A stretch of 32,000 nucleotides of DNA from Halomicronema hongdechloris C2206. GTDB lineage: Bacteria > Cyanobacteriota > Cyanobacteriia > Phormidesmidales > Phormidesmidaceae. The stretch is taken from positions 1,980,001 to 2,012,000 of the forward strand of contig NZ_CP021983.2 in the NCBI RefSeq assembly GCF_002075285.3, given 5' to 3'. This document shows positions 1-32,000 of this stretch, piece by piece; the first letter of the stretch is position 1, and every line of letters starts with the position of its first letter. The notes under the pieces were generated by a model. That model was not told the origin of the DNA. It searched no databases and was given only the letters and a program-made list of their open reading frames with translations. Both the position numbers and the translations under genes were made by a program.

Positions 1-411
1 CTGGGACAGGCTGGGGATTGGTCTTGGGGGGCCCAGGCAATCGGCACCCTACGCATCGGTCGTAACGCCAATGACTATCGCCTGGGGAATCAACTGGCCC
101 TAACCACATGGGGGGCTTACCGCTGGTCAGACTGGTTCAGCACTTCTCTGCGACTGGGAGGACGCACCTGGGGCAATATTGATGGTCAAGATAGCCGCCT
201 GAATCCCAACTTGATTCCCACCGCCAATCCTAGTATCAGGGGGGGCAGCCAATTGGATCTGGGGCTGGGGCTCAATTTCTATGTTCCCGAGGGCGGTTGG
301 TCAGGCACTCGATTAGCCGTGGAATTCAACCTCCCTGTCTATCGCAACCTGTCGGGGCCTCAACTGGAAACCGATTTCAGTGTCATAGCGGGCGTGCAAG
401 CCTCCTTCTGA
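1..411 (+). CDS. outer-membrane beta-barrel protein, C-terminal portion (5' end outside window)
   Basis: Frame 1 is open from base 1 (LGQAGDWSWGAQAIGTLRIGRNANDYRLGNQLALTTWGAYRW...) to TGA 409-411. It shows an alternating beta-strand-like pattern with Gly/Asn/Asp turns, and the terminal ...IAGVQASF aromatic residue is typical of OMP barrels. The exact family cannot be verified here. Confidence 0.5.
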   Translation: MGQAGDWSWGAQAIGTLRIGRNANDYRLGNQLALTTWGAYRWSDWFSTSLRLGGRTWGNIDGQDSRLNPNLIPTANPSIRGGSQLDLGLGLNFYVPEGGWSGTRLAVEFNLPVYRNLSGPQLETDFSVIAGVQASF

Positions 412-431
412 ACCCCCTCTTGGTGTCGGGA

Positions 432-1094
432 TTACAATCCTGCCAGCACCTGCTCTGCGGTAGCGGTCCAACCCACGATCCCCCCCTGGGCCTGTACCAT
501 GGCCAGGGTGGCCTGCTTGAACTCGGGGAAGTAGCTCTCGGTGCCATCTTCCACTAGCAGGCACTCGTAGCCGCGGTCATTGGCCTCTCGCATCGTCGTC
601 TGCACACAGACTTCGGTGGTGACGCCAGTAAAGATTAGATGGGTGATGCCGTGGGCCTGCAGCATCTTCTGTAGAGGGGTAGCGTAAAAGGCGCCCTTGC
701 CCGGCTTCTCGATTACCAGTTCTCCTGGTTTCGGAGTCAGCTCTGGGATGATGCTGTTGCCGGGTTCCCCTAAGACTAAAATGCGGCCCATGGGCCCCGG
801 ATCGCCGATTTTCAAGGTGCCTCTGCCCCGCTGGCGTTTTGAGGCAGGGCAGTCTGATAGATCGGCTTGGTGCCCTTCTACGGTTTGGATCACTAGCAAG
901 TTGCGATCGCAAAAGGCCTGTCGCAACCGCTGCACCGTCGGCACAATGGCTTGCAGGCGAGAGACATCATTGCCCAGGGCTTCACCAAAGCCCCCGGGGT
1001 CTAGAAAATCTCGCTGCATATCGATGATGATCAGCGCCACCCCTCCATCCGTGGGTAAGTCGTAATCGTAAGGCTGGGCAACAATGGTGGGCAT
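432..1094 (-). CDS. isochorismatase-family cysteine hydrolase
   Basis: Contains [11 protein letters not shown], an FYATPLQ...L...[23 protein letters not shown] catalytic-Cys region, and [13 protein letters not shown] place the start at the ATG giving [14 protein letters not shown] (1094) rather than the upstream alternative start at 1142. Confidence 0.8.
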
Positions 1095-1247
1095 AGGGCT
1101 ACCAAACGCCGTAAAGCTATATTGCTCTCTGCTCCAGAGCAAAATCAGTTATGCGCCAGATAGCGTCCTGGGTTAAGGCTACTATGTGGCCAATGCTATG
1201 GTCGCACAGCCATGGCCCCGACGAGATAGCAGAGTGAACAATTAGAC

Positions 1248-2678
1248 CTAGCTGATGCGCCGGAGAAAATTGAATACCTTAGTCAAAATACCCTGCAAGG
1301 TGGTGTTTTTGGCGTAGGTCTGCTTCGTCAGCTGCAGTGCCGCCTTGCTGTTTACCTCGGCCAAGGTGGGATAGACATGGATGATGCTCTTCAGGGCTCC
1401 CACCTTAAGCTTGTAGCTCATGGCCATGACCACTTCATGAATCAATTCCCCGGCAGCAGGCCCGACGATATGGGCCCCTAGAATCTCACCGTTGCGGCGA
1501 GTCAGAACCTTGGCAAAGCCAATGCCAGCAGCTTCCGCCAAGGCCCGGTCCACTCCAGAGAAGTCTTGTTGCAGCACATAGATATCGTCGCCATAGCGCT
1601 GGCGGGCCTGGGCCTCGCTGAGCCCCACCCGGGCCAATTCTGGATCGGTAAAGGTGGCCCAAGGAATGACGCGGTAATCGGCTTTCTTCAGGGGCAAGAG
1701 TAGGGCATTTTGCAGAGCCACGGCGGCTTCGTAGCCAGCTACATGGGTAAACTGATAGCCGCCGATGACATCGCCAGCAGCATAGATGCGAGGATTGGTC
1801 GTCTGCAATTTGCCGTTAACGGTAATGCCCCGCTTGCCAACGGCCACCTCGGCAGCCTGCAGATTTAAGGACTCGACATTGGGCACTTGCCCCGTGGATA
1901 GCAGAATTTCATCCACCACGATGGTCTGGCCGCCGACCCAGATGTGCTTCTTACCATCCTTCACCTCCACTCGTTGAGCCCGGCTCTGAGTCAAAATACG
2001 AACCCCATCCGCCTCCATCTGCCGTTGCACCACAGCAGCGGCGTCTGGATCTTCCTTGGGCAGAATCTGGGCCCGACTGGCAATCAGGGTGACTTCACTA
2101 CCTAGACGGGCGAAGGCTTGACCCAACTCGCAACCGATGGGACCGGCCCCAATCACAGCCAGGGAGCGGGGCTGGTCTTGAATGTAAAAGACGGTCTCGT
2201 TGGTGAGATAGCCGGCCTCGGTGAGCCCGTCGATGGGTGGCAAAGACGGATGGGAGCCCGTGGCAATCAGAAAGGCGCGAGCCTGCAGCTGACGACCATT
2301 GACTGTGAAGGTACGGCGGTCGCTGAACTGGCCAGTGCCGTAAATCACCTCTACCCCGAGGGACTGAAAACGCTCGGTGGAATCATGTTCCTGAATAATA
2401 TCGATGACGCGATGCACATGACCTAGAGCTTCCTGGAAGCGAATGTCTTGCAGTTGGACCTCAATGCCAAATTGAGCACTTTGGCGGATCTGATGCGCCA
2501 CTCGAGAGGCATGAATCAGAGACTTACTGGGGACGCAGCCGTAGTGCAAACAGTCGCCACCAAGGCGACCCGCCTTTTCCACCAGGGCCACTCTTGCCTT
2601 CAGCTGCGCCCCGGCGCTAGCGGCTACTAATCCGGCGGAACCGCCGCCGATTACTACTAGGTCATAGTCAACTGCCAC
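1248..2678 (-). CDS. class I pyridine nucleotide-disulfide oxidoreductase (dihydrolipoyl dehydrogenase / mercuric-reductase-like family)
   Basis: N-terminal FAD fold DLVVIGGGSAGLVAA, redox-active GGDCLHYGCVPSK (CxxxxC), a second dinucleotide fold AVIGAGPIGCELGQ, and a C-terminal dimerisation region with HVYPTLAE. There is no C-terminal Cys-Cys pair, so I do not call it a true MerA. Confidence 0.85.
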   Translation of the reverse strand: MAVDYDLVVIGGGSAGLVAASAGAQLKARVALVEKAGRLGGDCLHYGCVPSKSLIHASRVAHQIRQSAQFGIEVQLQDIRFQEALGHVHRVIDIIQEHDSTERFQSLGVEVIYGTGQFSDRRTFTVNGRQLQARAFLIATGSHPSLPPIDGLTEAGYLTNETVFYIQDQPRSLAVIGAGPIGCELGQAFARLGSEVTLIASRAQILPKEDPDAAAVVQRQMEADGVRILTQSRAQRVEVKDGKKHIWVGGQTIVVDEILLSTGQVPNVESLNLQAAEVAVGKRGITVNGKLQTTNPRIYAAGDVIGGYQFTHVAGYEAAVALQNALLLPLKKADYRVIPWATFTDPELARVGLSEAQARQRYGDDIYVLQQDFSGVDRALAEAAGIGFAKVLTRRNGEILGAHIVGPAAGELIHEVVMAMSYKLKVGALKSIIHVYPTLAEVNSKAALQLTKQTYAKNTTLQGILTKVFNFLRRIS

Positions 2679-2917
2679 GATATCTCCCAGAATTCAACCC
2701 TACGGTCTGAGCATAGGGGGTGAAGCTGAATTCTACCTGAGAGGTGATTTGCAAACTGCTGAGACGGGGGACAGCCCAGGGGTTTCAGAAACACTCCCAA
2801 CATTTTCGTAACAGCGCTGAATAGCCTAACCAAACTGGCCTGGATGGCTGATTTCAGCTCTTCTTGGCAAACGCAGTTGCCAGGTGCACTCGTTCTGCTT
2901 CGAGTCGCGTAGCTTCT

Positions 2918-2923
2918 TATAAT
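2918..2923 (+). promoter_or_regulatory. candidate -10 box TATAAT upstream of the Tic20-like gene
   Basis: A perfect TATAAT hexamer lies 44 nt upstream of the ATG at 2967. No convincing -35 element was seen. Confidence 0.3.
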
Positions 2924-2966
2924 TAAGGGGTTACCTTACCTCAGAGTTACGGAGGATCTATCCAGC

Positions 2967-3470
2967 ATGACATGGTCAAGTACCGCTTCCTCACGCGAGC
3001 GCATACTGGGCGCTTTACCCTATTTGTTGCCTCTGATGGAGGTGTCCCTATTGGCATTGTCCTACGCGGTTAGATATGGCCTGGGACTATTTGCCCAGTT
3101 CCCACTGCTACAAGTAGTGCTGGTCCCCATATCACCACTGATTCGTATTTACACCAGCTTCCCATTTGCCGGACTGATTATTTTTATCCTGTTGCTGACT
3201 CTGGTGGTGCGTAATACCAATATCAGCCGCTTCATTCGTTTCAACACGATGCAGGCCATTCTTCTAGATATTGTGTTGATCCTGGGGCAGCTAATTCTCA
3301 ATATCGTGCTATTGCCTATTATGGGTCCCAATCTAGTGCTGGATACTCTGCTTAACGTCGTAGTTCTGGGTATCTATGCCGCCGTCATTTACTCCCTGGT
3401 GCAAACTGGGCTGGGGCGCTATGCGGAGATCCCTACCATCTCAGATGCGGTAAATATGCAGGTTCGTTAA
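2967..3470 (+). CDS. Tic20-family membrane protein
   Basis: About four hydrophobic segments. Motifs ERILGALPYLLPL and VVRNTNISRFIRFNTMQAILLDIVL match the conserved Tic20 core (RFxRFNxMQAxxLD). Confidence 0.65.
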   Translation: MTWSSTASSRERILGALPYLLPLMEVSLLALSYAVRYGLGLFAQFPLLQVVLVPISPLIRIYTSFPFAGLIIFILLLTLVVRNTNISRFIRFNTMQAILLDIVLILGQLILNIVLLPIMGPNLVLDTLLNVVVLGIYAAVIYSLVQTGLGRYAEIPTISDAVNMQVR

Positions 3471-3480
3471 GGAGACGGAG

Positions 3481-4305
3481 CTAATGGGGATTGGCAACGC
3501 TCTTAGAGCCATCGGTAGAAACTTGAGCTGTACCGCGACGGGTAACTGAGTTCTCTAAGGAGCCAATGCCTTCGATTTCGATCCGGACCTGATCTCCGAT
3601 GTGCAGAGGCCCAACCCCGGCTGGAGTGCCGGTTAGGATGACATCTCCAGGGAGTAGGGTCATGATCTGGCTGATATAGGCAACCAGCTGCTCCGGGGAA
3701 AAGATCATGTTATCGATGGAGGCTGATTGTACCGGGTCTTTTCGGTCGTTGAGGAAGGTTTGTAGGCGAGCTCCTGGACTTAGCTCCCGTACAATCCAGG
3801 GACCCAGGGGGCAAAAGGAGTCGAATCCCTTAGCCCGAGTCCACTGACCATCTCGCTTTTGTAAGTCTCGAGCAGTGACATCATTGGCAATGGTATATCC
3901 CCAAATCTTGGCTTGAGCCTGCTCAATTGGGCAATCTACGCAGCGCTCGCTGATTACGATGGCTAATTCTCCCTCGTAATCCACCCGTTGAGATTGGGGT
4001 GGATAGAAGATAGAGGCGCCGCTAGCAATCACTGCGGTGGACGGCTTGATGAACAAGAGGGGCTCCTGGGGAGGGGGAGAACCCATCTCAGCAGCATGCT
4101 GGGCGTAGTTTTTGCCGATGGCTAGAATTTTGGAAGGGGCGCAAGGCGCAAGAATAGTGTAGCTATCAGCAGGTAACTCTACATCTGTTAGTTGCCCCTT
4201 GAGCCAAGGTGGGGCGTCCAATACCCTAACACTGCGGTCTGGCTGTAGGAGACCATAGTGGAGTTGCCCTGCCTGAGATTGAATTCGAACGTAGCGCTGC
4301 GCCAT
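3481..4305 (-). CDS. fumarylacetoacetate hydrolase (FAH) family protein
   Basis: Contains KILAIGKNYAQHA, VDYEGELAIVI, YTIANDVTARDLQ, TRAKGFDSF and LLPGDVILTGTPAGVG, which are typical FAH / 2-keto-4-pentenoate hydratase fold motifs. Confidence 0.85.
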   Translation of the reverse strand: MAQRYVRIQSQAGQLHYGLLQPDRSVRVLDAPPWLKGQLTDVELPADSYTILAPCAPSKILAIGKNYAQHAAEMGSPPPQEPLLFIKPSTAVIASGASIFYPPQSQRVDYEGELAIVISERCVDCPIEQAQAKIWGYTIANDVTARDLQKRDGQWTRAKGFDSFCPLGPWIVRELSPGARLQTFLNDRKDPVQSASIDNMIFSPEQLVAYISQIMTLLPGDVILTGTPAGVGPLHIGDQVRIEIEGIGSLENSVTRRGTAQVSTDGSKSVANPH

Positions 4306-4472
4306 AGATCTTGTTAAATCTTGGTATGATTGTAAATCCTTGCTTTTCTTCTAGGGCTGTGATGGCACTCCCTCGTTAGTCTCTATGTGTGAGTATTACA
4401 TCCCCTGAGACAACTTTCGCCATCATGGAATCCTGACGCTAGAAAGGCCATTTTGTCCATAGGGAGTAAGTT

Positions 4473-4805
4473 ATGTCTGATTACATGTACGAAACGATGT
4501 ACATTCTGCGACCTGATCTGAGCGATGAAACCATTGATCAGGCCATTACCAAGTATCAGTCGTTGTTGCAGGAACAGGGAGCTGACATCATCGAAACTCA
4601 ACACCGGGGCAAACGTCGGTTGGCCTATGAGATTGATCGGCACCGAGAAGGTATCTATATCCAGATGAATTACACCGGCCCTGGTCATGCGATCGCATCC
4701 TTAGAGCGAGCTATGCGCTACAGCGATGAGGTCATTCGCTATCTCACCGTCAAACAAGACATGCCCAGCCAGGAAGACGAGAGCGTCGCAACCGCCACCC
4801 CATAG
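4473..4805 (+). CDS. rpsF: 30S ribosomal protein S6
   Basis: [14 protein letters not shown]...[11 protein letters not shown]...EGIYIQMNY...RYLTVK is a classic bS6 signature, followed by an acidic C-terminal tail. Confidence 0.9.
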
Positions 4806-5212
4806 TCTCCTTGTCCAGGTCAACTTCAGGGCCGAGGTGTTATTCAGGAAAACGTCCCGAGGAAACTTAACATCCACCTCTGACGTTGGCCTCAGTGTAG
4901 CCCTAGGGCCCTAGCGGCAACGGGGGCAACGATGGGTACACCTACCTTACTCTCATCCCATCACTGTCTCTGAGGCCAGTTTTACCTAGCTTTTCCCACC
5001 CGTTATCCAGACTCTATCACTGCAAATTTTTTAGAAACAGTGCCATCTGCTGCAGTAGGTGCTAAATTAGCAGCAAATCTGGGCAGGAGGTCCGTTGATC
5101 CCCATCTTGGGCATTATTTCCCGAGAGAGGTGTCATACCCATTGGCCGAATAGAAAGCGCCCTTTAGGAGCAATTAGCGGGTGCGACCCCCTAGCCCAGC
5201 AGTGATGTCATT

Positions 5213-5770
5213 TTGTGGAGTAGCTCCGTGGCTCAGTCAGTCAGTCTTCCCCTGTCCGACAATCAAGCCGAAATCGCTCGCCTGCAAGATGAGCTGCAGC
5301 TGCGAGATCAGTTAGTACAGCAACTGTCCCAAGAGCTGTTTCGCTTAGTTAAAGGCAATGCCGACATTGTCCCCACCACTGTTCCTTCAGAGCGCCATCA
5401 GGCAGAGGTTAAAGCCCTGCGAGAGCAGCTGCGTGGTGTAGAGCAGCAGGTTAGCTTTTACCAAAGTCAGCTAGATGACCGTGAGGTTGAGGTTCTACAA
5501 CTCAGACAGACCGTTCAAGAACTGACTGATCGGACTCGCATGTTAGAGCAAGTCGTCCAAGAACTGCCCAAAGTGTATCGAGAAAAGTTCTCCGGACGTC
5601 TGAATACCGTGCGCCAGAAAGTCGTCCAGTTGCAGCAAGAAAATCGCCATCTGCAAGCAGAACTTCAGAGTGTTAGTTATCGCTTGGCTGTGCGCTCTCG
5701 TCGGAGTCAGCGGCTTGACTTACCCAGCTTTTCCGCCCCAGTGATGGAACCACTGTCCTCATTTAGCTAA
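5213..5770 (+). CDS. coiled-coil protein, function unknown
   Basis: Long heptad-like Q/E/L/R-rich sequence (AEIARLQDELQLRDQLVQQLSQELFRL...LQQENRHLQAELQ). The start is uncertain: TTG at 5213 or GTG at 5228. Confidence 0.5.
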   Translation: MWSSSVAQSVSLPLSDNQAEIARLQDELQLRDQLVQQLSQELFRLVKGNADIVPTTVPSERHQAEVKALREQLRGVEQQVSFYQSQLDDREVEVLQLRQTVQELTDRTRMLEQVVQELPKVYREKFSGRLNTVRQKVVQLQQENRHLQAELQSVSYRLAVRSRRSQRLDLPSFSAPVMEPLSSFS

Positions 5771-6837
5771 TCGGCATCTGCTGGGCTGATGGGGTCAGCT
5801 CTTCCCATGTAAACTAGGGCCTGATGCAGCATGGCAGCCACTTCGGCCCGAGTCGCAGCCGCTTGGGGGCGCAAGCGGTTGAGCTGCTCCGCATCTGCCA
5901 CCAACCCCGATCGAATCGCAGCTACCAAGGATGGAATCGCCCAAGCAGGCACCTGATTGCGGTCTTGATAGGGTTGAAGTAGTACATCTGTATTAGCCTC
6001 AGCCTCTAAATCGAGGCCACTGGCCACAGCTACGATCAGCTGGGCCCGCGAGACAGGCTGATTTGGACGGAATGTTCGGCCAGGGTAGCCGCGTAAGAAT
6101 CCAGCTTGAACGGCCCGCTGGATGCTGGCCTGGCCCCAGTGAGTTTCTGGAACATCCTGAAATGTAATGGATGTGGAAGACTGTAGGGGCAACTCAGAAA
6201 ACACTTGGGCAATTTGAGCCGCGAATTCCGCTCGAGTAATGGGAGCATCAGGGCGGAAGCTGCCATCGGGAAAGCCCTGTAGCCATCGCTGCGCACTTAG
6301 GCTATCGATAGCAGGCTTAGCCCAATGGTCTGAAGGCAGATCAGAAAAGGCAATAGGCTCCAGAGATTGACTAGTTGCATCAGACGATAGGGTAGATTGT
6401 GGCAAGGCTGGAGAAGGAACCCTTAATGACCTGGTCTCTAGGTTGGTTAGCGGTGGAGAAATCGGCTCGAAGCTCTCCTGGAACAAGCTGGAGGATTGGT
6501 TAACCCGTTGCTCCGATACCTCATCATCTCCTACGGGATTGGACGCCGCCGCATCCTGCTGCGACGAGGGCATCATCTGTCTGTCGGCGGGGGGGGATGT
6601 TGCTAGCTGATTAGAGGTGACGGTGCTTGGTAGACGCCTTGAGGTAGGATCATCCAGTCTCTGTTGAGTCGTTGGTTCGGGTAAGGCTAAGTTAGGACCA
6701 GGCCAAGAGAGTTTCTGGTCTCGATGGGTAAGGGCCCAGGTTAAAATTGAGCCTATGGCTGCGACTGCGACTGCAGCGGCAACGAATTCATCACCGCCAA
6801 AGGGCGATCTAGGAGGCTGAGATAGGGGCGAAGACAC
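5767..6837 (-). CDS. SLH-domain protein with N-terminal membrane anchor and low-complexity linker
   Basis: Three SLH-like repeats (FSDLPSDHWAKPAIDSL...GFPDGSFRPDAPITRAEFA; FQDVPETHWGQASIQRAV..GYPGRTFRPNQPVSRAQL; a third around VPAWAIPSLVAA). N-terminal hydrophobic helix. GTG start. Confidence 0.7.
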   Translation of the reverse strand: MSSPLSQPPRSPFGGDEFVAAAVAVAAIGSILTWALTHRDQKLSWPGPNLALPEPTTQQRLDDPTSRRLPSTVTSNQLATSPPADRQMMPSSQQDAAASNPVGDDEVSEQRVNQSSSLFQESFEPISPPLTNLETRSLRVPSPALPQSTLSSDATSQSLEPIAFSDLPSDHWAKPAIDSLSAQRWLQGFPDGSFRPDAPITRAEFAAQIAQVFSELPLQSSTSITFQDVPETHWGQASIQRAVQAGFLRGYPGRTFRPNQPVSRAQLIVAVASGLDLEAEANTDVLLQPYQDRNQVPAWAIPSLVAAIRSGLVADAEQLNRLRPQAAATRAEVAAMLHQALVYMGRADPISPADAD

Positions 6838-6952
6838 GGACTTTAATCTCGATACAAACTGCTTTGCTCACAACATTTTGACAAATTCATCTCCCGTTAA
6901 ACTATCTGAGAACTGTTTTGAACTGTAAAGTGGGTCTGTTCTAGCGAGATCG

Positions 6953-7687
6953 ATGAAGCGAATCCATGGTTTAGCGATGGGAGCTGCATTGGCAGCCCTG
7001 ATTTTAGTGGTTGAGACGCTTGGGAACCAGCGGCAAGCCAACCAAGAACCGTCTCCTGCACTACCCTCGAATCGTGCTTCTGGAGACTCCGCAGCGACAG
7101 ATTCTGACCGCACATGGGCCTATCCGGCGCTGAGTCTACTGCAAGGGGTGACTGCTCCCCTGGTCTATCTGCAGACCATTCAGCAAGCCATGGCCATCTC
7201 TGACCAGCCTGCATCCCAGACTGGAGCCAACTTAGCGACGTCCGAGGTGACGACAACAGGTCTAGGCCCGATTCAAATTGGCATGACCCTTGATCAAGTC
7301 AAGCAGCAAGGCATTGAACTGGTCCCAATGGATGGGATTGAGACCAAGGATTGTCAGTACTATACGCCAAAGCAACAGGTTCAAGGGGTAGGGGTAATGG
7401 TGGTGAATGACCGCATCATCCGCATTGATGTGTGGCCTGGCAGTCCCCTTGAAACCCTCAGCGGAGCCAAGATTGGGTCCACCGAAGCCGATTTGAAAGC
7501 CCTGTACCAAGACCAACTGCAGATTGATCCTCATCCCTTGACTCAGGGACACTATGTCTCTTTCGTGCCAACCGATGAGGCAGAATCTATCTTTCGTTTG
7601 GTCTTCGAAACCGATGCCGCCGGCACGGTAGTGCAGTATCGGGCTGGACAGTTTCCGGCAGTGACTTGGGCTGAAGGATGTCTATAA
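6953..7687 (+). CDS. secreted or periplasmic protein, function unknown
   Basis: N-terminal signal-like MKRIHGLAMGAALAALILVV. Intact 244-codon ORF in a coding-dense context. No recognisable catalytic motif. Confidence 0.5.
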   Translation: MKRIHGLAMGAALAALILVVETLGNQRQANQEPSPALPSNRASGDSAATDSDRTWAYPALSLLQGVTAPLVYLQTIQQAMAISDQPASQTGANLATSEVTTTGLGPIQIGMTLDQVKQQGIELVPMDGIETKDCQYYTPKQQVQGVGVMVVNDRIIRIDVWPGSPLETLSGAKIGSTEADLKALYQDQLQIDPHPLTQGHYVSFVPTDEAESIFRLVFETDAAGTVVQYRAGQFPAVTWAEGCL

Positions 7688-7728
7688 GACAGTGCGATAA
7701 GACAGTGCGATAAGACAGTGCGATAGAC
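7685..7728 (+). repeat. tandem 13-nt repeat TAAGACAGTGCGA x3.4
   Basis: Three perfect 13-mers at 7685-7697, 7698-7710 and 7711-7723, plus a partial TAGAC. The first unit contains the TAA stop of the upstream gene. Confidence 0.9.
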
Positions 7729-7759
7729 TCTGAGAAACGGACGCAAACGTTTCTTAGCC

Positions 7760-9829
7760 ATGTCCAATCGCCTTGCCCAGTGTCAGAGTCTCTATCTACG
7801 TAAGCATGCTGACAACCCCATCGATTGGTGGCCTTGGTGTGATGACGCCTTAGCAGCTGCCCGTCAGGAGAATAAACCGATTTTTCTGTCCATTGGCTAC
7901 TCTAGCTGCCATTGGTGCACGGTGATGGAGGGAGAGGCGTTTTCTGATGAGGCGGTTGCCAGTTATATGAATGCCTACTTCCTACCCATCAAGGTCGACC
8001 GGGAAGAGCGTCCTGACCTCGATAGCATCTATATGCAGGCCCTACAGATGATCACTGGGCAGGGAGGATGGCCACTAAATGTGTTTCTGGCCCCAAATGA
8101 TTTGATTCCCTTCTATGGAGGCACCTATTTCCCCTTAGAGGCCCGCTATGGGCGACCAGCCTTCTTGCAGGTGTTGCAGGCCCTGCGTCAGTTCTATGAT
8201 ACGGAGGGGGCTAAGGTGGCGGCAGTGAAGTCAGAAATCATTAACAACCTGCAGCAGGCCGCCCAACTGCCGACTGGCCATCAGTTATCGCCGGAGTTAC
8301 TAGCTCGAGGGTTGGCCACTAGTGCCCGTATCCTAGCGCCAGCCATGCAGGGGACCTGCTTTCCGATGATCCCCTACGCTAACGCGGCGCTGCGAGGGCA
8401 ACGGCTTACGGAGGATGAGGGGGAGAAGGAACGACACCTCTGCCGTCAGCGGGGTCTCGACCTGGCCATGGGGGGAATCTACGACCATGTTGGGGGTGGC
8501 TTCCACCGCTATACGGTGGATCCGACCTGGACGGTTCCCCATTTCGAGAAGATGCTCTACGACAATGGTCAAATTATGGAGTATCTGGCGAATCTTTCTA
8601 GCCTAGAGGGGGAAATGCCGGTACTGCAGCGGGCTGTGGCCGGGACAGTGGGGTGGTTGAGGCGAGAAATGACGGATCTAGCGGGGTATTTTTATGCCGC
8701 CCAGGATGCCGATAGTTTCTTGACCCCGGCAGCGGCGGAACCGGAGGAGGGAGCATTTTATGTCTGGCGCTATGAAGAGTTGCAGCAATCCCTGAGTCAA
8801 TCAGAGTTTCAGGCCCTGGCGGAAGAATTTTACCTCCGAGAAGACGGCAACTTTGACGGTCAGATCGTGTTGCAACGGCAACAGGCTGGTCCCCTAGGGG
8901 AGGCAGCTGAGGCGGCCCTCAGCCAACTGTTTGCTCAACGCTACGGAGGATCGCCTGAGCAGGTTTCTAGTTGTCCGCCGGCCACGGATAACCCCATGGC
9001 CAAGGGCCAATCCTGGCCGGGACGAATTCCGCCGGTCACGGATACCAAGATGATTGTGGCCTGGAATAGCCTCATGATCTCGGGGTTGGCTAGAGCTGCC
9101 GCGGTGTTTGCCCAGCCTGACTATCTACAGTTGGCCAGCAAGGCAGCCGGTTTTATCAGCCAGCGACAACGACAGCAGGGGCGCTTCTATCGCTTGAACT
9201 ACGGTGGAGAGGCAACGGTGCTAGCCCAGGCTGAAGACTATGCCTTGGCTATTAAGGCGCTGTTGGATTTACAGCAGGCTGAGCTAGCCTTTCCAGACAC
9301 CCTTAAGTCCTACAACTGGTTGGCTGAGGCTAGGAGTCTACAGGCTGAATTTGACCAATGCCTATGGAGTCCAGAGACGGGGGGCTATTACAACACACCG
9401 CCGCAGACGGCTGCTCAGCTCCTGGTGCGGGAGCGCAGCTACCAGGACAATGCCGTGCCTTCGGCCAATGGCATTGCGATCGCAAATCTGGTGCGGTTAT
9501 TTCTACTCACGGAAGACCTGCAATATCTCGATCGGGCCGAGCAGGGGCTCAAGGCCTTCAGTCAAATCATGGCGCAACTGCCCCAAGCTTGCCCCAGCCT
9601 CTTTATCGCCCTAGACTGGTTCTCCCATCCCACCCTGGTGCGTACCACTGCCGACGGCATCCCTGCCCTCTTGCGGCAATACTGCCCTACGGCAGTATTT
9701 AGGGTCGAGGACGACTTGCCAAACGGGGCAGTAGGGCTAGTCTGCGCCGGCTTATCTTGTCAGGAACCGGCTCAGAATTGGCAACATTTACAGCAGCAAC
9801 TGCAGCAACAAATGGGCGCTCCAGCCTGA
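7760..9829 (+). CDS. thioredoxin-domain protein of the DUF255 / YyaL (N-acylglucosamine-2-epimerase-like) family
   Basis: N-terminal HADNPIDWWPWCDDALAAARQENKPIFLSIGYSSCHWCTVMEGEAF and KVDREERPDLD. Central GGFHRYTVDPTWTVPHFEKMLYDN. C-terminal (alpha/alpha)6-like region. Confidence 0.85.
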   Translation: MSNRLAQCQSLYLRKHADNPIDWWPWCDDALAAARQENKPIFLSIGYSSCHWCTVMEGEAFSDEAVASYMNAYFLPIKVDREERPDLDSIYMQALQMITGQGGWPLNVFLAPNDLIPFYGGTYFPLEARYGRPAFLQVLQALRQFYDTEGAKVAAVKSEIINNLQQAAQLPTGHQLSPELLARGLATSARILAPAMQGTCFPMIPYANAALRGQRLTEDEGEKERHLCRQRGLDLAMGGIYDHVGGGFHRYTVDPTWTVPHFEKMLYDNGQIMEYLANLSSLEGEMPVLQRAVAGTVGWLRREMTDLAGYFYAAQDADSFLTPAAAEPEEGAFYVWRYEELQQSLSQSEFQALAEEFYLREDGNFDGQIVLQRQQAGPLGEAAEAALSQLFAQRYGGSPEQVSSCPPATDNPMAKGQSWPGRIPPVTDTKMIVAWNSLMISGLARAAAVFAQPDYLQLASKAAGFISQRQRQQGRFYRLNYGGEATVLAQAEDYALAIKALLDLQQAELAFPDTLKSYNWLAEARSLQAEFDQCLWSPETGGYYNTPPQTAAQLLVRERSYQDNAVPSANGIAIANLVRLFLLTEDLQYLDRAEQGLKAFSQIMAQLPQACPSLFIALDWFSHPTLVRTTADGIPALLRQYCPTAVFRVEDDLPNGAVGLVCAGLSCQEPAQNWQHLQQQLQQQMGAPA

Positions 9830-9870
9830 CCACTATCGAGGGTTAAGGGGCGAGGATTAAGGGGCCAGGG

Positions 9871-10464
9871 TTAAGGGGCAAAGTAACTGCCCAGCATTAA
9901 CATCGCATCTTGACGAGCGTCCTGTTCACTTTCATAGAAGACCACCTCCATTTCTGAGGCCCCATCATCGGGCTGCAACCGCAGTCGAATGTAGGGATGG
10001 GGTGTGTCGTAGAAGGAGGGGGCCTGGGTCAATTTCAGCAAGTATCCGTTGCCATCACTGGCGACCACCTCATAGGGGCTGGCTTGGCCGCTGTCCCAGC
10101 GCACCTCGTTGGCGGTAATGGTCAAGGCTCCAAACGTGAGCAACACATTACTCTGCGGCTGCCAGGTCTTTGTCAGGGCCTGGGGGAGTTGGGCTGCCTG
10201 GGTGGTCGTCGCGGCACTGCCAGGCGGAGTTGCCGGAGAAGTGGGCCTGGCGGCAGTGGTCGGGGTTGGGCTAGGGGAAGGTAGTGCCGTCGCGTCATCT
10301 GGCGTGGGCTGCGAAGTCGGAGTCGGCAGTTTTAGGGTGGGCTCTACTAAGTCGGTTGGCACCGACTCCATGGGCTGGGGACGGGGACGGCAACCTACTG
10401 CCAACAGCAGCAGTAGCACTGGCACCGTCGCCCTAACTTGAATGCGAATCAGAACATTCCCCAT
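9871..10464 (-). CDS. putative lipoprotein with Pro/Thr-rich linker
   Basis: The internal ATG at 10464 gives MGNVLIRIQVRATVPVLLLLLAVGC, a lipobox-like signal ending in Cys, followed by a P/T/S-rich linker and a small globular C-terminus. Confidence 0.55.
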   Translation of the reverse strand: MGNVLIRIQVRATVPVLLLLLAVGCRPRPQPMESVPTDLVEPTLKLPTPTSQPTPDDATALPSPSPTPTTAARPTSPATPPGSAATTTQAAQLPQALTKTWQPQSNVLLTFGALTITANEVRWDSGQASPYEVVASDGNGYLLKLTQAPSFYDTPHPYIRLRLQPDDGASEMEVVFYESEQDARQDAMLMLGSYFAP

Positions 10465-10664
10465 GAATCTGCCTCTTCCTCGACTAAACCGGGCGATGAC
10501 CCCATGCGATCGCAGCACCCCAATGCTATCCCAAGTCCAGGGCCGGATTAGCGGCCCTGCCCCGGTAAATCCCTGGAGTTCATTCAGTTTAGGGCTGTCT
10601 CTCACCGGCTCAACTACAAGCGGGGATTGCTATAAAATGACAGGGTTCTTCACCCCGAGCCATC

Positions 10665-11012
10665 ATGAGCGGAGACACTATCTTTGGCAAGATCATCCAA
10701 CGAGAAATCCCAGCCAACATCGTGTACGAAGATGATCTCTGCCTAGCCTTCACCGACATCAATCCTCAGGCTCCAACCCATGTCTTGGTCATTCCCAAAA
10801 AAACCATCCCGACCCTGTCAGCGGCGAGCGCCGACGATAAAGCCCTCCTCGGCCACATGTTACTAACTGTTAAGGAGGTGGCCCATCAAGCAGGCCTGAC
10901 TGAGTCCGGGTATCGCGTCGTCATCAATGCCGGAAACGACGGTGGACAGACGGTTTTTCACCTGCACATGCATCTTCTCGGCGGACGCACGTTGCAATGG
11001 CCCCCGGGCTAA
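10665..11012 (+). CDS. HIT-family (histidine triad) nucleotide-binding protein
   Basis: [14 protein letters not shown]...[19 protein letters not shown]...[11 protein letters not shown] (HxHxHxx triad). Confidence 0.9.
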
Positions 11013-11152
11013 GAACATTTCGAATTATTGAGAAAGTAAACATTTAATATCGAAATAACGGCTTCAGCCACAAGAAACTTTACTGTTATCTGAGGTGAAT
11101 AATTTTCTCTATTCACCTAATTTCTTTGTTATTTACATCTGGCATTATCTCT

Positions 11153-12235
11153 ATGACTTCTACTCTTCAGGCTCGCGAGAGCGTGGGAGCGTGGGAGCAG
11201 TTTTGCCGGTGGATCACCAGCACCGACAACCGCCTATATATTGGCTGGTTCGGCGTGCTCATGGTCCCCACTCTGCTCACTGCTACCACCTGCTTTGTCA
11301 TTGCCTTTATCGGTGCTCCTGCCGTTGACATCGACGGCATTCGTGAGCCCGTGGCCGGCTCTTTGATCTACGGCAACAATATCGTCTCCGGTGCGGTGGT
11401 GCCCTCTTCCAATGCCATCGGTCTGCACTTCTATCCCATCTGGGAAGCCGCTTCCATTGATGAGTGGCTGTATAATGGCGGCCCTTACCAGTTCATCGTC
11501 TTCCACTTCCTCATCGGCATCTTTGCCTACATGGGGCGTCAGTGGGAACTGAGCTACCGTCTGGGCATGCGCCCTTGGATCTGCGTGGCCTATAGTGCGC
11601 CGCTATCTGCGGCCACTGCTGTGTTCTTGATCTATCCCTTGGGTCAGGGCTCCTTCTCTGACGGCATGCCGTTGGGTATCAGTGGTACCTTCAACTTCAT
11701 GTTCGTGTTCCAGGCGGAGCACAATATCTTGATGCATCCCTTCCACATGTTGGGTGTAGCCGCTGTGTTCGGTGGCAGCTTGTTCTCTGCCATGCACGGC
11801 TCGTTGGTCACCTCCAGCCTGGTGCGGGAGACCACCGAGACCGAGTCTCAGAACTACGGCTACAAGTTTGGCCAAGAAGAAGAGACCTACAACATCGTGG
11901 CCGCTCACGGCTACTTCGGTCGTCTCATCTTTCAATACGCCAGCTTCAACAACAGCCGCTCTCTGCACTTCTTCTTGGGAGCATGGCCGGTAATTGGCAT
12001 CTGGTTCACGGCGCTGGGCATCAGCACCATGGCCTTCAACCTGAACGGGTTCAACTTCAACCAGTCGGTATTGGATAGCCAGGGTCGGGTGATTGGCACC
12101 TGGGCCGATGTGCTGAACCGGGCCAACCTGGGCATGGAAGTGATGCATGAGCGCAACGCTCACAACTTCCCCCTCGATCTGGCTTCCGATGACGCCGCTC
12201 CTGTGGCTCTGACAGCTCCGGCCATCAATAGCTAA
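11153..12235 (+). CDS. psbA: photosystem II reaction-centre protein D1
   Basis: 360 aa starting [10 protein letters not shown]... Near-invariant D1 sequence throughout ([79 protein letters not shown]). After Ala344 there is a 16-residue C-terminal extension. Gln at position 130, Gly80, Phe158. Confidence 0.97.
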
Positions 12236-12278
12236 GGCTATCGATTCCCTGGGCATGGCCCTGTAGGAATCTAACGTC

Positions 12279-12305
12279 AGCGCCTCCCGCCGGGGGCGCT
12301 TTTTT
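12279..12305 (+). terminator. Rho-independent terminator downstream of psbA
   Basis: GCGCCTCC-CGCC-GGGGGCGC GC-rich hairpin (12280-12299) followed by TTTTTT (12300-12305). Confidence 0.7.
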
Positions 12306-12350
12306 CATCCAGATGGGAGACGCCGCGTCTGCGAGTCAGCTGATTGTTGC

Positions 12351-13133
12351 CTATTGGGCAGAAGACTGGGCTTCGTTATAGGTCTGAATCCGCTCTAGCG
12401 CCTCGGCAAAAAACTCAGCAGGCACTGCCCCCGGAATCAGAATATCGCCCATGATGAAGGTGGGAGTGCTGTTGATTTGTAGTTCATCAGCCAAGGCTAA
12501 ATCCCGAGCAATGGCAGCTTCAGCTTCGGGACTGTTGCGATCGCGCTCAAACTGCTCCTGATCCAGGCCTAAGGTCTCAGCCAGTTCCACATAAAGGGTG
12601 TCCCCCAACCGCTCCTGATTGCTAAACAGGGCATCATGGTAGGGCCAAAACTGTCCCTGCTGCCCCGCCGCCCAAGCAGCCTTAGCCGCGGGTACAGCTT
12701 CTGGATGAATGCGAATCAAGGGCAAATGCTTGTAGACGAACAGCACATCTTCCTCATGCTCTGCCAGGAACCGGTCTACCTCCTCGGTGCCCCGAGCACA
12801 GTAGGGACACTGAAAATCTGAGAATTCAAATAGCACCACCTCGGCATCTGCAGCCCCTCGGGTAGGGGAATTACCAATCAGAGTCTCTCGATCTAGGGTG
12901 CTGACCACTTCCCTAACGACTTGCTGACGAGCCTGCAAGTCTGCCTGGCGATCGGTCTCCGCAGCGGGGTCGGCAGCGACATCCTCTTCCCTTGACACGG
13001 TTGGCTCCGGTAGGCCATTGGTCAGCAACATCACTAGCGCAGCGATTAGGGCAATGCCCGCGGCGCCAAAGAAGCCCATACCGATCCATTTCCACCGACT
13101 GACGTCATTCCCTGAGCCTGGCGACTGATCCAT
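12351..13133 (-). CDS. membrane-anchored DsbA-like thioredoxin-fold thiol:disulfide oxidoreductase
   Basis: N-terminal TM helix WIGMGFFGAAGIALIAALVMLL, redox motif FSDFQCPYCARG (CPYC), and a DsbA-like helical insert and C-terminus (INSTPTFIMGD). Confidence 0.8.
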   Translation of the reverse strand: MDQSPGSGNDVSRWKWIGMGFFGAAGIALIAALVMLLTNGLPEPTVSREEDVAADPAAETDRQADLQARQQVVREVVSTLDRETLIGNSPTRGAADAEVVLFEFSDFQCPYCARGTEEVDRFLAEHEEDVLFVYKHLPLIRIHPEAVPAAKAAWAAGQQGQFWPYHDALFSNQERLGDTLYVELAETLGLDQEQFERDRNSPEAEAAIARDLALADELQINSTPTFIMGDILIPGAVPAEFFAEALERIQTYNEAQSSAQ

Positions 13134-13274
13134 GACATGCCCCCCTTAGACAGTTTCTGGTGATTATTGTGGCAGCTTTCGCCATTGGCATGGCAGCCAT
13201 TTTCCTGAGTGTTTCCTGAGAGAACGGTAGCCCCTGGCACTGAGAGCATCAGGGTGTATAGTCGTAATTGATGT

Positions 13275-13348
13275 GGGGCTGTAGCTCAGCTGGATAGAGC
13301 AAGCGCCTCCTAAGCGCTAGGTCGCGCGTTCGAATCGCGCCAGTCCCG
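13275..13348 (+). tRNA. trnR: tRNA-Arg (anticodon CCU)
   Basis: Manual cloverleaf: acceptor GGGGCTG/CAGTCCC, D arm GCTC-AGCTGGATA-GAGC, anticodon stem AGCGC/GCGCT with loop CTCCTAA (CCT at 34-36), variable AGGTC, T arm GCGCG-TTCGAAT-CGCGC, discriminator G. 74 nt, no encoded CCA. Confidence 0.9.
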
Positions 13349-13447
13349 TCCCATATTAGAATCTAGCTCTAGCTCTAGCTCTGGAGTGCTTTCCCAAGCA
13401 CACCTGTGAGTCTAGGCTGGGCCATAATTTAGACATCGATGGTTGCC

Positions 13448-13463
13448 TTAGAGCGCGCTCTAA
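13448..13463. repeat. perfect 16-bp palindrome TTAGAGCGCGCTCTAA
   Basis: Read directly: TTAGAGCG is the reverse complement of CGCTCTAA. It lies about 100 nt downstream of the tRNA. Confidence 0.9.
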
Positions 13464-13481
13464 CCTCTAACGTGCAGATAT

Positions 13482-13528
13482 GGACTTTGATTGCGCCGGA
13501 GTAGGCAGAGGTGGTTAGTTTGGTGAGG
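13482..13528 (+). repeat. copy A of a ~47-nt motif found upstream of TA modules
   Basis: GGACTTTGATTGCGCCGGAGTAGGCAGAGGTGGTTAGTTTGGTGAGG aligns with copies at 14245-14291 and 15325-15369. Confidence 0.75.
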
Positions 13529-13633
13529 TGCGATCGCAAGGTTTCACAGGCATGACGCGACCTTAGCCGGTAACAGCACCCCATTCATCGATACCACCTG
13601 GGTTTTACTCGATGCGATCGCGATTTTACTTAT

Positions 13634-13681
13634 GAATCCTCGCGATCATCGCGAGTAACAACGCGACGATCGCGAGGATTC
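13634..13681. promoter_or_regulatory. 48-nt imperfect palindrome (14-bp perfect arms) overlapping the 5' region of the vapB remnant; possible operator
   Basis: GAATCCTCGCGATC (13634-13647) is the exact reverse complement of GATCGCGAGGATTC (13668-13681). An inner TCGCG/CGCGA pair extends the stem. Confidence 0.4.
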
Positions 13682-13686
13682 AGGCG

Positions 13687-13770
13687 ATGGTGCGGCGATA
13701 TGTGCCGGAGGGACATTCGCTGGTGGATGAACTGATTGCTGAACGTCGTGCTGAGACGGAACGTGAGTAA
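13687..13770 (+). pseudogene. C-terminal remnant of a VapB-type antitoxin (27 codons from the first ATG)
   Basis: Frame 1 reads ...IARIQAMVRRYVPEGHSLVDELIAERRAETERE* and its stop overlaps the vapC GTG start (GTGAGTAA). The frame is closed by TGA at 13633-13635, so no normal-length N-terminal DNA-binding domain is encoded. Confidence 0.3.
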
Positions 13771-14137
13771 GGTCGTGCTCGATGCGTCGGCGTTGCTGGC
13801 ACTGGTGAATCAGGAGCCAGGGCAGGCCATTGTGGCGGAGCTGCTGTCTCGGTCTTGGGTAAGTGCGGTGAATGCCAGTGAGTTGGTGACCGATCAGGGC
13901 ATGTCTGAAACGGAGGTGCAGCAGGTGCTGACAGCTTTGAACTTACAGGTGGTGCCGTTTGATGAACGGCAGGGATTGATGGCAGGCTATTTGCGGTCGG
14001 TGACAAAGCATCTAGGGCTGTCTCTGGGCGATCGCGCGTGTCTGGCATTGGGGTTCCTGCAGTGGTGCAAGATGATCACGGCGGATAAGGCGTGGGCCAA
14101 GCTGGAGTTGGGCGTCGAGATTCAGGTGATTCGCTAA
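13763..14137 (+). CDS. vapC: PIN-domain toxin, VapC family
   Basis: From GTG at 13763: VSKVVLDASALLALVNQEPG...AVNASEL...GLSLGDRACLALG...ITADKAW...VIR. The conserved acidic PIN residues (D, E, D, D) occur in the expected order. Confidence 0.8.
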   Translation: MSKVVLDASALLALVNQEPGQAIVAELLSRSWVSAVNASELVTDQGMSETEVQQVLTALNLQVVPFDERQGLMAGYLRSVTKHLGLSLGDRACLALGFLQWCKMITADKAWAKLELGVEIQVIR

Positions 14138-14244
14138 GGCTAGGCAACGTCTGAATTACGGTGGGTTAAGAAGGCTAACACTCTTATAGCTCCAGTATGG
14201 GTCGCAGGCGACGTGGAGTCAGGCGATCGCGATTCCGGAGTCGG

Positions 14245-14291
14245 GGATTTTGATGACGTCAGAGCAGGGAGAGGTGTTTAGTTTGTTGAGG
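14245..14291 (+). repeat. copy B of the ~47-nt TA-upstream motif
   Basis: GGATTTTGATGACGTCAGAGCAGGGAGAGGTGTTTAGTTTGTTGAGG. Shares additional upstream bases (CCGGAGTCGG) with copy C. Confidence 0.8.
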
Positions 14292-14360
14292 CACAATATC
14301 TGTCAGCAACGGATTAAGACTGGAGTTCAGATGCGGGACATGAAGTGTTAGCCATTCGGT

Positions 14361-14529
14361 CTGAAGTCCAGTCTCTAATGCCACAATAGACTGAGGCGTT
14401 TGAGGAGATTAGCAAGATGACGCTACAAGAGCTTATGCAAGAGGCTCAGCGCTTGAGTTGGCAAGAGCAGTTTCATCTGGCAGCGCGTCTGCTGCAGTGG
14501 GCTGAGGCTAAGATGCCTGAACCCCTTGA
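14361..14529 (+). repeat. 169-nt duplicated module (upstream region plus first ~37 codons of an antitoxin), copy 1
   Basis: CTGAAGTCCAGTCTCT..TGCCACAATAGA..GAGGAGATTAGCAAGATGACGCTACAAGAGCT...AAGATGCC.AAACCCCTTG is near-identical to 15439-15607. Confidence 0.85.
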
Positions 14530-14641
14530 TCAGTCAACCTATCAAGACAGTTCGCTAGTGACAGCTGCGGCGAAAGTTTCTGAACCTGCCTTTGCTGCAG
14601 TCTGGGATAATCCAGAGGATGCGGCCTACGATGACCTATAA
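14417..14641 (+). CDS. antitoxin-like protein (addiction-module-component-like N-terminus; C-terminus of the type paired with PemK/MazF toxins)
   Basis: MTLQELMQEAQRLSWQEQFHLAARLLQWAE... The C-terminal ...AVWDNPEDAAYDDL resembles the C-terminus GYSPEDAIYDAL of the neighbouring antitoxin at 15011-15232. No intact toxin lies downstream. Confidence 0.6.
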   Translation: MTLQELMQEAQRLSWQEQFHLAARLLQWAEAKMPEPLDQSTYQDSSLVTAAAKVSEPAFAAVWDNPEDAAYDDL

Positions 14642-14690
14642 GTTTGACGAGGAGGGCTTTATTGCGATTTCAGCAGTATTAATCTGTTGA
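14631..14690 (+). pseudogene. possible 5' stub of a PemK/MazF-type toxin gene
   Basis: The ATG overlaps the last codons of the antitoxin. It reads MTYKF (an N-terminus I recall from PemK-like toxins), then an unrelated DEEGFIAISAVLIC and a stop. Very short, so weak evidence. Confidence 0.25.
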
Positions 14691-15008
14691 CCACATTTGT
14701 CTCAAAGCCGTGCTGACATTGCCCCAGTCTCTTTCTGACAAGCACCCTAAACGTCGTTTGATCAGCGTTTTCTCTAAAGTCGCAATTTTATGAAGGCGAA
14801 CGACTGACGCTGCGAGCAAACCTGCTGATTCTAAGTCAGCTAAGCTCACATCAAAGGTCGTGGAATAGGGCTGGCTGGTGATTCTGGCTACAATGATGTC
14901 GGGATCCTCAACATCGAGCAAAATCAAGGCTGGGCGTTGCTTCTGACGGAGGCCATCAGTGAATGGAAACGCCAGCAGAACGACTTCCCCTGGTTGATAA
15001 ATTTCCAT
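14679..15008 (-). CDS. PemK/MazF-family toxin (mRNA interferase fold)
   Basis: MEIYQPGEVVLLAFPFTDGLRQKQRPALIL...ARITSQ...LLAASVVRLHKIATLEKTLIKRRLGCL is the typical PemK pattern (GxVVxxxFPFTD...KxRPALVL...K..TL....I....G.L). Confidence 0.8.
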   Translation of the reverse strand: MEIYQPGEVVLLAFPFTDGLRQKQRPALILLDVEDPDIIVARITSQPYSTTFDVSLADLESAGLLAASVVRLHKIATLEKTLIKRRLGCLSERDWGNVSTALRQMWSTD

Positions 15009-15010
15009 CT

Positions 15011-15232
15011 TTAGAGAGCATCGTAGATGGCATCTTCAGGGCTATATCCAGCCAAAAACTGATTCGCCACCAGAGTTTTCCAGGCATCTTCTGCCTCTGC
15101 TTCAGACGGTTCTTGTACGAGCACAATGACTCTGACCGCTTGCTGATGACCCGCTAGTTGAGACAATGCCGCTTCCGGGATCTTGAGCTGTCCGTCAGCG
15201 GTGACTTCTCCGGCAAACTCGTAGGCTTTCAT
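15011..15232 (-). CDS. antitoxin partner of the PemK/MazF-like toxin
   Basis: 73-aa ORF ending 2 nt upstream of the toxin ATG. Small and acidic; the N-terminal MKAYEFAGEVTADGQLKIPEA is swapped-hairpin/AbrB-like. C-terminus ...SPEDAIYDAL. Confidence 0.65.
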   Translation of the reverse strand: MKAYEFAGEVTADGQLKIPEAALSQLAGHQQAVRVIVLVQEPSEAEAEDAWKTLVANQFLAGYSPEDAIYDAL

Positions 15233-15324
15233 GGCTTCTGGGCTTTCTTGACGCTAAGTACAACTATATAAGCTTTGCTCTTGAGTGTTGCTGATTCCCC
15301 TCAAACGACGCTACCTGGAGTCGG

Positions 15325-15369
15325 AGATTTTGATTATGCCGGAGCAGGGAGAGGTGTTTAGGGTGGAGG
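15325..15369 (+). repeat. copy C of the ~47-nt TA-upstream motif
   Basis: AGATTTTGATTATGCCGGAGCAGGGAGAGGTGTTTAGGGTGGAGG. Confidence 0.8.
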
Positions 15370-15438
15370 GGGGCGATCTCCATTAGTTATTGTTGGAGGC
15401 TGGGTTTCAGGAAGGGGTAGAAGGATTCGCAATCCTGA

Positions 15439-15607
15439 CTGAAGTCCAGTCTCTGGTGCCACAATAGATTAAGGCTTTTGAGGAGATTAGCAAGATGACG
15501 CTACAAGAGCTCATGCAAGAGGCTCAGCGCTTGAGTTGGCAAGAGCAGTTCCATTTAGCGGCGCGTCTGCTTCAGTGGGCTGAGGCCAAGATGCCCAAAC
15601 CCCTTGC
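15439..15607 (+). repeat. 169-nt duplicated module, copy 2
   Basis: Near-identical to 14361-14529. Only scattered substitutions were found by manual alignment. Confidence 0.85.
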
Positions 15608-15716
15608 AAGTCAGTTGCCAGCTCAACGTCAGCCAGATTTACATCCAGGGGCGTTTATTGTCTCAGATGACTTCGATGATCCTTTACCCAATAGCTTTTG
15701 GTTGGGTGAAGGATGA
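15495..15716 (+). CDS. antitoxin (same N-terminal ~35 aa as 14417-14641; DUF2281-like C-terminus of the type paired with VapC)
   Basis: MTLQELMQEAQRLSWQEQFHLAARLLQWAEAKMPKP then a divergent tail ...GAFIVSDDFDDPLPNSFWLGEG. Its stop overlaps the downstream PIN start (ATGA at 15713-15716). Confidence 0.65.
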   Translation: MTLQELMQEAQRLSWQEQFHLAARLLQWAEAKMPKPLASQLPAQRQPDLHPGAFIVSDDFDDPLPNSFWLGEG

Positions 15717-15772
15717 AGCTTTTGTTGGATACTCATACGTTTATCTGGTGGGATAAGCTATCGCGCATCTAA
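15713..15772 (+). pseudogene. vapC: vapC (PIN toxin) 5' stub truncated by the IS630-family insertion
   Basis: MKLLLDTHTFIWWD is a canonical cyanobacterial VapC N-terminus. After codon 14 the frame runs into the IS terminal repeat and stops at 15770-15772. Confidence 0.7.
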
Positions 15773-16940
15773 AATGCATTAACAGCGTTTCCCTTATTCT
15801 TGAGCTTGCGGTCCCACTTTATAATCAACTCTCCCTCATTGAGTAGCTTATTTACCAGAGCCTCAAGCTCTTCTATGGACTTAAACAGACGACCAGAAAT
15901 ATATTCCTTTGCCGAATGCCAAACTAATTCTATGAGGTTATAGTCCGGACTGTATTCGGGTAGAAACTCTACCACCAAATTAGGCATCTCTAATTTTATC
16001 TTTTCAATAAATTCCTCCTTTTTATGAATACTGGCATTATCCAGAATGATGACTATCTTAGGACCCTCCTTCTCGAAATCAGCAATCTCTCTACCTTCAC
16101 TCACCCACTCATACTTGACTTCTTCATAAAATCCCTTAAGAACTTTGTAGAAATTCTCTCCTGTCCCCTTTGCCAGAAAGTCAACCAGTCGCTTCTTGTC
16201 TGAAAAGCGGACTCCTCCCATCACACTTACCCTACCCTTTCTGCGGATCCCTGAAACCTTCTTGCGACTTCCTTTTTTGGTCCAAAGTTTTCGACGAATT
16301 ACTCTTAAACTAAAGCCAAACTCATCCCAAAACCATACCTGCAGACTATTTGGCGTCTCTTTTGTAATTCTTAAATATTCATCTAACTTAGCCTTAAATA
16401 GTTTGCGCTTCTCTGGATCTTGCTTATCCTCTAAGCTATACTTAGCCCAGAGGAAAACGTACTACTTTTTTGACTTTAGTATTCTCCTGATCTGGCTTCC
16501 ACTTAAGCGAATCCCTGTTTCTTGTTCCAGATAAACCGATAAGCGTGCAGCCGTCCATCTCCCAAATTCATATCCCAACCCTTGCGGATCTTTTTCGATA
16601 ACCTCTAGCAATAAGTCAACGTATTGATCCGTTGCCTTATGAAAGTTTCCTTTCATCCTCTCATCGATCAGGCTATCTAGATTGCTTGGGTCGCCATGCG
16701 TACACCAATAGGCTACTTTTCTTAGAGAACAACCAAGAAAATCAGCAATCTCTTGTTGCGTTTTGCCATCATTGCGTAGTAGAAGGATTAGAATCCTCTC
16801 GCGAATATCAGGATGCTCATGGGACTTGAGCTGCTTTTGTAACTCTTGCTTCTCTTCTAGCGTTAAGTGGTTCTTGATTGGCATAACTAACCTACTTGAA
16901 CCATACCTTATGATACGTAATTTAGATGCCTAACAGCTTA
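15754..16940 (-). mobile_element. IS630/Tc1-mariner-family insertion sequence (~1.19 kb including flanking TA)
   Basis: Terminal inverted repeats TAAGCTATCGCGCATCTAAAATGC (15754-15777) versus the reverse complement of 16917-16940, TAAGCTGTTAGGCATCTAAATTAC (18/24 match). TA lies at both ends. Visibly AT-richer than the flanks. Confidence 0.8.
15769..16884 (-). pseudogene. IS630-family DDE transposase: a single 372-codon frame interrupted by one in-frame TAG (16462-16464)
   Basis: ORFs 16462-16884 (HTH/winged-helix N-terminus) and 15769-16224 (DDE_3 motifs IVIILDNASIHKK, LPEYSPDYNLIELVW) are in the same frame. My translation of 16225-16461 in that frame (YVFLWAKYSLEDKQDPEKRKLFKAKLDEYLRITKETPNSLQVWFWDEFGFSLRVIRRKLWTKKGSRKKVSGIRRKGRVS) has no stop. 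Confidence 0.8.
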
Positions 16941-17284
16941 CTACTATTTGGTACGCTCTTCAGCTAATCAATCGCCCGATTTTTCTCTGGAATGTTTTCC
17001 CGCTGCATCCCCATGAGCCAAATGACCAAATGACGAACCGCTGCCACAAAAAAGTTGAGCGTAAAGCTTTTCAAAAACTGAATTCGTGGCTTATTGAAAC
17101 TTTGAGACCTAAACAGGTGATTGCAATTGGTCGTGATGCTCAATGTTCAATAACCGAGCTTGGTATCAAGCCAGTAAAAATTCGACATCCTAGTTACGGA
17201 GGAAAGTCTGAATTTTTTGCAGGACTTTCTGAGGCTTACGGAATTTCAATTGCTTCCGAAGCTTACCAAGGAAAACTTTTTTAG
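16934..17284 (+). pseudogene. 5'-truncated uracil-DNA-glycosylase-superfamily gene remnant
   Basis: The open frame from 16934 reads QLTTIWYALQLINRPIFLWNVFPLHPHEPNDQMTNRCHKKVE...PKQVIAIGRDAQ...IRHPSYGG. This resembles the middle and C-terminal UDG motifs (N-x-x-P...NR...E, HPS). The N-terminal GExPG-type motif region is absent. AT-rich like the adjacent IS. Confidence 0.45.
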
Positions 17285-17401
17285 AAGAAATTTTTAGTAC
17301 TCTTGAGCTGCCAAAATCTGCTCCACCGTCAACCCCAACTCTGGAAACGTTAGACACGGCACTGTCTCCTCTTCCATATATTCCGGGCTCTCCTGGGATA
17401 A

Positions 17402-18184
17402 TTATGCAGCAGCAGGAGAAAAATGCCAGCAGATGAGGCAGCGGAGCCGAAATCGCTCAAAGTTGGTGAACCCGTAACCAGAGCGCTTGATCAACTTTAG
17501 GCGAGTATTGATGCCTTCGACGACACCGCTTGTGGTGCGGTGTTCAAAGTACTGGAGGATTTCGCCAAACCATCGCTTCATCGTTGCCACAGCCTCGGGG
17601 TAGAGGGATTGCGCGGTTCCCATCCAGCCCAGGAAACCCGGCAGGGCTTGAGCCCAAGACTGAGCCTCAAATAGAGTCCTAAAGGCTTCTTTGGTCTGAT
17701 GCATCAAGGCGAGTTTCGGCGAAACAGCTTTGACCTCAACGAGCTTGTCCTGCTGGGTCTTGGTGAGATGGGCTTCTGGCTTGAGGAGGGCATACTTACT
17801 GGATTTGAGCGCTGCTTTAGCCGCCTCAGGAGTGACGCCCTCGGCTAAAGCCTCGGGTGTCCGCCGGAGGGCGTTACGGGCTTGATTCAATTCCTGATTG
17901 ACCAGACTCATGACATGGAAACGGTCGGCCACAATCTCGGCTTGAGGCATCAGGCGATGCACTAAGCCCCGGTAATTGCCGGAGAGATCCATGCTGACTT
18001 CTTCAATGTTTGAGAGCACTTCGGCACCCCAGGTGTTGAGCACGGCTTCAATCGCCGCATGAGTCCGCGCTGGAGCCATCCCAATCAGCCTGTGAGTATC
18101 GAGGTCACTCAAGACCACAGCAAAGTCCTTGTGACCTTTACGTAGCGCGATTTCGTCGATGCCCAACCGCCGCAATCCACTCAA
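17402..18184 (-). CDS. ISL3 transposase, C-terminal DDE part (reached by a -1 shift)
   Basis: LGIDEIALRKGHKDFAVVLSDL..., ...VSMDLSGNYR..., ...ADRFHVM..., ...TSGVVEGINTRLKLIKRSGYGFTNFERFRLRCL are typical DDE_Tnp_ISL3 motifs. The frame stays open upstream through RKKVCIDLSG into the A-run. Confidence 0.8.
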   Translation of the reverse strand: MSGLRRLGIDEIALRKGHKDFAVVLSDLDTHRLIGMAPARTHAAIEAVLNTWGAEVLSNIEEVSMDLSGNYRGLVHRLMPQAEIVADRFHVMSLVNQELNQARNALRRTPEALAEGVTPEAAKAALKSSKYALLKPEAHLTKTQQDKLVEVKAVSPKLALMHQTKEAFRTLFEAQSWAQALPGFLGWMGTAQSLYPEAVATMKRWFGEILQYFEHRTTSGVVEGINTRLKLIKRSGYGFTNFERFRLRCLICWHFSPAAA

Positions 18185-18636
18185 GTCAATACAGACTTTT
18201 TTTCGCTGACATACTCCACCATGGACCAGACGATATCTTCGCTCAACCCGTGCTGTCGCGCCACATTAGCCGTATTACTATGAATCACCTCACTCACCAC
18301 CACCTCGGCATACCGGTCCGTGTACACCCGACGCGCGCCGACAAACTCCAGCTCCTCGCTGAAGGGTTTACCGCAGGTCGAACACTTAAACTGGCGGCGA
18401 TTCACCCGTAACCAGGTCTTCCGGTAATGGCTGATGGGTAGGTCACGCACCAGGTAGCCATGATTCTGATGGAGGTGGTGGCTCAAAGTCCCGCAGCGAG
18501 GACAGATTGCTGTGTCCCTGTGCGCTTCTACCTCCAGAATCAAGCCATCCTCGCTCTCCTGGTATGACTCCACATCAATGCCAGACAACCCCAAGAGTTC
18601 ACTCAAGAGAGGTACCATAGCGATACGGTATAGCAT
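18181..18636 (-). CDS. ISL3 transposase, N-terminal part (zinc-finger and HTH)
   Basis: CPRCG...H...RVNRRQFKCSTCGKPF is a zf-ISL3-type motif. The ORF ends ...VSEKKSVLT* directly after an A_AAA_AAG heptamer. Confidence 0.8.
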   Translation of the reverse strand: MLYRIAMVPLLSELLGLSGIDVESYQESEDGLILEVEAHRDTAICPRCGTLSHHLHQNHGYLVRDLPISHYRKTWLRVNRRQFKCSTCGKPFSEELEFVGARRVYTDRYAEVVVSEVIHSNTANVARQHGLSEDIVWSMVEYVSEKKSVLT

Positions 18637-18708
18637 CTACTACACCAGCATACTCATTCCTGCAGAGCCATATTCCGCCTTCCGATAATCCCTATCCTAA
18701 GGGCGTAT

Positions 18709-19127
18709 TTAACGGTTGGGGGAGTAGAGAACAGCAGGGTCTGGAACATGCGGAAATAGGGTTTCGAAGCGCTGATTGACCCAAGCGAGTTGCAAGAGCA
18801 AAAGATGGTTGAAGCCGTCCTCACTCCAGCGCATGCCGACCCCTTTGAACCGTTGTTGAATCAACCATTTGCAGGCACTTTCGACCATGCCGGAGCGGAA
18901 CGCTTCTCGCCAAACAGGGCTTGGGTGGCTCGGGCGAGGTGACCCGCCGCATGAAAGGAATCCAGTACCGCCACCGCACAGTGGCTGAAGCCGGTGCGAT
19001 ACACCCGCCAAAATCCCCGTCCCCCATCACTGAGCCAAATGACCTGAGGAGCCGACTCGAAGGACTGGCGTCGCGCTTCCAACTGCAGCTGCGGAATGAA
19101 CTCATCAATATCTCCCAAAACCGCCAC
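18709..19127 (-). pseudogene. ISKra4-like transposase remnant (5'-truncated and frameshifted)
   Basis: One frame reads ...VIWLSDGGRGFWRVYRTGFSHCAVAVLDSFHAAGHL... Another reads ...SGMVESACKWLIQQRFKGVGMRWSEDGFNHLLLLQLAWVNQRFETLF, a C-terminal motif typical of ISKra4-type DDE transposases. No N-terminal part was found upstream. Confidence 0.5.
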
Positions 19128-19493
19128 CAGTCTGCGGTGTTGGTTTGGGTACAGGGACTATTGTCCCTTACCCATTTTTCTTGTGGGGCTCCCCTGACTC
19201 CTGGATGCGCCCTATCCTAAACATCAGCATCGCTCCTGGACACCCTGCGGGAAGACGAAAAAGAGAAGCGCCAGGCGATAATCGGTCCAGACCAAGGCAC
19301 GTAATAGAGAGGGTTGCAGTTCCAGCATGGAGTGTGAATATAGGCAGTCCGGTGATCCATTATGGCAGGGGCTGGGGGCATCGGCATGGCCCCTGGCCTT
19401 TAATGTGAATAATGTTGGATTTTGGGGGAGTACTTCTGGAATTTGGAGAAAACTGTGGGAATACGTACTTGGCGTTGCGGACTATTCCTCGTT

Positions 19494-20078
19494 ATGCAGT
19501 ATCCCCTAGAACTCACCTTCAAATTTTGGGCCCTGGCTCCCCAGATCTCGGTGACGGATGCCAGTGGCCAGCTGATGCTGTACGTACGTCAGCGGTTATT
19601 CAAGCTACGCGAGGCGATTCACGTCTTCGCCGATGCCAAGCGGAGTCAGGAACTCTATCGCATCCAGGCCGACCGCATCATTGACTTTTCCGCCCGCTAC
19701 ACGTTTACAGATCCCCAGGGTATGGAGCTAGGGGCCGTTAAGCGCCGCGGTTGGCGCTCGATCTGGCGAGCCCGCTATGACATCTTTGACGGTGACGCGG
19801 TGAGCTTCACTATCCAGGAAGAAAATCCCTGGGTGAAGGTGTTCGACTCCCTCTTTGCAGAGGTGCCCATTGTTGGCATGTTTACGGGCTTTGTGTTTAA
19901 CCCGGTCTATCTGGTCAGTCGCCTTGATGGCCCAACGGTGATGCGGCTGGCGAAAAAGCCCACGTTTCTTTCCCGTAAGTTTACGGTCAAGCAGACAGCC
20001 TATCTGAGTGAGCCGGAGGCAACCCAGGTGGTGTTGAGCCTGCTGATGATGCTGTTGCTGGAGCGTAATCGAGGCTAA
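19494..20078 (+). CDS. conserved hypothetical protein, possibly LURP-one-related / scramblase-like (Tubby C-terminal-like) fold
   Basis: From the ATG at 19494: MQYPLELTFKFWALAPQISVTDASGQLMLYVRQRLFKLRE... Beta-rich repeats of short strands are followed by a C-terminal hydrophobic helix VVLSLLMMLLLERNRG. The family call is from memory only. Confidence 0.45.
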   Translation: MQYPLELTFKFWALAPQISVTDASGQLMLYVRQRLFKLREAIHVFADAKRSQELYRIQADRIIDFSARYTFTDPQGMELGAVKRRGWRSIWRARYDIFDGDAVSFTIQEENPWVKVFDSLFAEVPIVGMFTGFVFNPVYLVSRLDGPTVMRLAKKPTFLSRKFTVKQTAYLSEPEATQVVLSLLMMLLLERNRG

Positions 20079-20360
20079 AAACGACTGGGCAGGGAGTACC
20101 AGGTTGGGCCGAGTTGCGATCGCATCCTCATCCCAGCCGCGCCAAGCAAACGACGATTCCAGGCCGTGATGGAGCCAGCGTAGGAGCTGCCAGGGCAGTT
20201 CTACGAAGTTGCCATAAAGACCCATTGATTTTTCTTTGGGCCGCAACGATTTCTGCCTGGTCCTTTGCTATAGTCAGGCGGCTCTCTGTGAAGTTTCCAT
20301 GGGCCGCAGCGATTTTTCGGTGGGACGCCAGCATTTCTATGGGGGGCAGAGCGACAGTCG

Positions 20361-20392
20361 GAATTCAAAATTCAAAATTCAAAGTTCAAAAT
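20361..20392 (+). repeat. 32-nt octamer-based repeat, copy A1 (GAATTCAAAATTCAAAATTCAAAGTTCAAAAT)
   Basis: Built from AATTCAAA-like octamers. 30/32 identical to copy A2. Confidence 0.9.
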
Positions 20393-20476
20393 ACCCTGCG
20401 GCAAGCCTCGCTTCGCTCGTCTACAAAATTCAAAGGTAGATGAGTAGCATGCACCCCGTAGCGTCCCCTTCTACTT

Positions 20477-20556
20477 AATTTTGAATTGACAACGGTTCGA
20501 CAAGTTGCTCCTGCGGAGCCGCTACGCGAACACCCCATGCTTTGAATTTTGAATTG
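20477..20556 (+). repeat. REP-like module, copy 1 (AATTTTGAATTG-ACAACGGTTCGA...CACCCCATGCTTTGAATTTTGAATTG)
   Basis: Shares both ends and the ACGGTTCGA / CACCCCATGC cores with 21199-21254. Copy 1 has an extra ~25-nt insert. It ends 7 nt before the RAYT ATG. Confidence 0.75.
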
Positions 20557-20563
20557 TCTCGTC

Positions 20564-20761
20564 ATGCCACGACAACCGCGTCAACTCAAGCCCAATTACT
20601 GCTACCACGTCACCACTCGCTGCAATAATCGAGACTTTCGCCTGACTCGGGTCGAATGCAAAGAGGTTTTGCTGTATGCGATTGAGCGTTGCCAGGCCAA
20701 ATACGGCTTCAAGCTCTACGCTCTCTGCATCATGAGCAACCACGATAGAATTCAAAATTAG
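20564..20761 (+). pseudogene. REP-associated tyrosine transposase (RAYT, IS200/IS605-like Y1) 5' fragment
   Basis: MPRQPRQLKPNYCYHVTTRCNNRDFRLTRVECKEVLLYAIERCQAKYGFKLYALCIMSNH is the N-terminal third of a Y1 transposase. The frame leaves the family consensus just where the HUH motif (SNHVHLL) is expected, enters repeat A2 and stops. Confidence 0.65.
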
Positions 20762-20779
20762 AAATTCAAAGTTCAAAAT
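20748..20779 (+). repeat. 32-nt repeat, copy A2 (GAATTCAAAATTAGAAATTCAAAGTTCAAAAT)
   Basis: Contains the stop of the RAYT fragment and the first two bases of the ATG of the four-helix-bundle gene. Confidence 0.9.
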
Positions 20780-21161
20780 GAGTGAACAGCCCCTCAGGCC
20801 AATTACGGAGCGAACTTTCGAATTTGCGGTGCGGATTGTTAGGCTATGTGACAGCCTAGACAATAAGGCAAGGATAAGCTGCCCCCTGATCACGCAACTG
20901 ATTCGTTCTGGTACATCAGTAGGGGCCAATGTGGAGGAGTCCCAAGCTGCCCAAAGCAGGGCTGATTTCATTCATAAACTAGAGATTGCTTTGAAGGAGT
21001 TGCGGGAAACTCGATATTGGTTAAGGCTGTTGGTAGCGACCGAGATAGTGTCTGCAGGCAAGTTACAGGCTTTACTGACCGAGTCAGAGGAGTTGGTGAA
21101 GATTCTTTCGAAGATTATCGTGAATACGAAGAGGAAAGGAAATGAAGGAAGTCAAAATTAG
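20778..21161 (+). CDS. four-helix-bundle protein (23S rRNA intervening-sequence protein / Avd-like family)
   Basis: FEFAVRIVRLC..L......LITQLIRSGTSVGANVEESQAAQSRADFIHKLEIALKELRETRYWLRLL is a hallmark motif of this family (SIGANIAEG...S..DF..KL.IA.KE..ET.YWL.L). Confidence 0.85.
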   Translation: MSEQPLRPITERTFEFAVRIVRLCDSLDNKARISCPLITQLIRSGTSVGANVEESQAAQSRADFIHKLEIALKELRETRYWLRLLVATEIVSAGKLQALLTESEELVKILSKIIVNTKRKGNEGSQN

Positions 21162-21178
21162 AAATTCAAAGTTCAAAA
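21147..21178 (+). repeat. 32-nt repeat, copy A3 (GAAGTCAAAATTAGAAATTCAAAGTTCAAAAT)
   Basis: 31/32 identical to A2, with the last 28 nt perfect. Contains the stop codon of the four-helix-bundle gene. Confidence 0.9.
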
Positions 21179-21198
21179 TAAGTCGTTCTTTATCTCTC

Positions 21199-21254
21199 AA
21201 TTTTGAATTTTCAACGGTTCGATAAACTCACCCCATGCTTTGAATTTTGAATTG
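21199..21254 (+). repeat. REP-like module, copy 2
   Basis: AATTTTGAATTTTCAACGGTTCGATAAACTCACCCCATGCTTTGAATTTTGAATTG. Confidence 0.75.
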
Positions 21255-21280
21255 CTCTGCTGAGTTATTCGTTACTTCTC

Positions 21281-21314
21281 AATTTTGAATTTTCAACTTT
21301 GAATTTTGAATTTC
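21281..21314 (-). repeat. inverted copy of the octamer-based repeat
   Basis: The reverse complement GAAATTCAAAATTCAAAGTTGAAAATTCAAAATT shares the AAATTCAAAGTT(C/G)AAAAT core with A1-A3. Confidence 0.75.
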
Positions 21315-21409
21315 TACCGGTGCCAGGTAAGGGATCTTCGAAACACCGATTTTGCCGTGGGGAGAAGGTCTGAAATAACGAGTTTGGATCGAACTGAAGC
21401 GCTTATATG

Positions 21410-23404
21410 CTACAGTTTACAAGTCGTTGCACGAGAAAAGAGAAGCTCAAAACGCTCGAGGGCAGAACCGATCCCATAAGCCCGGCCAAAACCAAAAAAG
21501 CCCAGCCAAAAGCCAAACGGAGGGAGGTGGCCGCTTGGGGCAGCGGTGCTTAATGTTACATCCGAAAGCCCAATCCAGTTACCATCCACACGCCATCCCA
21601 CCCTATCGCCAAAGCACTGCCAGGCAGCTTCATCATACTCGCCATCCGGTGATCCGCCACACTCTTCTACGTAGATAGCTTTCTGCACACTGAAGCCAAA
21701 CTGGCCATCACTGGCATCCACCCAAAGCTGATCGAGTTTTAGGACGGCATTGCAGGGAAAAGTCTCTAGACTCTCAGAGTCCAACCAGCCTTCGGATTCT
21801 CGGTTGGCAACTTTCAGCATAATATTACGGGTTGCCTCATCGGCTTCTTTCCACTGTCCGGCATCCAGCAACTCTGCTAATCGCCTGTAGTCTTCATCTG
21901 CCCCAGACTCTAATGCTGTCTCATTCGGATCTAACGCTTCTCCTTCAGACGGTGCATCCTCTGGCAGTGCAGGGTTCGGCGAGGATGATAAGGGGACATC
22001 TTTCAGAGCCTGGTTAATGCCGAAGGTAATCAGGATGCCAACCCCGCCTAGACCCACCCATTTCAGAAATTGCTGTCGCGATATTGTGGCATCGCTAGTA
22101 GCTGTGGAGGATTGAGATGACGATCGAGGCGGCGTTGATTGGGGGGCTGTCTTAGGTCGGCGGCTCGCCGCGTCTCGATCAGTTGCTTCTGGCTGTCCAC
22201 CTTGGGTGTTGGTAGCTTGTCGTTGTCGGTCCGTCTCAGCCTGGCGTCTACGCTCGGCCTCTTCCTGGGCCTGCTGTTGGCGCCTTCTAGCAGCGCCCAG
22301 TCGCTGGCGTTCCAAGCCTAAGGCATACTCCTCCAGATCACGGCCATTCAGGGCGGCGCGTTCCATTGCGGCCACATCCTCGGGCTTTAGTCGCAGATGA
22401 GCTCGAAAATCAGCCAGGTCTTGTATGATACGAGGGCTCAGCGGGGTTTCGGTCTGCAGGCACTGCTGCAGGGTGTCCTGATATTCTTGCCGCTTGCGTT
22501 GATATTCCTGAAACGGCTTCAGCACCTCGGCTTCAATGGCCTCGGCTTCTGTATCTGAGAGCCCAAAGTCTTGTCGCAGCGCCCTCAGCAGGCGCTTGGC
22601 AGGAATGGAAAATTGCCCAGTAGCAGCTCGTTTCTCAGCTTCTTTGCGGTATTTCACCCTAGGATCATCCTGGGGTGAGCGGGCCAGTCGAATCCGATAG
22701 CCCTCGTCCTTCAGGGTGATCATCTTGGGGCTCATGGCCGGAGACGTATCCCTGACCTTGCGGCCCGCAAAATGGTGCAGCTCATCGACGGTAATCACCC
22801 CATCTTCGTCTTCGTCGGCGGCACCGCTGACGATGCCTTCCACCAGATAACGGGTATAGATGGACAGATCGGCACCCTTCTCTTCGAAGGAATAGTCCAC
22901 TGCACTGGTGGAGGTCAGCACCACCCGCCCTTCTGCCCCCAGCTGCTCTGTCAAGTTGATGTCGCCATCATCCCGAGCCATCAGGTCACCGAAGGCGCCG
23001 CTGAAGCAGCAGTCCAGGATCAATACCTGATACTTGGCCTGACAGCTACGAACACAGTCGTGGACGAAACGGGCGGAGGTGGCAGTGGAGCGGACTAAGC
23101 GATTGTTGACCTTCTCGGTATTGCAGGCGGCGAAGTACAAGTCACGGCGCTCATCTTTGACCCCATGACCGGAGAAAAACAGCACAACCAAGTCATCTGG
23201 TTTCCGTCCTTGGAACCATAGTTCAATTTCCCGAGCTATGGTGGCATGGCTGGGATTGATGATCACCTTCACCTGGTCAAACCCGCCCAAGGTAGGTTCC
23301 TGCAGTACCTTCTGTAGTGCTGCCACGTCATTAGGAGCGGCTGGCAACGGCTGTAGACCTTTGCCATACTCGCCGACGCCGATTAAGAGGGCGTACTTCC
23401 CCAT
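21410..23404 (-). CDS. membrane-anchored orthocaspase (peptidase C14) with C-terminal GUN4 porphyrin-binding domain
   Basis: N-terminal p20-like domain KYALLIGVGEY..., catalytic His in VVLFFSGHG and catalytic Cys in QVLILDCCFSGAF. A helical/coiled-coil Arg/Gln/Glu-rich middle. One hydrophobic helix FLKWVGLGGVGILITFGINQAL. C-terminal GUN4 signature AGQWKEADEAT...FPCNAVLKLDQLWVDASDGQFGFSVQKAIY...VGW...APSGHLP. Confidence 0.85.
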   Translation of the reverse strand: MGKYALLIGVGEYGKGLQPLPAAPNDVAALQKVLQEPTLGGFDQVKVIINPSHATIAREIELWFQGRKPDDLVVLFFSGHGVKDERRDLYFAACNTEKVNNRLVRSTATSARFVHDCVRSCQAKYQVLILDCCFSGAFGDLMARDDGDINLTEQLGAEGRVVLTSTSAVDYSFEEKGADLSIYTRYLVEGIVSGAADEDEDGVITVDELHHFAGRKVRDTSPAMSPKMITLKDEGYRIRLARSPQDDPRVKYRKEAEKRAATGQFSIPAKRLLRALRQDFGLSDTEAEAIEAEVLKPFQEYQRKRQEYQDTLQQCLQTETPLSPRIIQDLADFRAHLRLKPEDVAAMERAALNGRDLEEYALGLERQRLGAARRRQQQAQEEAERRRQAETDRQRQATNTQGGQPEATDRDAASRRPKTAPQSTPPRSSSQSSTATSDATISRQQFLKWVGLGGVGILITFGINQALKDVPLSSSPNPALPEDAPSEGEALDPNETALESGADEDYRRLAELLDAGQWKEADEATRNIMLKVANRESEGWLDSESLETFPCNAVLKLDQLWVDASDGQFGFSVQKAIYVEECGGSPDGEYDEAAWQCFGDRVGWRVDGNWIGLSDVTLSTAAPSGHLPPFGFWLGFFGFGRAYGIGSALERFELLFSRATTCKL

Positions 23405-23409
23405 GGCTC

Positions 23410-23844
23410 CTAGTGTGAGCTTGCTTGGTCAGAGGTTGCTTGCCGATCCAGGATCTTAAGGCGCAGATTTGCTAACCGTTCGATGGTCTCTGCTGCCTGG
23501 TCTAGCTCTTGTTTATTACGGTACTCAATGCTGTAGGTCATACCGTCGATGTCACCCGAGAGGGTCAGGGTCTTGCCATAAAACTGGCTACCGAAAAAGT
23601 CCACCACTTTCCGCAGATTCTCGCGGTTGATCTCGGCGGTGAGAATGCCCATCAAAAACGCTGTGGCTCCAGGCTTGGCGGCATCCGGCATGTCGGTCTC
23701 CCTGGCCAGATGAGCTTCGCTAGCTAACTCGCCCGCCTGCAGCTCATCGGCTATAGTGAGCAAAAATTCTTCTAGCTGATCCCGGTCATATCCCAGACCA
23801 GCCTCACTGAAGTCGATCAAGACATGGTGAACCGAAGACATCAA
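23410..23844 (-). CDS. small acidic partner protein of the orthocaspase (possibly the EACC1 type of effector-associated constant component)
   Basis: 144-aa ORF whose stop lies 5 nt upstream of the caspase ATG, on the same strand. Its layout (acidic helical N-terminus, DAAKPGA segment, hydrophobic FLMGILTAEI, beta-rich C-half) fits my recollection of small constant partners of prokaryotic caspases. Not verifiable without an HMM search. Confidence 0.5.
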   Translation of the reverse strand: MMSSVHHVLIDFSEAGLGYDRDQLEEFLLTIADELQAGELASEAHLARETDMPDAAKPGATAFLMGILTAEINRENLRKVVDFFGSQFYGKTLTLSGDIDGMTYSIEYRNKQELDQAAETIERLANLRLKILDRQATSDQASSH

Positions 23845-24047
23845 AGACTCCTGACGGGTGATGGGTCTCCGTCAATCATAACGGCTGAGGTATGAGCGGG
23901 TTGGTGCGATCGCCTAACTCTACGAGAATTGGCTCACCAGTTGCGCGACAGTCAGTTCCAGGTTGGGGAAGAGGCTTGATTCGATCTGGTCAGCTTGATT
24001 TCCTCAGAGGCCAGTCATCTGGATGAATTTTGGCAGTAGATCGGCCC

Positions 24048-25424
24048 TTAGAGGCCACCGAAGAGGTAGCGCAGGATAAAGATTATGGCCAGAATCCACA
24101 TGCCGAGGCTGGTGTCTCGGCCTTTGCCCTGCACCAGTTTCAGTAGGGGATAGGCGATTAGCCCCATGGCCAAGCCCTCGGCGATGGAATAGCTCAGGGG
24201 CATCATCAAGATGGTGAGAAAGCTGGCGATGGCTGCCGCCGGATCGTCCCAGTCGATGTGACGGGCTCCTGACATCATCAATACCCCGACAATCAGCAGG
24301 GCTGGGGCGGTGGCGAAGCTAGGGATGCCAGAGAAAAAGGGGATCAGTAGAATCGAGGCGGCAAACAGCACTGCTGCCACCACGGCCGTTAAGCCACTGC
24401 GGCCGCCAACGGCGATGCCAGAAGCCGACTCGATATAGGTGGTGACGGTGGAGGTGCCTAGCACGGAGCCAGCGGTGGTGCCCACAGCATCGGCCATGAA
24501 GGCTTTCTCCACCTGGGGAAACTTGCCCTCGGCGTCGATATAGCCGGCCTTGGTGCCCAATCCGGTCAGGGTGCCGATGGTATCGAACAGATCGACGAAT
24601 AAGAACACGAAGACGATGCTGACCAATTGCCAAATATTGTTGCGTAATAGCTGCCCCAGGCCGACGAAGGCCTGACCGAATAGGTCAACTGGGGGGGTGG
24701 GAATGGCCCCAACCCCGCCGGGCCAGGGGGCGACGCCGAAAACCCAGGCCAGCAGGGCGGTGGCAATGATGCCCCAGAGCAAGGACCCGGCTACCCGGCG
24801 GGTCACTAGGGCGGCAGTGATGACAATGCCTAGGATGGCGGTGGCGGTGGCCGGTTGCCGCAGGTTACCCAGGGTGGTGAGGGTGGTCTCGGAGGCCACG
24901 ATGATGCCGGCCCCTTTCAGGGCGATGTAGGCGATAAACAGGCCGATGCCGGCGGTGGTGGCATGTTTGATCGGCTCCGGAATGGCGGCGACGATGGCAC
25001 TGCGCAGGTTCGACAGGGTCAGTAGGATGAAAATGATGCCTTCGACAAACACGGCGGCCAGGGCCACCCGCCAGTCGACGCCTAATCCCAAAACCACGGT
25101 GAAGGCGAAGTAGGCGTTGATGCCCATGCCGGGGGCCAGGGCAAAGGGCAGCTTGGCATAGAGGCCCATGATCAGGGTGGCCAGGGCGGCAGCCAGTCCT
25201 GTGGCCATGACCAGCTCGCCAAATAGATCCCGGGGGTCGTTTAAAAAGATGGCGTTGGAGAGGATATCCGGATTAACGACGAGGATATAGGCCATGGTGA
25301 AAAAGGTGGTCACCCCGGCCAGGAGCTCTGTGCGGAGATTGGTATTGAGGGCGGCAAAGTTAAAAAATCGTGCGATCGCACCGTCATTCTCCGGTGTCAA
25401 TGGTGCGTTGATATCATTCGTCAC
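24048..25424 (-). CDS. NCS2-family (AzgA-type) purine permease
   Basis: FFNFAALNTNLRTELLAGVTTFFTMAYILVVNP is a hallmark N-terminus of adenine/guanine/hypoxanthine permeases. About 12-13 hydrophobic segments. Confidence 0.85.
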   Translation of the reverse strand: MTNDINAPLTPENDGAIARFFNFAALNTNLRTELLAGVTTFFTMAYILVVNPDILSNAIFLNDPRDLFGELVMATGLAAALATLIMGLYAKLPFALAPGMGINAYFAFTVVLGLGVDWRVALAAVFVEGIIFILLTLSNLRSAIVAAIPEPIKHATTAGIGLFIAYIALKGAGIIVASETTLTTLGNLRQPATATAILGIVITAALVTRRVAGSLLWGIIATALLAWVFGVAPWPGGVGAIPTPPVDLFGQAFVGLGQLLRNNIWQLVSIVFVFLFVDLFDTIGTLTGLGTKAGYIDAEGKFPQVEKAFMADAVGTTAGSVLGTSTVTTYIESASGIAVGGRSGLTAVVAAVLFAASILLIPFFSGIPSFATAPALLIVGVLMMSGARHIDWDDPAAAIASFLTILMMPLSYSIAEGLAMGLIAYPLLKLVQGKGRDTSLGMWILAIIFILRYLFGGL

Positions 25425-25448
25425 AGGTGGTTACCCCTTTAGCACTCT

Positions 25449-26438
25449 ATGCCGTCTATGCCGTCAATTACCTACAGCCCAGCCTATACGCTGGTTCCCA
25501 CCTACGAATGTTTCAATCGCTGCAGTTACTGTAATTTTCGCGTCGATCCAGGGCAGGACCCCTGGCTATCGCTGGCTCAGGCCCGGCAGCGGCTGGCCCC
25601 ATTATCCGACGCCGTGAGTGAAATTCTCATCCTCAGTGGCGAAGTTCACCCCCACAGTCCCCGCCGGGCTGCCTGGGTGCAGCACCTCTATGATCTGGGC
25701 CGCCTGGCCCTAGACATGGGCTTTTTACCCCACACCAATGCCGGTCCCCTCAGCCGGGCCGAGATGGCCTACCTGCAGCAGGTGAATGTGTCCATGGGGC
25801 TGATGCTAGAGCAGATGACGCCTGCCCTGCAGCAGACCGTCCATCGCCATGCCCCCAGCAAAGCACCACAACAACGCCTGCAGCAGCTGCAGTGGGCCGG
25901 GGAGCTGGGCATTCCCTTTACCACAGGCTTGCTGCTGGGTATCGGGGAAACCGAGCAGGATTGGCTGGACACCCTAGATGCGATCGCACAGGTACACCAG
26001 CGCTGGGGCCACATCCAAGAAGTGATTCTACAACCCCATCAGCCGGGTCAGGGTCAGGCCTGGGCCGGGCCTGCCTTTCCTGCCCAGCGGTTAGTCACGG
26101 CCATTCACCTGGCCCGGCAGCGACTGCCTGCAGACATTACCCTGCAAATTCCCCCCAACCTAGTCGATACCGATCAAACCCTATGGGCCTGCTTAGAGGC
26201 AGGGGCACGGGACCTGGGCGGCATCAGCCCCATCGACGAAGTCAACCCAGACTATCCCCATCCCAGCCACCAGCAGCTGGCCCATCGCCTCCGCGGCGGC
26301 GGTTGGCCACTGGTGCCGCGACTGCCCATTTACCCGCATTACGACAACTGGGTAGCACCAGCTTTACAAACAGCCGTACAAACCTGGCGCCATCGCCTAT
26401 CCCTTCAAGAGACTCAAAATCCGATCGACGTTATCTAA
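25449..26438 (+). CDS. cofG: radical-SAM FO synthase subunit 1 (7,8-didemethyl-8-hydroxy-5-deazariboflavin synthase CofG)
   Basis: ITYSPAYTLVPTYECFNRCSYCNFR (CxxxCxxC cluster with the CofG-type context), SGE, and NAGPLSRAEM..LQQVNVSMGLMLE. About 330 aa, as expected for CofG. Confidence 0.75.
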   Translation: MPSMPSITYSPAYTLVPTYECFNRCSYCNFRVDPGQDPWLSLAQARQRLAPLSDAVSEILILSGEVHPHSPRRAAWVQHLYDLGRLALDMGFLPHTNAGPLSRAEMAYLQQVNVSMGLMLEQMTPALQQTVHRHAPSKAPQQRLQQLQWAGELGIPFTTGLLLGIGETEQDWLDTLDAIAQVHQRWGHIQEVILQPHQPGQGQAWAGPAFPAQRLVTAIHLARQRLPADITLQIPPNLVDTDQTLWACLEAGARDLGGISPIDEVNPDYPHPSHQQLAHRLRGGGWPLVPRLPIYPHYDNWVAPALQTAVQTWRHRLSLQETQNPIDVI

Positions 26439-27128
26439 ATCTCCGACCAGTCGCCGCGCCGGGTAGGGCCAGACCCGCACCAGCGTAGGTGTGGCTGATA
26501 CCTGATCCGTTTCGGCCTGCTCTGGATGCTTATACACATCCACCACTTTCAATGTGTAGGGCTGCTGCAGATACTGATCGAGGGTGGCCTGCAGGGCCGT
26601 CAAAATATACTCAGTGGTACTGGTATAGCCCGCTACGAAAAGCCGCAACACATAGCCAGTGGGAGAGTCGCCAAACGTAGCGGTGGGCGTCTCGGTCGCG
26701 GGTTCTGCCGTAGTCGAGGTAGGCACCTGCAACACCAGATCATGATATTGCCACAACTGGGGAGACTGCTGGCGGTAGTTCCCTAAGACACTGGTGCTAC
26801 AGCCTGCCACCACCGAATACACGGGTTGCCAAGATAGAGCATCTAGATCGAAGACCGTATTGAGCAATGCCTGATAGCGCATCACCCGGGGATAGGCCTC
26901 GGCAACCAATTGCCACTGCCCCGTGGTCGGATCCTGCCAAGACTCCACTGTAGCGGTGTAGCACGGCAGCAAAAACTCGGGGGATGTCGGCAGCGCCAGA
27001 CGAGCTTGCAGGGTGGCACAGAGATCTCGATGCCAGCGGGCCTGCTTATGGGGAGCAATACAGTAAACCAAATCACCCCCCGGCGTAAACAGGGCAATCC
27101 CCTTGAATTCTTCGGCAGACCTGCTCAT
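26397..27128 (-). CDS. KaiB-domain protein with ~150-aa N-terminal extension (long KaiB-like)
   Basis: The C-terminal YVLRLFVAGYTSTTEYILTALQATLDQYLQQPYTLKVVDVYKHPEQAETDQVSATPTLVRVWPYPARRLVGDL matches the KaiB thioredoxin-like core. The N-terminal domain is unassigned. Confidence 0.7.
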   Translation of the reverse strand: MSRSAEEFKGIALFTPGGDLVYCIAPHKQARWHRDLCATLQARLALPTSPEFLLPCYTATVESWQDPTTGQWQLVAEAYPRVMRYQALLNTVFDLDALSWQPVYSVVAGCSTSVLGNYRQQSPQLWQYHDLVLQVPTSTTAEPATETPTATFGDSPTGYVLRLFVAGYTSTTEYILTALQATLDQYLQQPYTLKVVDVYKHPEQAETDQVSATPTLVRVWPYPARRLVGDLDNVDRILSLLKG

Positions 27129-27289
27129 GGCAGAGAACAGGGAACAACTAGAGGGGGAGGCCAGCCTAAGTCAGGCTCGGAAGCATTGGCACCGCTCTCC
27201 ATCGGCCCTAGTCCCCTGCCAGAGGCCATGTTCCAGCCCAGTATCAGCGTTGTTCTCAGATCAAGCATCGGGTCTGGACTCAGATGGGG

Positions 27290-28504
27290 CTAAATGCGTC
27301 CCCGCAGCATCTGGGCCATTTCGTTCTGCTTGGGCGACATGTCTAGGGCCACCTCCTCGGTGATGCGTCCGGCTTCGTAGAGGGCGTAGAGCGATTGATT
27401 CATGGTCTTCATGCCATCGAAGGTGCACTTAGGAATCAATGCGTCCACCTCATCTAGCTGTCCCCGTAGGATGTAGTCCCTAATGGCATCGGTGTTGATC
27501 AAGATATCGTGGAAGGCAGCCCGCTTACCATCGGTCGTGCGGCATAGTCCTTGAGAGATGACGGCAACTAAGGATTCGGCCAAGGCGACTCGCATCGGTG
27601 CCTGCTCGGTCGGATCGTACATATTCAGGATCCGCTCCACGGTTTTGACCGCACTGTTGGTGTGTAGGGTTCCCATCACCAGGTGACCGGTCTGGGCCGC
27701 CTTCAGGGAGGTTTCTACGGTTTCTCGATCCCGCAGCTCACCAATCAAGATGACATCGGGGTCTTCCCGCAGCGAGGCCCGCAGCGCCACTTCAAATCTC
27801 AGGGTGTTGATGCCGACTTCCCGTTGCTTGATCAGGGACCGCTTACTGCGGTGCACAAATTCGATCGGGTCTTCAATGGTGATGATGTTGCGGGCCATCT
27901 CGGTATTGATGTAGTCGATCATGGCCGCCAAGGTGGTGGATTTACCCGACCCCGTCGGCCCGGTCACCAAAATCAACCCCTTCTGGTAGTGGCAGACATC
28001 TTTAAAGACAGGGTCGAAATTGAGCTGATCTAGGGTCAAAACCTTCACCGGGATCAGCCGTAAGACCATGGCCGGTCCCCGCAGGCTACCGAAGATGTTA
28101 ACCCGGACCCGGGAGAAGTCGTATTGGGCCGCCCCGTCGTAGTCGAGAGTTTGCTTAAAGTCCTGGATTTCATCTGGCCGCAGAATTTCAGACAGCCAAC
28201 TGTAGAAGGTGTCTTCATCGGTCACCGGATAGTCGGTAATCACCATCTCGCCCCGGTCTCGAAATCGCGGCACTTCGCCGACGCCTAGGTGAACGTCAGA
28301 AAAGCCACGGTCGAAGGCTTCCCGGACAATTTTTTCTAAGGTAAGCCCTCCCCCGACTTTGACGCCGCCAGCAGAGGTTGGCATCGGGGGCGGAGTTACC
28401 GGGCGGTTACCTGCAGCTGTCTGGGCTGGAGGCTGAGCTGCCCGGGGGGGTGGGGGCGGTGGGGGAACTCGCGAGGGGGTCGGGGGACGTTTGGACTCAG
28501 TCAT
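27290..28504 (-). CDS. pilT: type IV pilus retraction ATPase, PilT family, with Pro-rich N-terminal extension
   Basis: Walker A VTGPTGSGKSTTLAAMI, Asp box, Walker B DVILIGELRD, His box GHLVMGTLHTNSA, and the PilT-type AIRDYILRG motif. Confidence 0.85.
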   Translation of the reverse strand: MTESKRPPTPSRVPPPPPPPRAAQPPAQTAAGNRPVTPPPMPTSAGGVKVGGGLTLEKIVREAFDRGFSDVHLGVGEVPRFRDRGEMVITDYPVTDEDTFYSWLSEILRPDEIQDFKQTLDYDGAAQYDFSRVRVNIFGSLRGPAMVLRLIPVKVLTLDQLNFDPVFKDVCHYQKGLILVTGPTGSGKSTTLAAMIDYINTEMARNIITIEDPIEFVHRSKRSLIKQREVGINTLRFEVALRASLREDPDVILIGELRDRETVETSLKAAQTGHLVMGTLHTNSAVKTVERILNMYDPTEQAPMRVALAESLVAVISQGLCRTTDGKRAAFHDILINTDAIRDYILRGQLDEVDALIPKCTFDGMKTMNQSLYALYEAGRITEEVALDMSPKQNEMAQMLRGRI

Positions 28505-28718
28505 GGCAACTTACCTGACACATTACGGTGTACGGCACAGGAGTGTATGGAGTACTGTCCTCAATCATCCACAGTTTCGCTAAAACTGCAAGCAGAGACC
28601 ACAGTACCCTAAGCATCTAAGCAGCGTCGAATCTCCGCTAGGTGAGGCTGAACACAGTCGTAGCCCTACTCGATCAGGGCATCTGGCCCCACCGCTACCG
28701 AGAGCTAATCCGATGGCT

Positions 28719-29600
28719 TTAGACATGGGGAGTCTGACTGAGTTGATCTTGGACAGGGAGATGGGGATAGGGTAGCTTTTCTTGGGCAAAGGCCTGTTTG
28801 GCCCGTCGGATCAGATCGGTGCGATAGGCGGGTTCATCCCGAGCATCCATGGGATAGGCTTTCAGGCGGAAGTGAGTGCCCCAGGGTTTTTCTTCCACGA
28901 CGACGGTAACGGGCAATTTTAGCTGGGTATATCTGCTGCTGTAGGCTGCTTCGTACAAAATCTGCAATACGGTTTCCATGTCGACGTGATGGTCGAAGTA
29001 GAAGTCGGTGGCCACTTGGGCTTCCAGATGGCCGCTGTTGGCGTTGGAGATGGCTTCGGTCCAGGTTTTGCTGTGGGGAATGGTGACGGTGTTGTCGTCG
29101 AAGGTCTGCAGGCGAATGCCCCGCAGCCCGTAGCTGACGACTTCGCCGTAGTGATCGCCAATGGTGACTCGGTCGCCGACCCGGTAGGGGGCTTCGAAGA
29201 GGGCGACGGTGCCGGCGATGACGGAGGTGACGTAGTCTTTGAAGGCGAAGCCCAGGGCCACGGCCATGGTGCCGGTCAGGGCCAGGAGATTTTGCTGCGA
29301 GAGATTGACAAAGAGGTTCACTAGATAGGCGATGACTGTCAGGAGAATCAACCCTTTGAGAAAGGGTAGGGATTGTTTGGTCAGCAGCCGATAGCGGCGG
29401 GGCACTCGCTCTGAGATCCAATTGGTGGCGTGTTGAATGCCCCACACCAGTAGCCAGGCGATGGCGATGGCCACCAAGGCTTTGAAGAGGTTGTGGGCGG
29501 TGAAGTCGTCGACTAGGGTCTGGAGGGTTTCGGGGTCACCGGCTTGGGCGACGGGGCCTCGGAGTTGGGATAGTCCAGGCGGTTGCAGGAGGCTGGCCAT
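28719..29600 (-). CDS. small-conductance mechanosensitive channel (MscS family)
   Basis: Three N-terminal TM helices, then the pore helix and beta domain: LLALTGTMAVALGFAFKDYVTSVIAGTVALFEAPYRVGDRVTIGDHYGEVVSYGLRGIRLQTFDDNTVTIPHSK. Confidence 0.85.
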   Translation of the reverse strand: MASLLQPPGLSQLRGPVAQAGDPETLQTLVDDFTAHNLFKALVAIAIAWLLVWGIQHATNWISERVPRRYRLLTKQSLPFLKGLILLTVIAYLVNLFVNLSQQNLLALTGTMAVALGFAFKDYVTSVIAGTVALFEAPYRVGDRVTIGDHYGEVVSYGLRGIRLQTFDDNTVTIPHSKTWTEAISNANSGHLEAQVATDFYFDHHVDMETVLQILYEAAYSSRYTQLKLPVTVVVEEKPWGTHFRLKAYPMDARDEPAYRTDLIRRAKQAFAQEKLPYPHLPVQDQLSQTPHV

Positions 29601-29601
29601 A

Positions 29602-30846
29602 TCAATCGTCTCCCACCAAAAAGGTGTTCTGGCTGAGCTCGCTGCGCAGGCGAGGATAGTGGGCCGGAGCGATGCTCAGCCAATCTCGCTCTTGCTGGAT
29701 AATGCCGGCCCGTCGCAGCTGGTGGATGTGCGATCGCACCACCCCCACCGCCTCGCCCAAGCTATCTACTAGTTGGGGGCGACTCATGCCCCCATGCAGC
29801 AACAAAGACTGTAGCAGGTAATGCTCCGCTGCCGAGAGGCTGGGGAGGTTGGGCAGCACTGGTGTGGTCAAATGCAGAGGCACCGTTGGTGGCCGCAGAT
29901 CGGGTTGCTCCTGCTGTTCATCTGGTAGATCTGCGGCCTTAACCCGCAGGCTTTTCTGCCACAGTGCCAGGGCAATGGCGCTACTGATCCCCACCCCCGC
30001 CAAGTTGCTCCAGTAGGAATCGGGAATCACCGGGGCGGCTGCATCGTCAGCAGTAGGCACCAGCAGTGGTTGCAGCCACCGCTCTAGAGACTCTGCCGAG
30101 AGTGGTGGCAGGGAAATCACCGGATTGAAATAGGCACCGATACTGCAGACTCGGTCTAGGAAGGCCCAGGCCCAGGTGTTACAGCCGATCAACCAAAAGT
30201 AGTTTCCCGACTGACCCACGGCGTCCCGTAGCCACTCGATGCTACGCCAGCCTCGGATACAGCGCAGAAATCCCTGATGCAGCTGGGGAATGACGACCAG
30301 GGTATGGCGGCGATCTAGCGGCGAGGTCTTGGTTTCTTCCTGAGCTGCGGCCGCGGCGGAGCGCTTCACCAGGGCCGCTTGAATCGGTTGAGCTATGCCA
30401 TACTCGCGATTGGGTCGCCGTGACCAGGAAATGGGATGCATCACCTGCTCCACCGGTGAAGCCCAATCCTGAAAACAGGCGTGGAAAACGCTCTCCAGGT
30501 TTTCGATGGGACTGCCCAAGACCACCAGGCTGTTGGCAGCATCTGGATGGCGTTGCCATCGCTCAACGGCCTCGGTGAGGGCCTGACGGATGGCATCCAC
30601 ATAGTCGGTGGGGCAGCCTAGGGATTGGGTCGCCTGCTGGATTTCCAGCGTCCAGGCAGGCGGTAGCCCGTGGAGTGCTTCGTCAGGCGGGGTAGGATGC
30701 GCCTCGGAAAACCAAGAGATGAGGCGATTGTAGGCGGAGCGAACCTGAATGCTGGCCATGCTCAGTTGCCGGGGTTTTTCCCACTGTACGCTCTGGTGTC
30801 CTGTTAGGGTATGGGCTGTCGCCGAATCGCCTAGAACGGCAGTCAT
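29602..30846 (-). CDS. hypothetical protein with C-terminal winged-helix-like domain, translationally coupled to the MscS gene
   Basis: Intact 414-codon ORF whose stop is 1 nt from the MscS ATG. The C-terminal MSRPQLVDSLGEAVGVVRSHIHQLRRAGIIQQ resembles a MarR/wHTH recognition unit. The central region has P-loop-NTPase-like strand patterns (LVVLGSP.., TLVVIPQ) but no GKS/T Walker A. Confidence 0.5.
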   Translation of the reverse strand: MTAVLGDSATAHTLTGHQSVQWEKPRQLSMASIQVRSAYNRLISWFSEAHPTPPDEALHGLPPAWTLEIQQATQSLGCPTDYVDAIRQALTEAVERWQRHPDAANSLVVLGSPIENLESVFHACFQDWASPVEQVMHPISWSRRPNREYGIAQPIQAALVKRSAAAAAQEETKTSPLDRRHTLVVIPQLHQGFLRCIRGWRSIEWLRDAVGQSGNYFWLIGCNTWAWAFLDRVCSIGAYFNPVISLPPLSAESLERWLQPLLVPTADDAAAPVIPDSYWSNLAGVGISSAIALALWQKSLRVKAADLPDEQQEQPDLRPPTVPLHLTTPVLPNLPSLSAAEHYLLQSLLLHGGMSRPQLVDSLGEAVGVVRSHIHQLRRAGIIQQERDWLSIAPAHYPRLRSELSQNTFLVGDD

Positions 30847-31357
30847 CTGAGATGCCTTTGCGGCCCGATCAGACGTAGCCAGCGGTCTCGCGACGGCAGT
30901 AAGTTTACAAATCCAAAGATTGCTTAATAGAAGTCGGAATATCCGACATCAAAGTCATCATTGGTCGTTAGAAGTCTTAACCGATGTTCATTGCATATTT
31001 GTCCGGATACTCCTATGCTCGGGAAAGCGGCGATTTTCCGAGAAAATTTATCCTTATTAGCAAATATAGCTCGGTTTTAGGTGTTCCTTGTCCATAGGCT
31101 AATCTGGCAGGCTGATCCTGTCTGGCACCACCTTTTTGAGGCGGTTCATAAGGGATTCGCGTCAAGATAAAGTACCCATCGAGGAGATAGCAGGTGATGG
31201 GGTGTTTTTTAGGCACAACTCCCTAAGTTCTCAGGTGGAGGCTATTCACCATGTGCTAGGTCACCTGCTGGCGCTTGGGCTAGAGGCCGTTCTGATCGCA
31301 TTTCAGTAGGTCTGTGGCTGTCCACAAATCAAAGTATTCCTTCGGCAATAAGGTTTA

Positions 31358-31417
31358 TGGACAGCATTCATAGACATCATTTATAGACATCATTTGTAGA
31401 CATCATAGGGACATCAA
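31358..31417 (+). repeat. tandem 13-nt iteron-like repeats (TAGACATCATTTR, 3 good copies plus 2 degenerate)
   Basis: TGGACAGCATTCA / TAGACATCATTTA / TAGACATCATTTG / TAGACATCATAGG / GACATCAAG, read directly. Confidence 0.85.
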
Positions 31418-31636
31418 GCTATGGCGGGACCCTGCCATGGGCTGGCTACTGGTGAGTCAGTTTAGGCCAGGTCAATTGCCTGTTAGCAATGAAGGTTTTT
31501 TTATGCAGTCAACAGGCCATCAGAGGCTCGCAGTTTCCTGGTTGCGATGGCGATGATGGCCCGGTAATGCTGACAAAAACAAGTCAGTGAATCAGCAAGT
31601 GTATTAACCCTGCGGCACTAATTTTAGGGGCATCTT

Positions 31637-32000
31637 ATGGTTACCATTCCCATCTATGAGGATTTGTCCATTGGTCTGGAGGGAACGCAGGGTCAGAGTG
31701 GTGTGGCCATTACGGGGTTGCAGTTAGCGGCGATATCGGTGCCCCTGCCGCAGGTGGCTAGGGTTACGATTCCCCAGAAATTCTTTCTGTCTGAGGCTGA
31801 TCGGCTGCGGCTGCGGCCAGCCGATGAAGTCCTTAACCAGACCTTTGAGTTCCCGGCTAGGGAGCTGCGCTTAGATGGGGTGCAAGTTGCGATCGCATGG
31901 AACAGCCTGCGGCTGCAACTGCGGCTACCGATTACCGGCGCCCCAACCCTACGCCTAGACCTCGTTGGCCTCGCCCTCAGTACTCCCCTAGTCCCCGGCT
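31637..32000 (+). CDS. hypothetical protein, N-terminal 121 codons (3' end outside window)
   Basis: ATG at 31637 preceded by AGGGG 7 nt upstream. My translation (MVTIPIYEDLSIGLEGTQGQSGVAITGLQLAAISVPLPQV...LVGLALSTPLVPG) has no stop to the window end. It is absent from the ORF track presumably because it has no stop. Confidence 0.45.
   Translation, partial: MVTIPIYEDLSIGLEGTQGQSGVAITGLQLAAISVPLPQVARVTIPQKFFLSEADRLRLRPADEVLNQTFEFPARELRLDGVQVAIAWNSLRLQLRLPITGAPTLRLDLVGLALSTPLVPG

What the first reader, a model, noticed from the sequence alone, without database searches (positions are those of the whole stretch)
14361..15716. Two antitoxins share an identical promoter-proximal and N-terminal module but carry different toxin-specific C-termini
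Seen: 14361-14529 and 15439-15607 are near-identical 169-nt segments. Each covers about 56 nt upstream of the ATG plus the first ~37 codons (MTLQELMQEAQRLSWQEQFHLAARLLQWAEAKMP.P). After that point the two ORFs diverge completely. One ends ...AVWDNPEDAAYDDL, like the antitoxin of the adjacent PemK/MazF pair. The other ends ...FIVSDDFDDPLPNSFWLGEG and overlaps the start of a PIN/VapC toxin (ATGA). Inference: recombination has swapped toxin-neutralising tails onto a common N-terminal and regulatory module. This looks like a recent example of modular antitoxin evolution, and it could allow cross-regulation of the two promoters by either antitoxin.
Basis: partly seen in the sequence, partly recalled or inferred. 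Interest (0 to 1): 0.6.

Follow-up and report, generated by a model that had tools for sequence, protein, structure and literature searches.

The report
Two orphan antitoxins, shared head, different tails
Two small antitoxin genes in the cyanobacterium Halomicronema hongdechloris share a promoter and a 34-residue N-terminal head but carry tails specific for different toxins (MazF or VapC), a clear but ordinary case of modular antitoxin evolution in which both partner toxin genes are already destroyed.

Summary
The repeat is real. At the given coordinates 154 of 169 nt match (91%), and it is the only long repeat in the 32-kb window. It covers the promoter, the 5'UTR and codons 1-37 of two intact ORFs: A1 (14417-14641) and A2 (15495-15716).

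Homologues show two discrete tail classes on one conserved head:
- The A1-type tail (...VWDNPEDAAYDDL) is always followed by a PemK/MazF gene.
- The A2-type tail (...DDFDxPLPDSFWLGEG) is always followed by a PIN/VapC gene.
- The same head also occurs with at least three further tails.
- Each tail also occurs on unrelated heads.

Tail swapping is therefore supported, but it is old and widespread in Leptolyngbyaceae and Nodosilinea. It is not a recent event in this genome.

A second, younger event explains the DNA-level identity. A2's 5' flank and head are of the MazF-type lineage, not the usual VapB-type. A metagenomic relative shares this recombinant. A1 and A2 differ at 8 sites in the head, all synonymous (dS about 0.57).

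Both cognate toxins are dead. A1's MazF is a stump of about 13 codons. A2's VapC is cut after about 14 codons by an IS630-like element.

The head is an acidic two-helix hairpin with no recognised DNA-binding fold, so cross-regulation remains untested. This is a new member of a known kind, of modest interest.

The parts
14193..14330 (+). Copy A: decayed 3' end (about 36 codons) of a multi-copy ~94-aa cyanobacterial gene that sits upstream of this antitoxin type elsewhere. It is the outer, 71%-identical part of the repeat.
   Evidence: tblastn with the intact L089 and L003 upstream proteins hits 14196-14303 (72% identity, E=5e-15). Translations. Repeat D2.
14342..14416 (+). Copy A: shared promoter and 5'UTR. 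My reading of the sequence gives an extended -10-like TGCCACAAT at 14379-14387 and a Shine-Dalgarno GAGGAG at 14402-14407, 9 nt before the ATG.
   Evidence: Conserved at 82-93% (last 60 nt before the ATG) among MazF-type (M1) loci and A2. The promoter assignment is inferred. The consensus scan found no canonical -35/-10 pair here.
14417..14641 (+). A1 (XM38_018920), a 74-aa antitoxin. The shared head is codons 1-34 (14417-14518). It is followed by a linker and a MazF-type tail ending ...AVWDNPEDAAYDDL.
   Evidence: ORF. Homologues and alignment. Orthologous loci are followed by PemK/MazF.
14631..14671 (+). Stump of A1's own MazF toxin gene (MTYKFDEEGFIAI...). Homology to intact orthologues ends near 14671.
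   Evidence: DNA alignment with L001 and L003. Translation. No other fragment of this MazF lies in the window.
14679..15008 (-). Intact PemK/MazF toxin of a separate, convergent TA pair. It is 33% identical to the cognate toxin of A1-type antitoxins.
   Evidence: Pfam PF02452, E=1.7e-14. BLASTP against the L003 MazF, E=4e-16.
15011..15232 (-). Antitoxin of the minus-strand MazF. It has a different N-terminal domain but ends ...FLAGYSPEDAIYDAL, the same terminal motif as A1.
   Evidence: Weak NCBIfam RelN-antitoxin hit, E=1.4e-7, below cutoff. Tail match to A1 is 7 of 10 residues. Motif scan.
15317..15410 (+). Copy B: a shorter remnant (about 16 codons) of the same ~94-aa upstream gene.
   Evidence: tblastn hit at 15318-15365. 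Repeat D2. Translation.
15420..15494 (+). Copy B: shared promoter and 5'UTR, with TGCCACAAT at 15457-15465 and GAGGAG at 15480-15485.
   Evidence: 88% identical to copy A and 93% to L001 (MazF-type) over the last 60 nt. Only 31-44% identical to ordinary VapB-type promoters.
15495..15716 (+). A2 (XM38_018950), a 73-aa antitoxin. The shared head is codons 1-34 (15495-15596). It is followed by a VapC-type tail ...QRQPDLHPGAFIVSDDFDDPLPNSFWLGEG.
   Evidence: ORF. Homologues. Orthologous loci are followed by a 128-aa PIN gene with an ATGA overlap. The tail weakly matches NCBIfam TA_VapB.
15713..15763 (+). Stump of the cognate VapC (PIN) toxin: MKLLLDTHTFIWWD, then foreign sequence.
   Evidence: tblastn with the L006 and L008 PIN proteins covers residues 1-17 only, at 88% identity. 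No other PIN fragment of this type lies in the window.
15754..16940 (-). IS630-like insertion sequence that truncates the VapC gene. The transposase is split into an HTH ORF (16462..16884) and a DDE_3 ORF (15769..16224).
   Evidence: Terminal inverted repeats at 15754-15773 / 16921-16940. Pfam DDE_3 E=8e-21 and HTH_32 E=3e-10. The DNA after the IS is not PIN.

Best explanation
A1 and A2 are type II antitoxin genes built from exchangeable parts.

The shared head is 34 residues long and predicted to be two helices. It most likely acts as a dimerisation scaffold. A disordered C-terminal tail binds and neutralises one toxin class: A1's tail fits PemK/MazF toxins and A2's fits a PIN/VapC toxin.

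The head-plus-tail combinations arose by old recombination, in which a tail and its toxin gene were swapped as a unit behind a resident promoter and head. These combinations are now spread through Leptolyngbyaceae and Nodosilinea.

In the Halomicronema lineage a second homologous recombination or gene conversion occurred. It used the head, and probably the dispersed ~94-aa upstream gene, as homology. This put the MazF-type 5' region (upstream-gene remnant, promoter, 5'UTR and head) in front of the VapC-type tail. That is why the two loci are about 91% identical up to codon 37 and unrelated afterwards.

Later both cognate toxin genes were destroyed, MazF by deletion and VapC by an IS630-like insertion plus rearrangement. 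This left two orphan antitoxins driven by near-identical promoters, which should therefore be expressed together. If still expressed, they could neutralise related toxins elsewhere, for example the adjacent minus-strand MazF or the VapC next to the paralogue XM38_051090.

Shown: the repeat, the two tail classes and their toxin linkage, the mosaic origin of A2's 5' region, and the toxin decay. Inferred: the dimerisation role of the head, promoter activity, and any cross-neutralisation or cross-regulation.
For: Repeat and breakpoint.

Tail and toxin linkage:
- M-tail loci have an intact PemK gene in L003, L016, L017 and L092, and a decayed one in L001, L090, L020 and L021.
- V-tail loci have an intact PIN gene in L006, L008, L009, L010 and L013, and a decayed one in L011, L012 and L089.
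- Every ORF in the sampled loci that ends in the EDAxYDxL motif precedes a PemK-type ORF, including one with a different head.

Modularity:
- The head occurs with further tails (X-type before a PIN_2-like toxin; P0181/P0184; P0309; P0311).
- A profile search for the M-type antitoxin gave 235 proteins at E<=1e-3. Most matched only the tail, and these carry other N-termini, several DUF2281-like.
- The V tail occurs across phyla with other N-termini.

Second recombination:
- A2's first 99 coding nt are 92-96% identical to M1-type loci but 76-85% to other V-type loci.
- A2 carries the M1 state at 8 of 8 diagnostic sites.
- Its upstream 90 nt are 68-88% identical to M1 loci but 31-44% to V-type loci.
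- L088/L089 carry the same recombinant.
- For A2 versus L089, the tail has dS 0.135 but the head has dS 0.89. A2's 5' region is closest to L001, not A1. This suggests repeated conversion.

Constraint: the A1 and A2 heads differ at 8 sites, all synonymous.

Structure: helices at residues 3-11 and 15-32 with pLDDT 75-86, and low-confidence tails.

Toxin stumps.

Literature: modular antitoxins with exchangeable linear neutralising elements and partner swapping are established (PMC10440598, PMC8832971, PMC2701414, PMC3879964).
Against: - No experiment shows that either ORF is expressed or neutralises a toxin.
- The head matches no Pfam, NCBIfam, PDB or Foldseek entry, so its role is inferred only from a two-helix prediction and its acidic charge (pI 5.6).
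- The neighbour-joining tree of the 99-nt head gave no bootstrap support of 50% or more for the M1+A2 clade. The case therefore rests on the upstream region and on diagnostic sites.
- The dS values come from only about 20 synonymous sites.
- A2's tail evolves nearly neutrally against L089 (dN/dS about 0.8, from 9 nonsynonymous and 3 synonymous changes). It carries N66 where the family has D. A2 may therefore already be decaying.
- The direction of the second event cannot be told: either the 5' region was converted, or the V tail and PIN were inserted behind an M-type 5' region.
Confidence: 0.75

Rival explanations
1. A recent local duplication of one antitoxin gene occurred, after which the C-termini diverged rapidly. 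This would be one family with fast-evolving tails and no link to toxin class.
For: The two copies lie only 1078 nt apart in direct orientation.
Against: The tails are not alignable with each other. Each is strongly conserved across genera. Each is tied to a different toxin family. Each tail also occurs on unrelated N-termini. The A2 tail is 79-92% identical in DNA to the V-type tails of the other loci whose PIN start aligns (64% to L012, whose PIN carries an internal deletion).
Confidence: 0.02
2. Both ORFs are inert remnants of dead TA loci. Their similarity has no present function and they simply have not yet accumulated disabling mutations.
For: Both cognate toxins are destroyed. A2's tail against L089 shows dN/dS of about 0.8 and departs from the family consensus. 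Toxin decay is common at these loci elsewhere.
Against: Both ORFs are full length with an intact start codon and Shine-Dalgarno sequence. The heads show 8 synonymous and 0 nonsynonymous differences. Antitoxins stay intact in 9 sampled loci whose toxins are decayed, which suggests the antitoxin alone is retained. However, gene conversion from selected copies could mimic purifying selection on the head.
Confidence: 0.2
3. The shared head is the DNA-binding autorepressor domain. A1 and A2 would then cross-repress each other's identical operators.
For: In classical type II antitoxins the N-terminal domain binds the operator (PMC10440598, PMC7354431).
Against: The head is only two helices of 33 residues, with net charge about -1.4. 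It has no hit to RHH, AbrB, HTH or Phd models, nor to any PDB sequence or fold. No conserved palindromic operator is shared among the loci that carry this head. Ordinary V-type loci have the same head but unrelated promoters.
Confidence: 0.2

Closest known systems
VapBC (PIN-domain) type II toxin-antitoxin systems with DUF2281 / NF050009-type VapB tails
   Same: In intact relatives, a small antitoxin overlaps (ATGA) a 128-aa PIN toxin gene. The acidic C-terminal motif DDFDxPLPxxFW resembles the tail part of NCBIfam TA_VapB.
   Different: In the window the PIN gene is a stump of about 14 codons. The antitoxin head is not DUF2281, AbrB, RHH or Phd. NF050009 scores 16.7 bits against a cutoff of 60.
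MazEF / PemIK type II toxin-antitoxin systems
   Same: A1-type antitoxins overlap a PemK/MazF toxin gene by 11 nt in intact relatives. They have an acidic, aromatic-containing C-terminal tail, as MazE tails do (the MazE comparison is from general knowledge). The neighbouring minus-strand MazE-like antitoxin shares the same terminal motif.
   Different: There is no AbrB/SpoVT-type MazE N-terminal domain. A1's own MazF is deleted in the window.
Modular 'linear neutralisation' antitoxins and TA partner swapping (NetFlax network; Panacea/PanA), PMC10440598 and PMC8832971
   Same: One antitoxin scaffold is joined linearly to exchangeable, largely disordered neutralising elements that pair with unrelated toxin families.
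   Different: The scaffold here is a tiny two-helix module with no Pfam family. It is restricted to a few cyanobacterial genera. The exchange is visible at nucleotide level and includes the promoter.
Orphan antitoxins proposed as anti-addiction modules (reviewed in PMC7354431)
   Same: Intact antitoxin ORFs lie next to degraded toxins. Related intact toxins are present nearby or elsewhere in the genome.
   Different: No evidence here for any anti-addiction effect. The origin by toxin decay is directly visible.

Membership tests
Type II toxin-antitoxin antitoxin (generic) | Small ORF immediately upstream of, and usually overlapping, a toxin gene in one operon | tested here: met
   Orthologous loci show an 11-nt overlap with PemK (L003, L016, L017, L092) or a 4-nt ATGA overlap with PIN (L006, L008-L010, L013). 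In the window only toxin stumps remain.
Type II toxin-antitoxin antitoxin (generic) | Direct neutralisation of the toxin by protein-protein binding | not testable with these tools
   Needs co-expression or binding assays, or complex structure prediction. Only monomer prediction was available.
VapBC | Partner toxin has a PIN domain (PF01850) | tested here: met
   The L006 downstream ORF hits PF01850 at E=1.9e-12. The window retains PIN residues 1-17 at 88% identity.
VapB family NF050009 (NCBIfam equivalog) | Score at or above the curated cutoff (60 bits) | tested here: not met
   A2 scores 16.7 bits (E=0.0078), on the tail only, residues 40-65.
MazEF / PemIK | Partner toxin has the PemK/MazF fold (PF02452) | tested here: met
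   The L003 downstream ORF hits PF02452 at E=2.7e-12. The window copy is a stump of about 13 codons.
MazE (AbrB/SpoVT-type antitoxin, PF04014) | N-terminal swapped-hairpin AbrB-like DNA-binding domain | tested here: not met
   No Pfam hit for A1 at E<=1 or for the head at E<=10. The AlphaFold2 model is all-helical.
DUF2281 (PF10047) | Match to the Pfam model, or profile similarity of the N-terminal hairpin | tested here: not met
   No hit for A1 or A2 at E<=1, nor for head or tails at E<=10. hhalign of the head against DUF2281-like N-termini gives probability 0.3%. One source (UniRef) nevertheless labels A2 'DUF2281 domain-containing'.
Unstab_antitox (PF09720) | Match to the Pfam model | tested here: not met
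   No hit for A1, A2 or the head. The resemblance to the 'L-S-x-x-E-Q helix' pattern is only my recollection.
Classical autoregulating antitoxin | Recognisable DNA-binding domain (RHH, HTH, AbrB or Phd/YefM) | tested here: not met
   Two helices only, with acidic charge. No Pfam, PDB or Foldseek match. DNA binding itself was not tested.

The most novel reading that the evidence does not exclude
The 34-residue head may be an undescribed hub module. It would be kept nearly identical between antitoxins of different toxin classes by recurrent gene conversion. A MazF-type and a VapC-type antitoxin could then heterodimerise and share one promoter, coupling the regulation of unrelated toxins into one network. 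Orphan copies would be retained as buffers against paralogous or incoming toxins.
Probability: 0.12. Interest if true: 0.6.

Novelty: new member of a known kind. Interest (0 to 1): 0.32.

Why it matters
This locus shows antitoxin modularity at nucleotide resolution. The breakpoint falls within a few bases, at the boundary between a folded head and a disordered toxin-binding tail. The promoter travels with the head. The same head is reused with at least five tails.

The principle of partner swapping and exchangeable linear neutralising elements is already established, so this adds an example and a small uncatalogued antitoxin head family, not a new concept.

Practical value:
- It improves annotation of these 'hypothetical' cyanobacterial proteins. 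Sources label them inconsistently as DUF2281, Phd or Xre.
- It gives a natural set of chimeras for testing which part of an antitoxin carries specificity.
- It shows repeated toxin loss with antitoxin retention.

Tried and rejected
- Pfam, NCBIfam and PADLOC scans of A1 and A2, and Pfam scans of the isolated head and both tails, gave no hit above threshold.
- A profile search against PDB sequences gave only a chance hit to IF1 at E=0.8.
- Foldseek of the A1 model against PDB gave 0 hits.
- hhalign of the head against DUF2281-like N-termini showed no relationship.
- The neighbour-joining bootstrap tree of the 99-nt head was too short to resolve the M1+A2 clade. I relied on the upstream region and diagnostic sites instead.
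- The sigma-70 consensus scan found no canonical promoter upstream of either ORF. The extended -10 reading is my own.
- The paralogue XM38_051090 (P0004) could not be fetched, as no record was on file. Whether it keeps an intact VapC is unknown.
- The metagenome scan for the 5'UTR pattern gave only two more loci, both MazF-type.
- An Rfam scan found no RNA family in the repeat. An RNA-element explanation is also contradicted by the third-codon-position pattern of substitutions.
- P0180, a 637-aa repeat protein hit, is a spurious match to 'VWNDSEDHD' repeats and was ignored.
- A palindrome CAGTCT-N14-AGACTG flanks the -10 in copy A. It is not conserved in the other loci, so I dropped it as an operator candidate.
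Full report
**1. Observation**

The repeat finder extends them to 14342-14528 / 15420-15606 (187 nt, 89%). It adds a weaker upstream block at 14237-14330 / 15317-15410 (94 nt, 71%). These are the only repeats of 40 nt or more in the 32-kb window. A 35-nt pattern across the 5'UTR and start codon occurs exactly twice, against zero in 100 shuffles.

The ORFs are as described: A1 at 14417..14641 (74 aa) and A2 at 15495..15716 (73 aa). Residues 1-34 are identical. Seven of those codons differ, all synonymously (8 nt). Codon 35 is E versus K, and similarity ends after codon 37, just after ...AACCCCTTG at 14528 / 15606.

**2. Identity and surroundings**

A2 is identical to XM38_018950 and A1 to XM38_018920 of Halomicronema hongdechloris C2206. 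A third paralogue, XM38_051090, is 79% identical to A2.

The region is a TA- and IS-rich patch downstream of tRNA-Arg(CCT) at 13274-13351. In order it contains:
- a PIN gene at 13736..14137 (Pfam E=1.2e-9);
- A1;
- a convergent minus-strand pair: PemK/MazF at 14679..15008 (PF02452, E=1.7e-14) with its antitoxin at 15011..15232;
- A2;
- an IS630-like element with terminal inverted repeats at 15754-15773 / 16921-16940 (DDE_3 E=8e-21; HTH_32 E=3e-10);
- a UDG-like fragment;
- an ISL3-like transposase gene (the ISL3 label rests on my reading of the translation, no domain search was run on it).

**3. Both cognate toxins are dead**

A DNA alignment with orthologous loci shows that A1 is followed, with an 11-nt overlap, by the start of its own plus-strand MazF gene (14631..., MTYKFDEEGF...). 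Homology stops near 14671, just before the stop codon of the unrelated minus-strand MazF.

After A2, the overlapping ATGA starts a PIN gene (MKLLLDTHTFIWWD). Only residues 1-17 remain, at 88% identity to intact relatives. The IS follows, and the DNA beyond the IS is not PIN. A1 and A2 are therefore orphan antitoxins.

**4. Two discrete tail classes tied to two toxin classes**

The homologue search and alignment separate two groups with the same head, MTLQELxQEAQxLSWQEQFHLAxRLLQWAEAKM:
- **M type:** a tail ...LVxAAAKxSExxFAxVWDNPEDAAYDxL.
- **V type:** a tail QRQPDLHPGAFxVxDDFDxPLPDSFWLGEG.

Genomic contexts are consistent:
- M-type genes are followed by a 112-115-aa PemK/MazF (PF02452, E=2.7e-12 for L003). 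It is intact in L003, L016, L017 and L092. It is decayed in L001/L091, L090, L020 and L021.
- V-type genes are followed by a 128-aa PIN (PF01850, E=1.9e-12 for L006). It is intact in L006, L008, L009, L010 and L013. It is decayed in L011 (frameshift), and in L012 and L089 (internal deletions).

Every ORF in all fetched loci that ends with [ED][ED][AS]xYDx[LIVMF] precedes a PemK-type ORF. This includes the window's minus-strand antitoxin, which has a different N-terminal domain. The minus-strand MazF is 33% identical to the M-type cognate toxin. Its antitoxin shares 7 of the last 10 residues with A1.

The refuting scenario of one family with fast-evolving tails is excluded.

**5. Modularity goes further**

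The same head occurs with other tails:
- an X-type tail in front of a different, PIN_2-like 151-aa toxin (L029; Pfam E=1e-6);
- at least three more tails (P0181/P0184, P0309, P0311);
- P0056 (M tail) shares head and linker with the X type up to about residue 52, which gives a second breakpoint position.

Both tails also occur on other heads. A profile of the M-type antitoxins (full length) found 235 proteins at E<=1e-3 among 1.84 billion representatives. Most match only profile positions around 35-74, at the C-terminus of small proteins with other N-termini. Several of those N-termini give sub-threshold DUF2281 hits and one gives a weak Unstab_antitox hit. The V tail is found across Chloroflexota, Planctomycetota, Verrucomicrobiota and other phyla, on Phd-like, DUF2281-like and other heads.

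This matches the published picture of modular antitoxins with exchangeable linear neutralising elements and frequent partner swapping (PMC10440598, PMC8832971, PMC2701414, PMC3879964).

**6. Why the DNA, including the promoter, is so similar here**

The head is shared anciently, but ordinary V-type loci differ from M-type loci at DNA level. The head coding sequence is 76-85% identical and the upstream regions are unrelated (31-44%).

A2 is the exception:
- Its first 99 coding nt are 92-96% identical to the M1 subgroup (A1, L001, L003, L016).
- It carries the M1 state at 8 of 8 diagnostic sites.
- Its upstream 90 nt are 68-88% identical to M1 loci.
- Its tail is a normal V tail, 79-87% identical to the other V-type loci compared (64% to L012, whose PIN has an internal deletion) and 92% to L089.

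So a second recombination placed an M1-type 5' region in front of a V tail.

The same recombinant is present in L088/L089, from a metagenome that also yielded the intact M-type locus L003. The event therefore predates the split of those organisms. A1 versus A2 gives dS of about 0.57 and dN of 0 in the head, so it is not recent in absolute terms.

There are signs of repeated conversion. A2 versus L089 has tail dS 0.135 but head dS 0.89. A2's 5' region is closest to L001 (4 differences in 102 nt; 88% upstream), not to A1 (8 differences) or L089 (12 differences). These counts are small and the 99-nt tree is unresolved, so I treat this as suggestive.

A metagenome scan for the 5'UTR pattern found only two more loci, both M type. 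This fits the M type being the original owner of this promoter.

**7. The outer part of the repeat**

The 71% block is the decayed 3' end of a ~94-aa gene that sits intact upstream of the antitoxin in L003 and L089. Copy A keeps about 36 codons and copy B about 16.

That gene belongs to a multi-copy, Pfam-less family: 274 hits, 66-90% identical, several paralogues per genome in Nodosilinea, Phormidium tenue and Leptolyngbya. Its downstream neighbours vary and include a transposase, dCTP-deaminase-like genes and HSDR_N+DUF499. As a dispersed repeat it could supply upstream homology for the recombination. I did not follow this up.

**8. What the head is**

AlphaFold2 predicts two helices (residues 3-11 and 15-32, pLDDT 75-86) in both proteins. 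The V tail is coil, and the M tail is a low-confidence helix. The head is acidic (pI 5.6, net charge -1.4).

The head has no match in Pfam or NCBIfam. It has no real match to PDB sequences or folds. Profile comparison to DUF2281-like hairpins gives probability 0.3%.

I therefore favour a dimerisation or scaffold role. DNA binding, and hence the proposed cross-repression, is possible but unsupported. Loci with the same head have unrelated promoters, which argues against a head-specific operator.

The near-identical promoters do predict co-expression of A1 and A2. My reading of the promoter is an extended -10-like TGCCACAAT at 14379-14387 / 15457-15465 and GAGGAG 9 nt before the ATG. The consensus scan found no canonical site.

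**9. Are the orphans functional?**

Evidence for function:
- Both ORFs and their ribosome-binding sites are intact.
- The heads show 0 nonsynonymous against 8 synonymous differences.
- Antitoxins are retained next to decayed toxins in nine sampled loci.

Evidence against:
- A2's tail against L089 evolves nearly neutrally (9 nonsynonymous and 3 synonymous changes, dN/dS about 0.8). Tails with intact toxins give about 0.08 (L008 versus L013).
- Conversion from selected M-type copies could mimic constraint on the head.

Possible targets are the adjacent minus-strand MazF for A1 and the VapC presumably next to XM38_051090 for A2. The latter locus could not be fetched.

**10. Verdict**

Cross-regulation is untested and not favoured by the nature of the head.

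No paper in the searchable library describes this head family or these Halomicronema loci. The phenomenon itself is a textbook property of type II antitoxins. This is a new member of a known kind, of modest interest.

Noticed in passing
window 14193-14330 and 15317-15410; L003:2480-2782; L089:2613-2894: The outer repeat is the decayed 3' end of a ~94-aa gene. The gene belongs to a multi-copy, Pfam-less family in Nodosilinea, Leptolyngbyaceae and Phormidium (274 hits, several paralogues per genome). Its downstream neighbours vary and include a transposase, dCTP-deaminase-like genes, HSDR_N+DUF499 and TA loci. It could be a dispersed repeat that mediates recombination, or a conserved element in front of variable cargo.
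   Followed up: partly
window 15754-16940: An IS630-like element has imperfect 20-nt terminal inverted repeats (80% complementary) and a transposase split into HTH (16462..16884) and DDE_3 (15769..16224) ORFs. It is inserted at a TA in codon 14-15 of the VapC gene. The DNA on its far side is not VapC, so a further deletion or rearrangement occurred.
   Followed up: partly
window 16941-17284 and 17402-18636: Directly after the IS lies an ORF whose end looks like the C-terminal part of a uracil-DNA-glycosylase-superfamily protein (weak Pfam UDG hit, E=0.14). It is followed by two minus-strand ORFs (260 and 151 aa) that look like an ISL3-type transposase, by my reading of the translations; no domain search was run on them.
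   Followed up: no
window 13274-13351: tRNA-Arg(CCT) lies immediately upstream of the TA/IS cluster, which may therefore be an island at a tRNA integration site.
   Followed up: no
window 13633-13682 and 13736-14137: A PIN-domain gene (Pfam E=1.2e-9) has no obvious antitoxin ORF upstream. A 21-nt-arm, 95% complementary palindrome (TGAATCCTCGCGATCATCGCG / CGCGACGATCGCGAGGATTCA) lies about 50 nt before it.
   Followed up: no
L028:1180-1530; L029:2501-3273: A third antitoxin architecture has the same head with a longer tail, followed by a different 151-aa PIN/PIN_2 toxin (Phormidium sp. FACHB-1136). In L028 a deletion fuses the antitoxin to the toxin's C-terminus. P0056 shares head and linker with this type up to about residue 52 but has the MazF-type tail.
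   Followed up: partly
L025:1946-2608 (protein P0054): The ~94-aa upstream gene is fused in frame to the antitoxin head (...RLHVLTYAEQ|ELIQEAQHLSWQEQF...), and the tail is lost.
   Followed up: no
L008, L017, L020, L021: about 45-75 nt upstream of the antitoxin ATG: A strong palindrome (for example CCCTGGGTTCTTGCAGAACCCAGGG) is shared between one V-type locus and the second M-type subgroup. Their head coding sequences are also the closest across types (87-90%). This hints at another 5'-region exchange, or at an operator or terminator.
   Followed up: no
L001, L090, L020, L021, L011, L012, L089, L014 and the window: The toxin genes next to these antitoxins are often disrupted by a stop codon, frameshift, internal deletion or IS insertion. 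This affects about half of the sampled loci. The antitoxin ORF stays intact in every case.
   Followed up: partly
window 15333-15360 (minus strand): The only consensus sigma-70-like site in 14100-15800 (TAAACA-16-CATAAT) lies inside copy B of the upstream-gene remnant. It points toward the minus-strand mazE-like gene, so the remnant may now serve as that operon's promoter.
   Followed up: no

Follow-up and report, generated by a model that had tools for sequence, protein, structure and literature searches.

A probable IVS-type hairpin cassette with complementary heptamer arms in a RAYT pseudogene of Halomicronema hongdechloris C2206

A stretch of 32,000 nt from Halomicronema hongdechloris C2206 (contig NZ_CP021983.2; the window, to which all positions refer) was found to contain an intact gene for a four-helix-bundle (4HB) protein bracketed by complementary tandem-heptamer arrays in protein-coding DNA, and this unit is probably a hairpin cassette of the type known as intervening sequences (IVSs). 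As judged from sequence comparison, the same bracket, with matching arms, surrounds 4HB relatives in more than 10 phyla. The wrapped-gene design itself is already known from inserts in rRNA genes, and what is new here is its occurrence outside rRNA. In bacteria, the 4HB genes annotated as S23p or 23S rRNA IVS protein rank with the most common multicopy genes whose function is unknown, and where the rRNA intervening sequences come from has been asked since the early 1990s without a settled answer. Given that the IVS design was found outside rRNA in most sampled clade members, that the arms travel together with the gene and that arm-only derivatives exist, the idea that IVSs may be remnants of mobile elements becomes that of a defined unit with clear ends. 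The element is also a possible source of some of the heptanucleotide arrays that have been known for a long time from cyanobacteria and other phyla.

Table 1. Features of the 4HB locus and its surroundings in the window.
Feature	Position	Strand	Remark or basis
GC-rich repeat, TGGGCCGCAACGATTT family, 16-27 nt, three direct copies	20226-20336	+	repeat search
M1, ORF-less hairpin module, same heptamer family	20353-20559	+	arm A1 + module B1
A1, arm of M1, (AATTCAA)x4	20361-20392	+	within M1
B1, REP-like module of M1, ends in inverted heptamers CTTTGAATTTTGAATT	20477-20556	+	
RAYT (REP-associated Y1 HUH transposase) stump	20564-20761	+	ATG 20564, TAG 20761
Candidate IVS-type 4HB element: A2, ORF, A3, B2, Ainv	20748-21317	+	~570 bp; replaces RAYT codon 61 to stop
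A2, 5' arm, degenerate array GAATTCA AAATTAG AAATTCA AAGTTCA AAAT	20748-20779	+	4.5 heptamer units
4HB gene (S23p / 23S rRNA IVS protein / Avd-like), intact, 127 aa	20778-21161	+	profile matches
A3, direct copy of A2, contains 4HB stop codon	21147-21178	+	repeat comparison
B2, REP-like, second copy of B module, ends in CTTTGAATTTTGAATTG	21199-21254	+	
Ainv, 3' arm, inverted heptamer array AATTTTGAATTTTCAACTTTGAATTTTGAATTTC	21281-21317	+	repeat search
Conserved RAYT 3' flank, opens with invariant GGTGCCAGGTAA (21319-21330)	21319-21409	+	ends at stop of convergent GUN4-domain gene
Caspase (Peptidase_C14) + GUN4-domain gene, convergent with RAYT	21410-23404	-	context, outside element

The features of the locus are collected in Table 1. 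Three direct repeats of 36 nt were located at 20361-20396, 20748-20783 and 21148-21183, spaced by 387 and 400 nt; relative to the middle one, which served as the reference copy, the first was 83% and the third 94% identical. An inverted copy of the same length (21282-21317) was 86% complementary to 20357-20392. The repeat unit, described in an earlier note on this DNA as an octamer, proved to be the heptamer AATTCAA, with consecutive starts at 20362, 20369 and 20376, while the remainder of that note's inventory (three direct repeats, an inverted copy, two REP-like modules, a RAYT fragment and a 4HB gene) was recovered at the same positions. When AATTCAAARTTCAAA was searched for with at most one mismatch, all nine matches in the 32-kb window fell within 20362-21312, and none was obtained in 100 shuffles. 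A2 and A3 were identical at 34 of 36 positions, the match extending through ATGAGT/ATAAGT, and the final base of A2 is the A of the 4HB ATG.

The module M1 separates the REP-like repeats from the RAYT ATG, and intact-RAYT loci have no such insert at this place. Its predicted RNA fold (-66.6 kcal/mol, z=-4.9) was equalled in stability by none of 200 shuffles, and the predicted A1:B1 duplex comprised 20 pairs. B1 and B2 are one sequence except for a GC-rich 24-nt insert that is present in B1 and absent from B2; the core of the B module had no match in the 163 loci searched. The TGGGCCGCAACGATTT-family repeats resemble GGTGCATTGCGGCC(CA), which occurs in inverted pairs just 5' of intact RAYTs (L139, L102), and they probably represent REP-type repeats belonging to the resident RAYT. 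Copies that consist of arms without the ORF exist both in the window (M1 and A3-B2) and at another locus, L166.

The product of the 4HB gene was matched by PF05635 (E=1.3e-22), TIGR02436 (E=4e-28) and PDB 2RLD (E=1.5e-26). It is identical to XM38_019040, conforms to the clade alignment in all 29 columns that are invariant there, and was placed in the stand-alone TIGR02436 clade. The overlap of its ATG with the end of A2, and the position of its TAG within A3, agree with what had been described for this 127-aa gene. Among the best 120 database matches listed, the next-best relative was 73-76% identical and no near-identical paralogue was found; recent activity in the H. hongdechloris genome is therefore unsupported. 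The PADLOC defence models gave no match to the 4HB protein.

The truncated gene in front of A2 was recognized by Pfam Y1_Tnp (E=2e-5, profile positions 4-52 of 121) and by NCBIfam REP_Tyr_transpos (positions 3-58 of 146; 33.7 bits, under the cut-off of 80). Its codons 1-60 are authentic, up to 20743, and the tail DRIQN plus TAG is supplied by A2. Homology to 80 relatives ended at 20742-20747, after ...IMSNH, where the family goes on with VHYL...; the stump thus reads SNH followed directly by D, versus SNHVHYL in the relatives, and the second His of HUH, the catalytic Tyr region and the ...LRYIHANP... region are missing. By these profile and homology comparisons the gene belongs, as a pseudogene, to a true RAYT family, and the earlier description of a 60-codon fragment ending at the HUH motif was borne out. 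A search with the stump (65 aa) as query returned only proteins of 51-114 aa, and the notion that the family is always truncated was considered; it was rejected because the metagenome loci were mostly intact, RAYTs of 245-298 aa with SNHVHYL as their HUH motif being present in 50 of 83 loci.

To the intact-RAYT loci L139, L102 and L086 the window aligns up to 20742, and the alignment resumes from 21317-21319; therefore, ~590 bp of RAYT have been replaced by 576 bp of element (20743-21318). Ainv ends 2-4 nt from the invariant GGTGCCAGGTAA, which normally follows the RAYT stop, and the flank that begins there was 80-85% identical to the same three loci. The motif GTGCCAGGTA was invariant in 13 loci, and no consensus secondary structure was found in the conserved intergenic stretch between RAYT and GUN4 gene. 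The peptide YRCQVRD, which can be read after Ainv, was tried as a C-terminal remnant of RAYT and dropped, the closest intact loci having their stop before GGTGCCAGGTAA. On these alignments, a 4HB element has overwritten all of a resident RAYT from codon 61 onwards, stop included, at a locus where RAYT is normally convergent with the GUN4-domain gene. A prediction drawn from the cassette reading was borne out: where a RAYT stump has a tail encoded by heptamers, a 4HB gene follows. The earlier note had proposed a discrete 4HB unit, bounded by direct repeats, that inserted by recombination at the repeat and either destroyed a RAYT gene or was captured beside its remnant. The discrete unit and the destruction of RAYT are supported by the break and resumption of the alignment and by the length of the intact RAYTs; the direct-repeat bounds are not, inverted arrays being general, and the repeat is part of the element, moving together with the gene, and was not there beforehand as a target.

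No target-site duplication was visible at 20748/21317 or around M1; since every RAYT case carries a deletion too, a duplication would have been erased. Likewise, a clean insertion (target duplication, or a simple filled-versus-empty pair) was not found, all RAYT cases being an insertion plus a deletion. The GC content of the element was 40.9%, versus 54.4% for the window. Neither a sigma-70-like promoter nor a convincing terminator was found within 20000-21500, and the Rfam scan of the window yielded one tRNA only and no rRNA.

Folding predictions were made for the element and its arms. The predicted A2:Ainv duplex comprised 34 pairs (20745-20783 with 21277-21317) at -24.0 kcal/mol, versus -7.9 +/- 2.2 for shuffles, and in the minimum free energy fold A2 paired with Ainv as an outer stem around the ORF, the stem covering the AUG. 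The fold of the whole element was not more stable than shuffles (z=-1.3). A pairing of A3 with Ainv was predicted to have 19 pairs (-21.7 kcal/mol) and one with B2 17 pairs; in these models A3 can pair with B2 or Ainv, giving a 3' hairpin that would compete with A2:Ainv.

The flanks of 81 homologous 4HB genes (23 cyanobacterial and 58 other, from more than 10 phyla) were surveyed for arrays within 100 nt, and other ORFs in the same loci (n=119 for the cyanobacterial and n=395 for the other loci) served as controls. Period-7 arrays on both flanks were observed for 74% of the cyanobacterial and 57% of the other 4HB genes, versus 3% and 1% of the controls, so that the two-sided bracket was 25- to 50-fold enriched around 4HB genes. 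A flank complementarity score of 14 or more was reached by 74% of the cyanobacterial and 64% of the other 4HB genes, versus 1% of controls. For 52 of 63 genes the upstream unit was, with at most one mismatch, the reverse complement of the downstream unit, whereas shuffled pairing would be expected to give about 8. Period 7 was dominant among 82 genes, upstream in 61 and downstream in 67, and the arrays contained 3-5 copies. Direct arrays of the same unit on both sides were seen in 5 of 25 cyanobacterial loci and in 0 of 59 others, inverted arrays being the rule; the direct A2/A3 pair of the window is atypical of the 4HB-element family.

Arm type was related to protein lineage (Mantel r=-0.246, beyond all 2000 permutations). 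In between-phylum pairs, proteins with a shared heptamer type were 54.7% identical versus 49.1% for those with different types, a difference reached by 0 of 1000 within-phylum permutations. Across phyla, as far as these comparisons of arms and proteins reach, the arm sequence follows the protein lineage and not the host, and the arms travel with the gene. The suggestion that the same repeat bounds related 4HB genes was confirmed by AATTCAA-type arrays flanking the nearest-clade relatives L004, L005, L007, L009 and L012; relatives are array-flanked, the link is strong against controls, and the intact RAYTs are longer than the stump. In L004, from a Halomicronema MAG, array and ORF were co-linear with the window from 20746, and its 3.1-kb contig gave no RAYT or GUN4 match. 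Array copy number varied among orthologous elements (L007, L009, L012; L067, L069). The arm duplex was more stable in the sense strand in 47 loci and in the antisense strand in 33 (p=0.11), and arm mismatches were of G:U type in 48 cases and of A:C type in 41 (p=0.53), neither test giving a significant sign of strand-specific (RNA-level) selection on the arms.

Based on these observations, the following course is proposed for an IVS-type hairpin cassette. Probably lacking a promoter of its own, it would rely on read-through transcription of the host gene. Within the RNA its arms would pair, and RNase III would cut the stem, by analogy with 23S IVSs; such a cut would free the ORF-bearing loop and may limit damage to the host transcript. 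A3, as an alternative partner of Ainv, could leave the AUG free. In DNA the arms might serve as hairpin or terminal-inverted-repeat ends, which would allow the unit and its arm-only derivatives to move, to alter copy number by slippage and to shed neighbouring DNA.

For the mobility step, REPINs have to be considered. These are hairpin-forming REP doublets mobilised by a REP-associated tyrosine transposase, and heptamer-armed hairpins, with or without 4HB cargo, could be REPIN-like substrates of the RAYT family, moved by its Y1 HUH transposase on single-stranded hairpins, a reading that we regard as possible and doubtful. Movement by RAYT would explain a pile-up in and beside RAYT genes and in the slot 5' of GTGCCAGGTA. 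At least five separate element lineages were found in the interval between a RAYT stump and the GUN4 gene, with arms of AATTCAA, CCAAAAT, AAGTCAA, AATTCGC and AATTTAG and in both orientations. Three of the 24 cyanobacterial loci sampled by 4HB similarity alone sit at the RAYT-GUN4 locus, an interval that was flagged as a recurrent landing site. The same slot in intact-RAYT loci contained classical REPIN palindromes (L089, L091, L095) or heptamer arrays (L115, L154), and the motif is directly adjoined by Ainv in the window, by the arm of L067/L069 and by the arm-only hairpin of L166. In L085, L164 and L166, which have the inverted termini CCCCTTTGGGGAAGTC... and ...GACTTCCCGATAGGG, one junction was common and the other differed with the element terminus intact, a pattern that looks like end-anchored adjacent deletion.

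When the sampling was started from the RAYT side, however, a 4HB gene was found in only 2 of 83 further loci, which is near the neutral expectation. The palindromes that flank most intact RAYTs are not made of heptamers, the RAYTs that adjoin 4HB elements are dead, and the 4HB elements of other phyla have no adjacent RAYT of this family. Moreover, RAYT pseudogenes also gather unrelated MITEs and plain deletions (L001, L151, L125, L090), like a neutral graveyard. The REPIN-like alternative concerns the mobility step alone and is compatible with the IVS-type cassette explanation.

An integron-like cassette array, in which the direct 32-nt repeat is a recombination site and recombination between its copies led to insertion or capture of the 4HB gene, is very unlikely. 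The three direct copies at similar spacing would fit it, as would the identity of A2 and A3 over 36 nt, which exceeds what heptamer periodicity alone gives, and heptamer arrays could provide homology for recombination between elements of the same family. The locus contains no integrase or recombinase, however, the nearest transposase to the element being an ISL3 at 17402-18636. What had been called cassette 1 is no mobile unit but the 5' remainder of a RAYT gene that is resident, syntenic and convergent with the GUN4-domain gene, and inverted arrays are the rule in the 84 homologous genes. Both ORFs stop at the same repeat TAG in the same frame, which amounts to a 1-in-3 coincidence once A3 copies A2. 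Finally, it is hardly credible that nothing here is mobile and that a decaying locus acquired STRR-type repeats through slippage in its AT-rich non-coding DNA, around an ordinary resident 4HB gene: heptanucleotide tandem repeats are common in cyanobacteria and ascribed to slippage (Mrazek 2007, as cited in PMC4679880), copy number does vary among orthologous elements and a one-sided array is present at ~10% of the control ORF flanks of cyanobacterial loci, but the bracket is strongly enriched around 4HB genes in more than 10 phyla, its arms match each other and track the protein lineage, the motif occurs nowhere else in the window, and orthologous intact-RAYT loci are without the element.

A wider form of the IVS-type cassette explanation is offered tentatively and considered unlikely as a whole. 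S23p/4HB genes with heptamer arms would be pan-bacterial, hairpin-ended selfish cassettes of which the 23S IVSs are merely the best-known landing sites; the arms would be functional ends bound by the 4HB pentamer and/or by Y1 (RAYT-type) transposases, and the cassettes would be the source of some STRR-like arrays and arm-only hairpins.

The element was compared with known systems. Unlike integron cassettes, it lies in a locus without recombinase, and its homologues are bounded by inverted, not direct, arrays. Avd, the accessory protein of DGRs, is pentameric and associated with nucleic acid (PMC10053308); it belongs to the same four-helix-bundle superfamily, and PDB 2RLD has five chains. In contrast to a DGR, no reverse transcriptase was present among the window ORFs scanned and no template/variable repeat pair was noted, the neighbours of the 4HB gene being the RAYT stump and the caspase-GUN4 gene. 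With MITEs the element shares defined inverted termini, ORF-less derivatives and insertion in non-essential DNA; unlike them, it showed no target-site duplication, is not known to have a cognate transposase and, in its 'full-length' form, encodes a 4HB protein and not a transposase. The cyanobacterial STRR or heptanucleotide repeats, including TAACTGA direct repeats (MacGregor 2015, PMC4679880), are likewise tandem 7-nt units that are intergenic, often just 5' of start codons, variable in copy number and patchy across phyla (PMC4679880), but they were reported as direct arrays without a link to a gene family, whereas complementary pairs around one gene family were found here. As in REPIN/RAYT systems, short hairpin-forming non-autonomous repeats lie beside a RAYT gene, represented in the window by the stump, the GC-rich repeats, M1 and A3-B2; classical REPINs, however, have no ORF and are not tandem heptamers, and the RAYT of the window is defunct, its link with the arms being one of position only.

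The closest counterparts are the S23p-encoding IVSs of 23S rRNA genes, which lie in helix 9, 25 or 45 and are known from Leptospira, Coxiella burnetii, Haemophilus, Brucella and Xanthomonas. The Coxiella IVS, 428 nt long, has a 28-bp terminal stem that is cut by RNase III; its loop contains the S23p ORF, whose ATG is preceded by 2-3 tandem GACAGAT heptamers (PMC4990558). When the literature was searched for papers connecting 4HB/PF05635 genes with heptamer arrays, this was the sole match. The design of the window cassette is not unprecedented and corresponds to the Coxiella IVS down to the heptamers before the ATG. Unlike the 23S IVSs, the window element sits in a RAYT pseudogene and not in an rRNA gene, its arms are almost entirely AT-rich heptamers, and it additionally contains A3, which repeats the 5' arm in direct orientation, and an internal B module. 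Both are units of ~430-570 nt with an ORF of the same family, PF05635, and without a promoter of their own; in both, tandem heptamers of variable copy number directly precede the ATG, and complementary terminal sequences form a long stem, predicted in the present case, that encloses the ORF.

The 127-aa ORF lying between the heptamer arrays A2 and A3 was found to be a clear member of PF05635/TIGR02436, as the earlier note had it, with 2RLD as a solved relative; it is referred to as the four-helix-bundle (4HB) gene. Its product shows 100% identity to XM38_019040 of Halomicronema hongdechloris C2206, and the window therefore belongs to the chromosome of this cyanobacterium. The ORF has a GC content of 47.1% (GC3 52%), compared with 54.4% for the window and a GC3 of 57-68% for the neighbours, and its low GC is consistent with a foreign origin. 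No close paralogue was present among the best 120 database matches. The Halomicronema MAG locus L004, which contains the nearest homologue, also has an A2-type array and the ORF, and no RAYT or GUN4 match was found within its 3.1-kb contig.

Three direct repeat copies (A1, A2 and A3), 387 and 400 nt apart, and one inverted copy (Ainv) were recovered, and the REP-like modules B1 and B2 proved to be two copies of one module, in line with the earlier reading; the repeat period, claimed to be eight, was seven (AATTCAA). The core motif occurs nine times in the window, always within 20362-21312, with 0 matches in 100 shuffles. A2 and A3 are identical at 34 of 36 positions, and their likeness runs into ATGAGT/ATAAGT. 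Relative to B2, B1 contains an extra GC-rich insert, GCTCCTGCGGAGCCGCTACGCGAA, which the stretch CCTGCGGCAAGCCTCGCTTCGCTCG after A1 resembles; both recall the 21-27 nt 'small dispersed repeats' that Elhai reportedly described in Nostocaceae in 2008. The TGGGCCGCAACGATTT-like repeats upstream of M1 are similar to inverted GGTGCATTGCGGCC pairs directly upstream of intact RAYTs (REP-associated Y1 HUH transposases) in L139 and L102, and are likely the RAYT's own REPs. An ISL3-family transposase located 1.7 kb before the locus is divided between two ORFs, with zinc-ribbon and HTH domains (151 aa) and a DDE domain (260 aa), and is either frameshifted or a pseudogene.

Coordinates of the features of the window and of the comparison loci (L numbers)
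Feature	Position	Remark
ISL3-family transposase	17402-18636 (-)	
TGGGCCGCAACGATTT-like repeats	20226-20336	three direct copies
M1	20353-20559	hairpin without ORF
A1	20361-20396	83% identity to A2
CCTGCGGCAAGCCTCGCTTCGCTCG	20393-20424	
B1	20477-20556	
GCTCCTGCGGAGCCGCTACGCGAA	20508-20531	24 nt, absent from B2
RAYT fragment	20564-20761	65-codon ORF
RAYT disruption, codons 58-63	20742-20747	4HB element; end of RAYT homology
Replacing segment	20743-21318	576 bp
A2	20748-20783	middle direct copy
4HB ORF	20778-21161	
A3	21148-21183	94% identity to A2
B2	21199-21254	
Ainv	21282-21317	86% complementary across 36 nt
RAYT homology resumes	21317-21319	
GGTGCCAGGTA(A/T) motif	21319-21330	
Caspase-GUN4 gene	21410-23404 (-)	
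RAYT disruption, codons 58-63	L003 ~2831	4HB element
RAYT disruption, codons 58-63	L164 ~2674	4HB element
RAYT disruption, codons 58-63	L090 4183	plain deletion
RAYT disruption, codons 58-63	L001 3201	MITE
4HB gene with internal TAA	L059 3995-4348	
Arm-only hairpin	L166 3385-3490	AAGTCAA lineage, no ORF

The RAYT fragment matched Y1_Tnp and REP_Tyr_transpos over its first 60 residues only. A metagenome scan with the RAYT fragment alignment gave 80 loci, or 83 with three looked up earlier, and intact RAYT ORFs of 245-298 aa, with the HUH motif SNHVHYL and a long C-terminal part, were found in 50 of them; RAYT does not naturally end at this point, and the short-only homologues of the first protein search were a search artefact. 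The end of RAYT homology was placed by DNA and protein comparisons. Beyond the break, the intact-RAYT loci L139, L102 and L086 align again with 80-85% identity, and the homology runs through the invariant GGTGCCAGGTAA motif up to the stop of the convergent GUN4-domain gene. Because homology breaks and resumes at these positions, the part from RAYT codon 61 to the stop (594 bp in L139) was replaced by the segment listed in the table, within which the 4HB ORF is bracketed by arrays; the proposal of a discrete 4HB unit by which a RAYT was destroyed was borne out. Independent RAYT disruptions were also observed to cluster in the HUH-coding stretch, beyond an even spread over ~200 codons.

The bracket was analyzed at loci around 80 4HB homologues among the matches listed, with contigs from one genome per species. 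At nearly all cyanobacterial loci, a tandem heptamer array precedes the ORF, often directly adjoining the ATG, and its reverse-complement array follows right after the stop. The same bracket was found in Chloroflexi, Acidobacteria, Planctomycetes, Verrucomicrobia, Proteobacteria, Nitrospirae and Firmicutes, typically as (GTGAAGG)n-ATG...stop-(CCTTCAC)n or (AAAAGGC)n...(GCCTTTT)n. Within 100 nt of the ORF, period-7 arrays occupied both flanks of 74% of the cyanobacterial 4HB genes (n=23) and 57% of those of other phyla (n=58), against 3% (n=119) and 1% (n=395) of other ORFs of the same loci; a flank complementarity score of ≥14 was reached by 74, 64 and 1% of the cyanobacterial, other 4HB and control ORFs, respectively. 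The period of 7 is specific; the arrays comprise 3-5 units, and in 51/61 genes purines predominate on the coding strand of the upstream array. Allowing one mismatch, the arms of a gene match each other in 52 of 63 cases (~8 expected under shuffled pairing). Since the heptamer type tracks the protein tree (Mantel r=-0.246, beyond 2000 permutations), also across phyla (54.7% vs 49.1% identity, reached in 0/1000 within-phylum permutations), arms and ORF were inherited or transferred together. The direct repeats, previously taken as recombination sites bounding the unit, did not hold in that role: the boundaries are the inverted arms, and same-unit direct arrays on both sides were found at 5/25 cyanobacterial and 0/59 other loci, the direct copy A3 being unusual. 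In two Limisphaerales loci (L035 and L055), 4HB elements with differing heptamers (AAAAGGC and AATTAAA/AATTCAA) apparently occupy one junction between adjacent ABC-transporter ATPase-like genes (livG/livF-like as judged by sequence); the upstream gene ends ...IEAYLG, and the element fills the space from directly behind its stop to the start of the following gene.

Several features may point to mobility at the DNA level. M1 is a hairpin of the same heptamer family (fold z=-4.9), and A3-B2 forms a second ORF-less module like it; the arm-only hairpin of L166 abuts GTGCCAGGTATCGG and shares its RAYT pseudogene with a full 4HB element. The elements of L085, L164 and L166 belong to a single lineage whose termini are defined (CCCCTTTGGGGAAGTCAAAAG... 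and ...GACTTCCCGATAGGGAG), and they have a common junction at RAYT W164; on the opposite side, the element terminus is intact and RAYT extends to residue 80, 60 or ~86, a pattern suggestive of end-anchored adjacent deletions. RAYT stumps with heptamer-encoded tails followed by a 4HB gene were predicted, and both look-ups (2/2) agreed. None of these comparisons showed a clean insertion or a target duplication. In the GUN4-RAYT interval of Anabaena sp. UHCC 0204 (L059), the 4HB gene has a TAA where the clade has Q (KQLIRSGTS), and is a copy in decay that has kept its arms.

At least five element lineages, with arms of AATTCAA, CCAAAAT, AAGTCAA, AATTCGC and AATTTAG, lie in the GUN4-RAYT interval in both orientations, and 3/24 cyanobacterial loci sampled by 4HB similarity alone are among these cases. 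In intact-RAYT loci, the invariant GGTGCCAGGTAA motif usually lies ≤20 nt from the RAYT stop; otherwise the gap contains REPIN-like palindromes or heptamer arrays, and hairpins or heptamer arrays were found there in 8/38 intact loci. Such a filled gap suggests a landing slot, or mobilisation by RAYT. The GGTGCCAGGTA(A/T) motif is invariant beside the RAYT stop in 13 loci (alignment A5), with no consensus secondary structure among these aligned loci, and may represent either an insertion slot or the end of an element. The evidence for a landing slot or RAYT mobilisation is not decisive, because unrelated MITEs and deletions also gather in RAYT pseudogenes and a 4HB gene was present in just 2/83 further loci sampled from the RAYT side. 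In L154 (282 nt past the RAYT stop) and L115, (TAACTGA)n-type arrays separate the stop from the GTGCCAGGTA motif; this repeat type has been described in Beggiatoaceae and cyanobacteria (MacGregor 2015, PMC4679880).

Of the 47 loci having enough downstream sequence (drawn from window 20564-23404, L001-L003 and L084-L163), 32 show a member of this RAYT family convergent with a GUN4-domain gene, a synteny that reaches across distant cyanobacteria, and the N-terminal domain of the GUN4 gene varies (caspase, TIR, Ser/Thr kinase, EAD1). In the caspase-GUN4 protein of the window, the C-terminal GUN4-like part matches PADLOC PD-T4-6 (E=9e-38, profile 302-448 of 450) and the N-terminus the 'caspase' defence model; it is probably an anti-phage effector-sensor fusion.

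A2 and Ainv were predicted to form a 34-bp duplex that includes the AUG (-24.0 kcal/mol vs -7.9 ± 2.2 for shuffles). In the MFE fold, this duplex makes up the outer stem; 19 pairs were predicted for A3:Ainv. Speculatively, A3 could compete for Ainv and thereby leave the AUG unpaired. Neither of two tests gave a significant sense-strand bias in the arms, which could therefore serve as DNA, as RNA, or as both.

The window 4HB protein is not a DGR Avd, since the scanned ORFs of the window did not include a reverse transcriptase. The design is that of the S23p-encoding 23S rRNA intervening sequence (IVS): the Coxiella IVS is a 428-nt unit whose 28-bp terminal stem is cleaved by RNase III, with the S23p ORF inside the loop and two or three tandem GACAGAT heptamers before the ATG (PMC4990558), and the window element has the ORF, stem and heptamers, but differs in location, there being no rRNA in the window. 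By analogy with the IVS literature alone, we infer that the window element may be processed by RNase III. An earlier description of heptamer direct repeats in front of start codons makes no 4HB link (PMC4679880), and no paper linking non-rRNA 4HB genes to heptamer arrays was found in the literature searched. The window element is a hairpin cassette of the S23p IVS type that lies outside rRNA. More widely, the clade follows this design as a rule in all the phyla sampled, with arms that vary together with the protein, derivatives made of arms only and recurrent landing at the RAYT-GUN4 interval; this result appears unreported in the literature searched and is directly testable.

Follow-up and report, generated by a model that had tools for sequence, protein, structure and literature searches.

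A putative EACC1-caspase module with a GUN4-paralogue domain in the cyanobacterium Halomicronema hongdechloris C2206

Two-gene systems that pair a small EACC1 protein with a caspase were described, mainly from actinobacteria, as 'System 4' by Kaur, Burroughs, Iyer & Aravind (eLife 2020; PMC7159879). In EACC1, these authors described a conserved hydrophobic helix whose center is a patch of small residues; they reported TM helices for roughly one third of the EACC1-linked caspases and proposed that GUN4 senses tetrapyrroles in fusions of this kind. Evans et al. (bioRxiv 10.1101/2025.11.14.688446) showed that KrEACC1 is cut by its partner caspase and that the C-terminal fragment is toxic and causes liposome leakage; the cut lies just before the hydrophobic stretch, and the EACC1 N-terminal fragment pairs with C-terminal strands. 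The EACC1-KrAvs12 system of Ktedonobacter racemifer responds to phage tail connector proteins (bioRxiv 10.1101/2025.11.14.688446). A sequence-only reading of the locus studied here had stated that no EACC1 protein was known to have been characterized experimentally; the cleavage and membrane permeabilization shown by Evans et al. overturn that statement. In gasdermin-protease and Pepco-protease defense modules, a protease likewise removes an inhibitory part and frees a pore-forming fragment, although the folds are unrelated to that of the small protein described below.

Cyanobacterial orthocaspases with GUN4 domains have already been catalogued (29 of 473; PMC8283722). MaOC3 and MaOC5 of Microcystis aeruginosa resemble the large protein described below, ORF-L, in that GUN4 at the C-terminus is combined with an N-terminal Peptidase_C14 domain whose His/Cys dyad is intact; some GUN4-linked orthocaspases also carry a single TM helix C-terminal to the protease, as the candidate in ORF-L does. 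The available portions of this literature mention neither an upstream EACC1-type partner nor a toxin-activation mechanism. The caspase-GUN4 fusion itself is already known, and the pair described here joins the known EACC1-caspase system.

Layout and conservation of the gene pair

The window that we analyzed, a stretch of 32,000 nucleotides of the H. hongdechloris C2206 genome, contains two minus-strand ORFs, the small ORF-S followed by the large ORF-L (Table 1). The stop codon of ORF-S is 5 bases from the ATG of ORF-L, and the operon-like unit proposed from the sequence stands. The longest frame of ORF-S (23410..23844 (-), 144 aa, from TTG) had been taken as the gene; this frame exists, but its second codon is an ATG (at 23841) that follows AGGAG by a few bases, and the public record of 143 aa starts there. 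One flank (approximately 15.7-20.8 kb) contains an IS200-like fragment, an ISL3 transposase and IS630-like ORFs, and the opposite flank carries housekeeping genes (a permease, a radical-SAM gene and a KaiB-domain gene), so that the suggested position at the edge of a mobile-element-rich patch holds on one side only. No defense island was found around the pair within the window.

Table 1. Features of ORF-S and ORF-L, with positions in the window
Feature	Residues	Position (strand)	Description	Evidence or record
ORF-S	143 aa	23410..23841 (-)	annotated 'hypothetical protein'	WP_080810622.1
ORF-S N-terminal half	1-45	23707..23841 (-)	beta1-alpha1-beta2, predicted autoinhibitory	AF2, pLDDT 75-92
ORF-S linker	46-65	23647..23706 (-)	low-confidence linker, candidate cleavage site (R47, D50, P52, K56)	
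ORF-S hydrophobic segment GATAFLMGILTAEIN	58-72	23626..23670 (-)	conserved, small-residue-rich, EACC1 hallmark	
ORF-S C-terminal part	66-143	23413..23646 (-)	beta3-alpha2-beta4-beta5-alpha3, predicted pore-forming part	AF2 secondary structure
ORF-L	664 aa, ATG	21410..23404 (-)	EACC1-associated caspase and GUN4-paralogue domain	WP_088429588.1
C14 (orthocaspase) protease domain	3-218	22751..23398 (-)		Pfam PF00656, E 5e-18
EF-hand-like loop DEDEDGVITVDE	197-208	22781..22816 (-)	within protease domain	
Conserved helical neck	241-360	22325..22684 (-)	motif LGLSxxEAxxIE...YQxKxQEYE	
Charged helix and linker	361-440	22085..22324 (-)	Q/E/R-rich helix, then S/T/P-rich low-complexity linker	read from sequence
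Tat-like S-R-Q-Q-F-L-K and 19-residue uncharged Gly-rich segment	442-448 and 449-467	22004..22081 (-)	candidate signal-anchor	
GUN4-fold domain, paralogue type	502-631	21512..21901 (-)	presumed input/sensor domain	
C-terminal tail	632-664	21413..21511 (-)	G/F/W-rich loop, then helix ending LFSRATTCKL	

Pfam and NCBIfam searches with ORF-L passed for Peptidase_C14, GUN4 and NF047832, and every motif quoted in the sequence-only reading was found (FFSGHG, LDCCFSG, WKEADEAT, FPC, LWVDASDGQFGFSVQK, GHLP and the hydrophobic FLKWVGLGGVGILITFGINQAL). The intact C14 dyad was confirmed, with the catalytic His80 (in FFSGHG) at 23165-23167 and Cys133 (in LDCCFSG) at 23006-23008, and it was kept in 20 of 22 related loci. 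ORF-L matched NF047832, 'caspase, EACC1-associated type', at 163.7 bits over residues 4-218 (curated cut-off, 140 bits); seven homologues scored 158-174 bits, and the experimentally studied KrAvs12 caspase matches this model and no other, at 84 bits. Within the protease domain, the pattern D-x-[DNS]-x-[DNS]-G-x-[ILV]-x-x-x-E fits ORF-L and 18 of the 22 related loci; Pfam EF-hand matches were weak, and we regard the ORF-L loop as EF-hand-like and at most as a putative calcium site.

The small gene lies directly upstream of its caspase gene, on the same strand and at a distance of approximately 20-80 nt, in 22/22 cyanobacterial loci; the predicted co-occurrence is therefore strict. The same arrangement was found at locus L023, whose caspase contains the neck unit five to six times over. 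The pair is 60-79% identical across several cyanobacterial lineages, and the genes flanking it are not conserved between genomes. Median pairwise identity among the orthologues was 76% for the caspase, 58% for the neck and 27% for the C-terminal part, residues 361-440 of ORF-L were poorly conserved, and paralogous pairs within one genome differed mainly in the C-terminus. A Pfam scan of ten orthologous caspases detected GUN4 in five; the other five had no recognized C-terminal domain. Thus, the small protein, caspase and neck are constant and the C-terminus is variable, being GUN4 at most loci and an unrecognized domain at the others.

The GUN4-paralogue domain of ORF-L and the segment before it

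The proposed C-terminal GUN4 signature was borne out by Pfam PF05419, which matched residues 502-631 with an E value of 4.9e-33 and 114.7 bits (cut-off, 29.2 bits). PDB sequence matches were 1z3x, 4ykb and 1y6i. When the AF2 model was searched with Foldseek, the top 14 PDB matches were all GUN4, with target-normalized TM-scores that reached 0.81 for Arabidopsis GUN4 and were about 0.55 for Synechocystis GUN4. The domain shares its fold with the Mg-chelatase cofactor GUN4 (Synechocystis Sll0558; 1y6i, 4xkb, 4xkc, 7e2t) and keeps the core motifs WKEAD, LWxxxSxGxFGFSVQ and GHLP; unlike true GUN4, it lacks the N-terminal helical domain and an in-register LxNxLR, and it has the paralogue-specific FPC cysteine, variable hydrophobic loop after GHLP and C-terminal LFSRxxTCKL. 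It groups with the paralogue-type GUN4 domains of multidomain signaling and immune proteins. An L[FA]SRxxxC[KN][LI] end is kept across TIR-, EAD-, CHAT- and caspase-linked GUN4 paralogues, and the tail helix of ORF-L was modeled with a pLDDT of about 80-87 (AF2).

True GUN4 cannot bind porphyrin without Arg214 and needs Asn211 to bind bilin (Synechocystis numbering). The LxNxLR motif that contains them is absent directly after GHLP in ORF-L, which reads GHLP-PFGFWL, such that Asn211 is replaced by Gly and Arg214 by Leu in register. No GUN4 paralogue keeps the Asn. An Arg that is conserved in the C-terminal LFSR motif might serve instead. The earlier description of a 'porphyrin-binding' domain is not established for this paralogue.

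The nearest GUN4 domains are those of the Nostocales TIR-GUN4 proteins, such as P0349, P0354, P0360 and P0415 (37-48% identity), and this GUN4 subtype is also fused to CHAT, trypsin, EAD (PF19955), kinase and NACHT modules. Because such modules are typical of immune proteins, and because EACC1-KrAvs12 responds to phage tail connector proteins, the domain may recognize a phage protein or an infection-induced change in an anti-phage abortive infection, as do the Avs sensors of other EACC1-caspases. The cassette context, which differs in every genome and sometimes includes neighboring PIN, AAA_21, MmeI or IS200-like genes, and the IS elements adjoining the pair in the window point in the same direction. 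Nevertheless, the identity of the pair across lineages is unusually conservative for an arms-race sensor, and the window shows no defense island; we therefore hold this reading to be possible rather than probable. ORF-L was also considered as PD-T4-6 and rejected: only positions 302-448 of the 450 in the PADLOC model align, to ORF-L 497-663, leaving the first ~300 positions of the model unmatched and confining the match to the GUN4-like C-terminal part, and ORF-L has no Pfam kinase match.

The GUN4 domain is preceded by a hydrophobic stretch, FLKWVGLGGVGILITFGINQAL (residues 446-467), in which the FLK core of the Tat-like SRQQFLK is followed by 19 uncharged, Gly-rich, moderately hydrophobic residues, WVGLGGVGILITFGINQAL. 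The hydrophobicity of the segment is marginal and falls under the usual TM thresholds (Kyte-Doolittle 19-residue mean, 1.47; summed Hessa dG, +4.6 kcal/mol). The Tat-like motif differs from the true Tat pattern (S/T-R-R-x-F-L-K, N-terminal) in that Gln takes the position of the second Arg and the motif lies inside the protein (residues 442-448 of 664). The caspases of loci L008, L021 and L009 carry the same motif at the corresponding position. The TIR-GUN4 proteins share the overall layout of ORF-L, namely a cytoplasmic effector, an R-x-x-FLKW motif, a Gly-rich hydrophobic segment and GUN4, but have an N-terminal TIR instead of a caspase and a true twin arginine, RRQFLKW, at the equivalent place; stand-alone relatives start with lipoprotein-like signal peptides. 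The sequence-only reading had proposed a single TM helix with the two domains on opposite sides of a membrane. A segment, albeit a marginal one, is present in ORF-L, and the SRQQFLK before it keeps this topology plausible for this protein; most orthologous caspase-GUN4 proteins lack the segment, and the topology is therefore no family feature. Our full-text literature search returned no discussion of an extracytoplasmic GUN4-paralogue input domain or of a Tat-like motif before such domains.

These features bear on a second view of the trigger, according to which ORF-L is a transmembrane tetrapyrrole sensor with a cytoplasmic caspase and a periplasmic or lumenal GUN4 domain, and proteolysis is triggered by Mg-protoporphyrin, free porphyrin or a bilin released by photo-oxidative damage or from lysed neighbors. 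The GUN4 fold, whose best structural matches include the porphyrin- and bilin-bound Synechocystis structures 4xkc, 4xkb and 7e2t, would fit such a role, as would the Tat-like motif and uncharged segment in ORF-L and the three other caspases, the RRQFLKW motif and lipoprotein-like signal peptides of the relatives, and the proposal and TM-helix frequency of Kaur et al. We nonetheless consider it unlikely: the in-register LxNxLR is missing, RQ replaces the twin arginine in an internal motif, the hydrophobicity of the segment lies under the usual TM thresholds, most caspase-GUN4 orthologues lack such a segment, and some orthologues have a different C-terminal domain. The sensor model is compatible with an EACC1-caspase module and specifies only its trigger and topology.

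ORF-S and its proposed cleavage by ORF-L

The EACC1 HMM search of Pfam and NCBIfam with ORF-S gave no direct match up to E = 10 (no significant NCBIfam match), and PF19953 (EACC1) likewise matched none of 27 members of the ORF-S subfamily at E = 10; membership in EACC1 therefore rests on a transitive profile link. When 1.84 billion representatives were searched with a subfamily-only profile, about 100 proteins with lengths of 124-140 aa were detected, and 9 of 58 extended-family members matched Pfam EACC1. One cyanobacterial protein, P0257, passes PF19953 (25.1 bits; cut-off, 23.6) and is matched by the subfamily-only HMM at 40.2 bits (E 2.7e-5 at Z = 1.84e9). Its gene is followed 10 nt on by a Peptidase_C14 gene, and the adjoining caspase shares 47% identity with ORF-L across 353 residues (E 2e-100). 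Together with the adjacency at 22/22 loci, the link to P0257 upholds the earlier suggestion that ORF-S is an EACC1-type constant partner.

The locus resembles the EACC1-caspase system in several respects: the small gene comes first (5') and the gene whose product starts with the caspase comes second (3'), the pair is constant and the domain at its C-terminus varies, and the small protein consists of an alpha+beta part at the N-terminus, then a linker and then a small-residue-rich hydrophobic segment. The caspase also shares the LILDCCFS active-site motif and the NF047832 match. ORF-S differs from typical EACC1 in belonging to a distinct cyanobacterial subfamily of 137-143 aa that the Pfam model misses; its length of 143 aa, compared with about 125, is due to an extra C-terminal helix. 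More than 145 homologues were found at 60-72% identity, cyanobacterial wherever the source was named. The AF2 model of ORF-S (pLDDT 79, with a dip to about 57 in the 46-65 linker) gave a layout of beta-alpha-beta, low-confidence loop and beta-alpha-beta-beta-alpha, which agrees with the published description of EACC1 and favors the module; it matched no PDB structure at E < 0.01. Among 74 sequences, K56, G65 and L67 were invariant and P52, T68 and E70 nearly so; Asp49 of KrEACC1 is aligned opposite K56.

Taken together, we consider it probable that ORF-S and ORF-L form a self-contained EACC1-caspase module, a protease-gated suicide or defense cassette. ORF-S is most likely a divergent EACC1-family protein and a predicted latent pore-forming toxin. 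By analogy with the N-terminal fragment of KrEACC1, residues 1-45 are predicted to be autoinhibitory and would hold residues 66-143 soluble and inactive. The activated C14 protease of ORF-L (His80/Cys133) would cut the exposed linker, most likely after the invariant Lys56, in keeping with characterized orthocaspases, which cleave after Arg or Lys, or alternatively near Asp50, and the freed fragment, beginning with the conserved hydrophobic GATAFLMGILTAEI, may oligomerize and permeabilize the membrane, leading to cell death or arrest; toxicity of this part once the linker is cut is suggested by the toxic C-terminal fragment of KrEACC1. The caspase and neck would be the constant part and the GUN4 paralogue an interchangeable input domain that sets the moment of proteolysis, probably by bringing protease domains into clusters when a ligand binds. 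This input domain may sit across a membrane, behind the Tat-like signal-anchor.

Other observations weigh against such a module. KrEACC1, the only member tested experimentally, comes from another phylum and was described in a preprint. The putative cut in KrEACC1 follows Asp, whereas ORF-L should cleave behind a basic residue, and the likely P1 residue of ORF-S is Lys56. Lys56 of ORF-S precedes Pro, and a Pro after the P1 residue is disfavored by many proteases. ORF-L contains no NTPase or other known oligomerizing sensor; unlike in KrAvs12, the input domain is a GUN4 paralogue and not an Avs/STAND NTPase. A comparison of the ORF-S family with the single KrEACC1 sequence by hhalign was not significant, adding to the missing direct EACC1 match and defense island.

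The small partner had been suggested to be a regulator, inhibitor or substrate. Since EACC1 has now been characterized by Evans et al., a substrate that is also a toxin is most likely by analogy, and a regulator is not favored. The lack of a direct HMM match, the greater length with its extra helix and the very high conservation (75% mean column identity) could also be explained if ORF-S were a chaperone, inhibitor or adaptor in non-lethal regulation, such as protein turnover or differentiation, and reviews argue for housekeeping roles of orthocaspases too; the EACC1 link found by profile, partner caspases that are close homologues, and a conserved linker and hydrophobic segment arranged as in the characterized toxin make this improbable. 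It is also improbable that ORF-L is a death-receptor-like transmembrane protein whose GUN4 domain is exported folded via an internal Tat-type signal-anchor and senses an extracytoplasmic or lumenal tetrapyrrole-like danger signal, for example pigment from damaged thylakoids or lysed kin, upon which the cytoplasmic caspase unleashes the EACC1 pore-former; if true, this would give bacteria an outside-in pathway of caspase-driven death, common to the RRQFLKW TIR-GUN4 proteins.

Implications for cyanobacterial orthocaspases

If pigment status were coupled to programmed death in a filamentous cyanobacterium that produces chlorophyll f, this would be ecologically interesting; the residues examined do not support such a link. 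The Tat-like motif before paralogue GUN4 domains raises the question of whether these input domains are extracytoplasmic. A well-conserved cyanobacterial EACC1 subfamily escapes the current EACC1 HMMs, with public records reading 'hypothetical protein', and annotation and defense-system finders therefore under-count such modules. The GUN4-linked cyanobacterial orthocaspases, hitherto only catalogued, gain a testable mechanism, in which they would supply the protease for an EACC1 toxin-activation module.

The gene pair and its surroundings

Our ORF listing confirmed the two-gene layout and all of the motifs quoted in the sequence-only reading, and Pfam Peptidase_C14 and GUN4 both match the large caspase-GUN4 protein (ORF-L). 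Five bases separate the stop codon of the small upstream ORF (ORF-S) from the ATG of ORF-L. The second codon of the listed ORF-S is an ATG preceded by AGGAG, and this start is used in the public record, giving a protein of 143 aa. The C2206 GenBank entries WP_080810622.1 and WP_088429588.1 correspond exactly to ORF-S and ORF-L and are annotated as 'hypothetical protein' and 'GUN4 domain-containing protein', respectively.

The pair had been placed at the edge of a mobile-element patch. This holds for the lower-coordinate side, which carries a 23S-rRNA-IVP four-helix-bundle gene, an IS200-like fragment, an ISL3 transposase, and IS630-like ORFs; however, the higher-coordinate side carries a xanthine/uracil permease, a radical-SAM gene, a KaiB-domain protein, and a PilT-like ATPase, and no recognisable defence island was found in the window flanks of the pair. 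Many short overlapping ORFs lie at 18.7-19.2 kb, inside the patch, and a weak relative of the four-helix-bundle gene is located directly downstream of the pair in a related locus (L009, about 8566-8718). The N-terminal 160 residues of the KaiB-domain protein gave no Pfam match. H. hongdechloris makes chlorophyll f, so the identity of the Photo_RC ORF among psbA/psbD paralogues could be of interest.

Features of the window, in order of position
Feature	Position	Strand	Remarks
Photo_RC ORF	11126-12235	+	369 aa; full Photo_RC (D1/D2-type) domain, E 1e-88
Patch of insertion-sequence remnants	15769-20761
IS630-like ORFs	15769-16884		G+C dips to 41% here and GC skew is strongly negative
ISL3 transposase	17402-18636		split over two ORFs
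IS200-like fragment	20549-20761
23S-rRNA-intervening-sequence-type four-helix-bundle gene	20778-21161	+	convergent to caspase gene
ORF-L	21410-23404	minus	664 aa
G/F/W-rich loop and final helix of ORF-L	21413-21511	minus	variable loop after GHLP; helix ends LFSRATTCKL
PDLC04062 match in ORF-L	21413-21916	minus	residues 497-663
Tat-like motif and hydrophobic segment of ORF-L	22004-22081	minus	S-R-Q-Q-F-L-K ahead of FLKWVGLGGVGILITFGIN
Helical neck of ORF-L	22325-22684	minus	residues 241-360; conserved
EF-hand-type loop of ORF-L	22781-22816	minus	DEDEDGVITVDE; perfect fit, within caspase domain
ORF-S	23410-23844	minus	144 aa from TTG
Ubiquitin-like stretch of ORF-S	about 23497-23589	minus	residues about 85-115
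KaiB-domain protein	26397-27128	minus	243 aa; KaiB confined to C-terminal 80 residues

The small protein and its caspase partner

ORF-S gave no direct match in Pfam, NCBIfam, or PADLOC; weak matches to DivIVA and FecR_C were all far below the cut-offs and were rejected. Its family comprises more than 145 proteins of 137-143 aa that are 60-72% identical and cyanobacterial wherever a source is named. A subfamily profile searched against 1.84 billion representative proteins retrieved approximately 100 more distant relatives, mostly of 124-140 aa, and 9 of the 58 scanned match Pfam PF19953 (EACC1). Among the relatives, the small EACC1 protein P0257 exceeds the Pfam gathering threshold (25.1 bits vs 23.6) with nearly the whole model covered, and it scores 40.2 bits against an HMM of the ORF-S subfamily only (E 2.7e-5, library of 1.84e9 sequences). 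A Peptidase_C14 gene starts 10 nt after the P0257 gene, and its product is 47% identical to ORF-L across 353 residues (E 2e-100). The profile link and the homologous caspase partners argue that ORF-S is a divergent EACC1-family member overlooked by current models; the earlier proposal of an EACC1-type partner is thus upheld by way of P0257, although not by a Pfam or NCBIfam match of ORF-S itself.

The ORF-S family showed no significant similarity by hhalign (probability 0.6%) to KrEACC1 of Ktedonobacter racemifer, whose sequence comes from the supplementary material of Evans et al. (bioRxiv 10.1101/2025.11.14.688446); KrEACC1 itself lies barely above the Pfam EACC1 cut-off (28.2 bits). A profile search of PDB sequences returned polyubiquitin with apparently strong E-values, which arise because a 30-residue match is counted again in each tandem repeat and the scores are added up; against one ubiquitin alone E was about 0.8, and this candidate was rejected. 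The GKTLTL...E stretch of ORF-S resembles the first beta-hairpin and helix of ubiquitin, a resemblance that we treat as chance. Foldseek found no informative structural relative of the ORF-S model, the weak matches being to ferredoxin-like and dimeric alpha/beta-barrel folds (best E 0.013).

The protease domain of ORF-L matches Pfam Peptidase_C14 (residues 3-218, E 5e-18) and NCBIfam NF047832, 'caspase, EACC1-associated type' (163.7 bits; the curated cut-off is 140). With the NCBIfam model, seven orthologues reach 158-174 bits. Both catalytic residues, His80 (FFSGHG) and Cys133 (DCCFSG), are intact, and the dyad was found in 20 of 22 related loci. KrAvs12, the partner of KrEACC1, is the only EACC1-linked caspase with an experimental study (Evans et al., bioRxiv 10.1101/2025.11.14.688446). 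Its N-terminus matches NF047832 and no other NCBIfam model, at 84 bits, and its BLASTP alignment with ORF-L is confined to the active-site region (E 4e-4).

When one genome per species was scanned, 22 loci with an ORF-S relative were recovered, all cyanobacterial, and in every one the caspase gene comes next, on the same strand and after about 20-80 nt, which bears out the expected co-occurrence. Flanking-gene synteny between the related loci and the window was not found, nor was a conserved third gene (130 Pfam families over 102 flanking ORFs, each at most 4 times); as a self-contained cassette, the pair has thus landed in many genomic contexts. Among orthologues, the caspase is the best conserved part (median pairwise identity 76%), followed by the neck (58%) and the remainder (27%), and the two copies present in each of three genomes differ mainly in the C-terminal part. 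Pfam recognised a C-terminal GUN4 in 5 of 10 orthologous caspases, one with two copies, and no C-terminal domain in the other five. The pair therefore matches the defining design of the EACC1 system, a constant component with a variable domain (Kaur et al. 2020, PMC7159879).

HemD (uroporphyrinogen-III synthase) and tetrapyrrole methylase were matched in the 4.5-kb flanks of two loci. ORFs provisionally assigned to them from size and position only (L018 4173-5837 and L021 4252-5835, both minus) stand divergently upstream of the EACC1-like gene. The GUN4 domain is absent from the L018 caspase, and this neighbourhood probably reflects shared ancestry and not a functional link.

GUN4 domain and membrane context

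The protease of ORF-L is followed by the neck, a charged Q/E/R-rich stretch, an S/T/P-rich linker, a hydrophobic segment, GUN4, and a hydrophobic tail. The EF-hand-type pattern also fits 18 of the 22 related loci and could make the protease calcium-sensitive; similar DxDxDG loops occur in many bacterial C14 proteins. The neck, which weakly matches Pfam Tic110, contains approximately 1.5 copies of a ~58-aa unit (LGLSxxEAxxIE...YQxKxQEYE), and 5-6 copies are found in the caspase of L023 (1147-3636), a locus of similar layout. It may be a spacer or an oligomerisation element.

GUN4 spans residues 502-631 (Pfam, E 4.9e-33, 114.7 bits vs a cut-off of 29.2). An AF2 model of residues 436-664 was confident across the GUN4 core, and its best 14 Foldseek matches in the PDB were all GUN4 (target-normalised TM-score <=0.81). 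In the protein database, the closest GUN4 domains occur in fusions with TIR, PF19955 (which we take to be the effector-associated, or EAD, domain), CHAT, trypsin, kinase, FGE-sulfatase and, in one case and per the source annotation, a NACHT NTPase. The domain thus serves widely as an exchangeable module in signalling and immune-type proteins of cyanobacteria, a point already made by Kaur et al. (PMC7159879).

The domain had been read as porphyrin-binding. Its family and fold stand, but its binding residues do not: Synechocystis GUN4 has LxNxLR right after GHLP, in which porphyrin binding depends absolutely on Arg214, and bilin binding on Asn211, a residue kept in no paralogue. ORF-L reads GHLP-PFGFWL, so both residues are missing in register. 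The ORF-L domain is of the paralogue type, and tetrapyrrole sensing through it is a tentative hypothesis. Paralogue domains end in L[FA]SRxxxC[KN][LI] or, alternatively, LLS[RH][RK]DL (alignment A6). The Arg of the former motif might take over from Arg214. Its cysteine and that of the paralogue-specific FPC are both conserved, and could pair in a disulfide or contribute to ligand binding.

The PADLOC model PDLC04062 ('PD-T4-6') matches ORF-L (E 9e-38) through model positions 302-448 of 450; its last third therefore resembles the GUN4 region and tail. We rejected the system assignment, as the match is limited to this GUN4-like part, and 'PD-T4-6' matches of defence finders in cyanobacteria may simply mean GUN4 domains.

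A single transmembrane helix had also been proposed. The segment is marginal, with a Kyte-Doolittle 19-residue mean of 1.47 (under the customary 1.6) and a summed Hessa free energy of +4.6 kcal/mol, and most orthologues lack a hydrophobic segment between neck and GUN4; the family as a whole is therefore not marked by a transmembrane arrangement. On the other hand, the preceding motif agrees with the Tat consensus S/T-R-R-x-F-L-K except for a Gln in place of the second Arg. An equivalent motif and segment occupy the matching position in the caspases of L008, L021, and L009; in caspase-GUN4 proteins the motif reads SRQQFLKW or TRQQFLKW (TRQKFLKV in L009). About ten of the nearest GUN4 relatives, mostly TIR-GUN4 proteins of Nostocales, have a true RRQFLKW with a Gly-rich segment, located in TIR-GUN4 at about residue 155 between the two domains; one relative has RKQFLKW. 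Proteins noted for a Tat-like motif before GUN4 are P0349, P0354, P0356, P0359, P0360, P0363, P0377, and P0415, and a Gly-rich uncharged stretch follows each motif in caspase-GUN4 and TIR-GUN4 proteins. In about ten stand-alone GUN4 paralogues the N-terminus resembles a lipoprotein signal peptide (MKSLFSILGLSFLSLTLTNC in, for example, P0370, P0373, and P0381). These motifs and signals suggest that many such paralogue domains are exported, and the ORF-L subtype is predicted to be often extracytoplasmic. For ORF-L itself, an N-in/C-out topology is about an even bet, and a 'death receptor' that signals outside-in through an exported GUN4 sensor is improbable. Our literature search found no discussion of a Tat (twin-arginine) motif before GUN4 domains.

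Predicted cleavage of ORF-S and novelty of the pair

The EACC1 system was first predicted computationally (Kaur et al. 2020, PMC7159879). Its small partners had been taken as experimentally uncharacterised, which no longer applies: the KrAvs12 caspase domain cleaves EACC1 into N- and C-terminal fragments, putatively at Asp49, toxicity is confined to the C-terminal fragment, liposomes leak only with cleaved EACC1, and the N-terminal fragment was modelled pairing with two C-terminal strands (Evans et al., bioRxiv 10.1101/2025.11.14.688446).

The AF2 model of ORF-S (pLDDT 79, pTM 0.67) has the same plan as published EACC1: beta1-alpha1-beta2 (residues 4-45), a low-confidence loop (residues 46-65), and a C-terminal part of beta3-alpha2-beta4-beta5 and a long helix alpha3. 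Within the loop, Pro52 is nearly invariant and Lys56 invariant, and the hydrophobic, Gly-containing stretch GATAFLMGILTAEI follows it directly. In a joint alignment, KrEACC1 Asp49 lies opposite Lys56. Our best guess for the P1 residue is Lys56, because characterised orthocaspases and metacaspases cleave after Arg or Lys; the Pro after Lys56 calls for caution, and Asp50 is the alternative. Given the EACC1-KrAvs12 data and the matching plan, we propose that activated ORF-L would cut the ORF-S linker, presumably at Lys56, and that the freed C-terminal part would make membrane pores.

The pair belongs to the EACC1-caspase family. Caspase-GUN4 fusions as such are already catalogued, accounting for 29 of 473 cyanobacterial orthocaspases and including Microcystis MaOC3 and MaOC5 (PMC8283722). 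What is new is the assignment of the upstream 'hypothetical' gene to EACC1 through a subfamily missed by current HMMs, the predicted cleavage loop in ORF-S, the Tat-like motif ahead of the GUN4 domain, and the strict, self-contained nature of the cassette in cyanobacteria.
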